Shown here: positions 1-64,000 of the stretch, piece by piece | How positions within the stretch are numbered: position 1 is the stretch's first letter | Layout: the number at the start of each line of letters is the position of its first letter | Origin: an uncultured Chloroflexia bacterium | GTDB lineage: Bacteria > Chloroflexota > Limnocylindria > Limnocylindrales > CSP1-4 | DNA: 64,000 nt | Reading direction: 5' to 3' | NCBI GenBank assembly: GCA_963772995.1 | Contig: CAVYZQ010000005.1 | Coordinates: 12,409 to 76,408 of the forward strand | The notes under the pieces: generated by a model | What the model saw: only the letters and a program-made list of their open reading frames with translations | Database searches by the model: none | Told to the model about the DNA's origin: nothing | Translations under genes and position numbers: made by a program

Positions 1-72
1 CGTGTCGCACGAGCGTTCCATCGTCCGTGGAGGAGGAGAGTCGGCCCGCGGCCGCTCCTGGAGGTACCACCG

Positions 73-3000
73 ATGTCCGCATCGTCCCGCCCTGCGAGGT
101 CCGACGGCCTTCGAGCCCGGCTCCGGGTGATCGCCGGTTCGGCCATCCTCCTCGGGACACTGATCCCGGCGGCCGGGCCGTTGCCCGTCGCGGCGAGTCA
201 CACGCCCGCGCCTGCCTCCGTGACCGTCGCAGGCGACCTCCAGTCGGAGATCGGCTGCGGAGGCGATTGGGACCCGGGCTGCTCTGCGACGCACCTGACC
301 TACGACGCGACTGACGACGTGTGGCAGAACACGTTCAGCGTCCCCGCCGGCGACTGGCAGTACAAGGCGGCGATCAACAACGCGTGGGACGAGAGCTACG
401 GTCTCCACACCGGCCCCGACAACGTCCCGTTGTCGACCGCTGCGACGACGAACGTCAAGTTCTACTACGACCACAAGTCGCACTGGATCACCGACAACCA
501 CTCCTCGGTGATCGCGGTCGCGCCGGGCAGCTTCCAGCACGAACTCGGTTGTCCGGGCGACTGGGACCCCTCGTGCCTGCGGTCGTGGCTCGAGGACGTC
601 GACGGCGACGGCGTGTACACGCTCGAGACGACGGCCCTGACGGCCGGAAGCTACGAGACGAAGGTCGCGATCAACGAGTCGTGGGACGAGAGCTACGGCC
701 AGGGTGGAGGCCCTGCGAATATCCCCTTCACGGTCCCGACCGACAACGCGAAGGTGACGTTCCGCTATGTCGCCTCGACCCACATCCTGACCGTCAGCGC
801 CGGCCACGGTCACGACAACAACGTCGAATGGGATGGACTCCGACACGACTCCCGCTCGGATGTCTACCGGACACCGGGTGGCGCGGTCCCGGCCGGTACC
901 CCAGTGACGATCCGGTTCAGGACCTTCCATGACGACGTGACGTCGGTGAGCGCGCGCTTCTTCAGCGTCAACCTGGCCGGCCAGGAGATCGTGCCGATGT
1001 CGATCGCGGCGTCGGGCGTGCCGTGCTACCAGGCAGGGCTGGAAGCGGAGACGTGCGACTTCTGGCAGCTGACGATGCCCCCACGGATCGCCGACCAGCC
1101 GGACAACCTGTGGTACCGGTTCATCGTCACCGACGGCACCGACACCGACTACTACGCCGACGACACCGCCGCGCTCGACGGCGGCCTTGGCGCGGCGACC
1201 GACGACCCGGTCGACAACTCCTGGGCGCTGATGCAGTACGTGCCCGGCTTCACCGCCCCCAAGTGGGCCAAGGACGCCGTCATCTACCAGATCTTCCCGG
1301 ACCGGTTCCGCAATGGCACGCACAAAGAACGATCCCCAGACCGGTGACCTCCGCTACGACGATCCGGTGCTGAAGCTCGATCTGGGGCGTCAAGCCCGAG
1401 GGCTACTGCCGGAATTACGCGGACGGCGACACCAACTGCCCGTGGCGCTTCGATACCACGCCGCCTGACTACAGCCCGACCAAGGAGTCGCCGCGCGGCC
1501 GCGACTACTACGGCGGCGACCTCAAGGGCGTGGACAAGGAGCTGCCCTACCTCGAGAAGCTCGGCGTGACGGCGATCTACTTCAACCCGATCTTCGACGG
1601 CGGCTCGAACCACGGGTACGACACCCAGGACTACCTGAAGGTCGATCCCTATTTCGGGACGCAGAAGGACTTCGACGACCTGATCAAGCACGCCAAGTCG
1701 CACGGGATCCGGGTGATCCTCGACGGGGTCTACAACCACATGTCGTCCGACAGCCCGCTGTTCGACCGGTACCACCACTACACCTCGGTCGGTGCCTGCG
1801 AATTGGCCACGTCGCCGTATCGCTCGTGGTTCACCTTCCACGACGTCGCCGCGGGCACAGGGACCTGCGTCTCCTCGACCGGGCAGGCGGACTCGGCGAC
1901 CTATGACGGATGGTTCGGGTTCGACTCGATCCCGGTGCTGACCAAGTCGCAGCCGGCGGTCCAGGAGTACTTCCTGACCTCGAAGGACAGCGTCGCCAAG
2001 CATTGGATCAAGGAAGGCGCGTCGGGCTGGCGTCTCGACGTCGCCGGCGATGCCTCCTTCCCGAACGGCTACTGGGAATCGTTCCGAGCGGTCGTCAAGA
2101 AGGCGGACCCGCAGGCGCTGACGATCTCCGAGACCTGGCAGAAGGATTCGCACCCTCCTGCGGATGCTCCGCGGCGACCGGCTCGATACGACGATGAACT
2201 ACCGCCTGCGCGATGCCGTGCTCGGGCTGCTCGCTCCCGGGAACTTCGATCCGAAGGGCTTCGCCGACAGCGGCCACCAGATCAGCGTGTCGGCGTTCGC
2301 GAACCGGCTCGCGTCGACCCGCGAGGACTATCCGGACGCGGCCTACTACTCGCTGATGAACCTGCTCGACAGCCACGACACGCCGCGGCTCCTGTGGACG
2401 CTCACCGCGGGCCCCGAGACGACCGCCGGACGCGAGGAGACGCCGTCCAGCCGTGGCGGCCGGGAAGCTGCGCGTCCAGCTCGCGTCGTTGATCCAGTTC
2501 ACGGTCCCGGGCGCGCCGACCGTCTACTACGGCGACGAGGTCGGCATGACCGGTTACGACGACCCGGACGACCGGCGCACGTATCCGTGGGCCGACCTGG
2601 GCGGCTCGCCCGACACGGCGATGCTGGCCCACTACACGTCGCTGGCCGCGCTCCGCGACAAGGTCAAGGCGCTGACGGACGGCGACTTCAGGGTCCTCCT
2701 CGCCGATGACGCGGCTCAGACGGTCGCCTACGGCCGCCGGACGGACGACTCCGCCGCGATCGTCGCGGTCAACCGGTCGTCGTCGAGCCAGACGGTCTCG
2801 ATCCCGGTCTGCGGGCTACCTGCCGGACGGCACCACGCTCGATCGGCGCTTCGGTGTCGGGGTCGCGGCATCGGGCTCCGTGTCGGTCGCCGGCGGGGCG
2901 GTCGAGGTGACGCTCCCGCCGATGTCCGGCGCTCGTCCTCGCGACGGGCAAACACGTCGATCTCAAGCCACCGAAGGCGCCGACCGGACCTGCAGGTGAC

Positions 3001-4297
3001 CGGCGAAGGCGACGGGAGCGCCACGGTCGCCTGGAACGCGGTCGGCGGGGCCGCCGGCTACGACGTCTGGGTCAGCCCGCTGTCGGGCGGCGGCTACGTC
3101 AAGGCCAATTCCGCTCCCGTGACGGCCACGTCGTACACGCTCACGGGCCTTGCGCAACGCCAGGCGCGCCTACATCGTCGTCCGCGCCCTCGATGCGGCC
3201 GGCAATGCCAGCGGCCCGTCCAACGAGGTCGTGGCGATCCCGCATCTCATCGTCGGCTGGGCGAATCTCCAGTGGCCGCCGACGCTGAACCATACGATCT
3301 CGGCGGTGAACCGGACGGACAACGTCTACGGCCAGGTCTGGATCGATGGCGTGACCAACCAGCCCGGCGCGACGCCAGGGCTGGTCGCCCAGCTCGGGTT
3401 CGGGCCTGACGGCTCCGACCCATCGGGCAATACCGGCTGGACCTGGGTCGACGCCAGCTTCAATACCGATGCGGGCAACAACGACGAGTTCGTCGCGTCG
3501 CTCCTGCCGGACACGACCGGCGTCTTCGACTACGCCTATCGCTACAGCGTCACCGACGGCCGCGACTGGATCTACGCCGACCTCGACGGGATCGGGAACG
3601 GCTACTCGCCCGACCAGGCCGGGTACGCTGACCGTCAACTCGAGCGGCGACACGACCGCGCCGGCGACGCCCGCCGACCTCCGCACGGTGTCGGCCTCGC
3701 CCGCCGGGATCGAGCTCGCCTGGGATGCCGTGACGGGCGATCCGACCCTCTACGGCTACGAGGTGCGCCGGAGCGCGACGAGCGGCGGTCCGTACACGAC
3801 GATCGGGACGACGACTGCGGCGTCCTTCAACGACACCGGGGTCACCGAGGCCCAGACATACTCCTACGTCGTTCGCTCGGTGGACACGTCGTTCAATCGG
3901 TCCGGCCCCTCGAGCTGAGGTGACGGCCACGGCGGAGCTCCGGACCGTGACGCTGCACTTCAACGTGACCGTGCCGGCGACCACCGACGGCACGGGCCGG
4001 TCCGTCTACATCGCCGGTTTCCTCGACCGGCTCGACGGCAACCTCCCGCAATGGGACCCGGGAGGGGTATCGCTCACGCGCGCCGACGCGACGCACTGGA
4101 CGATCACCTTCACCGGCAAGGAATCGACCCAGATCGAGTACAAGTACACGCTTGGCGACTGGGACCACGTCGAGAAGGACGGTGCCTGCGGGGAGATCAA
4201 CAACCGGCAGCTGACGTTGAGCTACGGCGCCACGGGCACCCAGACGGTCAACGACACCATCGGCAACTGGAGGAACGTCGCGCCCTGCGGAAACTGA
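73..4297 (+). pseudogene. Secreted multidomain GH13 alpha-amylase/amylopullulanase-like glycoside hydrolase, readable only with at least 9 frame hops
   Basis: ORF pieces 73-1347, 1530-2492, 2164-2709, 2453-3409, 2706-2999, 3150-3923, 3469-3918 and 3920-4297 join into one protein. Order of parts: signal peptide; two tandem modules GDLQSEIGCGGDWDPGC...NNAWDESYG and HELGCPGDWDPSC...NESWDESYG; GH13 core (YFNPIF, GIRVILDGVYNH, GWRLDVAGD, ISETW, LLDSHDTPR, YYGDEVG); two FN3-like modules; C-terminal starch-binding-like module. Hops lie near 1325, 1385, 2150, 2450, 2815, 2935, 3140, 3640 and 3915. Confidence 0.85.
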
Positions 4298-4747
4298 TCC
4301 CGAGTGCGCTGATCCCGGCGCCGGCCGCCGTGGCCGGGGCCGGGGCGGCGCCGGGCGGCGCCGCGGCGCGGGCGGCGCGTGGCGAGCGCTCGCGCCAGGA
4401 CGCTTCGAGGCTGCTCCCCACGTCCGGGGCCCAGCCGAGCGCGAAGCTGCCCGACGCGGGATGCTCGACGACGGTCGCGTGGGCGATCCCGTCGACGAAC
4501 ACGATCAGTGTCCCGGGGACGAACGGAGTGGCCGTCTGGAAGACGGTCGCCACGCCATCGGGCTCGGCGACGAGCTCGTACGAGTGCCATTCCGTCGCCG
4601 CGCGCGCGCCTCGGTGAGGCCCAGGAACGCGATGACGACACCGACCGGGGCGAGGGCCAGGGCAAGCGGCTGGAGGAAAAGCCAGCCGAGCACCCCGGCC
4701 GCGGCCACGGCCACGCCGGTGACGACGTAGCGCGTCGAGCGCGTCAT
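4248..4747 (-). pseudogene. Hypothetical membrane-anchored protein, one frame hop
   Basis: From ATG 4747 the N-terminus reads MTRSTRYVVTGVAVAAAGVLGWLFLQPLALALAPVGVVIAFLG (two hydrophobic helices, tail of ORF 4505..5332). After a hop in a (GC)n run near 4600 it continues into ORF 4248..4553 (EWHSYELVAEPDGVATVFQTATPFVPGTLIVFVDGIAH...). The 3' end is uncertain; as written it overlaps the GH13 3' end by ~50 nt. Confidence 0.4.
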
Positions 4748-4782
4748 GGAGTTCTCAATGGCGCCGCCAGCCCGACCGAGGG

Positions 4783-5652
4783 TCAGTAGACCTCGGGGAC
4801 GAACGTCTGGTCCGTGATGGGCGGGCGGATGTAGCCGTCGTCGGGCTGTCGTGGCGGGAGCTCGATGGGATCCGGCGTCAGGTCCTGGTACGGGATCAGG
4901 CCCAGCAGATGACGGATCAGGTTGAGGCGCGCCCGCTTCTTGTTGTCGGCGTTGACGACGTACCACGGAGCCTGCTTGATGTCGGTGTACGCGAACATCT
5001 CGTCCTTGGCTCGCGAGTACTCGGCCCAGCGGGCACGTGACTCGAGGTCCATCGGGCTCAGCTTCCAGCGCTTGGTCGGGTCCTCGATCCTGCTCTGGAA
5101 CCGTCGCTCCTGCTCTGCATCGCTCACCGAGAACCAGTACTTGACGACGACGATCCCGGAGCGGACGAGCATCCGCTCGAACTCGGGGACGGACCGGAAG
5201 AACTCGCGGTACTCCTCGTCGGTGCAGAACCCCATCACGTGTTCGACACCGGCGCGGTTGTACCAGCTGCGGTCGAAGAGCACGATCTCGCCGGCGGCCG
5301 GGAGGTGCGCGACGTAGCGCTGGAAGTACCACTGGGTCTTCTCACGCTCGGTGGGGGTGCCGAGAGCGACCACCCGGGCATAACGGGGGTTGAGGCTCAG
5401 GGTGACGGTCTTGATGGCGCCGCCCTTCCCCGCGGCATCGCGACCTTCGAAGACCAGGACGACCTTCATGCCTTCGTGGCGGATCCACTCCTGCAGCTTG
5501 ACCAGCTCGATCTGGAGGGTGGACAGCTCGCGCAGATACGCCTTGTTGGAGAGTGTCCGGACCGTCGCGCCGAGCTCCTCGACGGGCGGGTCGGACCAGA
5601 CGTTGGCCAGCTGGACGCTCTGCTTCTCCTGCTCCGCCTTCGACTTCGGCAT
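4783..5652 (-). CDS. ppk2: Polyphosphate kinase 2
   Basis: ORF 4783..5682, start moved to ATG 5652 (GGGAGG 6 nt upstream). PPK2 hallmarks FEGRDAAGKGG and DRSWYNR. Full length, no frame breaks. Confidence 0.9.
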   Translation of the reverse strand: MPKSKAEQEKQSVQLANVWSDPPVEELGATVRTLSNKAYLRELSTLQIELVKLQEWIRHEGMKVVLVFEGRDAAGKGGAIKTVTLSLNPRYARVVALGTPTEREKTQWYFQRYVAHLPAAGEIVLFDRSWYNRAGVEHVMGFCTDEEYREFFRSVPEFERMLVRSGIVVVKYWFSVSDAEQERRFQSRIEDPTKRWKLSPMDLESRARWAEYSRAKDEMFAYTDIKQAPWYVVNADNKKRARLNLIRHLLGLIPYQDLTPDPIELPPRQPDDGYIRPPITDQTFVPEVY

Positions 5653-5781
5653 GTTCGACCTCCCGGGTGTCGCCGGCCTCATGACTGGTGCCGCCGCCGA
5701 TCCTCCGAGCCTACCCGGTCCGACTCGGTGGTGCCAGCCCGATCCCGGTGCGCGAGCGACGTCGCGGTGCCCTGCCGACGG

Positions 5782-6579
5782 TCATGGTTCAGGCGCGGCG
5801 CCCGGTGAACCCGCGAGGTAATCGTGGAGGACCGTCCCGCCCACCAGCGAGAACGAGGCGCGCCAGTAGAAGCCATCGAGGAACTCGCGCACCGGCAGCC
5901 GATGGACGGGCGCTCCGGCGTTCGGACGGAGCTCGACCGTGGACGGCCCCTGCCAGCACTCGTCCACGGTGACGTTCGCCAGCTCCCGGGCCACCAGCTG
6001 GAGGACCGCCATCCCGCCGTCGATGTGCGGGATGGCCTTCAGGTTGATGTTCGTCCGCATGTCCACGTTCTCGATGAGCGCATCCAGGCTCGACTCCCGC
6101 GGCTTGTAGGGCAGGGTCGCGGTGATGATGTCGATGCCGTTCATGGTCACCGTGCCGACGTGGAGGTCGCCGCGCGTCTCGAGCGAGATCGTGGCCGCGC
6201 GCTTCGGCTGCCCCTGGACCTCGCGGCCCTGCGCGATCGCCCGGTCGTTGTCGAGGAAGAACCACGGGGAGTAGGCGCCACGGACTCCGGTGACGCCTTC
6301 CTCGCCGGGCAGTGTGCAGCCGACCATGATGTTGCACTCGTGCAGGTCGGCTCCCAGCCCCGGCACGTCCCCCCACCGGGCGATGTGGAACAGGACGACG
6401 TCGCCGAGCGGCTCGAGCGGGGCCGGAAGCAGTGCCCGGATGGCGTCGGCATCGGTCCGGTACTGGATCGAGAGGAGCTCGGAATCCCGGAAATGGATCG
6501 GATAGCGCGGATAGGTCGGCGCGTCGCGCGGCGTTGACCAGACAGACGATGGCTCCGGGAACGTATCCTGTCCAATCAT
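5782..6579 (-). CDS. Acetoacetate decarboxylase (ADC) family protein
   Basis: C-terminal 265 codons of ORF 5782..7764, from ATG 6579 with AGGAGG upstream. Sequence MIGQDTFPEPSSVWSTPRDAPTYPRYPIHFRDSELLSIQYRTDADAIRALLP...AIAQGREVQGQPKR matches the ADC-like family as I recall it. The upstream 395 codons of that ORF are antisense to the lipoyl and E1 genes and are not credible. Confidence 0.75.
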   Translation of the reverse strand: MIGQDTFPEPSSVWSTPRDAPTYPRYPIHFRDSELLSIQYRTDADAIRALLPAPLEPLGDVVLFHIARWGDVPGLGADLHECNIMVGCTLPGEEGVTGVRGAYSPWFFLDNDRAIAQGREVQGQPKRAATISLETRGDLHVGTVTMNGIDIITATLPYKPRESSLDALIENVDMRTNINLKAIPHIDGGMAVLQLVARELANVTVDECWQGPSTVELRPNAGAPVHRLPVREFLDGFYWRASFSLVGGTVLHDYLAGSPGAAPEP

Positions 6580-6675
6580 GCCAACGATTGTCCTCCTGGC
6601 TGACCGCGCGACGAGTGCGCCCTCGCGTGGCGGCGTGTGTGCCCTCGCGAAGTATGTGGAAGCCGGGGGCGAGTC

Positions 6676-6921
6676 GTGAGACAGGTCCTGATGCCGGCGA
6701 TCGGCGTGACCATGGCCGAGGGCACCCTGATCGCGTGGCTCAAGCAGGAAGGCGACGCCGTGGCCGCGGGCGACATCGTCGCCGAGCTGGAGACCGACAA
6801 GTCGACCCTCGAGATCGAGAGCCCGGTCGCCGGGGTCGTGGCGCGCCTGCTCGTGGCCGAAGGCGATGCGGTCGATCCGGGACAGGCGATCGCCGAGATC
6901 GCCGAGGCGGGCGACGCATGA
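6676..6921 (+). CDS. Free-standing lipoyl-attachment domain protein (about 80 aa)
   Basis: In-frame GTG 6676 (or ATG 6691) within ORF 6637..6921. Typical E2 lipoyl domain: LMPAIGVTMAEGTLIAWLKQEGDAV...GDIVAELETDKSTLEIESPVAGVV, with the lipoyl lysine in ETDKS. Ends after the domain; no acyltransferase core. Confidence 0.85.
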   Translation: MRQVLMPAIGVTMAEGTLIAWLKQEGDAVAAGDIVAELETDKSTLEIESPVAGVVARLLVAEGDAVDPGQAIAEIAEAGDA

Positions 6922-6924
6922 CCG

Positions 6925-8025
6925 ATGAGCGCTCCGGCGCCACGGCGACCGGGCACGCCGCCGCCGAACCAGTCGCCCGCGAACGCCGCCGGCGAGCCCT
7001 CCACCGTCCTGCCGCCGCCGGACCCGCTCGACCTCGACGGCCTCGGCCGCGAGAACCTCGCCGAGTGGCTCGAGACCATGATCCTGATCCGCGAATTCGA
7101 GACCGCCTGCGACCCGCTGGCACTGGCCGGCAAGGTGATCGGCGGGATCCATTCCTCGGCAGGCCAGGAGGCCGTCGCCGTCGGCGCCATGCGAGCCCTC
7201 GAGCCGCAGGACCAGGTCGCCGGCTCGCACCGATCGCACCACCACGCCCTTGCCCGGGGGCTGCCTCCCGCCGGCGTCATGGCCGAGCTGTACGGCCGCG
7301 CGACCGGTGTGAGCGAGGGCCGTGGCGGGAGCATGCACCTGCGCGACTGGGGGGTCGGGTACGCGGGCGGGAACGGGATCGTGGGCGCAGGCGTCGGGCT
7401 CGCCATGGGCCTCGCCCTCGCAGCGAAGCTGCAGGGGCGTGACCGGGTCGCTGTCGGGTTCGTCGGCGACGGCGGCATGAACACCGGACGGACCTGGGAG
7501 TTCATCAATCTCGCGGTCGTCTGGCGGCTGCCGCTGATCGTGGTCTGCGAGAACAACCTGTACGCCGTCGAGACGCCGAGCACCCGACTGACCGGCGGAA
7601 CCTCGATCGTGGAGCGGGCGTCGGGCTTCGGGATCCACGCCCTGTGCGTGGACGGGCAGGACGTGACTGCGGTCCACCGAGCCGTGACCGCGGCGCGCCG
7701 CCGGGCGATCGACGGCGAGGGCCCGACCTTCATCGAGGCTCGGACATACCGCTACGAGGGCCATAGCACCGGGCAGGTCATCACCTATCGCACCGCGGCC
7801 GAGCTGGATGAATGGAAGAGGTCTCGTGACCCGATCAGCCGCCTTGCCCAGGCGATGCGCGAGGCGGGCCTGGCGGACCTCGACGAGCAGGCGGCCATCG
7901 AGACGCGGGTCGCCGGGCGCGTCGCCGAGGCCATCGCGTTCGCCGAGGCGTCGCCGCTGCCGTCGACGGACGATGCCGCCGCCGACGTGACCGGGATCGA
8001 CCTGCGCGTGCGGGGAAACGCATGA
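6925..8025 (+). CDS. Thiamine-diphosphate-dependent 2-oxoacid/acetoin dehydrogenase E1 alpha subunit
   Basis: ORF 6925..8025, 366 aa. Contains GGIHSSAGQEAVAVG, GRGGSMHL, and the TPP motif GFVGDGGMNTG...VCENNLYA. Starts 4 nt after the lipoyl gene stop. Confidence 0.9.
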   Translation: MSAPAPRRPGTPPPNQSPANAAGEPSTVLPPPDPLDLDGLGRENLAEWLETMILIREFETACDPLALAGKVIGGIHSSAGQEAVAVGAMRALEPQDQVAGSHRSHHHALARGLPPAGVMAELYGRATGVSEGRGGSMHLRDWGVGYAGGNGIVGAGVGLAMGLALAAKLQGRDRVAVGFVGDGGMNTGRTWEFINLAVVWRLPLIVVCENNLYAVETPSTRLTGGTSIVERASGFGIHALCVDGQDVTAVHRAVTAARRRAIDGEGPTFIEARTYRYEGHSTGQVITYRTAAELDEWKRSRDPISRLAQAMREAGLADLDEQAAIETRVAGRVAEAIAFAEASPLPSTDDAAADVTGIDLRVRGNA

Positions 8026-9029
8026 CCCCGATCACGTATTCCCGGGCCTTCTCGGAAGGCGTGCGCGAGGAGATGGCTCGCGACCCGAGCATCTTCATCC
8101 TCGGCACGGACCTGCTGTCGCGCGGCGGGAACTTCGCGCAGCTGGTCGGGGTCGGCGCGGAGTTCGGGCCCGAGCGCGTCCGCGACACGCCGATCTCGGA
8201 GGCCGCGATGGTCGCGGCCGGCGTCGGTGCCGCGGTCGGTGGGATGCGCCCGATCGTCGACCTGAACTTCCTGGACTTCGCGTTCGGCGCGATGGATGAG
8301 ATCGTCAACCAGGCCGCCAAGATGCGGTACATGCTCCGGGTCCCGGTGCCCCTGGTCATTCGGGCGAGCTATGGCGTGACCCTCTACGCGATGCAGCACA
8401 ACAACTCCATCGAGACCTGGTTCGCCCACACGCCGGGGCTCATCGTCCTGATGCCGGCGACGCCCGCGGACACCAAGGGACTCATCAAGTCCGCCCTGCG
8501 GGGCGAGGACCCGGTGATCTTCCTGATGCACAAGCGCCTCGGCGGCAGCCGGGGCGAGGTCGGCGGGCCGGACGACCTCGTGCCGATCGGGCAGGCGCGC
8601 ATCGCTCGCCCAGGCCGTGACGTGACGGTCGTGACCTACGGCGGGATGCTGCCGGCCTGCATCAAGGTCGCCACGAGATTGGCCGACGAAGGCACCGAGG
8701 TCGAGGTCATCGACCTGCGCTCGGTGATGCCGCTCGATCTCGACCTCATCGAGGCGTCGGTCAGGCGGACGGGCCGGGTCGTGGTCGTCGGCGAGGCGCC
8801 GCGCTTCCTCGGCGTCGGAGCGGAAATCTCGGCGTCCATCGGTGAATCCCTCTTCCACGTCCTCCGCGGGCCTGTCGTGCGGGTCGGGGCGGCCCACTCC
8901 CCCATCCCCCACAGCCCGGTCCTGTTCGCCGCGCTGGTCCCGGGCGAAAGCGATATCGAGCGGGCGGTCCGTGGCGCGCTTGGAGCCGGCGCGACCCCCA
9001 GCGCCGTCACCCCGGAGGCCGCGACGTGA
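8022..9029 (+). CDS. 2-oxoacid/acetoin dehydrogenase E1 beta subunit
   Basis: ORF 8022..9029, 335 aa. Contains ERVRDTPISEAAMVAAGVGAAVGGMRP and IDLRSVMPLD. ATGA overlap with the E1 alpha stop. Confidence 0.9.
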   Translation: MTPITYSRAFSEGVREEMARDPSIFILGTDLLSRGGNFAQLVGVGAEFGPERVRDTPISEAAMVAAGVGAAVGGMRPIVDLNFLDFAFGAMDEIVNQAAKMRYMLRVPVPLVIRASYGVTLYAMQHNNSIETWFAHTPGLIVLMPATPADTKGLIKSALRGEDPVIFLMHKRLGGSRGEVGGPDDLVPIGQARIARPGRDVTVVTYGGMLPACIKVATRLADEGTEVEVIDLRSVMPLDLDLIEASVRRTGRVVVVGEAPRFLGVGAEISASIGESLFHVLRGPVVRVGAAHSPIPHSPVLFAALVPGESDIERAVRGALGAGATPSAVTPEAAT

Positions 9030-9988
9030 CCCCGCCCGTCGTCGTGGTTCCCGAGGGGATGTGGGAGCAGGCGGCGATCGACGCCGAAAACGAGCGCGGG
9101 CGGCTCAGGTTGGTCAGGCGCCCATTCGGCGGTCCCGAAACGGTCGCGGACTTCAGCGCCGACGCAGACGCGGTTTTGATCTCGATCCACTCGATGCCTG
9201 CGGAATCGATCGCGGGACTCGCGCCGTCCGTCCGGATCATCGGTCGGTCGGGCATCGGCCTCGACGCGATCGACCTCGAGGCGGCGCGCGCCCGGGGCGT
9301 CGCCGTCTTCCACACGCCCGACTACTGCACGACTGAAGTGGCCGATCACGCGGCAGCGCTGATCCTCGCGCTCTGGCGCCGCTTGTTCGCCGCCGATGCT
9401 GTTGCCAGACGCGACTGGCCGGCGTGGCGCTCCATCGGGGTGATCCGGCCGCTGTCGGAGGCCACCCTCGGGGTCGCTGGATGCGGGCGCATCGGGCGCG
9501 AGGTGATCAGGCGGATGGCTCCGTTCGGGATGCGGATCCTGGCCTTCGACCCATGGATCGACGAGCCGCCGGCGCCCGCCGAGCTCGTGGCTACCTTCGA
9601 CGAGGTTCTCGCGGCATCGGACGTCGTGACGCTGCACAGCCCGCTCACGAACGACACGCGGGGGATGGTGGGCGCTGCCGAGCTTGCGCGAATGCGGCCC
9701 GGTTCCTTCCTCGTCAACGTGTCGCGCGGCGGGCTCGTCGACGAGGCAGCCCTCGCCGAGGCGCTCTCGTCGGGTCATCTCGGCGGTGCCGCGATCGACG
9801 TGCTCCCCACCGAGCCGCCACCGCCCGACTCGCCGATCTTCGCTGCGCCCAACACCATCATCACGCCACACACCGCGTGGTACTCCGTCGCGGCCGAGAA
9901 GCGTGCCTTCGAGGAGACGATCGAAGGCGTGACGGCCTATCTGAGCGGAGTCGAACCGACTGTGGGGCGGCTCGCGGTTCGTCCCTGA
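9026..9988 (+). CDS. D-isomer-specific 2-hydroxyacid dehydrogenase (CtBP/PGDH-like)
   Basis: ORF 9026..9988, GTG start overlapping the E1 beta stop (GTGA). NAD fold LGVAGCGRIGREV; catalytic region VSRGGLVDE and TPHTAW. Confidence 0.85.
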   Translation: MTPPVVVVPEGMWEQAAIDAENERGRLRLVRRPFGGPETVADFSADADAVLISIHSMPAESIAGLAPSVRIIGRSGIGLDAIDLEAARARGVAVFHTPDYCTTEVADHAAALILALWRRLFAADAVARRDWPAWRSIGVIRPLSEATLGVAGCGRIGREVIRRMAPFGMRILAFDPWIDEPPAPAELVATFDEVLAASDVVTLHSPLTNDTRGMVGAAELARMRPGSFLVNVSRGGLVDEAALAEALSSGHLGGAAIDVLPTEPPPPDSPIFAAPNTIITPHTAWYSVAAEKRAFEETIEGVTAYLSGVEPTVGRLAVRP

Positions 9989-9999
9989 GGGCACTCACC

Positions 10000-10767
10000 T
10001 CAATACATGACGAACCCGCCCGTGACGTTGACGTCCTCGCCGGTGATGAACCTCGAGTCCCGGCCGAGCAGGAACACGATCACGCTCGCCACCTCGTCGG
10101 CCGTTGCGGCGCGCCCGAGGGGCGCCTGTGGGGCGCGCCGGTGGAAGCGAAGCTCGTCCGGGGCGCCCAGTGCGGCGAGCGTCCGGTCGATCTGCTCGTA
10201 CATCGGAGTGTCGACCACGCCCGGACACACGGAGTTGACGCGGATCGCCGGCGCCAGGGTGAGCGCCGCCGACCTCGTGAGGCTGATCACGCCGGCCTTG
10301 CTCGCGTTGTAGGCGGCGGTGTAGGAACTGGCGATCTTGCCCGCCATCGAGGCCAGGTTGACGACGCTGGGCGACGGGGCGGCTCGCAGCAGCGGGAGCG
10401 CAGCCTGGAGCATCAGGTATGTCCCGATGACATTGATCCGGTAGGTGGTCGCCCAGTCGTCGACGGTCAGGTCCTCGAACGGCACGATGCGCACGACCCC
10501 CGCCGCGTTCACGAGACCGTCGAGGGCCCCGGTTCGCTGGGCGATCGCCTCGAGTGCGGCCGTGACCGCGGCGGGGTCGGCGACATCGATGACGAACGGC
10601 TCGGGCCGTGGTCCGTCGAGCCCGTCGAACGCGGTCTGGAGCCTGGCTGCATCACGATCGAGGGCGAAGACGCGATGCCCGTCGCGTGCGAGCACGGTCG
10701 CGGTCGCGAGCCCGATCCCGCTCGCTGCGCCGGTCACCAGGTAGCTGCCCATGCCGTCGATCTCCAT
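10000..10767 (-). CDS. Short-chain dehydrogenase/reductase (SDR)
   Basis: ORF 10000..10767. TGAASGIG cofactor motif, YNASK catalytic motif, NSVCPGVVDTPM. The second ATG at 10752 has the better GGAG spacing and may be the true start. Confidence 0.9.
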   Translation of the reverse strand: MEIDGMGSYLVTGAASGIGLATATVLARDGHRVFALDRDAARLQTAFDGLDGPRPEPFVIDVADPAAVTAALEAIAQRTGALDGLVNAAGVVRIVPFEDLTVDDWATTYRINVIGTYLMLQAALPLLRAAPSPSVVNLASMAGKIASSYTAAYNASKAGVISLTRSAALTLAPAIRVNSVCPGVVDTPMYEQIDRTLAALGAPDELRFHRRAPQAPLGRAATADEVASVIVFLLGRDSRFITGEDVNVTGGFVMY

Positions 10768-10958
10768 CGCGATGGTGTGCCCGTCTCGGCGAGCGGCCGT
10801 CGACGCCGACCCTACCGCAGCGCGAGACCGGCCGCGGCTCGATCGCGAGGAAGCGCCTCGTCAGGACGCGGGCAGCGGCGCTCGCCGCTCGCCTTACCAG
10901 TACCGCGGTCGCCTCGGGGCCTCCACCAGCCCGAAGGCCTGGTCTCCGTGCCCGGCGG

Positions 10959-11168
10959 TCAGCCCGGCTCGGGGCCTGCCAGGGGCCACGTCCGGGTCGT
11001 TCCGTCGGGCGAGGTGAAGGAGCCGTCGGGCTGGAGGCTCCAGTCGTCGTCGGGATCGACGTAGTCGACGGCTTCCCAGCCGTCGGCGCCGAACATCAAC
11101 GTCGAGCCCGCGTCCCCGACCCCCATCTCTTCCTCGACGCCGCGATCGAGGGCGATGCGCTCATCCAT
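10959..11168 (-). CDS. Small acidic hypothetical protein (69 aa)
   Basis: ORF 10959..11168 with AGGAGG about 6 nt upstream of the ATG (reverse complement of 11171-11185). No recognisable family. Confidence 0.5.
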   Translation of the reverse strand: MDERIALDRGVEEEMGVGDAGSTLMFGADGWEAVDYVDPDDDWSLQPDGSFTSPDGTTRTWPLAGPEPG

Positions 11169-11414
11169 GCCACACCTCCTGTCGGCGAAGGCCGTCCGCT
11201 CGAATCGTCCGCTCGGGCGGGGCGGACGGTTCGATGGTAGGCGCTCGCGCCCCCGACAGGAAGTCCATCGCCGGCGGCAAGGGCGACCGGTGGAAGGCGG
11301 CGGGGCCCGGTGTCGACCACCCTGCGGTCCTGGGTTTGGGCGGCGGCCCCTCGCCCCCGGACGAGGGGCCGCGCCCGTGGGATTGCGCGAAGGAATCCTA
11401 GGAGTACGAGTGCG

Positions 11415-13707
11415 TCACGCCGCGGTGTCCCGGCCCGTGGTGGGAACCATCTCCGCCTCACCCGGACCACCGCGCATCGGCGCGCCGGCGCCGTCCTCCT
11501 CGTATCGGGGCAGTCGCGCCGGGGGCATCTCCTCGTCGACGTAGGGCGCGAGGGTGAACCCGAACTCTGCGCCGCCTTCAGGGCGTGTCCGGCACCAGAT
11601 CTTCCCGCCCATCGCCGAAACGAGCTGGCGGCAGACGAAGAGCCCGATCCCGGCACCCGCAACCGCCGTCCGCTGCGTCGAGCGGTAGTAGAGCCCGAAC
11701 AGCTGGTCGGCCTCCTCCGGCGGGAAGCCCGGACCGTCGTCACGGACAGCCACCGTCACCCATGGATCGTCGTAGCTGACATCGACGACGACATTCGCCT
11801 CGTCGCCGGCGTACTTGGCCGCGTTGGCCAGCAGGTTTCGCATGATCTGGGCGAGGTGATCCTCGTCGGCGGACACGACCGGGATCGGGCCGTCGATCTC
11901 GAGCCCGATCGTCGCCGACGGCCAGAGCCCGCGTTCCCGGGCGATGACCTCGCGCAGGACGCGGTCGACCAGGACGGGTCGCAGTCCGAAGAAATCGGCA
12001 CCACGCTCGACACGCGCCAGGATCAGAAGGTTCTCGATCATCCGCTGGAGCCGCTCGGATTCGGCGGCCAGCCCGGTGAGGAGCTCCGTGCGAGTCTCGT
12101 CGTCGAGCTGCATGGCTCGCCTGGCGAGGACCTGGGCGCCACCGTAGATGGAGGTGATGGGCGTCCGCAGCTCGTGCGACAGGATCCCGATGAAGCGGTC
12201 ACGGATCTCGTCGGCTTCATGTCGCCATGTGACGTCGGAGATGAGGGCAAGCCGGCTTGGCCGGCCCTCGAGCTCGAAGCTCTTGAGCGCTACCTCGGCT
12301 GGGAAGGTCGTGCCATCGGCTCGGTGGGCGGTGGTCTCGATGCGGCGCACCTCGTCGTCGTCGGAAAGCGGTTCCAGACTGTAGGTACCGGCGAGGTCGA
12401 CGAGCTCGCCGAGGGATCGGCCCACGAGGTCGTTCACGTGATGACCGAACAGCTCGGCAGTCGAGTCCGTGCTCCAGCTGATCCGGCCGTCTTCGTCGGT
12501 GGCGAGGACCGCGTACGGATGCGCCTCGAGGAGCGCGCGAAAGCGTGCCTCGCTGGCCCGAACCGCGGCCGACTGCTGGAGGTCCACGAGCGAAGCCCGC
12601 AGACGCTTGACCGCCCGTTCGTGGGCCACGGAGCGCACCGTCAGGGAGCCGAGCAGGGTCAGAACGGCCACATCGTCCTCGACGAACAGTGGCCGCCCGT
12701 CGAGGTAGGCGTGGAGGACGGCGGATTCGCCGTCGGCCTCGAACGGGATCGCCACGACGGTCCGTCCCCCCGACGACCACGCCTCGTCGTCGATCTCGGG
12801 GGCCGGGGAAGGTTCCCCGAGGCCATCCTGTCGCGCATCGACTGGACGCCCGTCCTGGTCGCGGATCACGACCGTGCGGGCACCGAGGATGGTCTGGGCC
12901 GCGACCTCGAGCCGGTTCCACAGTGCCGCCGCGGGCTCTGCGCCGACACCGGCCGTCACGACCGATCGGGTCAGGTCGAATGCCACGGCACGGTGAACGA
13001 GGCCGGTGAGCCAGCGCGGCGGAAGGAAGGCCGCGAGATACCCGAGGCCCGCCAACAGGGCGAGCACACGACTCATGAGCGTGACGGTGGTGCTTGCCGT
13101 TCCGCCGGAGGAGGCCGCGCCGAGTCCCGCGATGACGATGGTGAGCCCGAACATGGCCGTCCCGATGGCGGCGAGCAGGAGCCGGACGCGCGGCAGGCCG
13201 AGTCGACGCCGCGCAAGTCGCACCATCTGCGCCGCCGCAAGCGCCTCGGCGATCCCGAAGTAAAGGACGAGAAGCAGGATGGCCGGCACGCTCCGGGAAT
13301 CCGAGGATCAGGAACGCTGCCAGCGACGCGACGAAGCCGATGAGCGCTGCCGCGCGCGCCTGCCACGCGACAGGCGAGATGAGATTCATGAGCCGGACGA
13401 TCAGGTAGGGCTGGGCGATGAGCGCCGTCAACGCCAGCGGGCGCAGGATCGCCGCGGCATCGGGCCCGACGAACTGGTTGACGATGGAGATCGTGAAGAG
13501 GGCAACGGTCGTCGAGAAGACGAGGACGACCGCGAGCTCGAGCGGGGTCGGTTTCTGGAGGTATCGCCAGAGTGCGGCCGCGAAAAGGACATAGAACGCC
13601 CCCTGGATGAGCAGCGTCAGGGGGTCCAAGGGCGCGCAAAGCCTCCGTGTCGGGGTCTGACGGCGAATATCGTCCGTCCGCGGCACGGCGGGGCATAACA
13701 GGTTCAT
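11415..13707 (-). pseudogene. Membrane sensor histidine kinase (polytopic N-terminus, PAS, HisKA, HATPase), one frame hop
   Basis: The N-terminal TM region from ORF 12217..13707 (…LIQGAFYVLFAAALW…FLILGFPE) joins ORF 11415..13289 after a 1-nt hop near 13290. H-box SHELRTPITSIYGGAQ, N-box NLLANAAKY, G-boxes VRDDGPGF and GAGIGLFVCRQLV. The exact start is uncertain. Confidence 0.8.
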
Positions 13708-13875
13708 TGCATTCAGGGAACCGGCGCCCCACTGGGTATTACAGTCGATCGCGGTGTTGCCTCAGCGCGCCGCCATGGCCCCCGATCGCGTCGCCGGCAT
13801 CCGCCGGGCGTGTCGTTGAAGGGCCATGGTCCGGTCAGGACGAGGCTCCGTCCGCGAACGGCTGGAACAGGTCCG

Positions 13876-14946
13876 TCACGAGCGCGGCTTGAGGATCGTC
13901 CGGAAGCGACCTCCGTGGAACTCGGTGTGAGAGTCGAATTCCATGAGCGAGCCGTCGTCGCGGGGCATCCGAAAGCGCGAGTCGACGACCCCGGCTCGGC
14001 GGATGATCGGAAGGAACTCGGCCACTCGGCCGGTACCGCCGGGCGTGACGAACTCCTGCCAGTGATGACCGACCAGCGGGCTGCCCAGGAGCCGCTTCGC
14101 CGCTTCGTTGGCGTCCGTGATCAGGGCGTCCCCGTCGTAGGTGACCGTGGGCAGCGCTTCGTCGAGCCACCAGCCCTCTGCCGACGGATCGACCCCCTCC
14201 GCATCGCGGTGGACCACCCAGCGCGGGCCGTCGAACTCGACGCGAGCGTGCGGATACAGACGACGGATCCGTAGAGCGAGGCCCTCCACCGTCGGTGCCG
14301 GCAAGGCGTGAAGGACCATCCGGACGTAGGCCGCGAAGCCGGCATCCGTCGCCGGCAGGCAGACGACCTGGGACGGCGGCGGGGCGAGCCCGGACCCGAT
14401 GCCGGGATCCTCGGCCAGGCGCAGGACGCAGGTCATCCTGCCATCGGCTCGAGCGGCGTGGACCTCACACGCGATGGTCTCGCTGCCGGCGGGCCGGACG
14501 AGCACCGTGGCCGTCAGGTCGTTTCCGTCGAGCACGACGCGGAGGAGCTCCGCCGCTTCGTCGACGGCACCGGGTGCCACGAGATCCGTAAAGCTCTGAG
14601 GGGATGATGGCGACGCCGACAATCCGAGGAGGCTCCGCGCCCCCGCGTTCGCCGTGGAGATCGATCCGTCGGGCTCCACGACGATCTTCGGAAGCTTGGG
14701 CGCCTCCCACCACCTGCTGACGTCCGACGGTGTCCACCGACCGTCTCGATAGACGTACCAGATCGGGTGCTCGCCCGACAGCTCGCGAACGCGGACCGTG
14801 ACCTTCGGAAAGAGCACGGACAACTGGGCTTGGAGCACGAGCGGCCGCGTGGCCTGCCGGCGCCCGACGAGTCGATTGACATGCTCACGGAACCCGGCGT
14901 CATCCGACGGGATGGTCTGGACGATGGGCCGTGGTGCGGCACTCAA
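13876..14946 (-). CDS. Hypothetical protein with an internally duplicated (unknown ~70-aa domain + PAS-like domain) architecture
   Basis: ORF 13876..14946, intact. Residues ~10-75 and ~190-255 share PxxDAGF...L(F/Y)P...V...W(Y/V)V(Y/H)RD. Each is followed by a PAS-like segment (…ISTANAGARSLLG… and …ITDANEAAKRLLG…). Confidence 0.7.
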   Translation of the reverse strand: MSAAPRPIVQTIPSDDAGFREHVNRLVGRRQATRPLVLQAQLSVLFPKVTVRVRELSGEHPIWYVYRDGRWTPSDVSRWWEAPKLPKIVVEPDGSISTANAGARSLLGLSASPSSPQSFTDLVAPGAVDEAAELLRVVLDGNDLTATVLVRPAGSETIACEVHAARADGRMTCVLRLAEDPGIGSGLAPPPSQVVCLPATDAGFAAYVRMVLHALPAPTVEGLALRIRRLYPHARVEFDGPRWVVHRDAEGVDPSAEGWWLDEALPTVTYDGDALITDANEAAKRLLGSPLVGHHWQEFVTPGGTGRVAEFLPIIRRAGVVDSRFRMPRDDGSLMEFDSHTEFHGGRFRTILKPRS

Positions 14947-15442
14947 GGCGGCAGCCCAGCCGGCAAGTCGGCCGGTGCCACGTCAGGGACTACGAGCACT
15001 ACGAGCACTCTCGATGTGCGCCCCACGCGAACGTCGAGGCGCGCTCGGCGTGACACCTACGTCGGCTGCCGACACGCCGCCGCAGGTGCCGAGGGCGGCC
15101 GGGACGGGTCGGTGGAGCGCGCAGGAGTCGATACGACGCGGCGATCCCTGGCCGGAACGAAGGTGTCGGGCAGGCGGATGCGCCCGAGCGATCGCCTCGC
15201 CGGGCTGGCGGGCCAGAGGAGTCGCTCGCTCGGTCATGGGCACCTCATGACGAACGCGCACCCGAGACCGCGACGGACGGGATCCGATGGACGTCGTGAG
15301 GGCATGTTCGCGGTCGGCCGCTCGCACAGGGCTCGCCAGCCGGACCGCCTGATGATTGCAGCCGCGTTACGGCCTCGACCGCGCCGGGCCGGCGCCGGGC
15401 GCCCTCACGCACCGGCGTCGCGACCCGGTGGGTTATGACCGG

Positions 15443-15739
15443 TTACGCCGAGGTGGCGTCGGCACTCCGGCCCGGCAGGATGCTGCCGTCACGATAGACA
15501 TACCAAGTTGGATCCTGGCTTCCCCACTGGTCGGCAAGCGGCTCTCGGACGGAGATGGCGATGCGCGGATACCACGTCCGCAGCTGTTCGATGACCTGCC
15601 CGGGCGTGACCGGGAGGCCCAGCCGCGTGAGTTCCTCGACGGCGCTCCTGACACGGTCGGGCACCGTGTCATCGCCGTCCGGATAGCAGATGAGACGCAG
15701 GGCGAAAGCGGGGCGTCTGGCGGCGTGGTCGCCGATCAC
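15443..15739 (-). CDS. Small hypothetical protein, stand-alone copy of the N-terminal domain of the 13876-14946 protein
   Basis: ORF 15443..15739. ICYPDGDDTVPDRVRSAVEEL...LRTWYPRIAISVRE...DPTWYVYRDGS aligns with both repeats of the neighbouring 356-aa protein. Confidence 0.6.
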   Translation of the reverse strand: MIGDHAARRPAFALRLICYPDGDDTVPDRVRSAVEELTRLGLPVTPGQVIEQLRTWYPRIAISVREPLADQWGSQDPTWYVYRDGSILPGRSADATSA

Positions 15740-15969
15740 GTGAGCATGTTCGGGCTGGTGCCCTCCGACGGTCTTCCGAGCCCGGCGATGCTAGCGCAGC
15801 GGATGCTCCCGGTCGGTACCGTAGGGGACGATCGACGTCGCGTCCGTCGACGTAAGCGAATCGTCGGCGTCGGGAAGCATTGACGTCGCATTCGATCGGG
15901 CGCACCCTGCCGGACGTCGCGGCGGGGCCGCGTCCGAGAAGTGGATGCGCCACCCCAGGAGGAGAGCGG

Positions 15970-16683
15970 ATGGGATCGCCGGATCCGCGGGCCAATCGGC
16001 TGCTGGCGCTCCTGGACGAGGACACGTTCGCTCGGCTCGAGCCGGCCCTCGAGATCGCGCCTCTCGAGGCACGGCAGATCCTCATGCGCCCCGATGCGCC
16101 GCTCAGCCGGGGCTACTTTCCCCTGGATGGCGCTGTGTCGATCATCGCATTCGACGCATCGGGTGCCGGCGTCGAGGTCGGGTCCGTCGGGCATGAGGGA
16201 CTGCTCGGCCTGCCGATCATCCTCGACACCGTCAGCATGCCTCTGCAGGCGATCGTGCAGCTGCCGGGCTCGGCGGCATCGCTTTCGGGAGATGTCCTGC
16301 GTGCCGAACACGAGCGCGGCGAAACATTCCACTGGATCGTCGATCGATACGTCGCCGCACTGCTCTTCCAGACGAGCCAGAGCGTGGCCTGCAACCGGCT
16401 CCACGACCTTCAGCAGCGGACCGCACGATGGTTGCTGACCATGGTCGATCGCTATGGCAGCGACGAGATGCCGCTCACCCATGACTTCCTGGCGATGATG
16501 CTCGGCACGTCCCGCCCGAAGGTGTCGGCCTCGCTCGGTGCGCTGGCGCGGCAGGGCGTCATCCGCAACGAGCGGGGCTCGGTCTGTGTCCTCGACAGGG
16601 GCGGGATCGAGGTCGCGACGTGTGAGTGCTACGGCCTCATCCGCGCCGAATTCGAGCGGCTTCTCGGGACCCCTGTCGGCTAG
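15970..16683 (+). CDS. Crp/Fnr family transcriptional regulator
   Basis: ATG 15970 inside ORF 15880..16683, preceded by AGGAGGAG. N-terminal cNMP-binding-like barrel and C-terminal HTH (LTHDFLAMMLGTSRPKVSASLGALARQGVI). Confidence 0.85.
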   Translation: MGSPDPRANRLLALLDEDTFARLEPALEIAPLEARQILMRPDAPLSRGYFPLDGAVSIIAFDASGAGVEVGSVGHEGLLGLPIILDTVSMPLQAIVQLPGSAASLSGDVLRAEHERGETFHWIVDRYVAALLFQTSQSVACNRLHDLQQRTARWLLTMVDRYGSDEMPLTHDFLAMMLGTSRPKVSASLGALARQGVIRNERGSVCVLDRGGIEVATCECYGLIRAEFERLLGTPVG

Positions 16684-16741
16684 GGAGCGACGACCGAAGT
16701 TGGCGCCGGCCGAGCCCGGTCACGATCCGGCTGATGATCGG

Positions 16742-17501
16742 CTATCCGATCATCGCAGAGCGCTCGTCCTTGACCATCTGCTGCTCGATGGGGGCGGCGG
16801 CAGGCGGCTCCACGTCGAGCAGATAGCCGATGCCCTGGAAGGTCTTGATCCGGCCGGGCTCTCCGGGCTCGGCGCCGAGCTTGCGACGGACGCGCGAGAC
16901 CCAGACCCGCAGGTACTGGAGGTCGTCTCGATACTCCGGCCCCCAGACCTTCGTCAGGAGCTCGCGTGTGGAGGACGACCTTGCCGGCGTTGGCCGCCAG
17001 GTGCTGGAGCAGCAGCCACTCAGTCCGGGAAAGCTGCACCAGCTCGCCATTGCGGGTGACCATCCGCCGCTCGAGATCGATCTCGACGTCGTCGAAGGCC
17101 AGGATCCCGGCACCGGGCTGCGCGCCAGATGAGCGTCGCAGGACGGCGCGGACACGCGCCGCAAGCTCGTCCGGATGGAACGGCTTGGCGATGTAGTCAT
17201 CCGCTCCGAGGTCGAGGCCCTTCGCCTTGTCGGCTGTCGAGCCCTTTGCCGTCAGAAGGATCACCGCGACCGGGCGGCGCTCCCGCAGCTGACGCATGAC
17301 CTCGATGCCGTCGAGGTCCGGCATCACGATGTCGAGGAGGACGATGTCCGGGCGGACATCCTCGGCCTTCTGGAGCGCCTCTTCGCCGCTGTTGGCGGTG
17401 ACGACGCGGAAACCCTCTTCGCCGAGGGCGATCGAGACCAGCTTGGTGATGCGAGGCTCGTCGTCCGCAACGAGCACGAGTGGCTGGGTACTCACCGGCA
17501 C
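16742..17501 (-). pseudogene. OmpR/KdpE-type response regulator, one frame hop
   Basis: Receiver domain in ORF 16680..17501 (LVADDE, DIVLLDIVMPDLDG, ILLTAKG, ADDYIAKPF). The winged helix continues in ORF 16742..17200 (ELLTKVWGPEYRDDLQYLRVWVSRVRRKLG) after a hop near 16970. Confidence 0.85.
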
Positions 17502-17795
17502 CTCCTGGGATTGGTGTCATGGTGACGAATGCGTGTGAACGGCGTTCGCGACCAGGCGATCTCTGCGATGGGTTCGGTCGCCAGCATGGCCGAGGGCTCC
17601 GTGCCGCCGAGGGTGCCCGAGCGTTTATACATGTTGCAACGGCATTACAGCGCGGCGGCTTGGCGTAACGGTCCACGGGGCGGCGCACGCTCGCAATGTC
17701 CTCGAAAGGCAGGCCCGTCGTGCGTTGGGGCCGCTGTCGCAGGCGCGCGGCGACGATGGTCAGCGACCCCCGGAACCACGCTCGGAGGATCTCTC

Positions 17796-17989
17796 ATGTG
17801 CCTGAACTGCGGCTGCGGTGACCCGAAACTCGTCACAAGGACAGCGACATCGTCCAGCAGGACATCCAGAAGGCCGCTGACGGCCAGGGCATGTCGAAGG
17901 ACGAGACGATCCAGAACATCGAATCCTCCCTTCAGAAGATGCGGTCGCAGGCAGGCAGCACGACCGGCGCCGGGACCAGCGGCTACTGA
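17796..17989 (+). pseudogene. Small protein with N-terminal MCLNCGCG cysteine motif, one frame hop
   Basis: ATG 17796 with GGAGGA 5-11 nt upstream gives MCLNCGCGDPKLV. After a hop near 17830 it continues HKDSDIVQQDIQKAADGQGMSKDETIQNIESSLQKMRSQAGSTTGAGTSGY, with stop 17987-17989. A strong hairpin follows. Confidence 0.55.
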
Positions 17990-18016
17990 CCCGACCTTTC
18001 TGATCTCCTCCTCACG

Positions 18017-18050
18017 CGAAGCCGCCGGGCGCGCAGGCCCGGCGGCTTCG
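18017..18050 (+). terminator. Stem-loop, probable intrinsic terminator of the small Cys-motif gene
   Basis: CGAAGCCGCCGGGC / loop GCGCAG / GCCCGGCGGCTTCG: a perfect 14-bp stem, 28 nt after the stop codon. Only a weak T tract follows (ACGTGTTCGG). Confidence 0.55.
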
Positions 18051-18235
18051 ACGTGTTCGGCGTGGGATGTGGACGAGGTGAGCCCATGCGGTCCGGTCCC
18101 GCGCCTGCGGACCATCAGCCCGGCCCCGCACGGCCTGATATCGACCACGAGCCTCCCCAGCTCGGCGGATCGCGCACGGCCCGGATCCCGACCGCGAGGC
18201 GCCCCAGCTCGGCCGGCCCCGCGTCAACAAATGGC

Positions 18236-18768
18236 AATCCTGGACGAAACGACGACCGGGCCGGCCGGCGGTGCCCGTACCCTGCTCCGCGGCTTGTGGC
18301 TGCCAGTCAGCACCGGGCCCTCGAAGCCCGCGCGAAGCCCGCGCGAACCCGTGTCTGGCGTCCGGATGGTGCGTGGCAGGCACAGATCCCGTCGGTGGAG
18401 CCCGCCGTGGCGAGGTCCTCGTGCGTTGGACGCTTCCGTGCTGACTGCCAACCACCATCGTGGGTCGCGTCCAGCGTGGGCTCGCGTCCATCCCACGGTC
18501 GTGGGGCTGTCACGCTCAGGGTCGCGCGTCTTCGTCGCCGGCACGCCCGTCGCCCCGCTTGCTCGTCGACCAGGCGGTCGACGGCGGAGGTCGGCACGCC
18601 CCGGATCACGTCCCGGTCGGCGGATCTGGTGTCCGGCCGTCGACGGCGGAGGTCCGCATCGCGTCCCTGCCGTTCGACGGCGTCACGTGGCGGTCAGACC
18701 GCCGCGGCGACCCTCGCTCGCGACCGGCCGCGAAGGCGGCCAGGTTGGCCTTCGGTCGAAGTCCAGCT
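18236..18768 (+). repeat. Copy A of a ~0.5-kb inverted repeat (non-coding element plus frame-broken stub of an OFOR gamma-subunit gene end)
   Basis: Hand alignment with the reverse complement of 25775-26292 gives about 22-25 differences over ~520 nt. The right end (18715-18768, minus strand) encodes [10 protein letters not shown] followed by a 4-nt deletion relative to copy B. Confidence 0.9.
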
Positions 18769-19450
18769 TGTACGTCGGCAAGACGATGCGAGGCGTCCCT
18801 CGGCTAGATCTGGACCGCCGGCACCGGCGCCTTCGCCTGGTCGCGCAGGGAGGCGCCGGAAGCGGACTCGGGGGCGCCACAGATCCAGGTCCCAGATACG
18901 GCGACGGACGGTCCGGGAGGGGGACCGGACCGTCCGTGCTGCGGGCCACCGTCACGAGTCGCCCTGGAGATATTGCGATGTCTGGAGGCCCCGGCGGGTC
19001 CTCGTGTCTCTCTGTTGCGTGCATACCGTACGGGCGGCCGGCATGCAACGCTTGATTGCCTCTGGCCGGATGGACATTGCAGCGGCATAACAATCCGGAT
19101 CGATAGGGCCCGGCCCCGGTGCCTTCGGCTCATCCCGTATCCACGCTCGACCGTCCGGCCCATCCCCTCGGCGACGCACGCTCGATGTTCATCTCGGGGA
19201 CTTCCACGGCCATACCGGAGACGCGCTGAACGCTGACGTCGCCGGTGTTGCGAGCAAAGCACATGGGGTGAGCGATCCGGGTCGGTCAAGCTCGTCCAGG
19301 ATCGTCGAAGCCGGTCGGATCCGCTGTCCGGCCGACCTCCGGCCCTAGCCGCGCCGAAGACCCTCAGATGAACATGTAGCGGTCACGCCAACGGTCAAGT
19401 GACCCCGAACAAGAGAATCCGCACCTGCACGCGGCCCCGAGACCTGCCCT

Positions 19451-21091
19451 TCAGTCCGACTCCGCTCCGGAGGCCCGCCCCGCGACCGCCGGCGCCGGCG
19501 GCTCCGCGCCGATCGTCTCGTCGTCGGGGAGGACCCGGAGCGTGAACCCGAATTCGGCGCCACCCTCGGGCCGGGATCGCGCCCAGATCGTTCCGCCCAT
19601 GGCCTCGACGAGGCTGGCGCAGACGAACAGCCCGATCCCGGAACCCGCGACGGAGCGCGCGCGATCCGGACTGCGGAAGAACAGCTCGAAGGCGTGCTCG
19701 GCAGTGGCTGGGTCGATGCCCGGCCCCGAGTCGAGGACGCGCACCACGACGGTACCGTCCTCCTGCTCGGCCCGGACGATCGACCTCTGTGCCTGGAGGC
19801 GTGTATTTCGCGGCGTTCGACAGCATGTTCCGGACGATCTGTTCGACGTAGGTCTCCTCGCCCGCGACGACCGGCAGATCGCGCGCGACCTCGGTCCTGA
19901 TCACCAGGCCGGGCAGCCTCGCCTGCTCGCGCGTCGGCGACGCGCGCAAGGATGCGGCGCGAGCTGAAGCGGTTCGGCCTCGACCGCGAACTGGCCGCGC
20001 TCCGCGCGTGTCAGCACCAGGAGGTCCTCGACGAGGCGGAACAATCGCTCGGATTCGACCGCGATGTCGTCGATCAGACCCGCCCGTTCACGAGCGTCGT
20101 CGATCCGTCCCGGGCGAGCGAGGATCCGGGTCAGACCGAAGATGGTCGTGATCGGTGTCCGAAGCTCGTGCGAGATGACGTCGATGAATGCCTCGCGGAA
20201 GGCCCCGGCGCGGCGTTCGTCGGCGAGGAGCCGGTCGCGATCGGCCTCCAGCCTGCGCCGCCCGGTGATGTCCGTGCCGGTGCCGATCACGCGGGTCGGC
20301 CGCCCGTCGGCGTCTCGGAAGACTCGGCCAACGCCGTGGGTCCAGTGGACCGAACCGTCGGGCCACAGGATGCGGAACTCCAGGCTGAAGTCCTCGCGTG
20401 ATGCGACGGTCTCGTCGATCGTCCGGCGGAACATCTTCGCGATCGTCGGGATGGATCGTCTGGATGTAGCGCTCGAACGAGGGGGCCTCCTCCGTCCCGT
20501 CGAGCCCATGCTGGCGGAAGATCGTGTCCGACCAGGTGAGCTCTCCCGATCGCACGTCCCATTCCCAGAAGCCGGTGCCGGACGGTGGCGAGGACGAGCT
20601 CGAGGCGCTCGTCGCGGCGCTCGATCGCCGCCGCCATGGCCCCCAGTTCCACCAGCGACGCCGAGAGCCGGTCCCTCGACATCTGGAGCGAGGCGAGAAG
20701 CCAGGTCACGATGAGGCCGCCGAAGATGAACAGGATCGTTCGACCCGCATCGAGCGCGCTCAACGGTGCGGGCCCCGGGACGCCGACGAAGACCACGAGG
20801 TTGAGGACGGCCGCGACCAGGATCGCCGCCAGCCCACCGCGGAGGCCGGCGAGCCAGGCACCTGCCAATGCGGCCGACGATCAGGACGATGAAACCGGTG
20901 TCGCCGCCGAGGATCGCGTTGAGACCGGCCTTCAGGACGATCGCCCCGAGGCCGACCAGGGCACCGATCGCGATGTCCCGTGCCGCGGCCGCGCGGCCTC
21001 CGGCGACGACGGGCGCGCTCTGCTGATCCGGCGGGAGGGCATCCCGCTGGGCGCGCATGAGCGTGCGACCTTCGTTGCTGTCTGACGTCAA
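19451..21091 (-). pseudogene. Sensor histidine kinase (KdpD-C-terminal-like membrane domain, PAS, HisKA, HATPase), at least 4 frame hops
   Basis: Pieces from ORFs 19901..21091, 20287..20868, 20088..20555, 19395..19949 and 19451..19747. Membrane domain IAIGALVGLGAIVLKAG…LAAILVAAVLNLVVF; PAS …SVHWTHGVGRVFRDADGRPTRVIGTGTDIT; H-box SHELRTPITTIFGL; NMLSNAAKYT; VLDSGPGI; GSGIGLFVCASLV. Confidence 0.8.
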
Positions 21092-21247
21092 TCCGATCCT
21101 CCGGTGTGCGGCATGGATACCACACGAGGCTGCAACGGTGATGAAATGTCGTCTGCGACGGGAGGCGATGTCGACCCGCCCCGTTCGCGTTTACCGTGGG
21201 ACACTGGTCGGCCGGCCCGGTCGCGGTCGCCGTTTTCGAGGTGCCTG

Positions 21248-22436
21248 ATGACGTCCCGCGCGCTGCGTATCGCCCACGTCGCTCCTCCGATCGAGCGCGT
21301 CCCGCCGCACGGCATACGGCGGCACCGAGCGGGTCGTCTCCGAGCTCGTCGTCGAGCTCGTGCGTCGGGGCCACGAGGTCACCACCTTCGCCAGCGGCGA
21401 TTCGAGCGTCCCGGGCCGCCACGTCGAGACCGTCCCGGTCGCCCTTCGGCCCAAGGGCTACGGCGGCGATGTCGGCCCGTACATGCTCGCGACGATGCGC
21501 AAGGTCATCGACCAGGCGGACGAGTTCGACATCGTGCATTCGCACCTCGAATGGTGGAGCCTTCTGCTGGCAGAGGTGCTGTCCGTTCCGGTCGTGACCA
21601 CGTTCCACGGGCGGCTCGACAAGGACTGGGCTCGCGACGCGTTCCAGAACCCACCGGCGGGCCTCGTCGCGATCAGCCAGAACCAGGCTTCCACTCATCC
21701 CGACGTGCCATTCACGGTGATCTACAACGGGCTTTCACTCGAGGGGGCTCCATTCGACCGCCGCCGCAGCGACGCCCTCTGCTTCGTCGGACGGGTGACT
21801 CCTGAAAAGGGCATCGTCGAAGCGATCGAGATCGCCAAACAGGCCGGCCGTGCCTTGAAGATCGCCGCGAAGGTCGGTCCGACCCCGCCGGAGCAGGCCT
21901 ACTATGAGAGCGCGTTCCTGCCTGCCCTCGAGTCGGCCGGCTCCGACGTCGAGTTCCTGGGTGAGCTCGAACAGGCCGATCGCGACGCGCTCTTCGCGTC
22001 GAGCGCGGCCGCGTTGATGCCGGGCTCGTGGCCCGAGCCCTTCGGCCTGGTCGCCATCGAGGCGATGGCGTGCGGGACGCCGGTGATCGCGCGGCGGACC
22101 GGTGCCCTGCCCGAGATCATCCGGGACGGCGTCGACGGATTCTTCGGCGACGACGTGAGCCAGATAGCCTTCAAGGTCGAGTCCGTCGACAAGCTCGACC
22201 GCGCCGAGATCCGCCGCTCCGTGCTCGAGCGGTTCTCGGCGACCCGGATGACGGACGACTATCTCGCGCTCTATCGACAGATGCTCGGCATGGAGACCGC
22301 AGGGCCCGGACCGGATCGGGCGGCGCTTCCGGCTCCGAGCGAATCACCCGACTACCCTCGGCTCCCGCGGCCGTCCCGCGTCGGTGCGCTCGCCGCGGTC
22401 GAGACGCGGACGCGATCCGTCGTGCGGGGTCCCTGA
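21248..22436 (+). pseudogene. GT4-family glycosyltransferase, one frame hop
   Basis: ATG 21248 gives MTSRALRIAHVAPPIERVPPHG (frame of ORF 21104..21805). After a hop near 21315 it joins ORF 21360..22436 (…FVGRVTPEKG…, EPFGLVAIEAMACGTPVIA, the E-x7-E region). Confidence 0.8.
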
Positions 22437-22474
22437 CTGCGCGGACATGGGAGCGAGCCTCCAGCCAGATAGAG

Positions 22475-22502
22475 GAGCCCGGCCCCGCTCGGGACCGGGC
22501 TC
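22475..22502 (+). terminator. GC-rich hairpin downstream of the glycosyltransferase gene (possible terminator)
   Basis: GAGCCCGG…CCGGGCTC, an 8-bp outer stem with inner CCCG/CGGG pairing, 39 nt after stop 22436. No U tract. Confidence 0.3.
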
Positions 22503-22668
22503 GGGTCGGCGTCCGCGGCTGGAAGTGGATGCGGCCCTCGGGCGTCGCCGAGGTGGAAGGTAGATGCGGTCAGCCTGGCGGCCCGTCACAGGAAGCCATC
22601 GCTGCATAACAGCGGCATGACGGTCGGCACGCCTGGCTCGGGATGACGGGCCGGGCGCGGCCGGCCGG

Positions 22669-22842
22669 TCAGTTCTTCTTGCTGCGCTGTGCCTTCGTCT
22701 CGCCGTGCTCGCGACGGGTCTTGTTGACCGTGCGCGCTGCGCGCTCCTCCGCCTCGTCCTCGCCCACACCTCGATCCTCGTAGGAATCCTTGATGTGCTC
22801 GTACTGGCGTTCGCGCTTGTCACTCCACGCCTGCTGCGGCAT
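22669..22842 (-). CDS. Small basic conserved hypothetical protein (57 aa)
   Basis: ATG 22842 inside ORF 22669..23034, GGAGG 8 nt upstream. MPQQAWSDKRERQYEHIKDSYEDRGVGEDEAEERAARTVNKTRREHGETKAQRSKKN. From memory, similar proteins are often annotated as plasmid stabilization or stress proteins. Confidence 0.55.
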   Translation of the reverse strand: MPQQAWSDKRERQYEHIKDSYEDRGVGEDEAEERAARTVNKTRREHGETKAQRSKKN

Positions 22843-23062
22843 GTCCACACACCTCCATTCGGCTTGTGCGGCGATTGCACCGCGCGCCGCTGGACGTCCG
22901 GACTCATCCCACGCCGACGCGGTGTCGCAACGAGGTGACAGATGGCGAGGTTCGGCCTCGTCGCCGGCGTGCCACGGACGGCCGAATGGCCCGCCACTGA
23001 CCATCGTCCGGCACTCGCCGCCTTCGGCGGGCACGGGCTAGGGTTGGTCATCGGAGGTGAAG

Positions 23063-23335
23063 ATGGCGACCGCCATCGAGGAGATCCCCGATACCGTCCC
23101 GCGAGTCGAGGTCTTCCAGCCACTCGACATCGCGATGCACCGATGCAAAGGCTGCGAGCTGTGTGTCCACATCTGCCCCAGGCACGTCCTGGAGCTGGAC
23201 ACCACGATCGTCAATCCACTCGGCTACCACCCGATCAGGCTGACCGATGCCGCCGCCTGCACGAGCTGCGCGCTGTGCGCCCGGATCTGCCCGGATGTCG
23301 TCTTCACCGTCTATGCCCGCCCCAGGGAGCGCTGA
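23063..23335 (+). CDS. 2-oxoacid:ferredoxin oxidoreductase delta subunit (2x[4Fe-4S] ferredoxin)
   Basis: ORF 23057..23335. ATG 23063 sits 5 nt after GGAGG. Two cluster motifs, [12 protein letters not shown] and [12 protein letters not shown]. Confidence 0.85.
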
Positions 23336-23336
23336 C

Positions 23337-24461
23337 GTGGTCGTGACCCTCGACTCCCCCACCTCGACGGCGCCGGTCCGGCCGGTCCTCATGAAGGGCA
23401 ACGAGGCGATCGCCGAGGCCGCCATCCAGGCCGGCTGCGACGCCTACTTCGGCTATCCCATCACCCCGCAGGCGGAGCTCCTCGAATGGATGGCCCGCCG
23501 GATGCCGGAGGAAGGTCGAGTCTTCGTCCAGGCCGAGAGCGAGCTCGCGGCGATCAACATGGCGCTCGGGGCGGCGGCGGCCGGGGCCCGGGTCATGGTC
23601 TCCTCGTCGAGCCCCGGGATCAGCCTGATGGCCGAGGCGATGAGCTACATGGCCGGATCCGAGGTCCCGGTCGTGCTCGTCAACGTCATGCGCGGGGGTC
23701 CCGGGCTCGGCAGCATCGGGCCGTCCCAGGCGGACTACTTCCAGGCCGTCAAGGGACACGGTCACGGCGACTACCGCGTGCCCGTCCTCGCACCGTCGTC
23801 GATCTCGGAGGCCGTCGACCTCGTGGCCGACGCATTCGAGATCGCGGAACGCTACCGGACGCCGACCATCCTCCTGACCGACGGGGTCATGGGCCAGGCC
23901 ATGGAGCCGGTCCTGCCGACCTACCGGACGCCAGCGCGCCCCGTCGATGACTGGCAGCTGTCGGGCGCCGACGGCCGGCCGCCTCGTGTCGTCCGCTCGC
24001 TGCACCTCGCACCCGAGGAGCTCGAGGCGCACGACATCGCACTGCAAGCGAAGTACAAGGACATCGCGGAGCGCGAAGTGCGCTGGGCCGGCGAGTCCCT
24101 CGACGACGCCGAGATCGCGATCGTGGCCTATGGCACGTCGGCACGGGTCGCGCGAACCGCGATCGAGCGTGCGCGTGAGCACGGGTTCGCCGTCGGGCTG
24201 TTCCGGCCCATCACGCTGTGGCCGTTCCCGTCCGAGGCGCTCGCCGCCCTCGCGCCGCGATTGCGGGCCATCCTCGTGGTCGAGATGTCGGCCGGCCAGA
24301 TGGTCGAGGACGTCCGGCTCGCTGTGGGCGACCGCGTCCCGGTCATGTTCCACGGGCGGATGGGCGGCATGGTCCCGACGCCCGGCGAGGTGGTCCGCGC
24401 ACTCCGGCGCGCGTGGGCCACGACCGAGCCACTGTCCGATACGGCGGGAAGACGACGATGA
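23337..24461 (+). CDS. 2-oxoacid:ferredoxin oxidoreductase alpha subunit (VorB/KorA-like)
   Basis: GTG 23337 in the frame of ORF 23247..24461, 2 nt after the delta stop. [25 protein letters not shown] and [21 protein letters not shown]. Confidence 0.9.
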
Positions 24462-25282
24462 CACCGACGAATGCGCCGACCATGCCCGAGACGACACCGT
24501 CGCGGACCCATCCGGGCCGGCTCATCTACGCGAAGCCGGAGTCGCTGACGGAGAGATCGAGCCATTACTGCCCCGGTTGCGGGCACGGCATCATCCACCG
24601 GCTCGTCGCGGAGCTCCTCGACGAGCTGGAGCTCCGACCCCGGACGATCGGCGTCGCCTCGGTCGGCTGCAGCGTCTTCGCCTACGACTACCTGCCGGTC
24701 GACTTCGTCGAGTCGCCGCATGGGCGTGCCCCGGCGGTCGCGACCGGCGTCCGTCGAGCCCGCCCCGACGCGTTCGTGTTCACGTACCAGGGCGACGGCG
24801 ACCTCGCCGCGATCGGGACCGCAGAGATCGTCCACGCGGCGGCCCGTGGCGAGCGGATCAGCGTGATCTTCGTCAACAACGGCATCTACGGGATGACCGG
24901 CGGCCAGATGGCCCCGACGACGCTGCTCGGCCAGCGGACCACGTCGAGCCCGACCGGTCGCGAGGCCAGCCTGGCGGGCTACCCGATCCCCATCACCGAG
25001 ATGCTCGCCCTCATGCCGGGCGTCTCGTACGCGGCGCGCGGGTCCATCGCCGACCCGAGCCTCATCGGCAGGGCCAAGGCGATGATCCGGCGCGCCTTCG
25101 AGATCCAGCTCGCCGGCGGCGGGCTGTCGATCGTCGAGATCCTCTCGACCTGCCCGGTGGGCTGGGGACTCACCCCGATCGAATCGATGGAGCACCTCGC
25201 CACGGACGTCGTGGCGACGTATCCCCTCGGCGTGATGGTCGATCGGATGGCCGCCCCGCGTGCACCACGACCGGAGGCCTGA
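24458..25282 (+). CDS. 2-oxoacid:ferredoxin oxidoreductase beta subunit (TPP-binding)
   Basis: ATG 24458 (ATGA overlap with the alpha stop) in the frame of ORF 24218..25282. CPGCGHG and the TPP motif [11 protein letters not shown]…[12 protein letters not shown]. Confidence 0.9.
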
Positions 25283-25286
25283 GCGA

Positions 25287-25835
25287 ATGGAGCACGGAGC
25301 GATCGTCTGCGGGTTCGGCGGCCAGGGGATCCTGTTCGCCGGCAAGGTTCTCGCCCAGGCCGCGATGCTCGAGGGTCGCGCGGTGTCGTGGATGCCGTCG
25401 TACGGCCCGGAGATGCGCGGCGGGACCGCGTCATGCACGGTCGTCATCGCGGATCGCCCGATCGGCTCGCCGATCGTCGACCTGGCCGACAGCGTGATCG
25501 CCCTCAACCCGCCCTCGATGGCCAAGTACGCGCCGCTGCTCTCGCCCGGCGGCCTCCTGATCATCAACGATTCATTGATCGAGGCTGAGCCGGAGCGGTC
25601 GGACATCGAGGCCGTGAGGCTGCCTTGCACGCAGCTGGCCCGGACGGCCGGCGACGACCGCTACGTCAGCGTCGTCGCGCTCGGCGGACTCGTGGCCCGG
25701 CGGCCGATCGTCACGACGGCGTCCGTGGAGGCGGCCCTGGCCGAGCTGGTCGGCAGCCGGCCGGAGATCCTCAAGGCCAACCTGGCCGCCTTCGCGGCCG
25801 GGTACGAGCGAGCGAGGGTCGGCGCGGCGGTCTGA
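25287..25835 (+). CDS. 2-oxoacid:ferredoxin oxidoreductase gamma subunit
   Basis: ATG 25287 in ORF 25260..25835. [22 protein letters not shown] and SYGPEMRGG. Confidence 0.9.
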
Positions 25836-26292
25836 CCGCCACGTGACGCCGTCGAACGGCAGGGACGCGATGCGGACCTCGGCCGTCGACCGCCGGACAC
25901 CGATCCGCCGACCGGGACGTGATCCGGGCCGGGCGGACCTCCGCCGTCGACCGCCTGGTCGACGAGCAAGCGGGGCGGCGGGCGTGCCGGCGACGAAGAC
26001 GCGCGACCCTGAGCGTGACAGCCCAACGACCGTGGGATGGACGCGAGCCACGATGGACGCGACCCACGATGGTGGTTGGCAGTCAGCACGGAAGCGTCCA
26101 ACGCACGAGGACCTCGTCACGGCGGGCTCCACCGACGGGACCTGTGCCTGCCACGCACCATCCGGACGCCGGACACGGGTTCGCGCGGGCTTCGCGCGAG
26201 CTTCGAGGGCCCGGTGCTGACTGGCAGCCACGAGCCGCGGAGCAGGGCACGGTCACCGCCGGCCGGGCCGGTCGTCGTCTCGTCCAGGATCG
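25775..26292 (-). repeat. Copy B of the ~0.5-kb inverted repeat; fills the convergent intergenic gap between the OFOR gamma and hemerythrin genes
   Basis: Reverse complement of 18236-18768 at ~95% identity. Begins in the last ~60 nt of the intact gamma gene (stop at 25835) and ends 24 nt before the hemerythrin stop (26316). Confidence 0.9.
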
Positions 26293-26315
26293 GCGGGGAC
26301 GCGGGCGAGGGACGC

Positions 26316-26789
26316 TCAGGACGCAGCGAGCGTCACCGGCACCTCGTCCATCAGCAGCGGCAGGAGGAAGCGCTCCTCGCGCTCGATATGCGCCCGCAGG
26401 AGTGCCTCGAGCGCGAACAGGTCGGCGCGCGCGGCCTGCATGTCCGCCTTCGCCGGCTGCTTGCGGAGACGTTCGCGCTCGGCCACGATCCTGCGCGCGA
26501 CGTCGCGGATCTGATGGTGCTCGAAGGCCATGGCGCGGGTCGCCCATGGCGTCCCCGCCCGGCGCTCGAACTCCGGGTAGAGCCAGGTCTCCTCCCAGGC
26601 CGCGTGCGGGATCAGGACCTCGTCGATCCAGTCGACCACGTCGAGCATCGCGATGCACATGTCCGGTGCGGCCATCGTGCCGACCGCCATCGCGACGTCA
26701 TGGATCCGGTTGATGCCGGGGGCGAGCTCCCGGTGCTCGCGCTCCTCGAACGCGTGTTCGGCGATCGCCCCGTGCGGAGAGTCCGTCAT
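26316..26789 (-). CDS. Hemerythrin HHE cation-binding domain protein
   Basis: ORF 26316..26789, intact. His/Glu ligand pattern: EHRELAPGINRIHD, HAAWEETWLYPEF, FEHHQIRD, HIEREERFLLP. Confidence 0.8.
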   Translation of the reverse strand: MTDSPHGAIAEHAFEEREHRELAPGINRIHDVAMAVGTMAAPDMCIAMLDVVDWIDEVLIPHAAWEETWLYPEFERRAGTPWATRAMAFEHHQIRDVARRIVAERERLRKQPAKADMQAARADLFALEALLRAHIEREERFLLPLLMDEVPVTLAAS

Positions 26790-27043
26790 CGCTCGCCTCC
26801 TGCCCCTACCATCCGGTCGCCCGGTGAGGGTCGGGACGCCTCTCTGCGTAGCCTCGCTCGGTCGCCCTCGGGCGGATAGGGCCGTCGGTCACGTCCTCGC
26901 CCCCGTCATGGCCCGGGCCGCCCGCCGAGCGTCCCGCGCCCCTCGGCGGGTGCGCGCCCGCCTTCGCGAGACCCAGGCCTTCGCGAGACACAGGTGCAGC
27001 CGCTCGGACTCCCCCGCCGGACCGCGGCGCGACAGCCCGACCC

Positions 27044-27538
27044 TCAGCGGACCGCGATGAGCGCCTCGGTGACCGGGAACTCGATGAGCGTCCGATAGGC
27101 GGTCTCAGGGACCATGTCGCCGGGCCCGGCCTGGTAGCGCTCGCGAGCCGGGCCGGTGGATCGCAGGTCGTGCCGGTCGATCCATGTCGCCACGGCCGAG
27201 TAGGCGTCGGCGAGGGCGTCATACGCGCCCACGTGGACCGTTTGCGCGACCGTCGAGCCGGGTACGACCCGTCGCACGAGCCCGCCTGCGGCGATAAGGT
27301 CGAGGTCCACGTTCATCGCCACCGGCACGCAGACCTCCGCATCGATGCCGTCGTCCTCGAATGCGTGGTAGATGACCATACCGTCCCCGTCCGGTGCCAC
27401 GCCGACCCGCTGCATCCGGCCGTACAGCTCGCCGAAGGTGGTCCCGACGAACGGCGAGAGGTGCGCCCTGTCCGTCCGGGCGCGGATCGAGACGACCGCC
27501 TGATCGGGGACATGGCGGGTCGTGATGTCGTACGTCAT
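27044..27538 (-). CDS. GyrI-like small-molecule-binding domain protein
   Basis: Met 97 of ORF 27044..27826 (MTYDITTRHVPDQAVVSIRARTD…). Typical GyrI/AraC-effector-domain length and pattern. The coordinate is derived from the ORF-track offset. Confidence 0.7.
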   Translation of the reverse strand: MTYDITTRHVPDQAVVSIRARTDRAHLSPFVGTTFGELYGRMQRVGVAPDGDGMVIYHAFEDDGIDAEVCVPVAMNVDLDLIAAGGLVRRVVPGSTVAQTVHVGAYDALADAYSAVATWIDRHDLRSTGPARERYQAGPGDMVPETAYRTLIEFPVTEALIAVR

Positions 27539-27813
27539 GGGTGCTCCTCCCCTCGTGCAACTGTCACGGAGAGTCTCTGGCGGCGCGGGCGCCGTCGCCA
27601 GAGCCGTTCGGGCCGTTCGGCACCCGCCGGAGGCATCGAACGGCGCATGCGTCCGGCCAGCGCCGGGCCCGACGCTTCTCGGTACCGCATCCGAACGGAC
27701 GGGTCGCCGTCGGCACCGGATCGTCCCGAAGCCGCAGGTGAACACGCACGACCACCAGTGACGCAATCCAACGCCCTTCGGCAACAGCCAGTCACCGATC
27801 GAGGAGAGCCCGC

Positions 27814-29180
27814 ATGGACCGTACACGCGTCGTGATCATGGGCGCCGCCGGGCGCGACTTCCACGACTTCAACGTCGTCTATCGGCACGACGCCGGGCGT
27901 CGAGGTGGTCGCCTTCACCGCGACCCAGATCCCGGGCATCGCCGAGCGGTTCTACCGCGCGATCCTCGCCGGGCCGTACTACCCTGCCGGCATCCCGATC
28001 GTCGCCGAGGCCGAGCTCGATCGCGCTGATCCGCGAGGAGAACGTCGACGAGGTGGTCTTCGCCTACAGCGACGTCAGCCACGAGACGGTGATGCACGCC
28101 GCGTCCCGGGTCCTCGCCGCCGGCGCGGACTTCCGGCTGCTCGGCCCCGATCGGACGATGGTCCAGAGCCGCAAGCCGGTGCTCGCCATCGGCGCCGTCG
28201 CGGACGGGCTCCGGCAAGAGCCAGACCACGCGGTACGTGGCCGCAGCTCCTCGCCGAGCGCGGGCTGACGCCCGGTCGTCATCCGCCATCCGATGCCGTA
28301 CGGCGACCTCGCCGCGCAGCGGGTCCAGCGCTTCGCCACCTACGAGGACCTCGACCGTCACGAGACGACCATCGAGGAGCGCGAGGAGTACGAGCCGCAT
28401 CTCGATGCCGGCCGGATCGTCTACGCAGGCGTCGACTACGAGGCGATCCTGCGCGAAGCCGAGGCGGAGGCCGACGTCATCCTGTGGGACGGCGGCAACA
28501 ACGACTTCCCGTTCTACCGGCCGGACCTGTACCTCGTCGTGGCCGACCCGTTGCGGCCGGGCGACGAGCGTCACTACCACCCGGGCGAGACGAACATCCG
28601 GATGGCCGACGTGGTGATCATCAACAAGGTCGACTCGGCGACGCCCGAGGCGATCGACGCGGTGCGCGCCTCGATCGCGGAGCTCAACCCGACCGCCGCC
28701 ATCGTCACCGCGGCGCTCCGAGCTGACCCTCGACGGACCGCCCATCGACGGCCGCCGCGTCGTCGTCGTCGAGGACGGGCCGACGCTGACCCATGGCGGC
28801 ATGCGCTTCGGCGCCGGCGTCGTCGCCGCTCGCCGCTTCGGCGCAGCGGAGCTGGTGGATCCCCGCCCGGTCGCCGTCGGGTCCATCCGGGAGGTGCTCG
28901 AGCGCTACCCGGCGCTCGAGCCGCTCATCCCGGCGATGGGCTACGGCCAGGCGCAGATGCGAGACCTGGCGGCGACCCTCGACGCCACGGACGCAGACCT
29001 CGTCCTGTCGGCGACGCCGATCGACCTGACGCGCGTGCTGACCCTGGCCAAGCCGATCACCCGGGTCGGCTACGAGCTCGTCCCGGTCGGCGGCCCGTCG
29101 ATGTCCGACGTCATCGAGCCGATCGTCCGGATGGCCCGCACGCCGGTCGCGGTCGGAGAGCCGGTCGCCCGATCGGACCA
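27814..29180 (+). pseudogene. P-loop NTPase of the cyclic-2,3-diphosphoglycerate-synthetase-like family (family name from memory), at least 5 frame hops; 3' end approximate
   Basis: Pieces from ORFs 27814, 27905, 28053, 28293 and 28801. MDRTRVVIMGAAGRDFHDFNVVYR…, Walker A AIGAVRTGSGKSQTTR (seen after a hop), WDGGNNDFPF, VVIINKVD, EDGPTLTHGGM. No stop codon in any forward frame between 29100 and 29260, so the end is inferred from the expected length. Confidence 0.6.
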
Positions 29181-29250
29181 CGAGCGGCGCCCGACCGGGC
29201 GGCGCCGAGTCACGAGGGGCGGTCGACGGTCGCCGGCAGCTCGCGCCGCC

Positions 29251-29696
29251 CTACTCCACCCGCCGTTCGACCAGTTCGCCCACCCACGCGCGGAGCCGCC
29301 CGAGATGCTCCGGCGTAATGCTCCGAACCCGACTTCGCGATCCACCAGGCCGCTTCCTCGTTCGCCTGGCCGAGCTCGACCCAGCACTGGAGCATCCGCG
29401 TCCGCCCGGCGTTCGCGGTCAGCCAGGCGACCTCCCACGGGCTGATCGCGCATGTCCTCGAGGAGCGCCGCGTTCAATCCATCGATGTCGACGTCATGGC
29501 CCTCGTATGTCCCACCGGCGATCCGCTCGAGCTGGAGCGCCGCCTCCGCCAGCCACGCGCCCACGTGCCCGACCAGGTCGCGGACGGACCAGGCGGGATC
29601 CTCGTAGTACCCGGGCGTCATCCGTTCGTCGAGGGTGAGCTGCCGGACGAGGCCGGCCAGCTCGTACCAGGCCGCGCTCTCGGCCTCGAGTGCCAC
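29251..29696 (-). pseudogene. DinB-like / mycothiol-dependent maleylpyruvate-isomerase N-terminal-domain family protein, 2 frame hops
   Basis: ORF 29070..29696 (MALEAESAAWYELAGLVRQL…VRDLVGHVGAWLAEAA…), then ORF 29210..29395 (…MLQCWVELGQANEEAAWWIAKSGSEHY), then …EHLGRLRAWVGELVERRVE with stop at 29251-29253. Confidence 0.7.
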
Positions 29697-29726
29697 GCAT
29701 ACGGTATCGACGGCCGACGCGTCACG

Positions 29727-30003
29727 TCAGACCGGCTCCAGGACGAGCTGGTCCTCGAAGCACCACGCCCAGTCTTCGCCCGGCTCGAACGACCGGATGA
29801 TCGGGTGTGCCCGTGGCGCGCCAGTGCGCGGTCGCGTGCCGGTTGGGTGACTGGTCGCAGCAGCCGACGTGGCCGCACGTCAGGCACAGGCGGAGATGCA
29901 CCCACGATCCACCTGTCCGCAGGCAGTCCTCGCAGCCTACCGCCGAGGGCGTGACGTCAGCGATCTGGTCGAGGTGACCACACTGGTCTCGTTCTGGGTC
30001 CAC
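29727..30003 (-). pseudogene. UBP-type zinc-finger protein, one frame hop
   Basis: GTG 30003 (AGGAG 5 nt upstream) gives DPERDQCGHLDQIADVTPSAVGCEDCLRTGGSWVHLRLCLTCGHVGCCDQSPNRHATAHWRATG. A 1-nt insertion then precedes HPIIRSFEPGEDWAWCFEDQLVLEPV, with stop at 29727-29729. Confidence 0.75.
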
Positions 30004-30059
30004 GGGATCTCCTGGCGAAATCGCTCGGGCTCGGCGAGCCACCGCGAGGATACGTCGGG

Positions 30060-30727
30060 TCAGGCGAGGAGCGCCTTCGTGACGCGCACGGCGGAGCTCG
30101 CGTCGGGCGCATAGGCGTCGGCGCCGACCTCGGCCGCGAACGCCTCGTCGATCGGCGCGCCCGCCGATGATGATCCGAACGTCGTCGCGCAGCCCGGCCG
30201 CCCGGATGGCCTCGATCGTCCGGCCGATCTGAGGCATCGTGGTCGTCAGGAACGCGCTCATGCCGACGACGACCGGGCGGTGCTCCTCGATGGCGGCGAC
30301 GAAGCGCGCGGCGGGCACGTTGACGCCGAGGTCGATGACCTCGAAGCCGGCGCCTTCGAGCATGATGTCGACCATGTCCTTGCCGATGTCGTGGATGTCG
30401 CCGGCCACGGTGCCCATCACGAACGTGCCCGAGCGACGGCGCGTCGGTCGGCCGACAGGTGCGGCCGGAGGACCTCCATCGCGGCTCGCATCGCCCGGGC
30501 CGAGATGAGCATCTCGGGCAGGAAGTACTCGCCGCTCTCGAACCGGCTGCCGACCTCCTCGAGGGCCGGGATCATCGCCTCGAACAGCAGGGCCGTGGCG
30601 GCGCAGTCCCTGGTCGAGCCCGGCCCGGACCTGGCCGGCCGCGGGCTCCGCCTCGCCGTGGAGGACGTGGCGGTAAAGGGCGTCGAGGATCTCGGCGTCG
30701 CGCTCGTCGTCGCTGCCCGCGCGTCAT
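30060..30727 (-). pseudogene. Corrinoid (B12-binding) protein of methyltransferase systems, at least 3 frame hops
   Basis: ATG 30727 overlaps the upstream gene stop (ATGA). Helical cap …ALLFEAMIPALEEVGSRFESGEYFLPEMLISARAMRAAMEVL…, B12 motif GTVAGDIHDIGK, Rossmann part …VVGMSAFLTTTMPQ…IIIGGAPIDEAFAAEVGADAY…. Stop at 30060-30062. Confidence 0.8.
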
Positions 30728-31917
30728 CGGATCGCCACCGGGTAACGCCCGTACGTCTCGACCGCGTCGACCATCGCCAGGATGTTCGCGGCCGGCACGT
30801 CGTTCATGATCGTGTGGACCGAGGCCAGCAGGTAGCCGCCGCCCGGCCCCGAGCTCGCCGATCACGCGGCGGACCTCGGCCGTGACCTCGTCGGGCGTCC
30901 CGTGCGGCAGCACGCGCTGGGTGTCGATCGCCGCCGCAGAACGACCAGGGCGTCGCCATAGCGCCGCTTGAGCGTCGCGAGGTCGGCCATCTTGCCGGCC
31001 GAGGTCTGGATCGGGTTCAGGATGTCGACCCCGATCTCGACGAGGTCGTCGAGCAGCGGGAAGACGTCGCCGTCGGTGTGGAAGAAGACCTTGGCCGTCG
31101 TCCGCCGCCGGATCGAGGCGATGCAGCTCGGCGTGGATCGGCTTGAGCATCGACCGATACATCGCCGGCGACATCAGCAGGCTCTGCTGGGTCCCGAGGT
31201 CGTCGCCGATCTTGACGATGTCGATGGTGTCGCCGACCGCATCGAGGACGTGGCCCATGAGGCGCTCGCACAGCCCGCCGATCGCGCCGCAGGAGCGCCT
31301 CGGCGAATTCCGGATCGAGCGCCGCGTTCATCAGGAAGCGATCCATCCCCTGCATCGCGAACGCCCGCTCGAGCGGGAACAGGAGCCACGGCGTCGGCCA
31401 TGATCGCGTACTCGCCCTCGGCGGCGAGCCGGGCGGCCTCGGCGCGCCATGTGGGCGACGCGCGTCGGGTCGTCCATGTCGGGCCACGGATATCGCTCGA
31501 TCGCGTCGACGGTCGTCGCATCGGCGAGCGGCTCGACCATCGGGAACCACTCGCCGGGGGCGATCTCGACCGCCCCGGAGCCCCACGAGTTGACGTAGTC
31601 GCTGTGCGGCGGGCGCGTCCGGTTGCGCTCGAGCACGGCGGCCGGCTCGAGGTCGAGCACCGCCGCGAACGTCGCCGTGCAGGCGCCGGAGGGTCGGCCT
31701 CGTCCACGGCCGCCGTCCCGAGCTCGGGCCAGTCGTACAGCCAGGCGTCGGGCGCCTCGATGCCGAGCATCCGCTTGAGGTCGCGGTACGGCGTCATCTT
31801 GATGCCGGTCGCGTTGCTGACCCCGATCACGATCGGGACGCGGTCGGGCTCCTCGTGGGCAAGCGCGGTCAGGACGCGCTCGCGGGACGTCATCACCATG
31901 GACCGATCGTCGGTCAT
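30724..31917 (-). pseudogene. URO-D superfamily (MtaA/CmuA-type) methylcobamide methyltransferase, at least 5 frame hops
   Basis: Pieces from ORFs 31174..31917 (MTSRERVLTALAHEEPDRVPI…), 31331..31975, 31017..31586 (…WLLFPLERAFAMQGMDRFLMNAALDPEFAEALL…) and 30572..31258 (…IVKIGDDLGTQQSLLMSPAMYRSMLKPIHAEL…; …FHTDGDVFPLLDDLVEIGVDILNPIQ… after hops). Ends …YGRYPVAIR. Confidence 0.7.
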
Positions 31918-32112
31918 CGCGAGCTGCCGCGCGACAGGGCCAGATGGCCCGTGTCGAGCCGCCGTCAGCCGTCATCGAGCAGCCGTCGCCGCCAGCTCCA
32001 GCAGGGCCGGCAATGCCACGACGACCAGGAAGCCGGCGAGCGCCAGCAGGCTCGCGGTGCGAACGACCTCGGACCGGACCGGATGCGGCTGCAGCGACTG
32101 CATGGCTGGCCC

Positions 32113-33249
32113 TCAGAACATCTCGTCGAGCGTCACGAACGTGAAGCCCTTGTCCGACAGGCCGGACACGATCCGGGGCAGCGCCTTGAAGGTCTCGTAT
32201 CCGCCCAGGTGCATCAGCACGATCGAGCCGCCCTGGGCGTTGGCCAGGACCTTGTCGACGATCTGGTCGGCCGTGGGTCCCGGCGGGTCGTTCACGATCG
32301 GTCGCCAGTCGATCGTGTCGACGTCCCAGAGGACGGTCTTCGAGTAGCCCGCCGATCCGACGGTCGCCAGTGTCTCCGTGTCGTATCCGCCATACGGCGG
32401 CCGGAAGAACGGCCGCGGATCCTGGGAGCAGTACGGAGCGACGGCTTCCTCGGTGCGGTGGAGCTGGCTCAGCATCTGGGACGCGGTCAGGTCCCGGAAG
32501 TCGGGATGCGAGTACGAGTGATTGCCGAGCGTGAACAGCTCGGGGTGGGCTTCGATCCGCGCGAGCACCTGGCGGCCCGCGGTCGTGCCGGCCATCGCGC
32601 CGGTCATGAAGATCGAGGCATGGACCCGTGGTCGACCAGCCAGTCGACGATGGCGAGCGCGTCCCCCACCCGTCCGCCCATGTCGAAGGTCAGGGCGACC
32701 GAGTCGCGCGAGCGGGACCCATGCCGGACGATGGTGCTCGGGGTGGCGGCGTCGGCGTGGGCGTGGGTCGTGGCGTGGCGCTGGGCGTGGGGCGCGGGGT
32801 GGGTTTGGGGGTCGGGCGCGGCGTCGCGTGGGGTCGGGGGTCGCGGGCGGCGCGGGTCGCGGTCGGGCGGGGTCGGTGTCGCGGTCGGGCGCGGGGTCGC
32901 GGGGCGTCGCGGCGTCGCGGTCGGGCCTGGGGTCGCGGTGCCCGCGGGCGCGCGGTCGCGGTCTCAGCCGGCGCCACGCTGGCCAGCGGCGTCGTGACCG
33001 GCGGGACGGTCGAGGTGGCCGTGGACGCCGGCGTCGTGCTGCGAGTCGGCGCCACGGTCGGGTTCGCGCTGGCGGTCGGCGTGGCTGGACCGGATGCATT
33101 GGCCTGGCCCGTCGGGTGACGACGCCGGGGACGGCGATGCTCCGGGCACCGACAACGCACGACGCGAGGACGACGATGCTCGCCAGCCCGAGCACTGACA
33201 GCCGCCCCCCGAAGCCCGTGACGGGACGCCCGCGAACGATGCGATCCAT
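32113..33249 (-). pseudogene. Secreted/anchored polysaccharide deacetylase (NodB homology domain) with Pro/Thr-rich linker, at least 3 frame hops
   Basis: N-terminal MDRIVRGRPVTGFGGRLSVLGLASIVVLASCVVG. The PT-rich linker is readable only in the frame of ORF 32690..33958. NodB motifs LTFDMGG, HSYSHP and RPPYG lie in ORF 32113..33426. One hop is a shortened C run at 32625-32627 (…DWLVDHG|VHASIFMTG…). Confidence 0.8.
32740..32960 (-). repeat. GC-rich low-complexity tract encoding the Pro/Thr(/Arg) linker of the deacetylase
   Basis: Reiterated GGGTCGCGG/GGCGTGG-type units on the plus strand. Translates as TPRPTPKPTPRPTPSATPRPTPTPTPPP in one minus-strand frame. Confidence 0.6.
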
Positions 33250-33437
33250 GGCCCACCACCATGGCCAGCATGGCTGAGATGCCCTCTCGCTGGAACTGCC
33301 ATCGGCACTGAAAGTGGACCGCTCCGATGGCCCGAAAGCGTCTGCCGTTCTCCGAGCACCTTCGTCCGCGCCCGCGCCGGGTGGCCGCCGGAGCGGATAG
33401 CCGCGGAGAACACTTGCGCGGCTCACTACGCGTCATG

Positions 33438-33443
33438 TAGATT
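33438..33443 (+). promoter_or_regulatory. Candidate -10 hexamer (TAGATT) for a leaderless marR transcript
   Basis: An unusually AT-rich patch (33434-33466, GTCATGTAGATTATCAACGTGCCATCGAATATCA) in GC-rich DNA. TAGATT ends 6 nt before GTG 33450. Inference only. Confidence 0.3.
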
Positions 33444-33449
33444 ATCAAC

Positions 33450-34009
33450 GTGCCATCGAATATCAGCGCGAGATCCGCCGCCCCGTCTGCCCGCGACCTC
33501 CGCCATCGCAAGACCTGCCGCCCCGGGCGACGCTCGTCGCCGACGTCGTCCGCGAGCTCACCTCGTGGAACCCGCGCGAGTGGACCCGCGCACTGCGGCA
33601 CTGGCACCGAGGGTCGATCAGCCTCGTCCATCTCGACGTCCTGATGGTGCTCGAGGACGCCGGCCCGATCTCCATGGGCCACCTGGCCGAGCTCCTCGAC
33701 GTGTCGGTCGCCAGCGCGACCGGGATCGTCGGCCGGATGGAGAACCGCGGCCTTGTCGTGCGGCGCCACGGCGAATCGGACCGTCGCGTCGTGGTCGTCG
33801 ACCGGTCCCCCGCCGGTGAGCAGATCTTCCGCGATATCGATGCGCGTCGGCGCGAAGGCCTGAACAAGCTGCTCGAGACCCTCACCGACGAGGAGCTGGC
33901 GGCGCTCCTCACCGGCCATCGCGCCCTCCAGGCGGCGCGCATCGCCTACATCGCGCAACGCAAGGCGGAGGATGAGATGCAGCCCGAGGAAGCAGGACCC
34001 CGCGGATGA
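33450..34009 (+). pseudogene. MarR family transcriptional regulator, probable frame hop near 33525
   Basis: ORF 33644..34009 holds only the C-terminal two thirds (wHTH ISMGHLAELLDVSVASATGIVGRMENRGLVVRRHGESDRRVV). The missing N-terminal helix (…VADVVRELTSWNPREWTRALRHW…) is in the same frame upstream without an ATG/GTG. GTG 33450 is in another frame, joined at CCCCGGG 33521-33527. A non-canonical start without a frameshift is an alternative. Confidence 0.7.
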
Positions 34010-35761
34010 TCGCCCTCCTGCGCACCTACCTGCGGCCGTACGCCCGCCCGATCGCCCTGATCGTCGGCCTGACGCTGGTCACCGCGATCGGCAACCTCTA
34101 CCTGCCCACGCTCAACGGCGAGATCATCAACGAGGGCGTCGCCAAGGGGGACACCGCGTTCATCATCCAGACCGGCGGGCTGATGCTCCTGGTGACGCTC
34201 GTCCTCGGCGTGACCTCGATCGTCGCGGTGTACTTCAGCGCGCGGAGCGCGATGGGTCTCGGACGCGACCTCCGCCGGGCGATCTTCCGCAAGGTCGAGA
34301 CCTTCTCCCAGGTCGAAATGAACACGTTCGGCCCGGCGTCGCTCATCACCCGCAACACGAACGACGTCCTTCAGGTCCAGACGGTCGTGTTCATGCTCCT
34401 GACCGTGATGATCACGGCGCCGATCATGGCCGTCGGCGGGATCATCCTCGCGGTCCGCCAGGACGGCCCGCTGTCGCTCCTGCTGGTGGTCGTCCTGCCG
34501 ATCATGGCCATCTTCATCGGCACGGTCATGTCCCGGGCCATCCCGCTCTTCCGCGCCATGCAGGTCAAGCTCGACCGGATCAACCAGGTCATGCGCGAGA
34601 CGCTGGCCGGCATCCGGGTCATCCGGGCCTTCGTCCGGACGCGGCCACGAGGAAGTGCGTTTCGACGACGCCAACCGCGACCTGTTCGACACGTCGCTCC
34701 GGGTCAACCGGCTGTTCGCGGTGACCATCCCGGTGATGATGCTGATCCTCAACCTGTCGACCGTCGCGGCGATGTGGTTCGGGGCCATCCGGGTCGACAG
34801 CGGCGCGATGTCGATCGGGAACCTGACGGCTTTCCTGCAGTACCTCATGCAGATCCTGTTCTCGGTGCTGATGGCCGTCTTCCTGTTCGTGTTCGTGCCC
34901 CGCGCCGCCGTGTCCGCCGGTCGCATCAAGGAAGTCCTCGACACCCAGCCGCTCATCCACGACCCGGTGCGCCCGGTCGCCCTGCCGATCCCGGATCCGA
35001 AGGCCAGGCTCGGCGGCCGGATCGAGCTCCGCGGCGTCGAGTTCCGCTACCCGGGAGCCGAGGACCCGGTCCTTCGGGACGTCTCGCTTCGAGGCGCTGC
35101 CGGGCCAGACGCTGGCCGATCGTGGGCAGCACGGGCAGCGGCAAGTCCACGCTCGTCAACCTGCTGCCGCGCCTCTACGACGCGACGTCCGGGAGCGGTC
35201 CTGGTGGACGGCGTCGACGTCCGCGACGTGGACCGAGGCGACCTGTGGCAGCACATCTCGTTCATCCCCCAGAAGGCGTTCCTGTTCACCGGCACGGTCG
35301 CGAGCAACCTGCGCTACGGCGACCAGGAGGCCACCGACGAGGAGCTCTGGAAGGCGCTCGAGATCGCCCAGGGCGCGCGACTTCGTCGAGGAGATGGAGG
35401 GTGGCCTCGAGGCCCCGATCAGCCAGGGTGGCGCCAACCTGTCGGGCGGCCAGCGCCAGCGCCTCGCCATCGCCCGGGCGATCGTGAAGCACGCCGAGAT
35501 CTTCATCTTCGACGACGCTTCTCCGCGCTCGACTACGCGACCGACGCGCGCCTGCGCGCCGCGCTCGCACGGGAGCTCGGCTGGGCGACCGTCGTCATCG
35601 TGGCGCAGCGGGTCGGCACGATCATGGGCGCCGACCGGATCCTGGTCATGGACGCCGGACGGATCGTCGGCAGCGGCACCCACACCGAGCTGCTCGATTC
35701 GAACGAGACCTATCGCGAGATCGTGTACTCGCAGCTGTCCGCGGAAGAGGCGGTCGCGTGA
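34006..35761 (+). pseudogene. ABC exporter, fused permease/ATPase (type I, MdlA/MsbA-like), at least 5 frame hops
   Basis: ATGA overlap with the marR stop. TMD in ORF 34006..35487 and ORF 34655..35761. Walker A GSTGSGKSTL, signature LSGGQRQRLAIARA, Walker B IFIFDD, and the H-loop region are each found in different frames. Confidence 0.85.
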
Positions 35762-37777
35762 GCGGGCCGCGACCGCGGAGGAGCGCCTGGCGGGCCTCCG
35801 GCCGGGCTGGGACGCGGGCCGGGCGCCCGCGCCCGGACCCGGCGATGCGCCGCGGCCCCGGGATGATGGGCATGGGGATGGGCACCGGCGAGAAGTCGAA
35901 GAACTTCCGGCGTCTCCTTCGGACGCCTGCTCGGTCGCCTCCGCCCGGAGGCGACCGCTCATCCTGCTGGTCATCGGCCTTGCCGTGGTCAGCGTCTTCT
36001 TCGCCATCCTCGGGCCGAAGATCCTGGGCGAGGCGACCAACATCATCTTCGACGGCGTCGTCGGCAAGCAGATCCCGGCCGGGCTGACCCAGGAGCAGGC
36101 GGTCGCCGGGTTGCGCGCCACCGGCCAGGACCAGCTGGCCGACATGCTCTCGAGCATGACCGTGACGCCCGGCCAGGGCGTCGACTTCGGCGCCCTGGCC
36201 CAGGTCCTCGCTCCTGCTGGCCGGCGTCTACATCCTGCAGCTCGATCTTCTGCTGGGGACAGGCCTGGATCATGGCCGGCGTCACCCAGCGGACCGTCTA
36301 CCGGCTTCGCCGCGACGTGGACGAGAAGCTCGCCCGGCTGCCGTTGAGCTACTTCGACGGACACGCCCGGGGCGACCTCCTGAGCCGCGTCACCAACGAC
36401 ATCGACAACATCGGCCAGACGCTCCAGCAGAGCCTGACCCAGCTCATCACCTCGCTCCTGACCGTGATCGGCGTGCTCATCATGATGTTCACGATCAGCC
36501 CGATCCTCGCGGTCATCTCGCTGCTGAGCGTCCCGGTCTCGATCGCGGTGACGATCCTCATCGCCAGCCGTTCGCAGAAGCAGTTCGTCGCCCAGTGGGC
36601 CTCGACCGGCGCCCTCAACGGCCACGTCGAGGAGATGCATACCGGCCACTCCATCGTCAAGCTCTTCGGCCGCCAGGAGGAGGCGATCGAACGCTTCGCC
36701 GAGGAGAACGACCGGCTGTACGAGGCGAGCTATCGCGCGCAGTTCATCAGCGGCATCATCCAGCCGGCGATGCAGTTCATCGCCAACCTCAATTACGTCG
36801 CCATCGCGGTCATCGGCGGCCTGCGGGTCGCGTCCGGCGAGATGTCGCTCGGCGACGTCATCGCGTTCATCTCGTACTCCCGCCAGTTCACGATGCCGAT
36901 CGTCCAGGTCGCGAGCATCGCCAACGTCCTCCAGTCCGCCGCCGCCTCTGCCGAGCGCGTCTTCGAGCTCCTCGACGAGGCCGAGGAGGTCCCCGACCCG
37001 GTCGCGCCGCACGTCCTCACCGCGGCCCGCGGCGCCGTCGGGTTCGAGGACGTCTCGTTCCGCTATCTGCCCGACGTTCCGCTCATCGAGCGACCTCGAC
37101 CTCATCGCCGACGCCGGCGAGACGGTCGCCATCGTCGGACCGACCGGCGCCGGCAAGACGACCCTCGTCAACCTGCTGATGCGCTTCTACGACGTGGACG
37201 GCGGCCGGATCACGGTCGACGGCATCGACACGCGGGACCTGACCCGCGAACGACCTGCGCCATACCTTCGGGATGGTCCTGCAGGACACGTGGCTGTTCC
37301 ACGGGACGATCCGCGAGAACATCGCCTACGGGCGCGACGGCGCGACCGAGGAGGAGATCGTCGCGGCCGCCGAGGCCGCGCACGTCGACCACTTCGTGCG
37401 GACGCTGCCCGACGGCTACGACACGGTCATCGACGACGACGCCACGAGCGTGTCGGCCGGCGAGAAGCAGCTCCTGACGATCGCCCGCGCGTTCCTCGCC
37501 GATCCCGACGATCCTCATCCTCGACGAGGCGACGAGCTCGGTCGACACCCGGACCGAGGTCCTCATCCAGCGCGCGATGGCTCGGCTGATGCGCGGCCGG
37601 ACGACCTTCGTGATCGCCCACCGCCTCTCCACGATCCGCGACGCCCACACGATCCTGGTCATGGACCGCGGCGCGATCGTCGAGCAGGGCACCCACGACG
37701 GCCTGCTTGCCCGCGGCGGCTTCTACGCGGACCTGTACCACAGCCAGTTCGCCGCGGCGCTCGACGAGGCTTCCTGA
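35758..37777 (+). pseudogene. ABC exporter partner subunit, fused permease/ATPase, at least 5 frame hops
   Basis: GTGA overlap with the upstream stop. TMD in ORFs 35394..36347 and 36272..37477. Walker [11 protein letters not shown], signature [35 protein letters not shown] (ORFs 37179, 37273, 37577). Confidence 0.85.
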
Positions 37778-37883
37778 CCGAAGGCCAGCCGCGGACGGGC
37801 CGACCGACGGGGGCTGCCCCCGGCGTCCCCACCGCCGGCCGCCCCGGTGTGATGGCCCGCGACTGGACGCCTCCGGCGCCACA

Positions 37884-39118
37884 ATGGGGCCGGTGGACAC
37901 GACCGCGAAGCCCGGCCAGGTTGACGCGCGGCACGGCTCGGTCGTCGAGGTCCTCCTGGCCGCGCTTCGGCTCGGGGCTCACGTCGTTCGGCGGACCGGT
38001 GGCTCACATCGGCTACTTCCGTCGCGAATACGTCGAGCGACGCGGATGGCTGGACGAGGCGACGTTCGGCGACCTCGTGGCGCTGTGCCAGTCGCTTCCG
38101 GGACCCGCCAGCAGCCAGCTGGGCATCGCCATCGGGACGCTCACGCGCGGGCATGGCCGGCGGGCTCGCGGCGTGGATCGGCTTCACGCTCCCGTCCGCG
38201 GCGGCGCTCGTGGCGTTCGCGCTCCTGACGGGCCCGTGGACGTCTCGACAGGCGGGCTGGGTCCACGGCCTCAAGGTCGCCACCGTGGCGGTCGTCGCCC
38301 AGGCGGTCTTCCTGATGTCGCGGTCGCTGACCCCCGACTGGCGCCGCCGGTCGCTCGCCGCGATCGCGGCGGTCGTGGTCCTGGCGTGGCCCACGCCTCT
38401 CGCCCAGTCGGCGGTCATCCTCGGCGGCGGCATCGCCGGATGGTTCATCGTCCCGCGCGCGGCGTCGGTCGTCGTGGGCACGGCCCATCGGAGTCCGATC
38501 ACGCGCCCGGCGGGCATCGGCTTCCTGGTCCTGTTCGGCGGCCTGCTGGCCGGGCTCGCGCTCGTCCGCGCAAGCGGCGACGACCACGCGCGTCGCGTTC
38601 ATCGACGCGTACTACCGAGCGGGCTCGCTCGTCTTCGGGGGCGGCCATGTCGTCCTGCCGCTGCTCCACGCGAGCGTCGTGGACCCGGGCTGGGTCAGCG
38701 ACGACCGGTTCCTGGCCGGATATGGGGCAGCGCAGGCGGTGCCGGGGCCACTCTTCACGTTCGCGGCCTACCTCGGCACGGTCTCGCGTGGGGTCCCCGT
38801 CCGGGCGTGCCCGGGGCGGCGATCGCGCTCGTGGCCATCTTCCTGCCGTCCTTCCTTCTGGTCTTCGGCACACTGCCGTTCTGGGACCTCCTCCGCCGGT
38901 CCGAGGGCACCAGGCGAGCGCTTGCCGGTGCCAACGCCGCGGTCGTCGGGCTCCTGCTTGCCGCGCTCGTGACGCCCGTCTGGACGTCGGCGATCGCCGG
39001 CCCGGCGGACGTGGTCCTGGCCGCGGCCGCACTGGCGGCGCTCCTGTCGGGCCGGGTCCCGGTGGTCCTGGTGATCGCTGGGGCGGCCGCGATCGGACAG
39101 GTCCTGGCCGGCATCTAG
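37884..39118 (+). pseudogene. chrA: Chromate ion transporter (CHR family), at least 4 frame hops
   Basis: ATG 37884. [49 protein letters not shown] and a second-half repeat [14 protein letters not shown]…[18 protein letters not shown], from ORFs 37707, 37273, 38153 and 38679. Confidence 0.8.
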
Positions 39119-39377
39119 ACGGACGGCCGGGCAGTGCGAACCGCGACGCGGTCGCTCAGAGGCCGAAGGTGGTGCACAACCGCACCGGATATCTGGCCCA
39201 TGCCGGCGCAACGGATCGATTGTCCGCGAACGCGGGGCAGAAGGGTACGGAATGATGGACTTCGGAAGGGTCCGTCGCGCATAATCCGATGTCTTCGGAG
39301 CGCGCCACCCGAGCTGGTGTCCCCAGACCTCGCCAGCCCGTGGGCGCCCCTTGCCATGGCTAGGGAGGGTTCCTTGC

Positions 39378-42300
39378 ATGGGTATCCAGGCATTCGCTGA
39401 CGCGCGCCGACGCTGGCTCGTCGCGTTCAGCACCGTAGCCATCGTCCTGTCGCTATTCCCGGGCGCGACTCAACGCGGCGGCGCCCGCTGGGATAGCGGC
39501 GTTCCATCCGGTCGGCGGCGATCCGGAGGTCACCCCGGGCCGCGCCCGCGAAGAGCCGCTCGAAGGCCAGAAGGAGGACGAGGACGAGTTCCTCCTCAAG
39601 CAGGAGGACGCGACGACGACCCGCCGGCTCGCCGGCGACCGAACCTCTCGATCGATCAGGCGGCCGGGCATCGCAACGCCGCCGCCGACGCGGCGAAGGC
39701 GCTCAAGAAGACCAAGCCGCCGATCTCGCCGGTCACGTTCAATGGTCCGTGGACCGAGATCAGCCCGAACCCCATCGTCCAGGTGAACCGCGGGAGCAAT
39801 ACCTTCTACGCGGTGTCCGGGCGCGTCAGCGCCCTGGCGATCCGGCCGAGCAACGGCCAGAAGATCCTCGGCGGCGCGCAGGGCGGCATCTGGACTACGA
39901 CGAGGCGACGGGCACCTGGATCCCGCGGACGGACGACCAGAACACCCTGTCGATCGGCGCCATCGCGATCGCCCCGACCAACGACGCCATCGTCTATGCC
40001 GGGACCGGCGAGGGCAACCTGTCAGGTGACAGCTACTTCGGCCACGGTTTCCTGAAGTCCACCGACGGCGGCATCCACTGGGCGCCGATCGGCGGTGACA
40101 CGTTCACCGGCGTTTCGATCTCCAAGATCGCCATCGACCCGACGAACGCGAACCACCTGTGGGCCTCCGTCATCCGCGGCCGGGCCGGCAACCGGCGCCA
40201 GACCCCGCCGGATACGTCGAAGTACGGCATCTGGGAGTCGAAGGACGGCGGCGCCAAGTGGAAGAACCTCATGAACGTCAAGAACGAGCTCCACGGCGCG
40301 ACCGAGGTCGTCGGTCGATCCGCAGAACCCGAACCTGCTCTACGCCTCGTTCTGGGGCGACGCGATCTACCGCTCGACGGACGGCGGCAAGCACTGGAAC
40401 AAGTTCATGGCCGGCATCCCGGCCAACGCCACCTTCGGGACCGGCGGTGGCACCCGGTTCGCCCTCGGCATCTCGCATCCGGCCGGCCAGCCGTCGGTGC
40501 TGTACGCCGGGTTCGAGTGGACGATCGATGGCGTCGGACCAGCCGTCGCAGATCTGGAAGTCCGTCGACGGCGGCGCTGGCAGCTCCTGCCGCACAGCGC
40601 CCCGGGCGGCGACGACATCGCCGACTACTGCGGCGGCCAGTGCTTCTACGACAACGTCATCGGCGTCGACCCGACCAACAGCGACATCGTGTACGCCCTC
40701 GGCCTGTTCAACTACGGCACGGGCGCGGGCGGCATCTTCCGCTCGGTCGACGGCGGCCAGACCTGGAAGGACCTCGGCTTCGACCTCCATCCCGACTACC
40801 ACGCGATCGCGATCGACCCGACCAACACGTCGCACGTGCTCATCGGCAACGACGGCGGCGTCTGGTACTCGGAGACGATGGGCGGCCGGCTCAACGCCAG
40901 TGATGGCGCTCGACCGGAACGACTGGGAGAACCTCAACGGCACGGTCGACCCGAACACCGCCGGCGGTCCTCCATCGGACCGGCCTGCGGATCACCCAGT
41001 TCACCAGCATCGCCAACGTCCCGACGGTCCCGGCCCGGGTATGGGGCGGGACCCAGGACAACGGCACGCTTCGCAAGTCGACGGCCAGCGCGAGCTGGTT
41101 CGACGTCGAGAGCGGCGACGGCGGCCAGGTCCTCGTCGATCCCGACCGACTTCGAACTACGTCTACGGCAACTACTTCGGCATCAGCCCGTACCGCAACG
41201 ACGACGGCGGCGGGCGTTCTTCTTCGAACGAGTTCATCACAACGGCATCGACCTCAAGGACCGGTCCGAGTTCTACGTCCCGGAGATCATGAACCAGGCA
41301 ACCCGGATCAGCTCTTCCTCGGCACGTACCGGGTCTACCGGACCGACAACGCCAAGGCCGACATCCGGCCGCCGTGCAGTGGCAGCCATCAGCCGCGACC
41401 TCACGTCGGGCTGCACCGGCGGCGCGGCGAACGGCGCACGTGGCTGCTACGTCAGCGCCCTCGGCGTGTCGAGCGGCGGCGACGGCGTGTACGCCGGCAC
41501 CCTCGAAGGCTGGGTCTGGTACAGCCCGGATGGCGTCACCAGCCTCGACCCGACGTGGACGCGAGTCGGCAAGAACATCTTCCCGAACCGCCCCGTCAGC
41601 GACTTCGCGGTCGACCGTTCGAACGACCGGATCGCCTATGCGGCGTTCAACGGCTTCAATGCGGCCACCCCGGCAGGCCGGGCCACGTCTTCAAGACGAC
41701 CGACGGCGGCAAGCACTGGAAGGACATCAGCTCGAACATCCCGGACGCGCCGGTCAACTCGCTCCATGCTCGACGCCAGCTATCCGGACACGATCTACGC
41801 CGGCACCGACGTCGGCCCGTTCGTGACGTACAACGGCGGCAAAGAGCTGGCAGCCGCTCGGCACCGGCTTCCCGACCGTCGAGATCTGGCAGCTCAACCT
41901 CGACCCGTCCAACCGCAACCTGGCGGCCGGCACGCACGGCCGCGGGGCGTGGCCGATGCATGACGCCGCCGAGATGCCCGCGCTCGTCGTCAGCAAGGCG
42001 GACGCCGGCAGCCCGGTCGCGGCCGGGCAGCCGCGATCGACTACACCATCACCCTCCACAACATCGGCAACGCCGACGCGACCGGTGTACGATCACCGAC
42101 AGGATCCCCAAGGACACGTCCTTCACCGCGCCGGCGACGGTGGCACGCTCTCACAAGGACAAGGTCACGTGGAGCGGCCTGACGGTCGCCGCCGGGCGAC
42201 AGCATGGACGTCCACTTCTCGGTCACGATCAGGACAAGCTCGGCGAAGGTCGACTCGATCGTCGACGACGGGCTGACCGTCACCTCGGCGCAGGGCATCG

Positions 42301-43310
42301 GGACGACCGGAAGCGCCGCACGTGACGCCGATCGCACCGGCCGTACGGGGTCGCGCTCGCGCCCGGCCAACCAGACCGACGGCGCGGCGCGCGGTGGCTC
42401 GGTCGACCTACACGCTCCACGTCGAAGAACATCGGCGCCAACGACGACACCTACGCGCTGGCGGCCACCGGCACGTACGCGGCGACCGTCCTCGACGCGT
42501 CGTGCACGACCCCGACAAGCTCGATCGCCCTGCCGTCGGCGGCGGCAGCGGTCGACATCTGCGTCCGGGTCGACGTCCCCGCCGGTGCGACGAACGGGGC
42601 GACCGACACGACAACCGTGACGGCAACGTCGAACGCTGACCCTCGGTCAGCGGGAGCGCGACCGTCACGACGATCGCCGTCACCGTCGGGACGCTGCTCG
42701 TCGACAACGACAACAACGAACCCCGACGTCCAGTCCTACTACACGGCGGCCCTGACGGCCGCCGGCCAGACGTTCGATGTCTGGGACCTCGACGCGAACC
42801 CGGACCTGCCGCTCGGCTTCCTGAAGGCACACCCGAACGTCGTCTGGTTCACCGGCAACTCGTATCCGGCCCCCATCGGGCCATACGAGACCAAGCTGAC
42901 GGCCTACCTTGACGGCGGCGGACGGCTGTTCATGTCGGCCAGGACATCCTCGACCAGGGCGCCGGTACGACGGACTTCGTCCACGACTACCTGCACATCG
43001 ACTGGGACGGCACCGAGACCCAGAACGACAAGGGCACCGACCACGGTGACGGCGTGGCCGGCAACCCGGTGTCCGACGGCATCGGCACCGTGCCGCTCGA
43101 CCACAGCGTCCTCGGCGCGGAGTTCGAGGACCAGATCACCCCGATCAGCCCGGCGACCCCGGCATTCACCGACGACACCGCGCCACGGACGCGCTGACCT
43201 TCGCCGGCTCCTACAAGGTCGTCTTCCTGGCCTTCCCGCTGGAGGCCTACGGGACGGCCGCCCAGAAGGCCGACCTGACGAGCCGCGTCTTCACCTTCTT
43301 CGGGCCGTAA
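39378..43310 (+). pseudogene. Very large secreted protein: BNR/Asp-box beta-propeller region, DUF11/CARDB-like repeats, C-terminal alpha/beta-like domain; at least 20 frame hops
   Basis: ATG 39378 after GGGAGGG. Signal-like MGIQAFADARRRWLVAFSTVAIVLSLFPGA. Repeated S-x-D-x-G-x-x-W motifs (STDGGIHW, SKDGGAKW, STDGGKHW, SVDGGQTW, TTDGGKHW). …ITLHNIGNADATGVTITDRIPKDT… and …YTLHVKNIGANDDTYAL… repeats. The tail ends …FLAFPLEAYGTAAQKADLTSRVFTFFGP with TAA at 43308-43310. Reading requires constant switching among all three frames. Confidence 0.75.
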
Positions 43311-43337
43311 CCGTCCGAACCAGGACCATCGCAGCAC

Positions 43338-43375
43338 GAGTGGGGACGGAGCGATCCGTCCCCACTCCTCTTTTT
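43338..43375 (+). terminator. Canonical intrinsic terminator
   Basis: GAGTGGGGACGG / loop AGCGAT / CCGTCCCCACTC: a perfect 12-bp stem followed by CTCTTTTTC, 28 nt after the stop at 43310. Confidence 0.8.
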
Positions 43376-43412
43376 CTGCGCGGATCGCCGTGGCCGCGTC
43401 ATCCTTGCGGGC

Positions 43413-44101
43413 ATGCGACGGACGCGGACCCTGCGCGGTTGGCCGGCTGCTGCCGCGCCTCTTGCGATCCTCGCCGTCGTCGGCTGCAGTGCCCCCGGGC
43501 AGAGCCCAGCTGGAGCGGCGACAGCGGGCCAGCCCGCGAGCCCCTCGGCCGTGGCGCCGGCGAGTCCGTCGGGTTCGTCCGGGGCGGGCCCATCGACCAC
43601 GACCGGTCCATCGGGAGCCGAGCCAGACAAGCGTGGCGATCGCCGACCCCGGCGGGGACGCCGACGCCGGCTACCTCGACATCACGCGCCTGGCGGCACG
43701 GGCGAGCGGCCGGCCGCCTCGAGCTGTCGCTCGTCGCTGGCGGCGGCGATCCCCGCCAGCACGGTGACGGTCGGCACGGTCCGCTACGACTTCGGCCTGG
43801 ACACCAACGGCGATGGCGTGGCCGACTTCGTGGCATCCCTCGAGAACGTGCCCGAAGGTGGGTACCGCCCGGCCCTGACCGAGCTCGGCGACCGGCCGTC
43901 GTCTCGAGGGCGCGGACTTCCCGGGCAAGGCGGCCTCGAACGGCGCGCGAGCTCACCCTGACCCTCGATCTCGCCGCCATGACTGCCCGAAGACAGTCGC
44001 CATCCGCGCGTCGAGCTCGCGGACTCGCGCCGGCGTCACGGCCGGCGATGAGGCCCCCGACGCAGGGCAGCGGGACATTGAGCCTGTCGACCGGCTGCTG
44101 A
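43413..44101 (+). pseudogene. Hypothetical lipoprotein, at least 3 frame hops; 3' end uncertain
   Basis: Lipoprotein signal MRRTRTLRGWPAAAAPLAILAVVGCSAPG, then a Ser/Pro/Ala-rich linker. Conserved-looking segments …VAIADPGGDADAGYLDITRL… and …TVTVGTVRYDFGLDTNGDGVADFVASLENVPEGGYRPALTELG… lie in different frames. Confidence 0.55.
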
Positions 44102-44149
44102 CCGGCCCGGCACCGACCTCAGGCAGGACTACCTACCGGACCAGCGACC

Positions 44150-44601
44150 TCAGACCTCGGCGCCGACCACCTCGCGCGCCCACGAGGCCGCTCGCTCGAG
44201 CTCGCCTGCGGCGAGGACCGGCGGGTTGTCCCGTGAGACGAAGAAGCTCTCCGGCGGCGCGACCTCCGTCGCCCCCGCGCGCTTGAGCAGCTTCGTGGCG
44301 GACCCGGCCGCGGAGCCAGTCAGGATCTTCGCCATGTCGAACCGCGTGTCGAACGTCGCGGTCCTCGCGCCGTCGAGCGAACCCTTCGGCAGCGCCGAGA
44401 GGGCGGTCTTGAGCGGCTCGGATGCGCCGTGGGCATGGTGGGCCCGCCGACGAGCAGGACGTCGACGGCACCGCGGTCGGGCAGCCCGTCGGCCGGCGTC
44501 CGCAATTCCACCTGGTGGCTGCCGGTGAGTGCGCTCTGCATCGCCTCGGCGAGGTGCCTGGTGTTGCCGAACTTCGAATCGCACAGGATGACGACATGCA
44601 T
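44150..44601 (-). pseudogene. Flavodoxin-like fold protein, one frame hop
   Basis: ATG 44601 (AAAGGAGG upstream) gives MHVVILCDSKFGNTRHLAEAMQ…VDVLLVGGPT. The hop is a C run one base short near 44430. It continues HAHGASEPLKTALSALPKGSLDGARTATFDTRFD… (ORF 44150..45187 tail). Confidence 0.75.
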
Positions 44602-44810
44602 GGGCGGGCCTCCTTTGCGTCGACGTGACGCCAGCAACAATGATTTGGCGCCAGCCGGGCTCCCGACATGGGCCGGTCGGCCCGAAATCGACGTACCCGA
44701 CGTCCCCGACGGGCGGTGCGGGGTGTGCGCGGCGCGGGGACGACCCTGACGACGGGAGGGTCGCATGGCGCGTTGACGCGGCTCGATCGCGCACCGCACA
44801 GTCCGCCGTG

Positions 44811-45988
44811 ATGGCTCCCATGCCCGCGTCCGGCCCGACTCGATCCCGGGTCGATCGGGCTGCGTCGCTCGCCGTCGCCTTCGGCTTCTCGGTCGGGCTC
44901 GGCGTGGCGACGGTCGCCATCCCGCTGCTTGCGCTCGATGCTGGATACGACGAAGCGGCGGTCGGCTTCCTCGTCGCCACCTCGGCGGTGGCGCAGCTGG
45001 GGACGCGGCTCGGGTTGCCGTGGCTGCTCGGATGGCTACCGGACCGGACCTTGATCGCCCTGGCGAGCCTGCTCATGCTGTCGGGCTTCGCGCTGCTTCT
45101 CGGGCAGCACCGCGCTGCCCGTGTTCGTGGCGGCTCAGCTGTCGCAGGGCGCTGCCCGCGCGATCTTCTGGACGAGCAGCCAGACACACGCCGTGCGGAG
45201 CGGCGGGCAGCCTGTCCGACGGCTCGTCGACCTGAACACGGCCGGCAACGTGGGCACGCTCATCGGTCCCGCCCTGGCAGGCTCCCTGGCGGCCCTCGGG
45301 CTGCCCTTCGCCCTCGGCGCCGCGGCCATCGGAGCCCTTGGGGCTGCCGTCGGCACGCCGCTCCTCATCAGGCTCGATCCGTACGACCGTCGGCGCTCGG
45401 CGGGGACGATCCGGCTGCTCCGGCGCGAGGGCGTCGACATCGCCTGCTGGGCGAGCGTCGTGGGCGGCGGCTGGTGGTCGATGGTCGGCTCGTACATCCC
45501 GGTCATCCTCGTCGGGGCCGGCATCGATCCGCGGGGCATCGGCTGGCTCATCACCGCCTCCGAGGGCGCGAGCATCGCCGCTCTCGTTGCATTACGAGGT
45601 TTGGCCGCGGAATCGTGTCCGGCCGGTCGTGTGGGTGGGATCCGCGGCAACGGTGACCGTCCTCGCCGCCATGGCCATCGCGCCGCCCGAGATCGGGGTC
45701 TACCTGGCACTCCTCCTGGCCGGAGGCGCGGCGAGCGGCGCGGTCACGGCCCTTGCGCCGGCTCTCGCGAGCCTGGCGGCCGGGCCCGACGAGCAGGGCG
45801 ATGTCATGTCGGTGACCGGCACGTTCCGCGCGGCCGCGCTGCTGGGGACCCCGGCGGCGGTCGGAGCGCTCCTGTCGGCGGTCGCGCTCGGACCTGCGCT
45901 GGTCATCGTCAGCGGCGTTGTCGGGCTGTCTGGGCTTGCCGTCGGTCGTACATCCGCCGCTCTGGCGGTCGTGCGCGCGCGCCGCTGA
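44811..45988 (+). pseudogene. MFS transporter, 2 frame hops
   Basis: ATG 44811. About 12 hydrophobic segments spread over ORFs 44625..45656, 45121..46080 and 45338..45988 (hops near 45115 and 45600). Confidence 0.75.
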
Positions 45989-46242
45989 GGGCGGGCCCCT
46001 GCCCGGACCTTGACAAATGCACGCCACGCGGGCGATCGGCGAGGCTTTTCCGACGACCGCACGTGTGCGGCAGCAACTGACACGAATCCACGGTCGACGA
46101 CCCCAGCGTCACGCTCAGGATCATCATCCGAACGTGTGGCGCGCCCGGAGTCCCCGACTTTTGCCCGGGTGGCGTGCATCTGGCACGAGCTGGACGCCGG
46201 CCACCGGGCCCGTGCGCATTCAGCCGCGACTCGGGCCGCCTC

Positions 46243-47127
46243 TCAGCCCCCGGCGACGAGCGGAACGACCTCCCGATCGAATCGTTCGGCGCGGGCGACC
46301 ACCTCGTCGGCGTCGGTGGTCCCGAACCAGAGAGCGAGGTGGGTGACGCCGAGCGCGGCCCACGCCCCGACCTCGGCGGCGATGTCCTCCGGGGAACCGC
46401 GCATCGCGTACCCCTCGCCCTGTGTGGAATCGAAATCGACCCGCACCCGGGCGGACAATTCCGGCATCGGCCGCCCGGCGGCATCTGCGGCCGCGCGGAT
46501 CGCCGGGATTCGCTCGGCGTAGGCGGCCGGACTGGCGGCGCTCGAGTGGTAGCCGTCCGCGAGCGTCCCGGCGCGGCGGAGCGCCGGCTCGGCGCGGCCA
46601 CCGACGAGGATCGGCAGGCCGGCCCCTTGCGCCGGCAGCGGCCCGAACACGAAGTCGGTCAGCGGGTGGAATTGACCCTCGAACGGCTCGGTCGAGCCCG
46701 ACCACAGGTGACGCCACAGCCGGATGGTCTCGTCGAGGTAGGCGCCCCGGACATGGAAGCGGTCGGCCATGCCGAGGTTCGCGAACTCCGCCTCATTCCA
46801 GCCCAGCCCCACGCCCGCCGTGACCCGGCCACCGCTGAGGGAATTGAGCGACGCGAGCTCCTTGGCCAGGACGATCGCATTCCGCTGCGGGACCACGATG
46901 ACGCTGGTCCCGAGGCGGATCCGCTGGTACCGGGCGCCGACCCAGGCGAGGGTGAGGATGGCCTCGTAGATGCGGCCGTAGTCAGCCGACGCCGACTCGG
47001 GCACGAGAACGTGGTCCGTCGTCCAGACCGTCGAGAAGCCGAGGGTCTCGGCGACGCCGGCCGCGGCGTCGATCGCGTCGGGTGACGTGCCGGCCGGGAA
47101 GTTGGGCAGGCAGAGTCCGTAATCCAT
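46243..47127 (-). CDS. LLM-class (luciferase-like) F420-dependent oxidoreductase, Rv2161c-like
   Basis: ORF 46243..47127, intact. MDYGLCLPNFP…GFSTVWTTDHVL…LGTSVIVVPQRN…GGRVTAGVGLGWNEAEF. Confidence 0.8.
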   Translation of the reverse strand: MDYGLCLPNFPAGTSPDAIDAAAGVAETLGFSTVWTTDHVLVPESASADYGRIYEAILTLAWVGARYQRIRLGTSVIVVPQRNAIVLAKELASLNSLSGGRVTAGVGLGWNEAEFANLGMADRFHVRGAYLDETIRLWRHLWSGSTEPFEGQFHPLTDFVFGPLPAQGAGLPILVGGRAEPALRRAGTLADGYHSSAASPAAYAERIPAIRAAADAAGRPMPELSARVRVDFDSTQGEGYAMRGSPEDIAAEVGAWAALGVTHLALWFGTTDADEVVARAERFDREVVPLVAGG

Positions 47128-47216
47128 GGGCGCGATGGTAGAACGGCCGTCGGCCCATTGTCAGCGTGAGGGACGTGCTGCGCGTGTGCGCGCGAGGGGC
47201 ACCCCGAGGCCCCTCG

Positions 47217-48038
47217 TCAACCCACGGCAGCGAGCACCGCCTCCGAAAGCGCCGGCCACGCCGTCAGCGCCCACGGGCCAAACGGGCGGTCCGTCAGCGC
47301 CGCAAGAGCAACTCCGACCGCCGGGTCGACCCACAGGAACGTACCCGCCCCGCCGAAATGCCCGAACGCCGCCGGGCTGTTGCGGTCCGCCATCCAGTGC
47401 GGCGACTTCGTGCCGTGGATCTCGAAGCCCAGGCCCCAGTCGCACAGATCGAAGCGCCCGATGCCCGGGACCACCCCGGGCAGGCCAGGAAACGCGACGG
47501 TCGCGGCAGCCCGCAGCGTCGCGGACGACACGACGGCCGGCCGCAGGCACTCCCGCGCGAACGCGCACAGGTCCGCGAGGGTTCCGTTCAGCCCCTCGGA
47601 CGGCCGGCCAACGAGCGTCGTGCCCGACATGCCCAACGGATCGAGGAGCCATTCGCCCAGGACCGACTCGAACGGCCGGCCCGCACGCTCCGTCACCAGT
47701 TCCCCGAGCAGGTCATACCCCGGGTTCGAATAGATCCGGCGCCGGCCGGGTGTGGCGAGCGCAGGACCCGCTTCGAACCCGAGCCCGGACGCGTGCGCGA
47801 GCAGATGGCGGACCGTCGCACCAGGCGGACCCGCAGGCTCGTCGAGGTCGATCAACCCTCGCTCGGCAGCGGCCAGGACCACGAGCGCAGTCAGCGGCTT
47901 CGTGACCGAGGCCCAGGCGAACCCTCGCCCCGGATCGCCGCGCCGTGCGAGGACGCCCTCCGGCGCGACGACAGCCGCCGCGGCCGTCTCGACTGGCCAG
48001 CCATCGATCGCCCGAAGCACGTCATCGAGCTTGCCCAC
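47217..48038 (-). CDS. Serine hydrolase, beta-lactamase (class C/esterase) family
   Basis: C-terminal part of ORF 47217..48470. S-x-x-K motif in FAWASVTKPLTA. Proposed GTG start at 48038 (VGKLDDVLRAIDGW…); the start is uncertain. Confidence 0.7.
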   Translation of the reverse strand: MGKLDDVLRAIDGWPVETAAAAVVAPEGVLARRGDPGRGFAWASVTKPLTALVVLAAAERGLIDLDEPAGPPGATVRHLLAHASGLGFEAGPALATPGRRRIYSNPGYDLLGELVTERAGRPFESVLGEWLLDPLGMSGTTLVGRPSEGLNGTLADLCAFARECLRPAVVSSATLRAAATVAFPGLPGVVPGIGRFDLCDWGLGFEIHGTKSPHWMADRNSPAAFGHFGGAGTFLWVDPAVGVALAALTDRPFGPWALTAWPALSEAVLAAVG

Positions 48039-48128
48039 ACGCGAGAGCGTACCCGGGACGTCTGCCGCATCGTCGCTGGTCCGACCTGCGCCTGACGGGG
48101 ACTCGGCAAAGGGCGCACCATCACCCCG

Positions 48129-49736
48129 ATGGATCTGATCCCTCGCCGGGCAGCGGCAGTCGCCGCCCTCTTCGGCACGCTCATCGCGATGGTCGCCAGC
48201 TCGGCCGCATGGGCGAGTGAGTTCCCGCGCGGCGACGAGGGCTATCACAGCTACACGGAGCTCACGACCGAGATCGGGGCCGTGGCGGCCCTGCACCCCG
48301 ACATCGTCACGGTCTTCTCCATCGGAAAGAGCTTCCAGGGCCGCGACATCTGGGCCGCGAAGGTCTCCGACAACGTCAGGATCGACGAACCAGAGCCCGA
48401 GGTCCTGTTCGACGGCGGAACACACTCCGACGAACACATGAGCGTCGAGATGACGCTTCACATCCTTCACTGGCTCGCCGACGGGTACGGACGCGATTCC
48501 CGCATCACGAACATCGTCAACAACCGCGAGATCTGGATCGTCTTCCTGGTCAACCCCGACGGCGCCGAGTACGACATCAGCGGACGGTTACTTCCACTCG
48601 TGGCGGAAGAATTGACAGCCGACGCCCGGCACCCTCGCGATCGGCACGGACCTGAACCGGAACTTCGACTATCGCTGGGGCGGCGGCGGGCGCACGAGCG
48701 GCGACCCCTACGACCTGACATATCACGGTCCATACGCCTTCTCGGCGCCCGAGACGCGAGCGATGCGCACCTTCCTCGCCAACCGCGTGGTCAACGGCCG
48801 GCAACAGATCCGGGCAGCCATCTCATTCCATGAGAACGGCCGGCTGGTGATGTGGCCGTACGGCTACACGCTGACGGACGTGCCCTCCGACATGACCGCA
48901 CAGGACCACGCGGCGTTCGTGGCGCTCGGCCAACAGATGGCCCTGACGAACGGCTATACGCCCGAGCAGGCAGCGACCTCTACGTCAGCTCGGGGACGAG
49001 CGCGCGACTACGAATACGGTCAGTACCGGATGTTCGGCTTCACCATCGAGATGTCGCCCGACAACATCCCGTACCAGGACGACTCGCTCATCCCATCGGA
49101 GACCGGGCGCAATCGGGAGGCCGTCCTGTCGCTGATCGAGCGAGCCTGGTGTCCGCTCGGCGTGCTCGGGGCGAGCGTTCGGACCGCCCGCTGCGGCGCC
49201 TTCGACGACGATCTCGAGGTCGGTCGCGGCTGGACGAGCAACCCGGACGGGACCGACACCGCTCCGGCCTCGGTCCGGTTGGTGCGAGGCAATCCGGCCA
49301 CGACCTCGCCGCTACGGCACGAAGCAGCGCGGTTCGACTCCGTCGGGGTCGGTCGCGCTGGTCACCGGCGCGGCGGCCGGCAGCTCGCCCAACGCGAACG
49401 ATCTCGACGGCCGGACGACCGCCCGCTCGCCGGTGATCGACCTGCCGGCCGCGGCCGGCCAGCGACTGACGTTCGCGTACGTGTTCGCCCACGACTCCCG
49501 TTCGACCACGTCGGACCGTCTGCGGGCATCATCGAGCGTGCCAACGGGTCGACCGTCGAAGTCTTCCGAGTCTCGGCAACGGCCTCGACGTCGATGGCGC
49601 CTGGCGGACGGCATCGATCTCGATGGACCGGTTCGCCGGGTCGCGCATCCGCATCCGGTTCGAGGCCGTGGACGGAGGGTCGAACAACCTCGTCGAGGTC
49701 GAGATCGACGACGTGCGCATCACCCGACCGAGCTGA
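48129..49736 (+). pseudogene. Secreted M14 zinc carboxypeptidase with C-terminal extra domain, at least 5 frame hops
   Basis: Signal peptide MDLIPRRAAAVAALFGTLIAMVASSAAWA. Zn ligands in GGTHSDEHMS and ISFHENG. NPDGAEYD and GTDLNRNF. C-terminus …RIRIRFEAVDGGSNNLVEVEIDDVRITRPS with TGA at 49734-49736. Pieces from ORFs 48129, 48763, 48852 and 49433. Confidence 0.8.
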
Positions 49737-49780
49737 TCGCGTGTCACCGCAATGTCATCGGTCGTGCATAGACTGACGGC

Positions 49781-50451
49781 ATGAGATTCTTCACTTCCCG
49801 CGAACCGTCCATGCCCTCCCCGAGCCAGATCCTGCCCGGGCGCCCGCAGACCGATCATGAAGCCAGGCCGGCACACGGTCCTCGGCACGCCCATCGCCGG
49901 CCCGTGGCCCGAGGGAACGAAGACCGCGATCTTCGGTCTTGGCTGCTTCTGGGGCGCCGAGAAGGCGTTCTGGCAGCTGCCCGGCGTCGTGACGACGGCC
50001 GTCGGCTACGCCGGCGGCATCACCCCGAACCCGACCTACGAGGAGTCCTGCTCAGGCAGGACGGGCCATGCCGAGGTCGTCCTCGTGGCCTACGACCCCT
50101 CACGATCTCGTACGAGCAGCTGCTCAAGACCTTCTGGGAGGACCACGATCCGACCCAGGTCATGCGCCAGGGCAACGACATCGGGACCGAGTACCGCTCG
50201 ATCATCCTGACCACGGACGACGAGCAGCAGCGCGTCGCCGAGGCGTCGCGTGACGCCTACCAGGCGAACCTGTCGGGGCCGGCTACGGCGGATCGCCACG
50301 GAGATCGTGCCCGCCGGGCCCGTTCTACTATGCCGAGGACTACCACCAGCAGTACCTCGACAAGAACCCCCGCGGCTACTGCCCGATCCACGCGACCGGC
50401 GTGAAGCTGCCGGACGACTTCGTGGTCACGCCGCTGCAGTACGTCGACTAG
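49781..50451 (+). pseudogene. msrA: Peptide-methionine (S)-S-oxide reductase MsrA, at least 3 frame hops
   Basis: [13 protein letters not shown] active-site motif (ORF 49857..50210), …[32 protein letters not shown]… (ORF 49781..50404), and tail …[42 protein letters not shown] with TAG at 50449-50451. Confidence 0.85.
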
Positions 50452-50487
50452 CACGGGTACGCGCGCCTGTCGGACAAGCCACCAAGG

Positions 50488-51138
50488 ATGTCCATCAAAG
50501 GAAGCCTGACCACTGCGACGCTGGCGTATGACGGCGGCCGGGATGTCACGGCGTACGTTCCGTTCGAGCCGCCCCAGACGGTCGTATTCGCCGGTGATGG
50601 CCAGCTCGTCTCGCAGTGGGGCGGCGTGCTCGAAGCAGCGGGACTACCTCCAACGATGATCGTTGGCGTCCATCGTCCAGCTGACGAGACGTCACGGCTC
50701 CACGAGTACTCGCCCGGCTTCGACCCTGACCAATTCGACGCGCACGAGCGATTCTTTGTCGAGGACGTACCCCAATGGGTGCGGGAGCGTTTCGATGTTG
50801 CGCTACCCGCGAGCCGCACCGCGGTTTGTGGTGTATCCGCGAGCGGAGAGCTGGCGCTCGCCATCGGCCTCCGCCACCCCGACACCTACGCTGCCATTTT
50901 CTGCGCTTCTCCGGGAGGCGGGTACCAACCACCCGACGACATGGCGAGGAAGATTCCGCGGACCTACCTCGTCGCCGGCACGGACGAGCCGTTCTTCCTC
51001 GCGAACGCTGCACGTTGGGCGCGCGCCCTGCAGGACGCAGGTGCGGATATCGTGCTGAAGGAACGTCCGGGCTCGCACGGCGGTGCGTTCTGGCGGGAGG
51101 AGTTTCCCCTCATGGTGGCGTGGGCGTTTGGCGAATGA
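50488..51138 (+). CDS. Alpha/beta-hydrolase, putative esterase family
   Basis: ORF 50488..51138, intact. Nucleophile-elbow-like CGVSASGELA. Overall pattern resembles the enterochelin/'putative esterase' family. Confidence 0.65.
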   Translation: MSIKGSLTTATLAYDGGRDVTAYVPFEPPQTVVFAGDGQLVSQWGGVLEAAGLPPTMIVGVHRPADETSRLHEYSPGFDPDQFDAHERFFVEDVPQWVRERFDVALPASRTAVCGVSASGELALAIGLRHPDTYAAIFCASPGGGYQPPDDMARKIPRTYLVAGTDEPFFLANAARWARALQDAGADIVLKERPGSHGGAFWREEFPLMVAWAFGE

Positions 51139-51345
51139 ACTCTTCCGACGTTCACCCGCCGCCAGGGCGCCGACCTGCGAGGATGCCAACGTCAGCTGGC
51201 GGCCGATGACCGTGCGGCATCGACCGCTGCGTGTCCGGGCACTCGTTCCGCGCAGCGCCTGCCGGGAGCTATCGGGTCGCGCGAGAACTGGGTAGGCAGC
51301 TGGTCGACCTTCTCGCCCGGGGCTGACCGCGGCTATCATCGCCAC

Positions 51346-51999
51346 GTGGCAGAGGCAGTCCGATCGGATCCGAGCGGGGCGGAGGCCGCCGCAGGCGAGC
51401 GATACCTCTTCCTGGCCGACATCTCCGGCTACACCCGCTTCATGTCGGGCGTCGAGGAGGAGCACGGGGTCGATTTCAGCGACGGCATCCCCGCCGCATA
51501 TTCGGTCCTGGCCGACCTCCTGGACGCCGTCGTCGAAGGCGTCAAGCCGGATCTCGCGCTGGTCAAGCTCGAAGGCGATGCCGTCTTCGCGGCAGCCCCG
51601 GCGGCCGGTCTCGATGGCCAGGGGGATCGTGTCCTCGAGACGATCCACGGGACGTACCGGGCGTTCATCGACGCCCGGACACGGGCGATCCCCGCGAACG
51701 ACCACGTCTGCACCGCATGTCCCGCCGTGGCGCATCTCGACCTGAAGGTGGTCCTCCATCGCGGACCGGCCGTCCGGCAGGCGGTCGGATCGGGCAGCGA
51801 CCTGCTCGGGCCCGCCGTGACCGTCGCCCATCGGCTGCTCAAGAACACCGTGCGCGACAGGATCGGCGCCCGTCCCTACCTGTTCATGACCGACGCTGCC
51901 GCGACAGGGCTCGGATTGCAGGGGATCGGGCTGGCGCACGGCGAGGAATACCCGGGGGCCGGGCCGATCAAGGGTCGCATCGTCGAGCTCGGCGGCTAG
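51346..51999 (+). CDS. Nucleotidyl-cyclase-fold protein (DUF2652-like; family name from memory)
   Basis: ORF 51346..51999, intact. YLFLADISGYTRFM…LVKLEGDAVFAAA…GPAVTVAHRLLK. Confidence 0.55.
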   Translation: MAEAVRSDPSGAEAAAGERYLFLADISGYTRFMSGVEEEHGVDFSDGIPAAYSVLADLLDAVVEGVKPDLALVKLEGDAVFAAAPAAGLDGQGDRVLETIHGTYRAFIDARTRAIPANDHVCTACPAVAHLDLKVVLHRGPAVRQAVGSGSDLLGPAVTVAHRLLKNTVRDRIGARPYLFMTDAAATGLGLQGIGLAHGEEYPGAGPIKGRIVELGG

Positions 52000-52034
52000 A
52001 CGCCCGAGGCCAGGGACGACAGGACGAACTCGCT

Positions 52035-52146
52035 CTGGGAACACACTGACCCGGTGCGAGAACCCCGCGACAACTGCCCGACCCACGCGACATGGGTGAA
52101 GCTGCCGGACCACTTCAAGGTGACGCCGCTGCCGTTCGTGGACTGA
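52035..52146 (+). pseudogene. Relic of an msrA 3' end
   Basis: 52060-52146 translates EPRDNCPTHATWVKLPDHFKVTPLPFVD*, against the MsrA C-terminus [28 protein letters not shown] at 50365-50451. About 80% nucleotide identity by eye. No upstream gene body. Confidence 0.75.
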
Positions 52147-52181
52147 GGGCAGTGCACGCGGGCCGGGTCGCGCCGTAGCGG

Positions 52182-52868
52182 TCATCCCGTGGATGCGTCG
52201 TCCGTCAGATCCCGATCCTGCATCTCCCAGGTATGGTCGAGCACGTGGTACGCCGCGTGGCGCAGCAGGTACGGGATCGTCCAGTTGCCGAGCGGCTTGC
52301 CCTCCGCGTACCAGGCGCGCATCGCCTCGACGAACCGGTCGCGGTGATCCGCGAGCTCGCCCGGCGTCCCCAGGTCCTCCAGCTCGGATGGCACTTTGAC
52401 GCGCTTCGAAAAGTCTCCGCCCTCGGTCGCCAGGACATGCCGAACGATCCCGTCGCGCGAGCGGCCGCCGCCCCGGACACCCGGCCGGAGCTCCGAGGAG
52501 ACGCGAGAGGCCGTCTCGTCGAACTCGGCCCATGCCGCGCGCAGGAGCCGCGCGCTGCGGTTGAACCTCGGAGCGTCGAACGGCTCGCGGTCGAGCGGCG
52601 AGGGCGCGAACGAGATGCCCCAGAAGTCGGTCGAGCCAGTGCCCGGGTACCGGTCGATGATGTCGAGATCGGTCTGTGCCGCGAGCTCCGAGCCCAGCCG
52701 GACGCGCTTCGCCACCGGGAGGTATCGGGGCACATAGCGGGCGAGCTTCTCGACGGCCTCGTCCTCCGTCTTGCCACCGCGTTCGAGACCCGGCCAGTCC
52801 GCCGCGACGGCGACCCAGCGCTTGCCCCTCGTGGGCTGTTCCACGAGCACCCGAAGCTGATTCGTCAT
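52182..52868 (-). CDS. Hypothetical protein, HicB-like N-terminal fold plus DinB-like C-terminal helical bundle
   Basis: Met 166 of ORF 52182..53363 (ATG 52868). LRVLVEQPTRGKRWVAVAADWPGLERGGKTEDEAVEKL… and C-terminal …WTIPYLLRHAAYHVLDHTWEMQDR. Intact. Confidence 0.55.
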   Translation of the reverse strand: MTNQLRVLVEQPTRGKRWVAVAADWPGLERGGKTEDEAVEKLARYVPRYLPVAKRVRLGSELAAQTDLDIIDRYPGTGSTDFWGISFAPSPLDREPFDAPRFNRSARLLRAAWAEFDETASRVSSELRPGVRGGGRSRDGIVRHVLATEGGDFSKRVKVPSELEDLGTPGELADHRDRFVEAMRAWYAEGKPLGNWTIPYLLRHAAYHVLDHTWEMQDRDLTDDASTG

Positions 52869-52965
52869 CGGTTCATCGTACTGAGCCGCCGACAGCGTCC
52901 GTCGCGGTAGGTGCCGCGGAGGCCGTCGCGGCGACTCGAACTGAATCGGACGGTGGAGGCCGCGG

Positions 52966-53179
52966 GGTGCAGCTGGCGGACGACCTCTCCTGCGATCATG
53001 GCGAAGCCGCCAAGGCCATCGGGTTGGTCGAGCTACCCGAGAGTGAGCGAGGCCCGGTCCTGCACGCCTTCTTCGCCCAAGTGCGGGGAGGAGTGCGGTT
53101 CTTCGATGCCGATGATCCCGAGGCGGTCGTTGCCGCCGCGGGTCGATATCCGGTGTTCCGCGTCGAAGCAGGCACCTGA
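52966..53179 (+). pseudogene. Possible C-terminal fragment of a deazaflavin (F420)-dependent nitroreductase-family gene
   Basis: The tail of ORF 52676..53179 reads …AIGLVELPESERGPVLHAFFAQVRGGVRFFDADDPEAVVAAAGRYPVFRVE. This resembles the C-terminal end (…PVFR(L/V)) of that family as I recall it. No N-terminal half is present, because the divergent gene starts at 52868. Confidence 0.3.
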
Positions 53180-53409
53180 GATCGCGAGGCGGGATATCAG
53201 GACCAAGGTCGCCTTCGGCGAGCGCGACGTTCCCGGGCAGCTCGGTGTCGTCGACCGCGGGCGGCGAGGTGGCGTAATCTGCCCATGTCCGTCGGCGATA
53301 TGCCCTCGAAGATCCGACGTGCATCCAAGCGAGCCCCTGGCGCGCATAGCTGCGTAGAAACACTCGATCGACTCACTGACATCGAGGTTGGTATGGCGAG
53401 GCACGACGC

Positions 53410-53775
53410 ATGGTGACCCGGGATGAGGCGACTCAGGCATGCCAGTCGCTGGAAGCGACGATCCGCAGCCAGCGCGCGGCATTGAACAGGGCGTCCTTCG
53501 CTCAGATCCTTCCGTCGCTTCACATCAAGGCGCGGGTGTCCGGCGTCGCAGGCCCGACCGGCCCAGGGCGCGAGAGTGACGATGACGTTCTCACCGACTG
53601 GGAGACAGCGATCGAGGGACTCGAGGGCAAGTACGACGAGGCCCATTCCGCGTTGGCCGAAGGCAACTACTTCGCGGACGGCCGGTTCAAGCACCCGGTC
53701 GATCTCATCCGGGCGTCGGATCGATGGTCCCGCGCTGTCGCTATCGTGAACGAGGCTCTGGCCGTCGCCGCATAG
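53410..53775 (+). CDS. Hypothetical protein (121 aa) in a lower-GC patch
   Basis: ORF 53410..53775, convergent with the cyclase gene. Non-Arg-rich, helical-looking composition. No recognisable family. Confidence 0.45.
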   Translation: MVTRDEATQACQSLEATIRSQRAALNRASFAQILPSLHIKARVSGVAGPTGPGRESDDDVLTDWETAIEGLEGKYDEAHSALAEGNYFADGRFKHPVDLIRASDRWSRAVAIVNEALAVAA

Positions 53776-53803
53776 GTATCGCCGGGGCCCGACTTCGGAC
53801 CCG

Positions 53804-55016
53804 CTAAACCGCGAAGTGGGCCGAGTACAGCCGAAGAGCTCCCGACACGCCTTTGAGCTCGACGGGCCCGATCTCCCGGTAGTCGATCCCGGGACCGATC
53901 GGAGGCCGTCACGACCTCCTCGCTGACCAGCACCTCGCCCGGTCGCGCGTACTCCGCGATCCGCGAAGCGATGTTGACGGTCTGCCCGAAGTAGTCGCCG
54001 TCCTGGAAGATGACCGGTCCGGCGTGCAGGCCGACGTGTGCGGGCGGCAAGCCCGCGCCTCTCACGCCCTCGATCATCGCCAGCGCCGCCCGGACCCCCG
54101 GCGCGGGGTCGCGAAAATGGATCATGACGCCGTCGCCCAGCCACTTCACCGGACGACCACCGAACGAGACCGCCGTGCGCTGGACGAGTCTCGCAAGGTC
54201 GCCGGCGAGCTCGGCGGCCGCCTGATCGCCGCGCTCCTGGGTGAGCCTCGTATATCCCGTGATGTCCAGGAAGCACATGGCCGGTGGGCGGTTGAGCCGG
54301 CGCTTGATGCCCGAATCCGCGATCGCGGTCTCGAGACTGGCGATGATGTTCGCGCCCCAGACGTGGGACTCCTGCGCGTGGAAGACGGTGATCAGTGCCT
54401 GGTCCACCTGCGCGCTGAATCGCTGGGCCTGCTCCGATCGGTTGAACTCACCCATCTCGACGATCGTCATCCCCGAAGCGACCTGCGCTGCGAGGATCTC
54501 CGAACGCCAGAGCTCCCCCTCGGTCTCGGCGACTCGTCTGAGGCTGTCTCCGGCGACCCGGAACATCCGCTCGATCGCAGCCGGTCGATAGCCGATGCTC
54601 GTCATCGATCGGAGCAATGGCACCAACGTCAGCTCGTCTTCGCGCATGCGGTCATCGGGTGACGGGAAGGCGGCGCCGAACACCTCACGCAAAACCATGA
54701 GCGTGGGCACGGGCAGGCCGGTCCGCGAGGCGACCTGCTCGAAAGTCTCCGAGCTGAGCGCGCTCCATCGCTCGAATGTGGGGGCATCCATGAAGTCGAG
54801 CGAGATCCAGCCCTGTCTGATGGCGTCCGTGAGGTCATCGAGGGCGATCCCTCCCTCGTCCTCGAGGCTCTGGGCCAGCTGCGCGCGCCTCGCATCGGCC
54901 GCCACGAAGCGACCGTCGTGGTCCGGTCTGATGAAGCCGACGGACACCAGGCGATCGACGAAATCGGCGTCGACTCCGGCCCGCTCGGCGAGCTCGATCT
55001 TCGAGAACGTGGTCAT
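53804..55016 (-). pseudogene. Class III adenylate/guanylate cyclase with N-terminal MerR-like HTH, one frame hop near 53890
   Basis: ORF 53667..55016. MTTFSKIELAERAGVDADFVDRLV…; cyclase core MCFLDITGYTRLT…KWLGDGVMIHF…GLHAGPVIFQDGDYFGQTVNIASRI. After the hop the end reads DGPGIDYREIGPVELKGVSGALRLYSAHFAV, with stop at 53804-53806. Confidence 0.8.
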
Positions 55017-55104
55017 CCGCTTAGCCTAGGCGGCTTCAGCGCGGTCGGCGTCGTGCGCTCTGATACGCTGCGAGGGCCGAAGGGCGAGAGGGAGGTTTGC
55101 ACCG

Positions 55105-55386
55105 ATGATGGCCATCTTTGGCGCGCTATTGCCGCGCTTCATGCTGCTTGTTGGCTGGGCCAACGACAAGGCCGGCTGGGAATCGGTGCTGGGCTCGCCG
55201 GTCTGGTTCCTCTTCGGGTTCCTGTTCTTCCCCTGGACGACGCTGATCTACGGCTTCGTCGCGCCCAACGGACTGAGCCTCCTGAACCTGATCTTCCTCG
55301 CGTGCGGGCTGCTGGTCGATCTCGGGACGTGGGGCATCGGGGCTTTCGCGACGCGCAAGCAGGTCAGCTCGTACCGCGGGACCTGA
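55105..55386 (+). CDS. Small integral membrane protein (93 aa)
   Basis: ORF 55105..55386, intact. Three hydrophobic segments (…FMLLVGW…, …VWFLFGFLFFPWTTLIYGF…, …LLNLIFLACGLLVDLGTWGIGAF…). Confidence 0.6.
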   Translation: MMAIFGALLPRFMLLVGWANDKAGWESVLGSPVWFLFGFLFFPWTTLIYGFVAPNGLSLLNLIFLACGLLVDLGTWGIGAFATRKQVSSYRGT

Positions 55387-55401
55387 CCGCGCGCGGGCCG
55401 G

Positions 55402-55897
55402 TCACGCCGCCGGTGGCGGGCTCCGAAGGTCGCCGTCGAACGATGCGAGCACGAAGAGGAAGGCCATCATCGGCCGCGCGAGAAAGAGGATGAACATGAG
55501 CTCCAGCGCGGCGAGCGACCCGGTGAGGATGGCGGACGTCGAGAAGACGATGATCGCGACGTCCAGGCCGATGATCACCCGGACCCATGTGGACATCTCG
55601 ATCTCGGACCCGCGGATCCGCCGGAGCAGGATGAGCGAACCCGCAAGCAAGGTAGGCGAGCCCGATCGAGGCGACGACCCGGACCGTCGTGGCTTCGCTG
55701 TCGACGATCTTCACGATGGGCACGGCCGAGAGGGCGAGCAACGCGTTGCCGAAGGCGAACTCGACGATCTCACGGAGCCGGAACATGTCGATCGACCGAA
55801 GGCCGTCGGACCGGCGCAGACCGGCGACGAGCCCGGCCAGCCCCGCCAGGCTCAGACTCAGTGCCGCGATGGAGAGCAGGAAGGGCAGGTCCGTCAC
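55402..55897 (-). pseudogene. Integral membrane hypothetical protein, one frame hop near 55640
   Basis: GTG 55897 gives MTDLPFLLSIAALSLSLAGLAGLVAGL…ASIGLAYLA (ORF 55364..55897). It continues in ORF 55402..55650 (…LAGSLILLRRIRGSEIEMSTWVRVIIGLDVAIIVFSTSAILTGSLAALELMFILFL…). Confidence 0.6.
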
Positions 55898-56141
55898 GAC
55901 GACCGGGGCAGGGCTCCGCTTGTTGGCGGCTCGGCATCCGAGAGTCGGAAGCGCGCCGCGCCGGCCCGAAGGATATCCGCTCGGTCAGCGGTTCGCGGGT
56001 CCGATCGCCATCGTCGAGGCTTCGTTCGAGTCGCTCGGCGATCGGATGGCCGTGGTGGACAGGCTCAACAGCGAGCCGGAACTGGCCGTATCCGATCGAG
56101 TCCTGCCGCTGGTGGTGTTCATCGACGCACGCGACGCGTAG

Positions 56142-56540
56142 TCAGCCGGCGGCGGCCGCCTCCCCGAGCGCCTGCTCGATCGCCTCGGCGAGACGCGCAC
56201 CGGTCGGGTTGCCCACCAGCGGCGTGATCCCGTGCCGGCCGGCGAGCTCGATCCAATCGGGCTCCATGCCGGTCGCGGTCAGCACGACGGGAACGTCGGG
56301 GTGGATCTCGCGAAGCCCTTCGATCAGGCGCTGGGCGCCATCGGGCTCGCCGGTCGCGAAGGCGTCGTAGACGAGGACGTCGGCCGCTTCGGCCATATCG
56401 CAGTAGCGCCCCGAGAGCACCGGGCAGTGCGCCCCGATGGGGCCGAGGCATTGCTGGACCTCGTAGCCGCGCCGCCGGAGCGAATCGGTCTCCTGGTCGG
56501 CGAGGTCGATGTCATGGTGGACGAGGAGGACCCTGGTCAT
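56142..56540 (-). CDS. Atypical receiver(REC)-like single-domain protein
   Basis: Met 49 of ORF 56142..56684 (ATG 56540). MTRVLLVHHDIDLADQE…VLVYDAF…VVLTATG has a receiver-like beta/alpha pattern. However, it carries a Cys-rich insert (CLGPIGAHCPVLSGRYC) and has no conserved Lys position. Confidence 0.45.
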   Translation of the reverse strand: MTRVLLVHHDIDLADQETDSLRRRGYEVQQCLGPIGAHCPVLSGRYCDMAEAADVLVYDAFATGEPDGAQRLIEGLREIHPDVPVVLTATGMEPDWIELAGRHGITPLVGNPTGARLAEAIEQALGEAAAAG

Positions 56541-56970
56541 CACATCGGCTCCCAATTCGGGTTGATCGACGCAGTCTGGGAGTCGTTCGGACCAGGTGGG
56601 AGGGCCGTGGGTCACATGGATGCGTGCCGAGCGCACCCAACGCTGGGTTGCGTCGCGGCCAGGCGAGGGCGGATGGCGAGCCATGGCGGCACATCGGCCG
56701 GTTGTGGCTGTCGGTCAACACCCTGTGGTCGGGCGCCCGTGCCGGGGTCTCGAACCGCCCGCTCGACCCGCCTCCGTGTCTGCCACGCACGGCCTCGGTG
56801 TCGAATCGGGCCGCAGACGCGCTTCGTTGGCCTGATGCTGACTCCCAGCCACCATAGCGGGACCGGTGACGGCGATCGAGGGCCCTCGTGGAGCCAGTCG
56901 CCTCCGACCAGCAGGCCGGGCGGTACGCTGTCGGCTCACCGACCGTGGGCGGCAACCGGAGGCGAACAGC

Positions 56971-57655
56971 ATGGCATCGACGCTCACGCGGCCGGCGATC
57001 CCCGCGGGGATCACGAGCGGCGGCGTCGTGGCCATCGGCCGACGGATCGCCTCGGACCGTGGCGCGCACATCCTCAGCGGCGCTCGCCGAGGGCGGCGTC
57101 CGCGCCTTCGAGCTGACGTTGAACGAGCCGGAGGCCGAGGCCCTTCGGTCGATCGAGGCCGTGGCGGACGGGGCCGCCGATGCCGGCATGGAACTCGGAG
57201 CCGGCACCGTCCTGTCGATCGAGGCTGCGCAGCGGGCGATCGACGCCGGGGCGACGTTCCTCGTGATGCCGCACCTGGACGCGGAGCTGGTCGGCGTGGG
57301 CGGCGGCCCGTGGCATCCCGGCCTTTCCCGGGGCGGCGACCCCGACCGAGAGTCCTCGCGGCGTGGCGAGCCGGGCGCCGCGGCCGTCAAGCTGTTCCCG
57401 GCCTCGTCGGCCGGTCCCTCGTTCGTTCGAGAGCTTCGCGGGCCATTCCCGGACATCCCGCTGCTGCCGACCGGCGGCGTGACGCTCGAGACCGCCCCGG
57501 CCTTCATCTCCGCCGGTGCCGTGGCGGTCGGGATGGGCGGCTGGCTGCTCGGAGACGGCGACCCCGACGGGATCCGCACGCGGGCGGCGCAGGTCACGGC
57601 GGCCGTCGCCGATGCCCGAGCGAGCCTCGCGCCCGCGCGGACCGGGCGCCCGTGA
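56971..57655 (+). pseudogene. eda: KDPG/KHG aldolase (Eda family), at least 4 frame hops
   Basis: ATG 56971 after GGAGG. …GGVVAI…ALAEGGVRAFELTLN…GAGTVLS…AGATFLV(M)P…AAAVKLFPAS…LLPTGGVT…, from ORFs 56866 and 56888 plus two short out-and-back hops around 57290-57390. Confidence 0.75.
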
Positions 57656-58676
57656 CGGAAGTCGTCACGCTCGGTGAGTGCCTGATCGCGTTCGTCGCCG
57701 AGGAGCCGGGGCCGCTGTCCGAGGCCGCGACGTTCCGCCGGTTCGTCGCGGGCGCCGAGGCGAACGTGGCCGTCGGGCTCGCCCGCCTGGGACACGAGGT
57801 GGCCTACATCGGGCGCGTCGGGGCCGACGGGTTCGGGGACACCATCGCCCGGCGGCTGCGCGGCGAAGGCGTCGATACGACCCACCTCAGCGCCGATCCC
57901 GATGCGCCCACCGCGCTCATGTTTCGCGAGCGGCGGATCCTGGGTCCCGCCCAGGTCGTGTACGCGCGGCGCGGGTCGGCCGGCTCGCGCGTGGACCGCG
58001 CGGACGTCGGGCGCGCGGCCGACGCGGGGATCTTCGACACGGACTCGATGGCTCCACGTGACCGGGATCACCCCCGCGCTCTCGGCCGAGGCGCGCGAGG
58101 CGACCGAGGCCGCGATGCGGCTGGCCCGCGCGCACGGGGCCACCGTCAGCCTCGACCTCAATCTGCGCCGCCGGCTTTGGTCGGACGCCGAGGCGGCTCC
58201 GGTCCTGCGCAGCCTTGCCGCGCTCGCCGACGTGGTGCTGGGAAGCCCGGACGAGCTGGCCGTGCTCGAGGAACGCCCGTCCGAGGTGGGCGCGCGCACC
58301 GACGATGCCGGCGCCGCCGATCGCGCCGCGGACCTCGCTCGCGCCGCCCTCGCGCTCGGCCCCTCCATCGTCGTCGCGAAGCTCGGCGCCGGCGGCAGCC
58401 TCGCGGTCGCACGCGACGATCCCGAGCGAACCGTCACCGCCCCGGCCGTGCCACTCCCGGTGGTCGTGGACCCGGTCGGTGCCGGCGACGCGTTCTGTGC
58501 CGGCTTCATCGCCGCCCGGCTCGAGGGTGCGGACCTCGCCGCTGCTCTGGAGGCCGGCAACGCGTGCGGCGCCGCGGCCGCGGCCACGCTCGGCGACCAG
58601 TCCGGCCTTCCGAGCCGTGCGGAGCTGGCGGCCCTGCTCGATGCCGGGCCGGCGGGCTCTCGACACGATCAGATGA
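57652..58676 (+). pseudogene. kdgK: PfkB-family sugar kinase (2-dehydro-3-deoxygluconokinase-like), at least 2 frame hops
   Basis: GTG 57652 overlaps the eda stop (GTGA). VTLGECLIAFVAEEPGPL…GAEANVAVGLARLG… (frame of ORF 56866), …HVTGITPALS…DPVGAGDAFCAGF… (ORF 57902). Ends ALDTIR with TGA at 58674-58676 (ORF 58215). Confidence 0.75.
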
Positions 58677-59853
58677 GCGACGACATCGACCGCGACGCCC
58701 TGGTCGAGGCGCTGGTCGCCGCCGAGCCCCAGGCGACGCGACCGCCGCGACGACATCCGCATCGTTCGAGCCCCGGGGCGCGTGAACCTGATCGGCGAGC
58801 ACACCGACTACAACGACGGCTTCGTGATGCCGGCCGCCATCGACCTGGAGATCCGGATCGCCTACATGCCGACCGACGATCGCCGGGTCGAGCTCCGCCG
58901 GCTCGACTCGGACGAGCGCGACGGCTTCGACCTCGACGCCCCCCGCACCAAGGGCCTCCACGTGGCTCGACTACGTCGTCGGGACCGCCTGGGCGCTCGA
59001 CGAGGCCGGTCTGCCGCTCACCGGCCTGCGCGGCGTCATCGCCTCTACCCTTCCGCCGAACGCCGGACTCTCCTCGTCGGCCGCGATCGAGCTCGCCTCC
59101 GCGTGGGCGATGCTCGGCGACACCGCGCCCACCGTCGACCGGTACCGCCTCGCCAAGCTCTGCCAGCGAGCGGAGAACGGCTACGTCGGGGTCCAGAGCG
59201 GGCTCATGGACCAGTTCGCCGAATCGTGCGGGCAGGAAGGATCGGCGCTCTTCCTCGATTGCCGTTCCGGCGACTGGCGGGCGATCCCGCTGCCCGACGA
59301 CCTCGCCATCGTCGTCTGCCATACCGGCTCCCCGCGCCACCTCGGCACATCCGAGTACAACCTCCGCCGAAGCCAGTGCGAGGCGGCTGTGGCCGCGATT
59401 CGCCGGCTGGATCCACAGGTCGAGAGCCTCCGTGATGTCACGCCGGAACTGCTCTCCGCCGCGGCGGACCGGCTGACCGACGTCGAGCACGCCCGCGCGG
59501 AGCACGTCGTCACCGAGAACCGCCGGGTCGGCGAGACCGTCGCCGCGCTCGAGGCCGGCGACCTCGAGTCGGTCGGCCGGCTGTTCGCGGAGAGCCATGC
59601 ATCGCTCCGTGACCGCTTCGAGGTCAGTTCGCCGGAGCTGGACGCGATGGTGGCGATCGCGACGTCGGTCCCGGGGGTCGTGGCCGCGCGGATGACCGGC
59701 GCCGGGTTCGGCGGCTGCACGGTCAATCTCGTCAGGCCCGAGGCCGTTGACCCGCTCCGCGCTGCCGTGGAGGCGCGCTACCCACAGATGACCGGGCTGC
59801 GCCCCATGGTCCTGCCGGTCAACGCGACGGACGGTGCCGGCCCCCTTTCCTGA
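58673..59853 (+). pseudogene. galK: Galactokinase, at least 2 frame hops
   Basis: ATG 58673 (ATGA overlap). [22 protein letters not shown] (ORF 58782), [13 protein letters not shown] and MTGAGFGGCTV (ORF 59110..59853). Hops near 58740 and 58955. Confidence 0.85.
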
Positions 59854-60014
59854 GCCGGCCGCGGCGACACATCGGCAGCATCCCGCTCGTCCCTAACCCG
59901 GCGGCCGAGGACCCCCAACCTCGGTTCGTGACGGCCAGCGCGCCGTCATCCGGACGCATGCGGCATCCTTTGCCCGTGGCGTCGCCACCATCGAAGGAGT
60001 CAGTTTCCGTACCC

Positions 60015-63002
60015 ATGTCCGCCAACCGAGCCCCTGCGCGCCCCCGCCGGCGTCGCGACCAGCCGTCCACCCTCGGCTGGATCGCCATCATCGTCTTCGT
60101 GTTCCTGGCAGGCCTCGGGGCGATCGCCGCAATCTCCGCGATCGGCGTGTACACCTCGCTCGCGCAGGACCTCCCCGATCCCCGCACCCTGCAGGACATC
60201 CCGATCGCCCAGGAGTCGATCATCTACGACCGCACGGGCAAGGTTGAGCTCGCCCGGTTCGGCTCGTCGCGGCGTGAGGTCGTCACCTTCGACCAGATCC
60301 CGAAGGTCCTGCTCGATGCGACGACCGCGGTCGAGGACAAGACGTTCTGGGAGAACGCCGGCTTCGACCCCGTGGCCATCGTGTCCGCGGGATTGAGCTC
60401 GATCCGTGGCGACAGCCGGGGAGCGTCCACGATCACCCAGCAGCTCGTGCGCGCCCGACTGCTCGACCCGGAGCTGGTGAAAGATCCGCACCGGACGGCC
60501 GAACGCAAGCTCAAGGAGATCATCCAGTCGATCCGCCTCACCCGCGCGTTCCCGGGCGAGGAGGGCAAGCAGACGATCATCACCGCCTACCTCAACCAGA
60601 ACTACTACGGCAACCAGAGCTACGGCGTGAAGGCGGCGGTCAATTCCTACTTCGGGATCGACCTCTCGAAGATCACGCCGGCCCAGGCCGCCATCATCGC
60701 CGGGCTCCCCAAGTCGCCATCGAACTACGACCTCGTCCGCAACGCCATCGAGAGATGCTCGGTGCCAGTCGCCGAAGGCGACGATTGCCCGCCGGCGAAG
60801 CGGATCCTGGTCGTCCCCGACGACACCACGGTCGTCCAGCGGCGCGACGCCATCCTCGACCTGCTGGCGCAGGGCCGGACACCCGAATCGGGCACGCAAT
60901 ACAGCGCAGTGCAGTTCAAGTCGGCGAAGTCCGACCAGGTGGTCCTGTCCAGCCAGGCCGTGCCGCGCTGGATCGCTCCCCATTTCGTCTGGGCGGTCCG
61001 CGACGAGGTCACGGCGAAGCTGTGCGGCGTCGACGCCGAGACCTGCACGGCCATGGAGAACGGAGGCCTGCGGGTCACGACGACCCTCGACACGCGGCTC
61101 CAGACGATCGCCGAGAAGTGGGTCCAGGCGGCGGCCATCGTGCCCCACGCCAAGAACCCCTCCGCGGCCGCCAAGGCGCTCGGGTTCAAGGACGTCCAGC
61201 CGTGGATGACGAACCTGCGCTCCAAGAACCTGCGGAACGGCGCGCTCGTCGCGCTCGACTACCAGACCGGTGAGTTGGTCGCCTACGTCGGCAGCGCGAA
61301 CTACTACGCGACCTCGAGCCGGGCCGAGTTCCAGCCGCAGTACGACGTCGTCGGCAAGGGCTTCCGCCAGCCGGGGTCAGCGTTCAAGCCGTTCAACTAC
61401 GCGGTCGCCATCAACGACAAGAAGCTGACCGCGGGCTCGATGCTGATGGACGTCGGGACGACCTTCGCCGGCGACTATTCGCCGACCGACGCAGACAACC
61501 TCGAGCGCGGGCCAGTCCGCGTCCGCAACGCCCTCCAGTTCTCGCTCAACATCCCGGCCGTCAAGGCCATGGCCATCAACGGCCCCGACCACGTCTTCAA
61601 CATGGCCGAAGGATTTGGGATGGACTTCGGGGGCCCGCGGACCGCCGACCTCGCTCTCGCCCTCGGCGTCCAGGAGGTTCGCCCGGTCGACCTGGTGACG
61701 GCCTACGGCACTCTCGCCAACGGCGGCAAGTCGATCGGCCACACGACGATCCTCGCCATCAAGGATTCGGCGGGCAAGGACGTCGTCGATCCGTACAAGC
61801 CGCCCGCCGGAAAGCAGGTGATCAGTCCGCAGTCCGCCTGGATCGTCACCGACATCCTCGCGGGCAACACGAACAAGAACGTCAATCCGTTCTGGGGCAA
61901 GTTCGAGATCGACGGCCGCGACGGACGCCGTGCGGCGACCCTCAAGACCGGCACCAACAACGATGCCAAGGACCTCAATGCCTATGGTTATATCGCGCCA
62001 CCGACGGGCGCCGGCCGGACCGACGGCGCCTATGCCCTCGCCGTCGGCGTCTGGGACGGCAACTCGGACAACAGCCTCGTCTCGACGCCGGCCAAGCCGC
62101 TCTTCTCCATCGACGTCTCCACGTACGTCTGGCAGGGTTTTCTGACCGAGGCGTCGCGAAACTGGCCGAGGACCGACTTCGCGCGGCCGGATGGGCTGGT
62201 GAAGGTCGCCATCGATCCGTTCACCGGCCTGCTGCCGGGTCCCGGATCGAAGGCGGTCGACGAGTGGTTCATCGCCGGCACGGAGCCGCGGACCACGCTC
62301 GCTGCGGACACCTGCGGCGCCGACGTCATCGTGCGGGTCGGCTACGAGAAGGATCGCGATACCTGGATGAGCGCGGACCGTGACTGGATCCGCCGAGCCC
62401 TGCGCGGTCCGGGCACGGTCGGCGGTCCAGACAAGACCGCGACCGCGTATTTCTACAACTCAGCGTTCCGTCCTTATGGTGCAACGTGGGGCGTCGTGGT
62501 CTCCAGGGGCTGCGGCCAACCGGCGCCGGCGCCGACCTGCTACATCGTGCCGACACCGGACCCGAGCGGGGTCATCCCTTCCTTCGAGATCCCGCTGGCG
62601 TCGGGCTCCGGACCGGCGCCGGTGCCCTGTCCGACTGCGTCCCCGGAGATCTCGGCGTCACCGTCGGACAGCGTGCCGCCTTCAGAGGAGCCCACGCCGC
62701 CTGCCAGCCGACGGAGCCGCCGACCGAGCCCGCCGACGGAGCCGCCGCGCGACGCCGACTCCGACGCCGACCCCGACGCCGACCCCGACTCCGACCCCGA
62801 CTCCGACACCCACGCCCACGCCCTCGGCGCCGGCTCCGGCGGCATCCGCGCCCGCTGTCGCCTCGGCGCCACCGGGGCGGTGACCGGGCAGGTCTCGACG
62901 ACACCGGCGACTCGTGCGGCGCGGATCACGGCGTCGCGCCGCCCGGCCCCGGCGACCCGGGTATCGGGCCGGCCTGCCGGCGCGCGGATTCCGCCCCCGT
63001 GA
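60015..63002 (+). CDS. Class A penicillin-binding protein (glycosyltransferase GT51 + transpeptidase) with low-complexity C-terminal tail
   Basis: ORF 59928..63002, likely start ATG 60015 (MSANRAPARPRRRR + TM helix). GT51 motifs EDKTFWENAGFD and RGASTITQQL. TP motifs SAFK, SLN and KTGT. The frame of the last ~300 nt is ambiguous (see findings). Confidence 0.9.
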   Translation: MSANRAPARPRRRRDQPSTLGWIAIIVFVFLAGLGAIAAISAIGVYTSLAQDLPDPRTLQDIPIAQESIIYDRTGKVELARFGSSRREVVTFDQIPKVLLDATTAVEDKTFWENAGFDPVAIVSAGLSSIRGDSRGASTITQQLVRARLLDPELVKDPHRTAERKLKEIIQSIRLTRAFPGEEGKQTIITAYLNQNYYGNQSYGVKAAVNSYFGIDLSKITPAQAAIIAGLPKSPSNYDLVRNAIERCSVPVAEGDDCPPAKRILVVPDDTTVVQRRDAILDLLAQGRTPESGTQYSAVQFKSAKSDQVVLSSQAVPRWIAPHFVWAVRDEVTAKLCGVDAETCTAMENGGLRVTTTLDTRLQTIAEKWVQAAAIVPHAKNPSAAAKALGFKDVQPWMTNLRSKNLRNGALVALDYQTGELVAYVGSANYYATSSRAEFQPQYDVVGKGFRQPGSAFKPFNYAVAINDKKLTAGSMLMDVGTTFAGDYSPTDADNLERGPVRVRNALQFSLNIPAVKAMAINGPDHVFNMAEGFGMDFGGPRTADLALALGVQEVRPVDLVTAYGTLANGGKSIGHTTILAIKDSAGKDVVDPYKPPAGKQVISPQSAWIVTDILAGNTNKNVNPFWGKFEIDGRDGRRAATLKTGTNNDAKDLNAYGYIAPPTGAGRTDGAYALAVGVWDGNSDNSLVSTPAKPLFSIDVSTYVWQGFLTEASRNWPRTDFARPDGLVKVAIDPFTGLLPGPGSKAVDEWFIAGTEPRTTLAADTCGADVIVRVGYEKDRDTWMSADRDWIRRALRGPGTVGGPDKTATAYFYNSAFRPYGATWGVVVSRGCGQPAPAPTCYIVPTPDPSGVIPSFEIPLASGSGPAPVPCPTASPEISASPSDSVPPSEEPTPPASRRSRRPSPPTEPPRDADSDADPDADPDSDPDSDTHAHALGAGSGGIRARCRLGATGAVTGQVSTTPATRAARITASRRPAPATRVSGRPAGARIPPP
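62751..62823 (+). repeat. Hexanucleotide (CCGACN-type) tandem repeat in the PBP tail
   Basis: GACGCCGACTCCGACGCCGACCCCGACGCCGACCCCGACTCCGACCCCGACTCCGACACCCACGCCCACGCCC. Reads as DADSDADPDADPDSDPDSD in the open frame and as (PT)n in ORF 62380..62883. Confidence 0.8.
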
Positions 63003-63825
63003 GCGCCGGAGGTGTCGAGGCGTCTGACGGCGCGACCCCGGCGCACCCGGTCATCGACCTGCGCGGCGTCACCGTTCGACGGTCCGGGCCGCACGATCCT
63101 CGGCCCTCTCGACTGGGCCGTGCGCGAGGGCGAGCGCTGGGTCGTCATCGGCCCGAACGGATCGGGCAAGACGACGCTGCTCTCGGTCGCCGGGCTGACG
63201 CTCTGGCCCACGACCGGGACCGTCGACGTGCTGGGTGCCCGCTACGGCCGGATCGACTCGCGCGAGCTGCGTCGGCGGATCGGTGCGGCGGGGACAGCCG
63301 TCGAATCGATGCTCCGCGACGACCTCACGCCGGTCGACCTCGTCGATGAGCGCCCGCCACGCCGCCACCGAGCCGTGGTGGCACGTCTTCACCGACGCCG
63401 ACCGGGAACGGGCTCGCACGCTCCTCGAGGGACTCGGGCTCGAGCGGGTCGAGGACCATGCCTACGGGACGCTCTCGGCCGGCGAGCGCCGGAGGGTTTC
63501 GATCGCCCGGGCGCTCATGCCCGATCCCGACCTGCTGCTGCTCGACGAGCCGGCGGCCAACCTCGACCTCGGCGCACGCGAGACGCTCGTTCGCGACCTC
63601 GCCGGGCTCGCGGTGAGCCCGCGGCCGGCGGCCATCGTGCTCGTCACCCATCACGTCGAGGAGATCCCGCCTGGGTTCGAGCACGCGCTGGTGATCGCCG
63701 ACGGCGCCGTCGTCGCGGCCGGCCCGCTCGACTCCGTCCTCGGCGGTGGTGCCCTCGCGCGTGCGTTCGGCCTCCCGATCGTGGTCGAGCGCCGCGACGG
63801 CCGGACGTGGGCCAGGCTGGGCTGA
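62999..63825 (+). pseudogene. ABC transporter ATP-binding protein (stand-alone ATPase), 2 frame hops
   Basis: GTG 62999 overlaps the PBP stop (GTGA). VIDLRGVTVRRSG, then a hop, then RTILGPLDWAVREGERWVVIGPNGSGKTTLL (Walker A). A further hop near 63345 leads into ORF 63235..63825 (LSAGERRRVSIARAL, LLLLDEPAANLD, LVTHH). Confidence 0.8.
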
Positions 63826-63908
63826 CGAGCCCGACGGGTCCGGGACCGGTCCGCGGCCCCGCGGCCGGGCGACATGCCAACGTCACACGTTCGGGCGATG
63901 ATGCGCAC

Positions 63909-64000
63909 GTGAACAACGTCGTCACCATCCAGGCGACCGCACCCCGGACCGCGCCGCGGCCCTGGCGTGACGCGGTGGCGGGCATCGCCGCGACAGCCGT
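63909..64000 (+). CDS. Possible 5' end of a gene running off the window
   Basis: GTG 63909 opens VNNVVTIQATAPRTAPRPWRDAVAGIAATA… with no stop before the window ends. No further support. Confidence 0.2.
   Translation, partial: MNNVVTIQATAPRTAPRPWRDAVAGIAATA

Follow-up and report, generated by a model that had tools for sequence, protein, structure and literature searches.

A half-kilobase inverted repeat pair around an oxidoreductase locus of an uncultured Chloroflexota lineage, read as a probable segmental-duplication scar

The 64-kb stretch of DNA analysed here (the window) contains a pair of inverted repeats, copies A and B, that bracket a 7-kb block of genes. Copy B, which takes in the end of the gamma-subunit gene of a 2-oxoacid:ferredoxin oxidoreductase (OFOR), is the source, and copy A is derived from it. 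The pair seems to be a passive scar of an inverted segmental duplication, a reading to which we assign a probability of roughly 70%. As in such duplications, two copies of high identity are present whose boundaries do not coincide with functional units, B lies in the ancestral context, and relatives lack A, the derived copy.

In a MAFFT alignment, positions 18237-18752 (copy A, 516 nt) are the reverse complement of positions 25773-26290 (copy B, 518 nt), with ~95% identity over 520 columns. The differences amount to 20 substitutions (9 transitions and 11 transversions) and three indel events of 1, 1 and 4 nt, which bears out the initial annotation in its account of a ~0.5-kb inverted pair of ~95% identity. 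The coordinates that it gave, 18236-18768 and 25775-26292, hold to within 2 nt except at the inner end of copy A, which lies at 18752 and not at 18768. A repeat search of the window returned four collinear inverted segments that merge into a single repeat, with ends that are sharp on both sides; the runner-up inverted repeat in the window has just 40 nt at 75%, so the A/B repeat stands far above chance. Only two copies were found in the window by blastn with a word size of 7. The longest run identical between the copies is 63 nt, and the differences, chiefly substitutions, are spread evenly and leave no protected core, as expected of true divergence. The features of the locus are the following.

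16742..17501, minus strand: response regulator, with REC and Trans_reg_C domains in relatives; here the frame of the output domain is lost through a 1-nt insertion at 16964
17797..17990, plus strand: small Cys-rich gene (MCLNCGCGDP...); compared with its 65-aa counterpart in L168, it lacks 1 nt at 17821
18018-18050: hairpin 3' of the small Cys-rich gene
18050..18887: slot 2 interval with copy A; its length of 838 nt compares with 231 nt in L168
18134-18222: tandem pair with a 47-nt period in the slot 2 interval
18237..18752, minus strand: copy A, the derived copy
18296-18455: hairpin in copy A, counterpart of that in copy B, with 18-nt arms at 18296 and 18438
18693..18752, minus strand: frame-broken 3'-end fragment of OFOR gamma within copy A
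19451..21091, minus strand: PAS/HisKA/HATPase sensor kinase, with six 1-nt insertions
21252..22436, plus strand: GT4 glycosyltransferase, frameshifted by one extra nucleotide at 21314
22669..22842, minus strand: conserved gene for a 57-aa basic/acidic protein (MPQQAWSDKRERQ...)
22944..29248: cargo of slot 1, made up of the OFOR-hemerythrin-GyrI-450-aa block and flanked by the 57-aa and 156-aa genes
23063..25835, plus strand: predicted OFOR operon with four subunits, intact (delta 23063-23335, alpha 23337-24461, beta 24458-25282, gamma 25287-25835)
25773..26290, plus strand: copy B, the source copy
25836..26315: convergent spacer from the OFOR gamma stop to the hemerythrin stop, 480 nt, lineage-specific, with many short repeats
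26072..26231: imperfect internal hairpin in copy B, with 18-nt arms 124 nt apart
26316..26789, minus strand: hemerythrin-domain gene, convergent with OFOR gamma and a conserved neighbour in relatives

The genes of the locus follow a conserved backbone order, MarR-zfUBP-156aa-[slot 1]-57aa-GT4-kinase-[slot 2]-RR, in which both copies of the repeat fall in variable slots. The OFOR block in slot 1 is a lineage-specific insertion, and the 57-aa and 156-aa genes are directly adjacent in L170. Neither the slots nor this insertion figured in the initial annotation. Judged by its encoded proteins, 23063..25835 is a four-subunit 2-oxoacid:ferredoxin oxidoreductase in one operon: its Pfam domains are a 2x[4Fe-4S] ferredoxin in delta, POR_N and PFOR_II in alpha, TPP_enzyme_C in beta and POR in gamma, and all four subunits give full-length, single-frame tblastn matches to those of L001. 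With regard to the rest of the enclosed block, its description as a kinase and a glycosyltransferase beside the OFOR genes stands with the reservation that, as sequenced, both are broken by 1-nt insertions; the kinase has an intact ortholog (P0121) at 88% identity. The small gene and OFOR on the plus strand, and the kinase and hemerythrin genes on the minus strand, all point their 3' ends at the repeats.

Copy B was said to start in the final ~60 nt of OFOR gamma, and it does so 63 nt before the end of the gene, running through the last 60 nt and the stop codon into 455 nt of downstream spacer. On the outer side, 25 nt separate it from the hemerythrin stop. The gamma C-terminus that it carries is the native form, conserved over 12 homologs, and the convergent adjacency of gamma and hemerythrin is kept in six related contigs (L001, L002, L003, L005, L006 and L007). 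In these same six contigs, the spacer between the two genes has only 12-137 nt, compared with 480 nt here; most of the repeat is thus a lineage-specific spacer expansion, a point that the earlier reading overlooked. Comparison with L005 places ~15 nt of this extra spacer of copy B beyond the repeat. The arm motif of the internal hairpin is confined to copies A and B, and a protein-seeded metagenome scan for relatives with a long spacer found no relative closer than 76%.

Copy A occupies the convergent spacer between the sensor kinase and the small Cys-rich gene. It was sought in the orthologous interval of L168 and L169, where the flanks are collinear, and in L171 and L172, and is present in none of the four. 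The gamma fragment within it has ~95% identity to copy B, as against 75-85% to the gamma ends of relatives, and its frame is indeed broken by a 4-nt deletion, as first described, which corresponds to the loss of one CTCG unit. Two origins had been offered for this copy. The first, that it is a secondary copy of a B-like locus, is supported by the native and conserved gamma end of B and with the gamma-hemerythrin adjacency kept in relatives. The second, in which a further OFOR operon was deleted and left copy A as its stub, is not supported, since no OFOR genes lie at this position in L168, L169, L171 or L172; within the window, moreover, the similarity to gamma and hemerythrin ends at both sharp boundaries of A. 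No product is encoded by copy A, whose gamma-like fragment at 18.7 kb is a relic.

We infer the copying mechanism, as well as the capacity of the pair to invert. The spacer between gamma and hemerythrin would have grown to 480 nt in this lineage via local repeats and hairpins. Template switching during replication, or capture in the course of break repair, may then have copied 516 bp of the B region and placed them in inverted orientation ~7 kb off, between the convergent sensor kinase and small genes, after which copy A would have diverged by ~4%. Alternatively, copy A could be the remnant of a larger inverted duplication that was pruned by deletions. No dedicated recombinase acts on the pair. 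The arms could still recombine via the general RecA pathway. Since the backbone is variable at the slots where the two copies sit, the locus looks prone to rearrangement, and the pair appears to be one more scar of it. The junctions carry no recognisable signature of mechanism: the microhomology with the ancestral spacer (18 of 23 positions matching in the MAFFT alignment) is within the range of shuffled controls. A single staggered-break inversion as the source of both copies was rejected by logic, because either of the ancestral gene orders that it implies would detach gamma from its 3' end or from the hemerythrin gene, against the conserved arrangement in relatives.

Inverted duplications made by template switching or break repair resemble the pair in several respects, with opposite-oriented copies a few kilobases apart, arbitrary boundaries that cut genes, no machinery of their own, and a derived copy that is non-functional and missing in relatives. 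The short-range template-switch events that have been described mostly involve tens of bases, and the tandem inversion duplications of kilobase scale in bacteria keep their copies adjacent. The pair differs from both in that 516 bp were placed 7 kb off, with no junction microhomology shown. Examples of template switching that yields inverted sequence copies are given in PMC7954356 and 10.1101/2021.11.26.470150.

An assembly artefact, in which copy A would stem from a chimeric long read or a fold-back, is unlikely. The kinase, GT4, response regulator and 450-aa genes carry 1-nt frameshifts that are patchy and consist of insertions only, as is typical of an imperfect long-read consensus; these insertions are probably consensus errors. 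One such patch includes copy A, which also has the additional base at each of the two 1-nt indels that separate the copies. However, 20 evenly spread substitutions do not match an error profile dominated by indels, and the flanks of copy A are collinear with L168 and L169, so that an artefact would require two precise chimeric junctions. Furthermore, fold-back artefacts produce contiguous palindromes, unlike a 516-bp piece from 7 kb off, and 516 bp are well within the reach of long reads.

The initial annotation regarded the repeats as good substrates for homologous inversion. From the arrangement of the arms, a RecA-dependent flip of the 7-kb block between them is plausible but would be inefficient, because the arms have 516 bp, are ~95% identical and share no perfect run longer than 63 nt. 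A crossover within the 455-nt spacer part would keep gamma intact. The flip would move no promoter, and a regulatory effect is not expected, since the adjoining units meet the repeats with their 3' ends first. Chromosomal inversions via homologous repeats are exemplified in PMC8743559 and PMC8262849. Those mediated by rrn operons, insertion sequences or prophage arms likewise depend on inverted homologous arms and RecA, with no site-specific enzyme, whereas the present arms, at 0.5 kb, are far shorter, 5% diverged and neither mobile nor multicopy. It is improbable either that the 7-kb block occurs in both orientations in natural populations or that read-through RNA from copy A is a long trans-antisense partner of the OFOR or hemerythrin 3' UTRs. 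The block that would flip holds the kinase, GT4, the 57-aa gene, the OFOR operon and a conserved hairpin element. If true, such an antisense RNA would tie an oxidoreductase of anaerobic type to a two-component locus, in a Limnocylindria-like lineage that is uncultured.

The antisense half of this idea, taken on its own as a functional RNA, merits little credence. Read-through transcripts of copy A would be ~95% complementary over ~500 nt to the OFOR or hemerythrin 3' UTRs and could thereby couple the two loci in trans. The geometry does make each strand of A complementary to the co-directional transcript over B, and the plus-strand fold of copy B is slightly more stable than that of shuffled sequences (z = -1.98), but the fold of the opposite strand is not significant and the repeat is conserved in no relative. 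Rfam gave no match for the whole window at the gathering threshold, nor for the repeat even at a permissive one, and no tRNA or tmRNA genes were found. The small gene upstream of A carries its own hairpin, and the even divergence between the copies, with no protected core, also speaks against an RNA function. A hidden protein gene in the repeat was rejected as well: the GC3 signal is flat in the spacer and repeat, and the five open reading frames in or overlapping the copies (25843-26220 on the plus strand, 25572-26231 on the minus strand, 18224-18544 on the minus strand, 18460-18807 on the plus strand and 18307-18609 on the minus strand) have no Pfam match.

Similarly hard to credit is the idea that the 455-nt non-coding unit inserted at both sites as a mobile element of non-autonomous type, either MITE-like or the end of an insertion sequence. 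At both, the extra sequence is missing from relatives and the surroundings are convergent intergenic regions, typical for small repeat elements; the unit also has an internal 18-nt inverted repeat. Against this, the repeat runs 63 nt into the native, conserved gamma end, and the repeat boundary is therefore not an element boundary, while the extra spacer of B left outside the repeat (~15 nt) is likewise at odds with an inserted unit. A repeat search of each copy found internal repeats only and no terminal inverted repeats, and no short direct repeat common to the boundaries of A or B that would mark a target-site duplication was seen. Just two copies are present in 64 kb and none among 172 related loci; a 25-mer identical in A and B finds no exact counterpart among GTDB species representatives or JGI metagenome contigs, nor does the spacer match any plasmid. 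With regard to mobility genes, Pfam detected no transposase, integrase or recombinase in the coding segments at ~10-34 kb, whose content comprises kinases, regulators, GT4, OFOR, hemerythrin, GyrI-like, MDMPI_N, zf-UBP, B12-binding, deacetylase and MarR. The initial annotation was correct, then, in reporting no mobility gene, and its view that this is no obvious insertion sequence or composite transposon is borne out by the lack of a transposase, terminal repeats and target duplication. Composite transposons and MITEs share with the pair the inverted repeats that flank cargo genes and the absence of sequence from the same sites in relatives; they differ from it in having a transposase, terminal inverted repeats, target-site duplication or more copies, none of which the window holds for this pair, and one arm here is partly a native gene end.

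It is most improbable that the repeats delimit a segment whose inversion is programmed, as in a phase-variation switch or a shufflon-like system: the inverted pair flanks a discrete 7-kb block with regulatory and metabolic genes, much as fimS, hin and shufflons have a DNA segment between an inverted-repeat pair, but neither arm has an invertase, integrase or other recombinase within ~8 kb, the arms (516 bp, 5% diverged) are tens of times longer than the typical short conserved sites, all four adjoining units end at the arms, so that a flip splits or reconnects no promoter or coding sequence, and the arrangement is missing in relatives.

The duplication scar is real but ordinary, and the pair matters little alone. 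It offers a clean and datable case in which a partial gene end and its spacer were copied in inverted orientation with no mobile-element machinery. For annotators, it carries the warning that the gamma-like fragment in copy A should not be taken for a gene and that the patchy 1-nt insertions in the sequence, probably errors, disrupt real genes; a 7-kb inversion polymorphism, for its part, could mislead assemblies of this population. More broadly, the locus has two variable slots, the cargo of which differs among uncultured Chloroflexota lineages.

Global alignment shows that the inverted repeat reported by the initial annotation is real, with 18237-18752 (copy A) being the reverse complement of 25773-26290 (copy B). 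Four collinear inverted segments returned by the repeat search merge into a single unit of 520 alignment columns, with a sharp boundary on both sides. The copies differ by 20 evenly distributed substitutions (9 transitions and 11 transversions) and three indel events, namely an extra G at 18478 and an extra T at 18627 in copy A, and one CTCG unit lost from it at 18721. The runner-up inverted repeat in the 64-kb window has 40 nt at 75% identity, and a word-7 blastn search of the window found no third copy. The observation thus stood, and the interpretation attached to it was supported in part only.

Features around the two copies (window positions)
16742-17501 (-), response regulator
17797-17990 (+), small Cys-rich gene
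18237-18752, copy A
19451-21091 (-), kinase
21252-22436 (+), GT4
22669-22842 (-), 57-aa gene
23063-25835 (+), 2-oxoacid:ferredoxin oxidoreductase (OFOR) operon
25773-26290, copy B
25836-26315, spacer between OFOR gamma and the hemerythrin-domain gene (-)
27814-29166, 450-aa gene

Copy B starts 63 nt upstream of the end of gamma, within an intact four-subunit OFOR operon (delta, alpha, beta, gamma), and covers 455 of the 480 nt separating gamma from the convergent hemerythrin-domain gene. The C-terminal 20 residues of gamma in this copy align with 12 homologs, and copy B therefore carries the native gene end. In copy A only 10 residues of the gamma fragment are readable before the frame is lost. 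This broken fragment is closer to copy B (95% identity) than to the gamma ends of relatives (75-85%). Copy B is therefore the source and copy A a fragment derived from it, and the duplication took place within the window's own lineage. One of the two earlier alternatives, that A is a secondary copy of a B-like locus, is borne out by this polarity.

The nearest gamma homologs are 86-90% identical and all come from metagenome contigs, while those in species representatives, which put the lineage within Chloroflexota and close to Candidatus Limnocylindria, reach at most 71%. Gamma and the hemerythrin gene are also convergent neighbours in six related contigs (L001, L002, L003, L005, L006 and L007), where the spacer measures 12-137 nt versus 480 nt in the window. 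The bulk of the repeat thus represents a spacer, hypervariable and normally short, that has expanded in this lineage alone. Among close relatives (L001, L002, L003, L005 and L007), spacers of 12, 92, 107, 129 and 137 nt were found (4131-4259 in L001, 708-799 in L003, 964-975 in L005 and 1840-1946 in L007). These variants differ by gained or lost short GC-rich repeat units, which suggests that the 480-nt spacer grew by local slippage or duplication. The non-coding part of the repeat shows neither a coding signal nor a tRNA; none of its ORFs matches Pfam, and Rfam gave no match, also when the threshold was permissive. Within it lie short direct repeats and a hairpin with 18-nt arms, both of which are found nowhere else.

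The site of copy A was compared with relatives through the neighbouring kinase, using a conceptually repaired translation of its broken frame. The intact ortholog P0121 (544 aa, 88% identity) lies on contig L168 in the order GT4, kinase, 65-aa gene, response regulator, Crp. This contig is collinear with the window on either side of copy A, with L168 2195-2283 matching window 18976-18888 (93%) and L168 2515-5266 matching window 18049-15254. The interval between these flanks is 231 nt in L168 versus 838 nt in the window. The repeat is absent from that interval and also from contigs L169, L171 and L172, so copy A is a derived insertion, and the spacer that received it is the one where the kinase and the small gene converge. 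The small gene (MCLNCGCGDP...HKDSDIVQQDIQKAADGQGMSKDETIQNIESSLQKM) has no convincing Pfam match, and its counterpart in L168 is the conserved 65-aa gene. A strong hairpin (18018-18050), also kept in L168, lies just after the small gene. Directly left of copy A lies a tandem pair (18134-18222) of 42-nt units with a 47-nt period and 76% identity.

Directly downstream of the kinase, a non-coding element on the minus strand (18888-18976) has a core of about 80 nt with 100% identity between the window, L168 and L169, compared with only 78-84% for their coding DNA; conservation in L171 is 80%. Further conserved boxes lie at 19041-19095. The element forms two hairpins, the first of which keeps its stem in L171 via changed bases, and the second of which joins a stem of 12-13 bp to an invariant C-rich loop (UCCCCCUC). 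Its sole Rfam resemblance is a sub-threshold one to C-rich-loop sRNAs (CcsR1, E = 0.27), and the element is a candidate for an sRNA or regulatory RNA of a new kind.

Set beside L170 and L171, the window shows a conserved backbone of MarR, zf-UBP, a 156-aa gene, a variable interval (slot 1), the 57-aa gene, GT4, kinase, a second variable interval (slot 2) and the response regulator. Slot 1 is empty in L170, contains dioxygenase and TetR genes in L171, and holds a 6.3-kb OFOR-hemerythrin-GyrI-450-aa block in the window (22944-29248). In the window, slot 2 contains the small gene and copy A, the latter in the interval 18050-18887; L168 has the 65-aa gene there, L171 a 201-aa gene and L172 PDH-E1. 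As the slots vary between lineages, both copies sit in rearrangement-prone positions. The OFOR block is syntenic with L001, where the upstream neighbour differs, and as slot 1 cargo the whole block is found in the window's lineage only. No repeats marking its edges and no mobility genes were detected. Between GyrI and the 450-aa gene, L001 (5511-6724) has a tRNA_edit (YbaK-like) gene and a 212-aa gene that are missing from window 27540-27813, which is another indel inside the block. Upstream of OFOR delta, a leader (22978-23060; ACGGCCGAATGGCCCG ... GTCCGGCACTCGCC) is conserved in L001 and the more distant L004 despite different upstream genes, and may serve the operon as a promoter, operator or 5' UTR element.

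Compared with intact orthologs, the window genes have 14 single-nucleotide insertions at non-homopolymer sites (six in the kinase at 19782-20875, one in GT4 at 21314, one in the response regulator at 16964 and six in the 450-aa gene at 27898-28716) and only one single-nucleotide deletion. Both the bias towards insertions (sign test, P = 5e-4) and their patchiness (P = 1.5e-3) are significant; OFOR, hemerythrin and GyrI have no such frameshift insertions, and the repaired kinase has full-length PAS_3, HisKA and HATPase_c domains. Because split genes recur in relatives from 'contig_N'-style long-read assemblies (L169 and L172) and not in JGI short-read contigs, the insertions are probably technical (long-read) consensus errors and not pseudogene decay. 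Judging by GC3 segmentation, further breaks of this kind are likely in the ABC-transporter and B12/deacetylase regions (patches at about 30-32.8 kb and 34-37.8 kb). Copy A lies within an error-rich patch, and at both single-nucleotide indels it is A that has the additional base, so the true identity of the copies may slightly exceed 95%. That copy A is an outright artefact is unlikely, given that the differences are mainly substitutions and that its flanks are collinear with relatives.

An inverted segmental duplication scar is the best-supported reading. Copy A could have been made by template switching, a documented source of inverted copies (PMC7954356; 10.1101/2021.11.26.470150), or by fragment capture in break repair; alternatively, it would be the leftover of a larger inverted duplication after deletion trimming. 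An apparent junction microhomology is no better than shuffled controls. A programmed switch is unlikely: each of the neighbouring units, the small gene (+), kinase (-), OFOR (+) and hemerythrin (-), has its 3' end at a repeat. A flip would thus swap nothing but 3' contexts, and gamma would stay intact wherever in the 455-nt spacer part the crossover fell. The stretch from about 10 to 34 kb has no transposase, integrase or invertase, in agreement with the earlier remark that no mobility gene is present. A mobile element with its own ends is rejected because the repeat has one boundary within a native gene and leaves out about 15 nt of the extra spacer; terminal inverted repeats and target duplications were not found at the copies, nor was any plasmid match for the spacer. 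A single staggered-break inversion is excluded, as it needs an ancestral order parting gamma either from its 3' end or from the hemerythrin gene, and relatives keep all of these together.

The 516-bp arms, which are 95% identical and match perfectly over at most 63 nt in a row, are possible RecA substrates for inversion, where the initial annotation had seen good ones; inversions mediated by repeats are well known in bacteria (PMC8743559; PMC8262849). The feature is an ordinary, non-mobile relic of inverted duplication in a variable locus.

Follow-up and report, generated by a model that had tools for sequence, protein, structure and literature searches.

The ~460-nt core between the convergent genes for an oxidoreductase gamma subunit and a hemerythrin-domain protein, which an initial annotation had read as a structured non-coding element of unknown class, is in our assessment probably a segmentally duplicated non-coding spacer that contains one REP/BIME-like DNA repeat, and not a structured-RNA gene. 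The locus belongs to an uncultured Chloroflexota bacterium and was studied within a stretch of 64,000 nucleotides of one contig, hereafter the window. The duplication history that would best account for it starts from the gamma/spacer/hemerythrin junction, which would have undergone two rounds of illegitimate (non-homologous) duplication. The earlier round would have given copy A, which is inverted, 0.52 kb long and 7 kb from the native copy B; the later one would have given copy C, which is 1.2 kb long and lies at a rearrangement junction of another contig. Within the spacer, positions 26067-26235 would represent one insertion of a genus-restricted ~160-nt intergenic repeat, which seems to behave as selfish or neutral DNA of the REP/BIME or MITE type, gained and lost at the DNA level and multiplied either by some enzyme or by replication and recombination at palindromes. 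If transcribed, such a repeat may incidentally serve as an RNA hairpin, and at this locus it might, for instance, form a barrier between the convergent genes.

The core had been placed between two convergent stop codons, and this description is accurate: the gamma gene stops at 25833-25835 and the minus-strand hemerythrin gene at 26316-26318 (Table 1). The former encodes the gamma subunit of a pyruvate/2-oxoacid:ferredoxin oxidoreductase (OFOR/POR). We likewise agree that the core is non-coding. Codon-position GC is flat through the spacer and reaches ~0.9 at the third position in both flanking genes, and the six-frame translations of the spacer are Arg/Pro/Gly-rich and interrupted by stops. 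A degraded protein-coding gene was rejected given this flat profile, the absence of any Pfam match in the six frames of the spacer at E up to 1, and the spread of the substitutions among copies over the three codon phases (3/5/3). A scan of the spacer for promoters and terminators found none. The neighbourhood of the gamma gene varies among congeners: in one of them a convergent GyrI-like gene lies 25 nt past the gamma gene (G010), and in others the hemerythrin gene is kilobases distant. When the gamma protein was queried against metagenome and genome collections, the best matches were ~76% identical, so that no close loci are usable for covariation; the same search identified the lineage as Limnocylindria-like Chloroflexota.

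Table 1. Features of the spacer locus, its copy within the window and the repeat-family members (window coordinates; a dot marks a feature without strand).
Feature	Position	Strand	Evidence or remark
OFOR/POR gamma subunit gene	25260-25835	+	Pfam PF01558, E = 2.9e-37; orthologs in 9 congeners
Non-coding spacer (~460-nt core of the initial annotation) between convergent stops	25836-26315	.	flat GC3; six-frame junk; no Pfam/Rfam match; fold z = -1.53/-0.52
Hemerythrin-domain gene, convergent with gamma	26316-26789	-	Pfam PF01814, E = 1.3e-14
Copy B, native, part common to copy A	25773-26290	+	repeat finding, own-genome search, BLAST, three-way alignment
Copy A, inverted, 0.52 kb	18237-18752	-	95% identity overall
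Two 23-nt direct repeats, GCGGACCTC(G/C)GCCGTCGACCGCC, starts 25872 and 25933	25872-25955	+	1 mismatch; 0/200 shuffles this long
16-nt tandem repeat (GATGGACGCGACCCAC), 2.3 copies	26036-26072	+	Tandem Repeats Finder
Repeat-family member in spacer	26067-26235	+	nhmmer E = 1.8e-25; covariance model R1 94.3 bits; alignment A2
Hairpin TCGCGCG-GGCTT-CGCGCGA, also an 11-nt tandem with 2.8 copies	26181-26199	+	lies inside a variable spacer of the repeat
Repeat-family member inside copy A	18292-18460	-	R1 98.6 bits
Independent third window member, divergent intergenic region	56700-56857	-	R1 100 bits; nhmmer

Two copies of the core had been described, and the inverted copy A does carry both of the 1-nt indels reported for it; a third copy, 98.7% identical to the native one and located on contig C29, had been overlooked. 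Copy A aligns to copy B in four ungapped blocks that are 93-97% identical, with 1-nt indels between them. It sits 7 kb from copy B on the same contig, carries a stub made of the last 62 nt of the gamma gene, in which 4 nt are deleted, and ends 25 nt before the expected position of the hemerythrin stop. Copy C (C29:147050-148248, 1,199 nt), recovered by a whole-assembly search and by BLAST with longer flanks, has its counterpart at 25530-26726 of the window and comprises the spacer in full, the terminal 306 nt of gamma, frameshifted (+1) at 25600, and the 3' 411 nt of the hemerythrin gene. It is embedded in the middle of a 242-kb contig with unique genes on either side: one end adjoins a truncated sigma-70 region-2 (ECF-type) gene, which matches positions 1-41 of the 71-position profile, and the other follows a multihaem cytochrome c gene. 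Extended homology and mobility genes are absent from the junctions of both copies. Because copies A and C carry dead gene fragments, they appear to be relics and not selected units. We also observed that the hemerythrin fragment of copy C retains an in-frame ATG, so that production of a shortened hemerythrin is still conceivable.

Identity is 98.7% between copies B and C and 95% between copy A and either of them; copy A is therefore the older one. The third copy also assigns the 1-nt indel near 18626 to a deletion in copy B, since copy C agrees with copy A at this site. Between B and C, 6 differences fall in the 306 nt of gamma (2.0%), 9 in the 480 nt of spacer (1.9%) and none in the 411 nt of hemerythrin (100% at the protein level), so that the spacer diverges as fast as the dead gene fragment. 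Four of the five B-C substitutions in gamma are at third codon positions; together with the identical hemerythrin part, this bias hints that the copies diverged when the gene still worked, or else that gene conversion or a strain-level origin is behind the pattern. A diversity-generating retroelement was rejected, as the differences between copies are of all types, with no specificity for A, and no reverse transcriptase is found among the neighbouring genes. The inverted copies A and B (18237-18752 and 25773-26290) flank a 7-kb block with histidine kinase, glycosyltransferase and OFOR genes, and could allow this block to be inverted by homologous recombination. Around copy A, ~1.5 kb (17900-19400) show neither a codon-position GC signal nor a Pfam-bearing ORF, which is unusually long for a gene-free interval in this genome.

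The assembly holds over 100 pairs of repeats that are 200 nt or longer and share at least 85% identity. They include long inter-contig duplicates at 86-95% identity, and several consist of an intact gene and a broken fragment, so that partial duplication is a frequent event in this bin. Copies A and C resemble dispersed segmental duplications and pseudogene fragments in their truncated and frameshifted gene ends, in junctions devoid of extended homology and mobility genes, and in the existence of such other intact/broken pairs in the same assembly. Unlike what chance need give, copies A and C both retain the complete repeat element, which lies almost exactly at the centre of the 1.2-kb copy C; for this reason the element itself, and not chance, could drive or preserve the duplications. 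As for the individual pairs, long syntenic duplicates link C16 50797-71190 to C17 1-20343 and C15 39310-47203 to C16 1-7881, and further ones link C19 to C20 and C37, C22 to C34, and C30 to C6. Dispersed duplicates of 0.6-1.2 kb (C19 75034-76230 vs 56696-57904; C22 74093-76057 vs 71647-72198; C15 7553-8923 vs 4324-4974; C4 46228-46970 vs C13 23864-24605) have one copy that is an intact gene or junction and another that is broken or ORF-less, the same pattern as in the spacer copies.

The pairing and repeat elements highlighted in the core by the initial annotation fared unequally. The 10-bp helix between CAGTCAGCAC (26080-26089) and GTGCTGACTG (26214-26223) is correctly positioned and is a conserved feature. 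Its length is at the level of chance, since 34% of dinucleotide shuffles contain, within 250 nt, a perfect inverted repeat of at least 10 bp. Despite this, the helix is real, its arms being the inverted palindromic end units of the repeat at 26067-26235. They recur at ~20 other genome loci. The TCGCGCG-GGCTT-CGCGCGA hairpin is present in the spacer; other members of the repeat family lack it, and the region that holds it shows no excess of structure over shuffles. The two GTCGACGGCGGAGGTC-like boxes also lie where they had been described, and the 23-nt pair that they belong to (25872, 25933) is longer than in all 200 shuffles. The GGCGGT-CTG-ACCGCC hairpin over the gamma stop codon (25828-25842) exists as well; with 90 genome-wide matches at up to 2 mismatches, it is trivial. 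All three of these, the TCGCGCG hairpin, the boxes and the hairpin at the stop codon, are local features that receive no support from relatives. In a search of the genome, the 23-nt direct repeats were confined to the three spacer copies, and the 16-nt and 11-nt repeats were likewise found nowhere outside them. Direct repeats of this kind are typical of slippage in unconstrained DNA.

Could the whole ~460-nt core nevertheless be a single structured non-coding RNA of unknown class? It is non-coding, it is retained in three copies and it contains several local inverted and direct repeats. Against this, the two checks that the initial annotation had itself proposed, folding against shuffles and a search for homologs, both went against its proposal. 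The plus strand of the core folds at an MFE of -258 kcal/mol vs -246.7 ± 7.4 for shuffles (z = -1.53) and the minus strand at z = -0.52, neither value being significant. Among 60 related genomes (36 of them congeners), no homolog of the core DNA was found, the best non-self matches spanning at most 75 nt at E 8e-7 or weaker; an exact 22-mer scan of genome and metagenome collections with the core returned nothing, and a search of plasmids and phages returned only short chance matches. Only 26067-26235 has relatives, and the left 230 nt of the core have no homolog beyond the three copies. The view that the core fits no recognised RNA family holds, as no Rfam family matches the window at gathering score; positions 25600-26500, searched at E up to 1, give a single chance-level microRNA match, which lies inside the gamma gene. 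Nor does the core behave as one element: its edges are merely the two stops, the duplicated blocks run past these borders into gene fragments, its B-C divergence (1.9%) is about that of the dead gamma fragment (2.0%), and its 1-nt indels and substitutions follow no compensating pattern. We therefore hold a whole-core RNA to be extremely unlikely; the core is lineage-specific non-coding spacer DNA and not a structured RNA gene. A different doubt concerns the copies themselves, which might be artefacts of assembly or binning, strain variants having been mis-joined, in which case the triplication would not be biological. The bin amounts to 4.2 Mb, congeners being mostly ~3 Mb, and it probably merges related strains or species, or else carries very large duplications; it may mix strains, and copy C may then come from another strain than copies A and B. 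The size of the bin, the many inter-contig duplicates at 86-95% identity, the third-position bias of the gamma substitutions (4/5), which recalls allelic divergence of a working gene, and the absence of any difference in the hemerythrin part of copy C would all fit such an artefact. However, copies A and B stand 7 kb apart on a single contig, copy C is flanked by unique genes in mid-contig, and the substitutions, frameshifts and different end points are unlike a collapsed or chimeric repeat, which makes an artefactual origin highly improbable.

The only part of the spacer that recurs in other genomes, about a third of its length, belongs to a family of palindromic repeats. Of the sub-elements searched genome-wide, only the arms of the 10-bp helix are found elsewhere, as parts of a longer motif in which ~110 nt separate GGTGGCTGnnAGTCAGCACC from GGTGCTGACTGnCAGCCACC; the helix itself is the core of the two end units of 26067-26235. 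Searching with an HMM and then with a covariance model (R1) built from alignment A2, we found 20 full-length loci and 1 partial locus in the same genome. Members are 148-169 nt long, and strong arm matches in this genome are all inverted pairs 130-142 nt apart. Nearly all loci are intergenic, in convergent, co-directional and divergent contexts alike. The building block is a palindrome of 17-20 nt with the form GGTGnCTGnCAGnCACC, used three times per element. Two of the three lie at the ends, mutually inverted and bordered on their inner side by a TCGAA / TTCGA pair, and the third, of the form GGTGnC-loop-GnCACC, is central; the spacers between units are variable and measure ~45-55 nt. The outer units can pair into a stem of ~20 bp. 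In relatives the units simplify to GGTGACC-N3-GGTCACC, and among copies within one genome the interiors are strongly diverged and the ends conserved. The units of the studied member fall at 26071-26090 (5'), ~26143-26159 (middle) and 26213-26232 (3').

In addition to the studied member and its duplicate in copy A, the window holds a third, independent one (56700-56857). Its flanks are too distant for a nucleotide comparison with empty sites, as the congener orthologs of the flanking genes are only ~60% identical at the protein level. This member lies upstream of ORF 56142-56684, whose orthologs in congeners align only from residue ~45 on, so that the true start of this ORF is probably further downstream.

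The family is unevenly spread. With R1, matches were obtained in 17 of 40 congeners, the loci numbering from 0 to ~12 per genome, and 23 congeners had none; at the level of the class, 2 of 35 genera gave any match. The repeat is thus restricted to this genus and nearly absent outside it. The analysis turned up neither a transposase nor a target-site duplication nor an empty site, and mobility of the repeat is therefore suggested only by this patchy distribution and by its copy number. In one congener (G008, contig C110; L224 1190-1650), eight units of the form CGGTGACCCGCGGTCACCGAAA make up a tandem array with an exact 62-nt period, in which two types of spacer alternate and are similar within each type. 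A regular array of eight palindromic repeats recalls a CRISPR, but CRISPR spacers are unique and those of the array are of two alternating, mutually similar types, on which ground this reading was rejected. The comparison fails further in that the outer units in the genome under study are inverted and not direct, and in that the studied locus has no array.

Among known repeat classes, the family most readily invites comparison with the REPs. In the literature, REPs occur as inverted dimers 20-100 bp apart and as tandem clusters that include flanking DNA, their distribution is patchy, some families lack a dedicated transposase, and in classical REPs the palindrome is tagged at one end by a conserved tetranucleotide, GTAG or CGTC (PMC3733652). 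Set against the classical definition of an extragenic multicopy imperfect palindrome of 20-40 nt, the GGTGnCTGnCAGnCACC units qualify at 17-20 nt and 20 loci. The family further shares with the REP/BIME elements of E. coli and Pseudomonas the position of its short imperfect palindromes between genes, inverted unit pairs whose spacers measure tens of bases and which are foldable into one long hairpin, tandem clusters that sometimes include flanking DNA, and a copy number that varies strongly among related species. It differs from them in several respects. A GTAG or CGTC tag at a fixed position is absent from alignments A2 and A3, the loci number ~20 per genome and not hundreds, and the usual unit is a palindrome triplet that extends over ~160 nt with the conserved TCGAA / TTCGA pair. 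The Y1/RAYT transposase (PF01797) was found in none of 41 genomes of the genus by a search that was positive in 6 control genomes, and a REPIN/RAYT system was rejected on this basis.

Two further identities were weighed for the ~160-nt family itself. One is a MITE of the classical cut-and-paste type, which would be moved in trans through recognition of its ~20-bp terminal inverted repeats by a DDE transposase. Like the Correia/NEMIS elements of Neisseria and the ERIC elements of enterobacteria, the family is made of intergenic elements of ~130-170 nt in tens of scattered copies, which form a long hairpin when transcribed; its end units of ~20 bp, with 85% of cells paired, provide the terminal inverted repeats that define a MITE, its length is uniform (148-169 nt) and its copy number is patchy and variable. 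Unlike these MITEs, it shows no target-site duplication at its flanks, and no parent insertion sequence with the same ends is present in its own genome, where no arm pair encloses an ORF or spans a transposase-sized segment (the strong arms are all 130-142 nt apart). The internal third palindrome and the unit-sharing tandem arrays with their 62-nt period are also atypical of a MITE, as is the combination of strongly diverged interiors and conserved ends within one genome, and we consider a classical MITE very unlikely. The other identity is a family of functional RNAs. Its members would be small RNAs present in many copies, or hairpins that, once transcribed, terminate or stabilise neighbouring mRNAs, and the gamma and hemerythrin transcripts, which converge, would then be those served by the copy at 26067-26235. 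Several observations speak for it. The long terminal stem is conserved in all members, 83% of cells pairing in the proposed register vs at most 45% when the register is slid; 15 of 16 individual members fold below shuffles (z -1.8 to -4.8); R1 scores are higher forward than reverse at every locus of the genome and at most loci in relatives; and one pair of the end stem changes from G-C to A-U on both sides in 4 members. Three loci, the studied one included, lie between convergent genes, and absence from Rfam, where 10 other members gave no match at E up to 1, means that such an RNA would be undescribed. The better folding of members than of shuffles, together with the double change, makes a role of the end stem as RNA or single-stranded DNA possible. 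Against a functional RNA, the counts are 23 G·U and 23 A·C pairs, so that neither strand is favoured, and the covariation score (0.118) was reached by 172 of 500 pair-partner shuffles. The interiors are unstructured, the spacers having mean z of -0.36 and -0.11 in the genome itself and of -0.24 and +0.02 in relatives; for the 169-nt element at 26067-26235, the low z (-2.97 forward, -2.12 reverse) is due to its terminal inverted repeat. The flanks of the members hold no conserved promoter, terminator or U-tract, loci occur in divergent promoter regions too, and 23 of the 40 congeners do without the family altogether, others having arrays. Finally, the terminal inverted repeats of DNA transposons co-vary as well. 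On balance, we regard the functional-RNA identity as unlikely.

The probable reading thus stays with a duplicated spacer that harbours a REP/BIME-like DNA repeat, and it bears on how such loci are handled. The spacer is not to be labelled an RNA gene, and copies A and C are to be annotated as duplicated relics. The palindromic repeat family is previously unlisted and absent from Rfam, its host is an uncultured high-GC Chloroflexota genus, and it persists or spreads there without any RAYT-type enzyme. Repeats of this type are assembly breakers and markers of sites of recombination or rearrangement, potential transcript barriers, and usable as strain markers in soil metagenomes. A more far-reaching proposal is that the triple-palindrome element is a new type of non-autonomous element whose spread, needing neither a Y1 nor a DDE transposase, would come about through copying together with variable flanks (for example by template switching at the hairpin), copies A and C being snapshots of this process, and/or that it is an undescribed multicopy RNA of soil Limnocylindria-like Chloroflexota. 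We view this proposal as unlikely; the copying with flanks, if true, would bear on how REP-like repeats multiply without a dedicated transposase.

One weak arm-like match, considered as a candidate parent insertion sequence, was rejected as unrelated to the family. It lies in a 1.9-kb repeat present in three copies that are 94-98% identical (C2:12333-14236, C8:20884-22790 and C15:11168-13067), which reads as a group II intron, with a GTGCG 5' end, a reverse-transcriptase/maturase ORF and a YADD motif.
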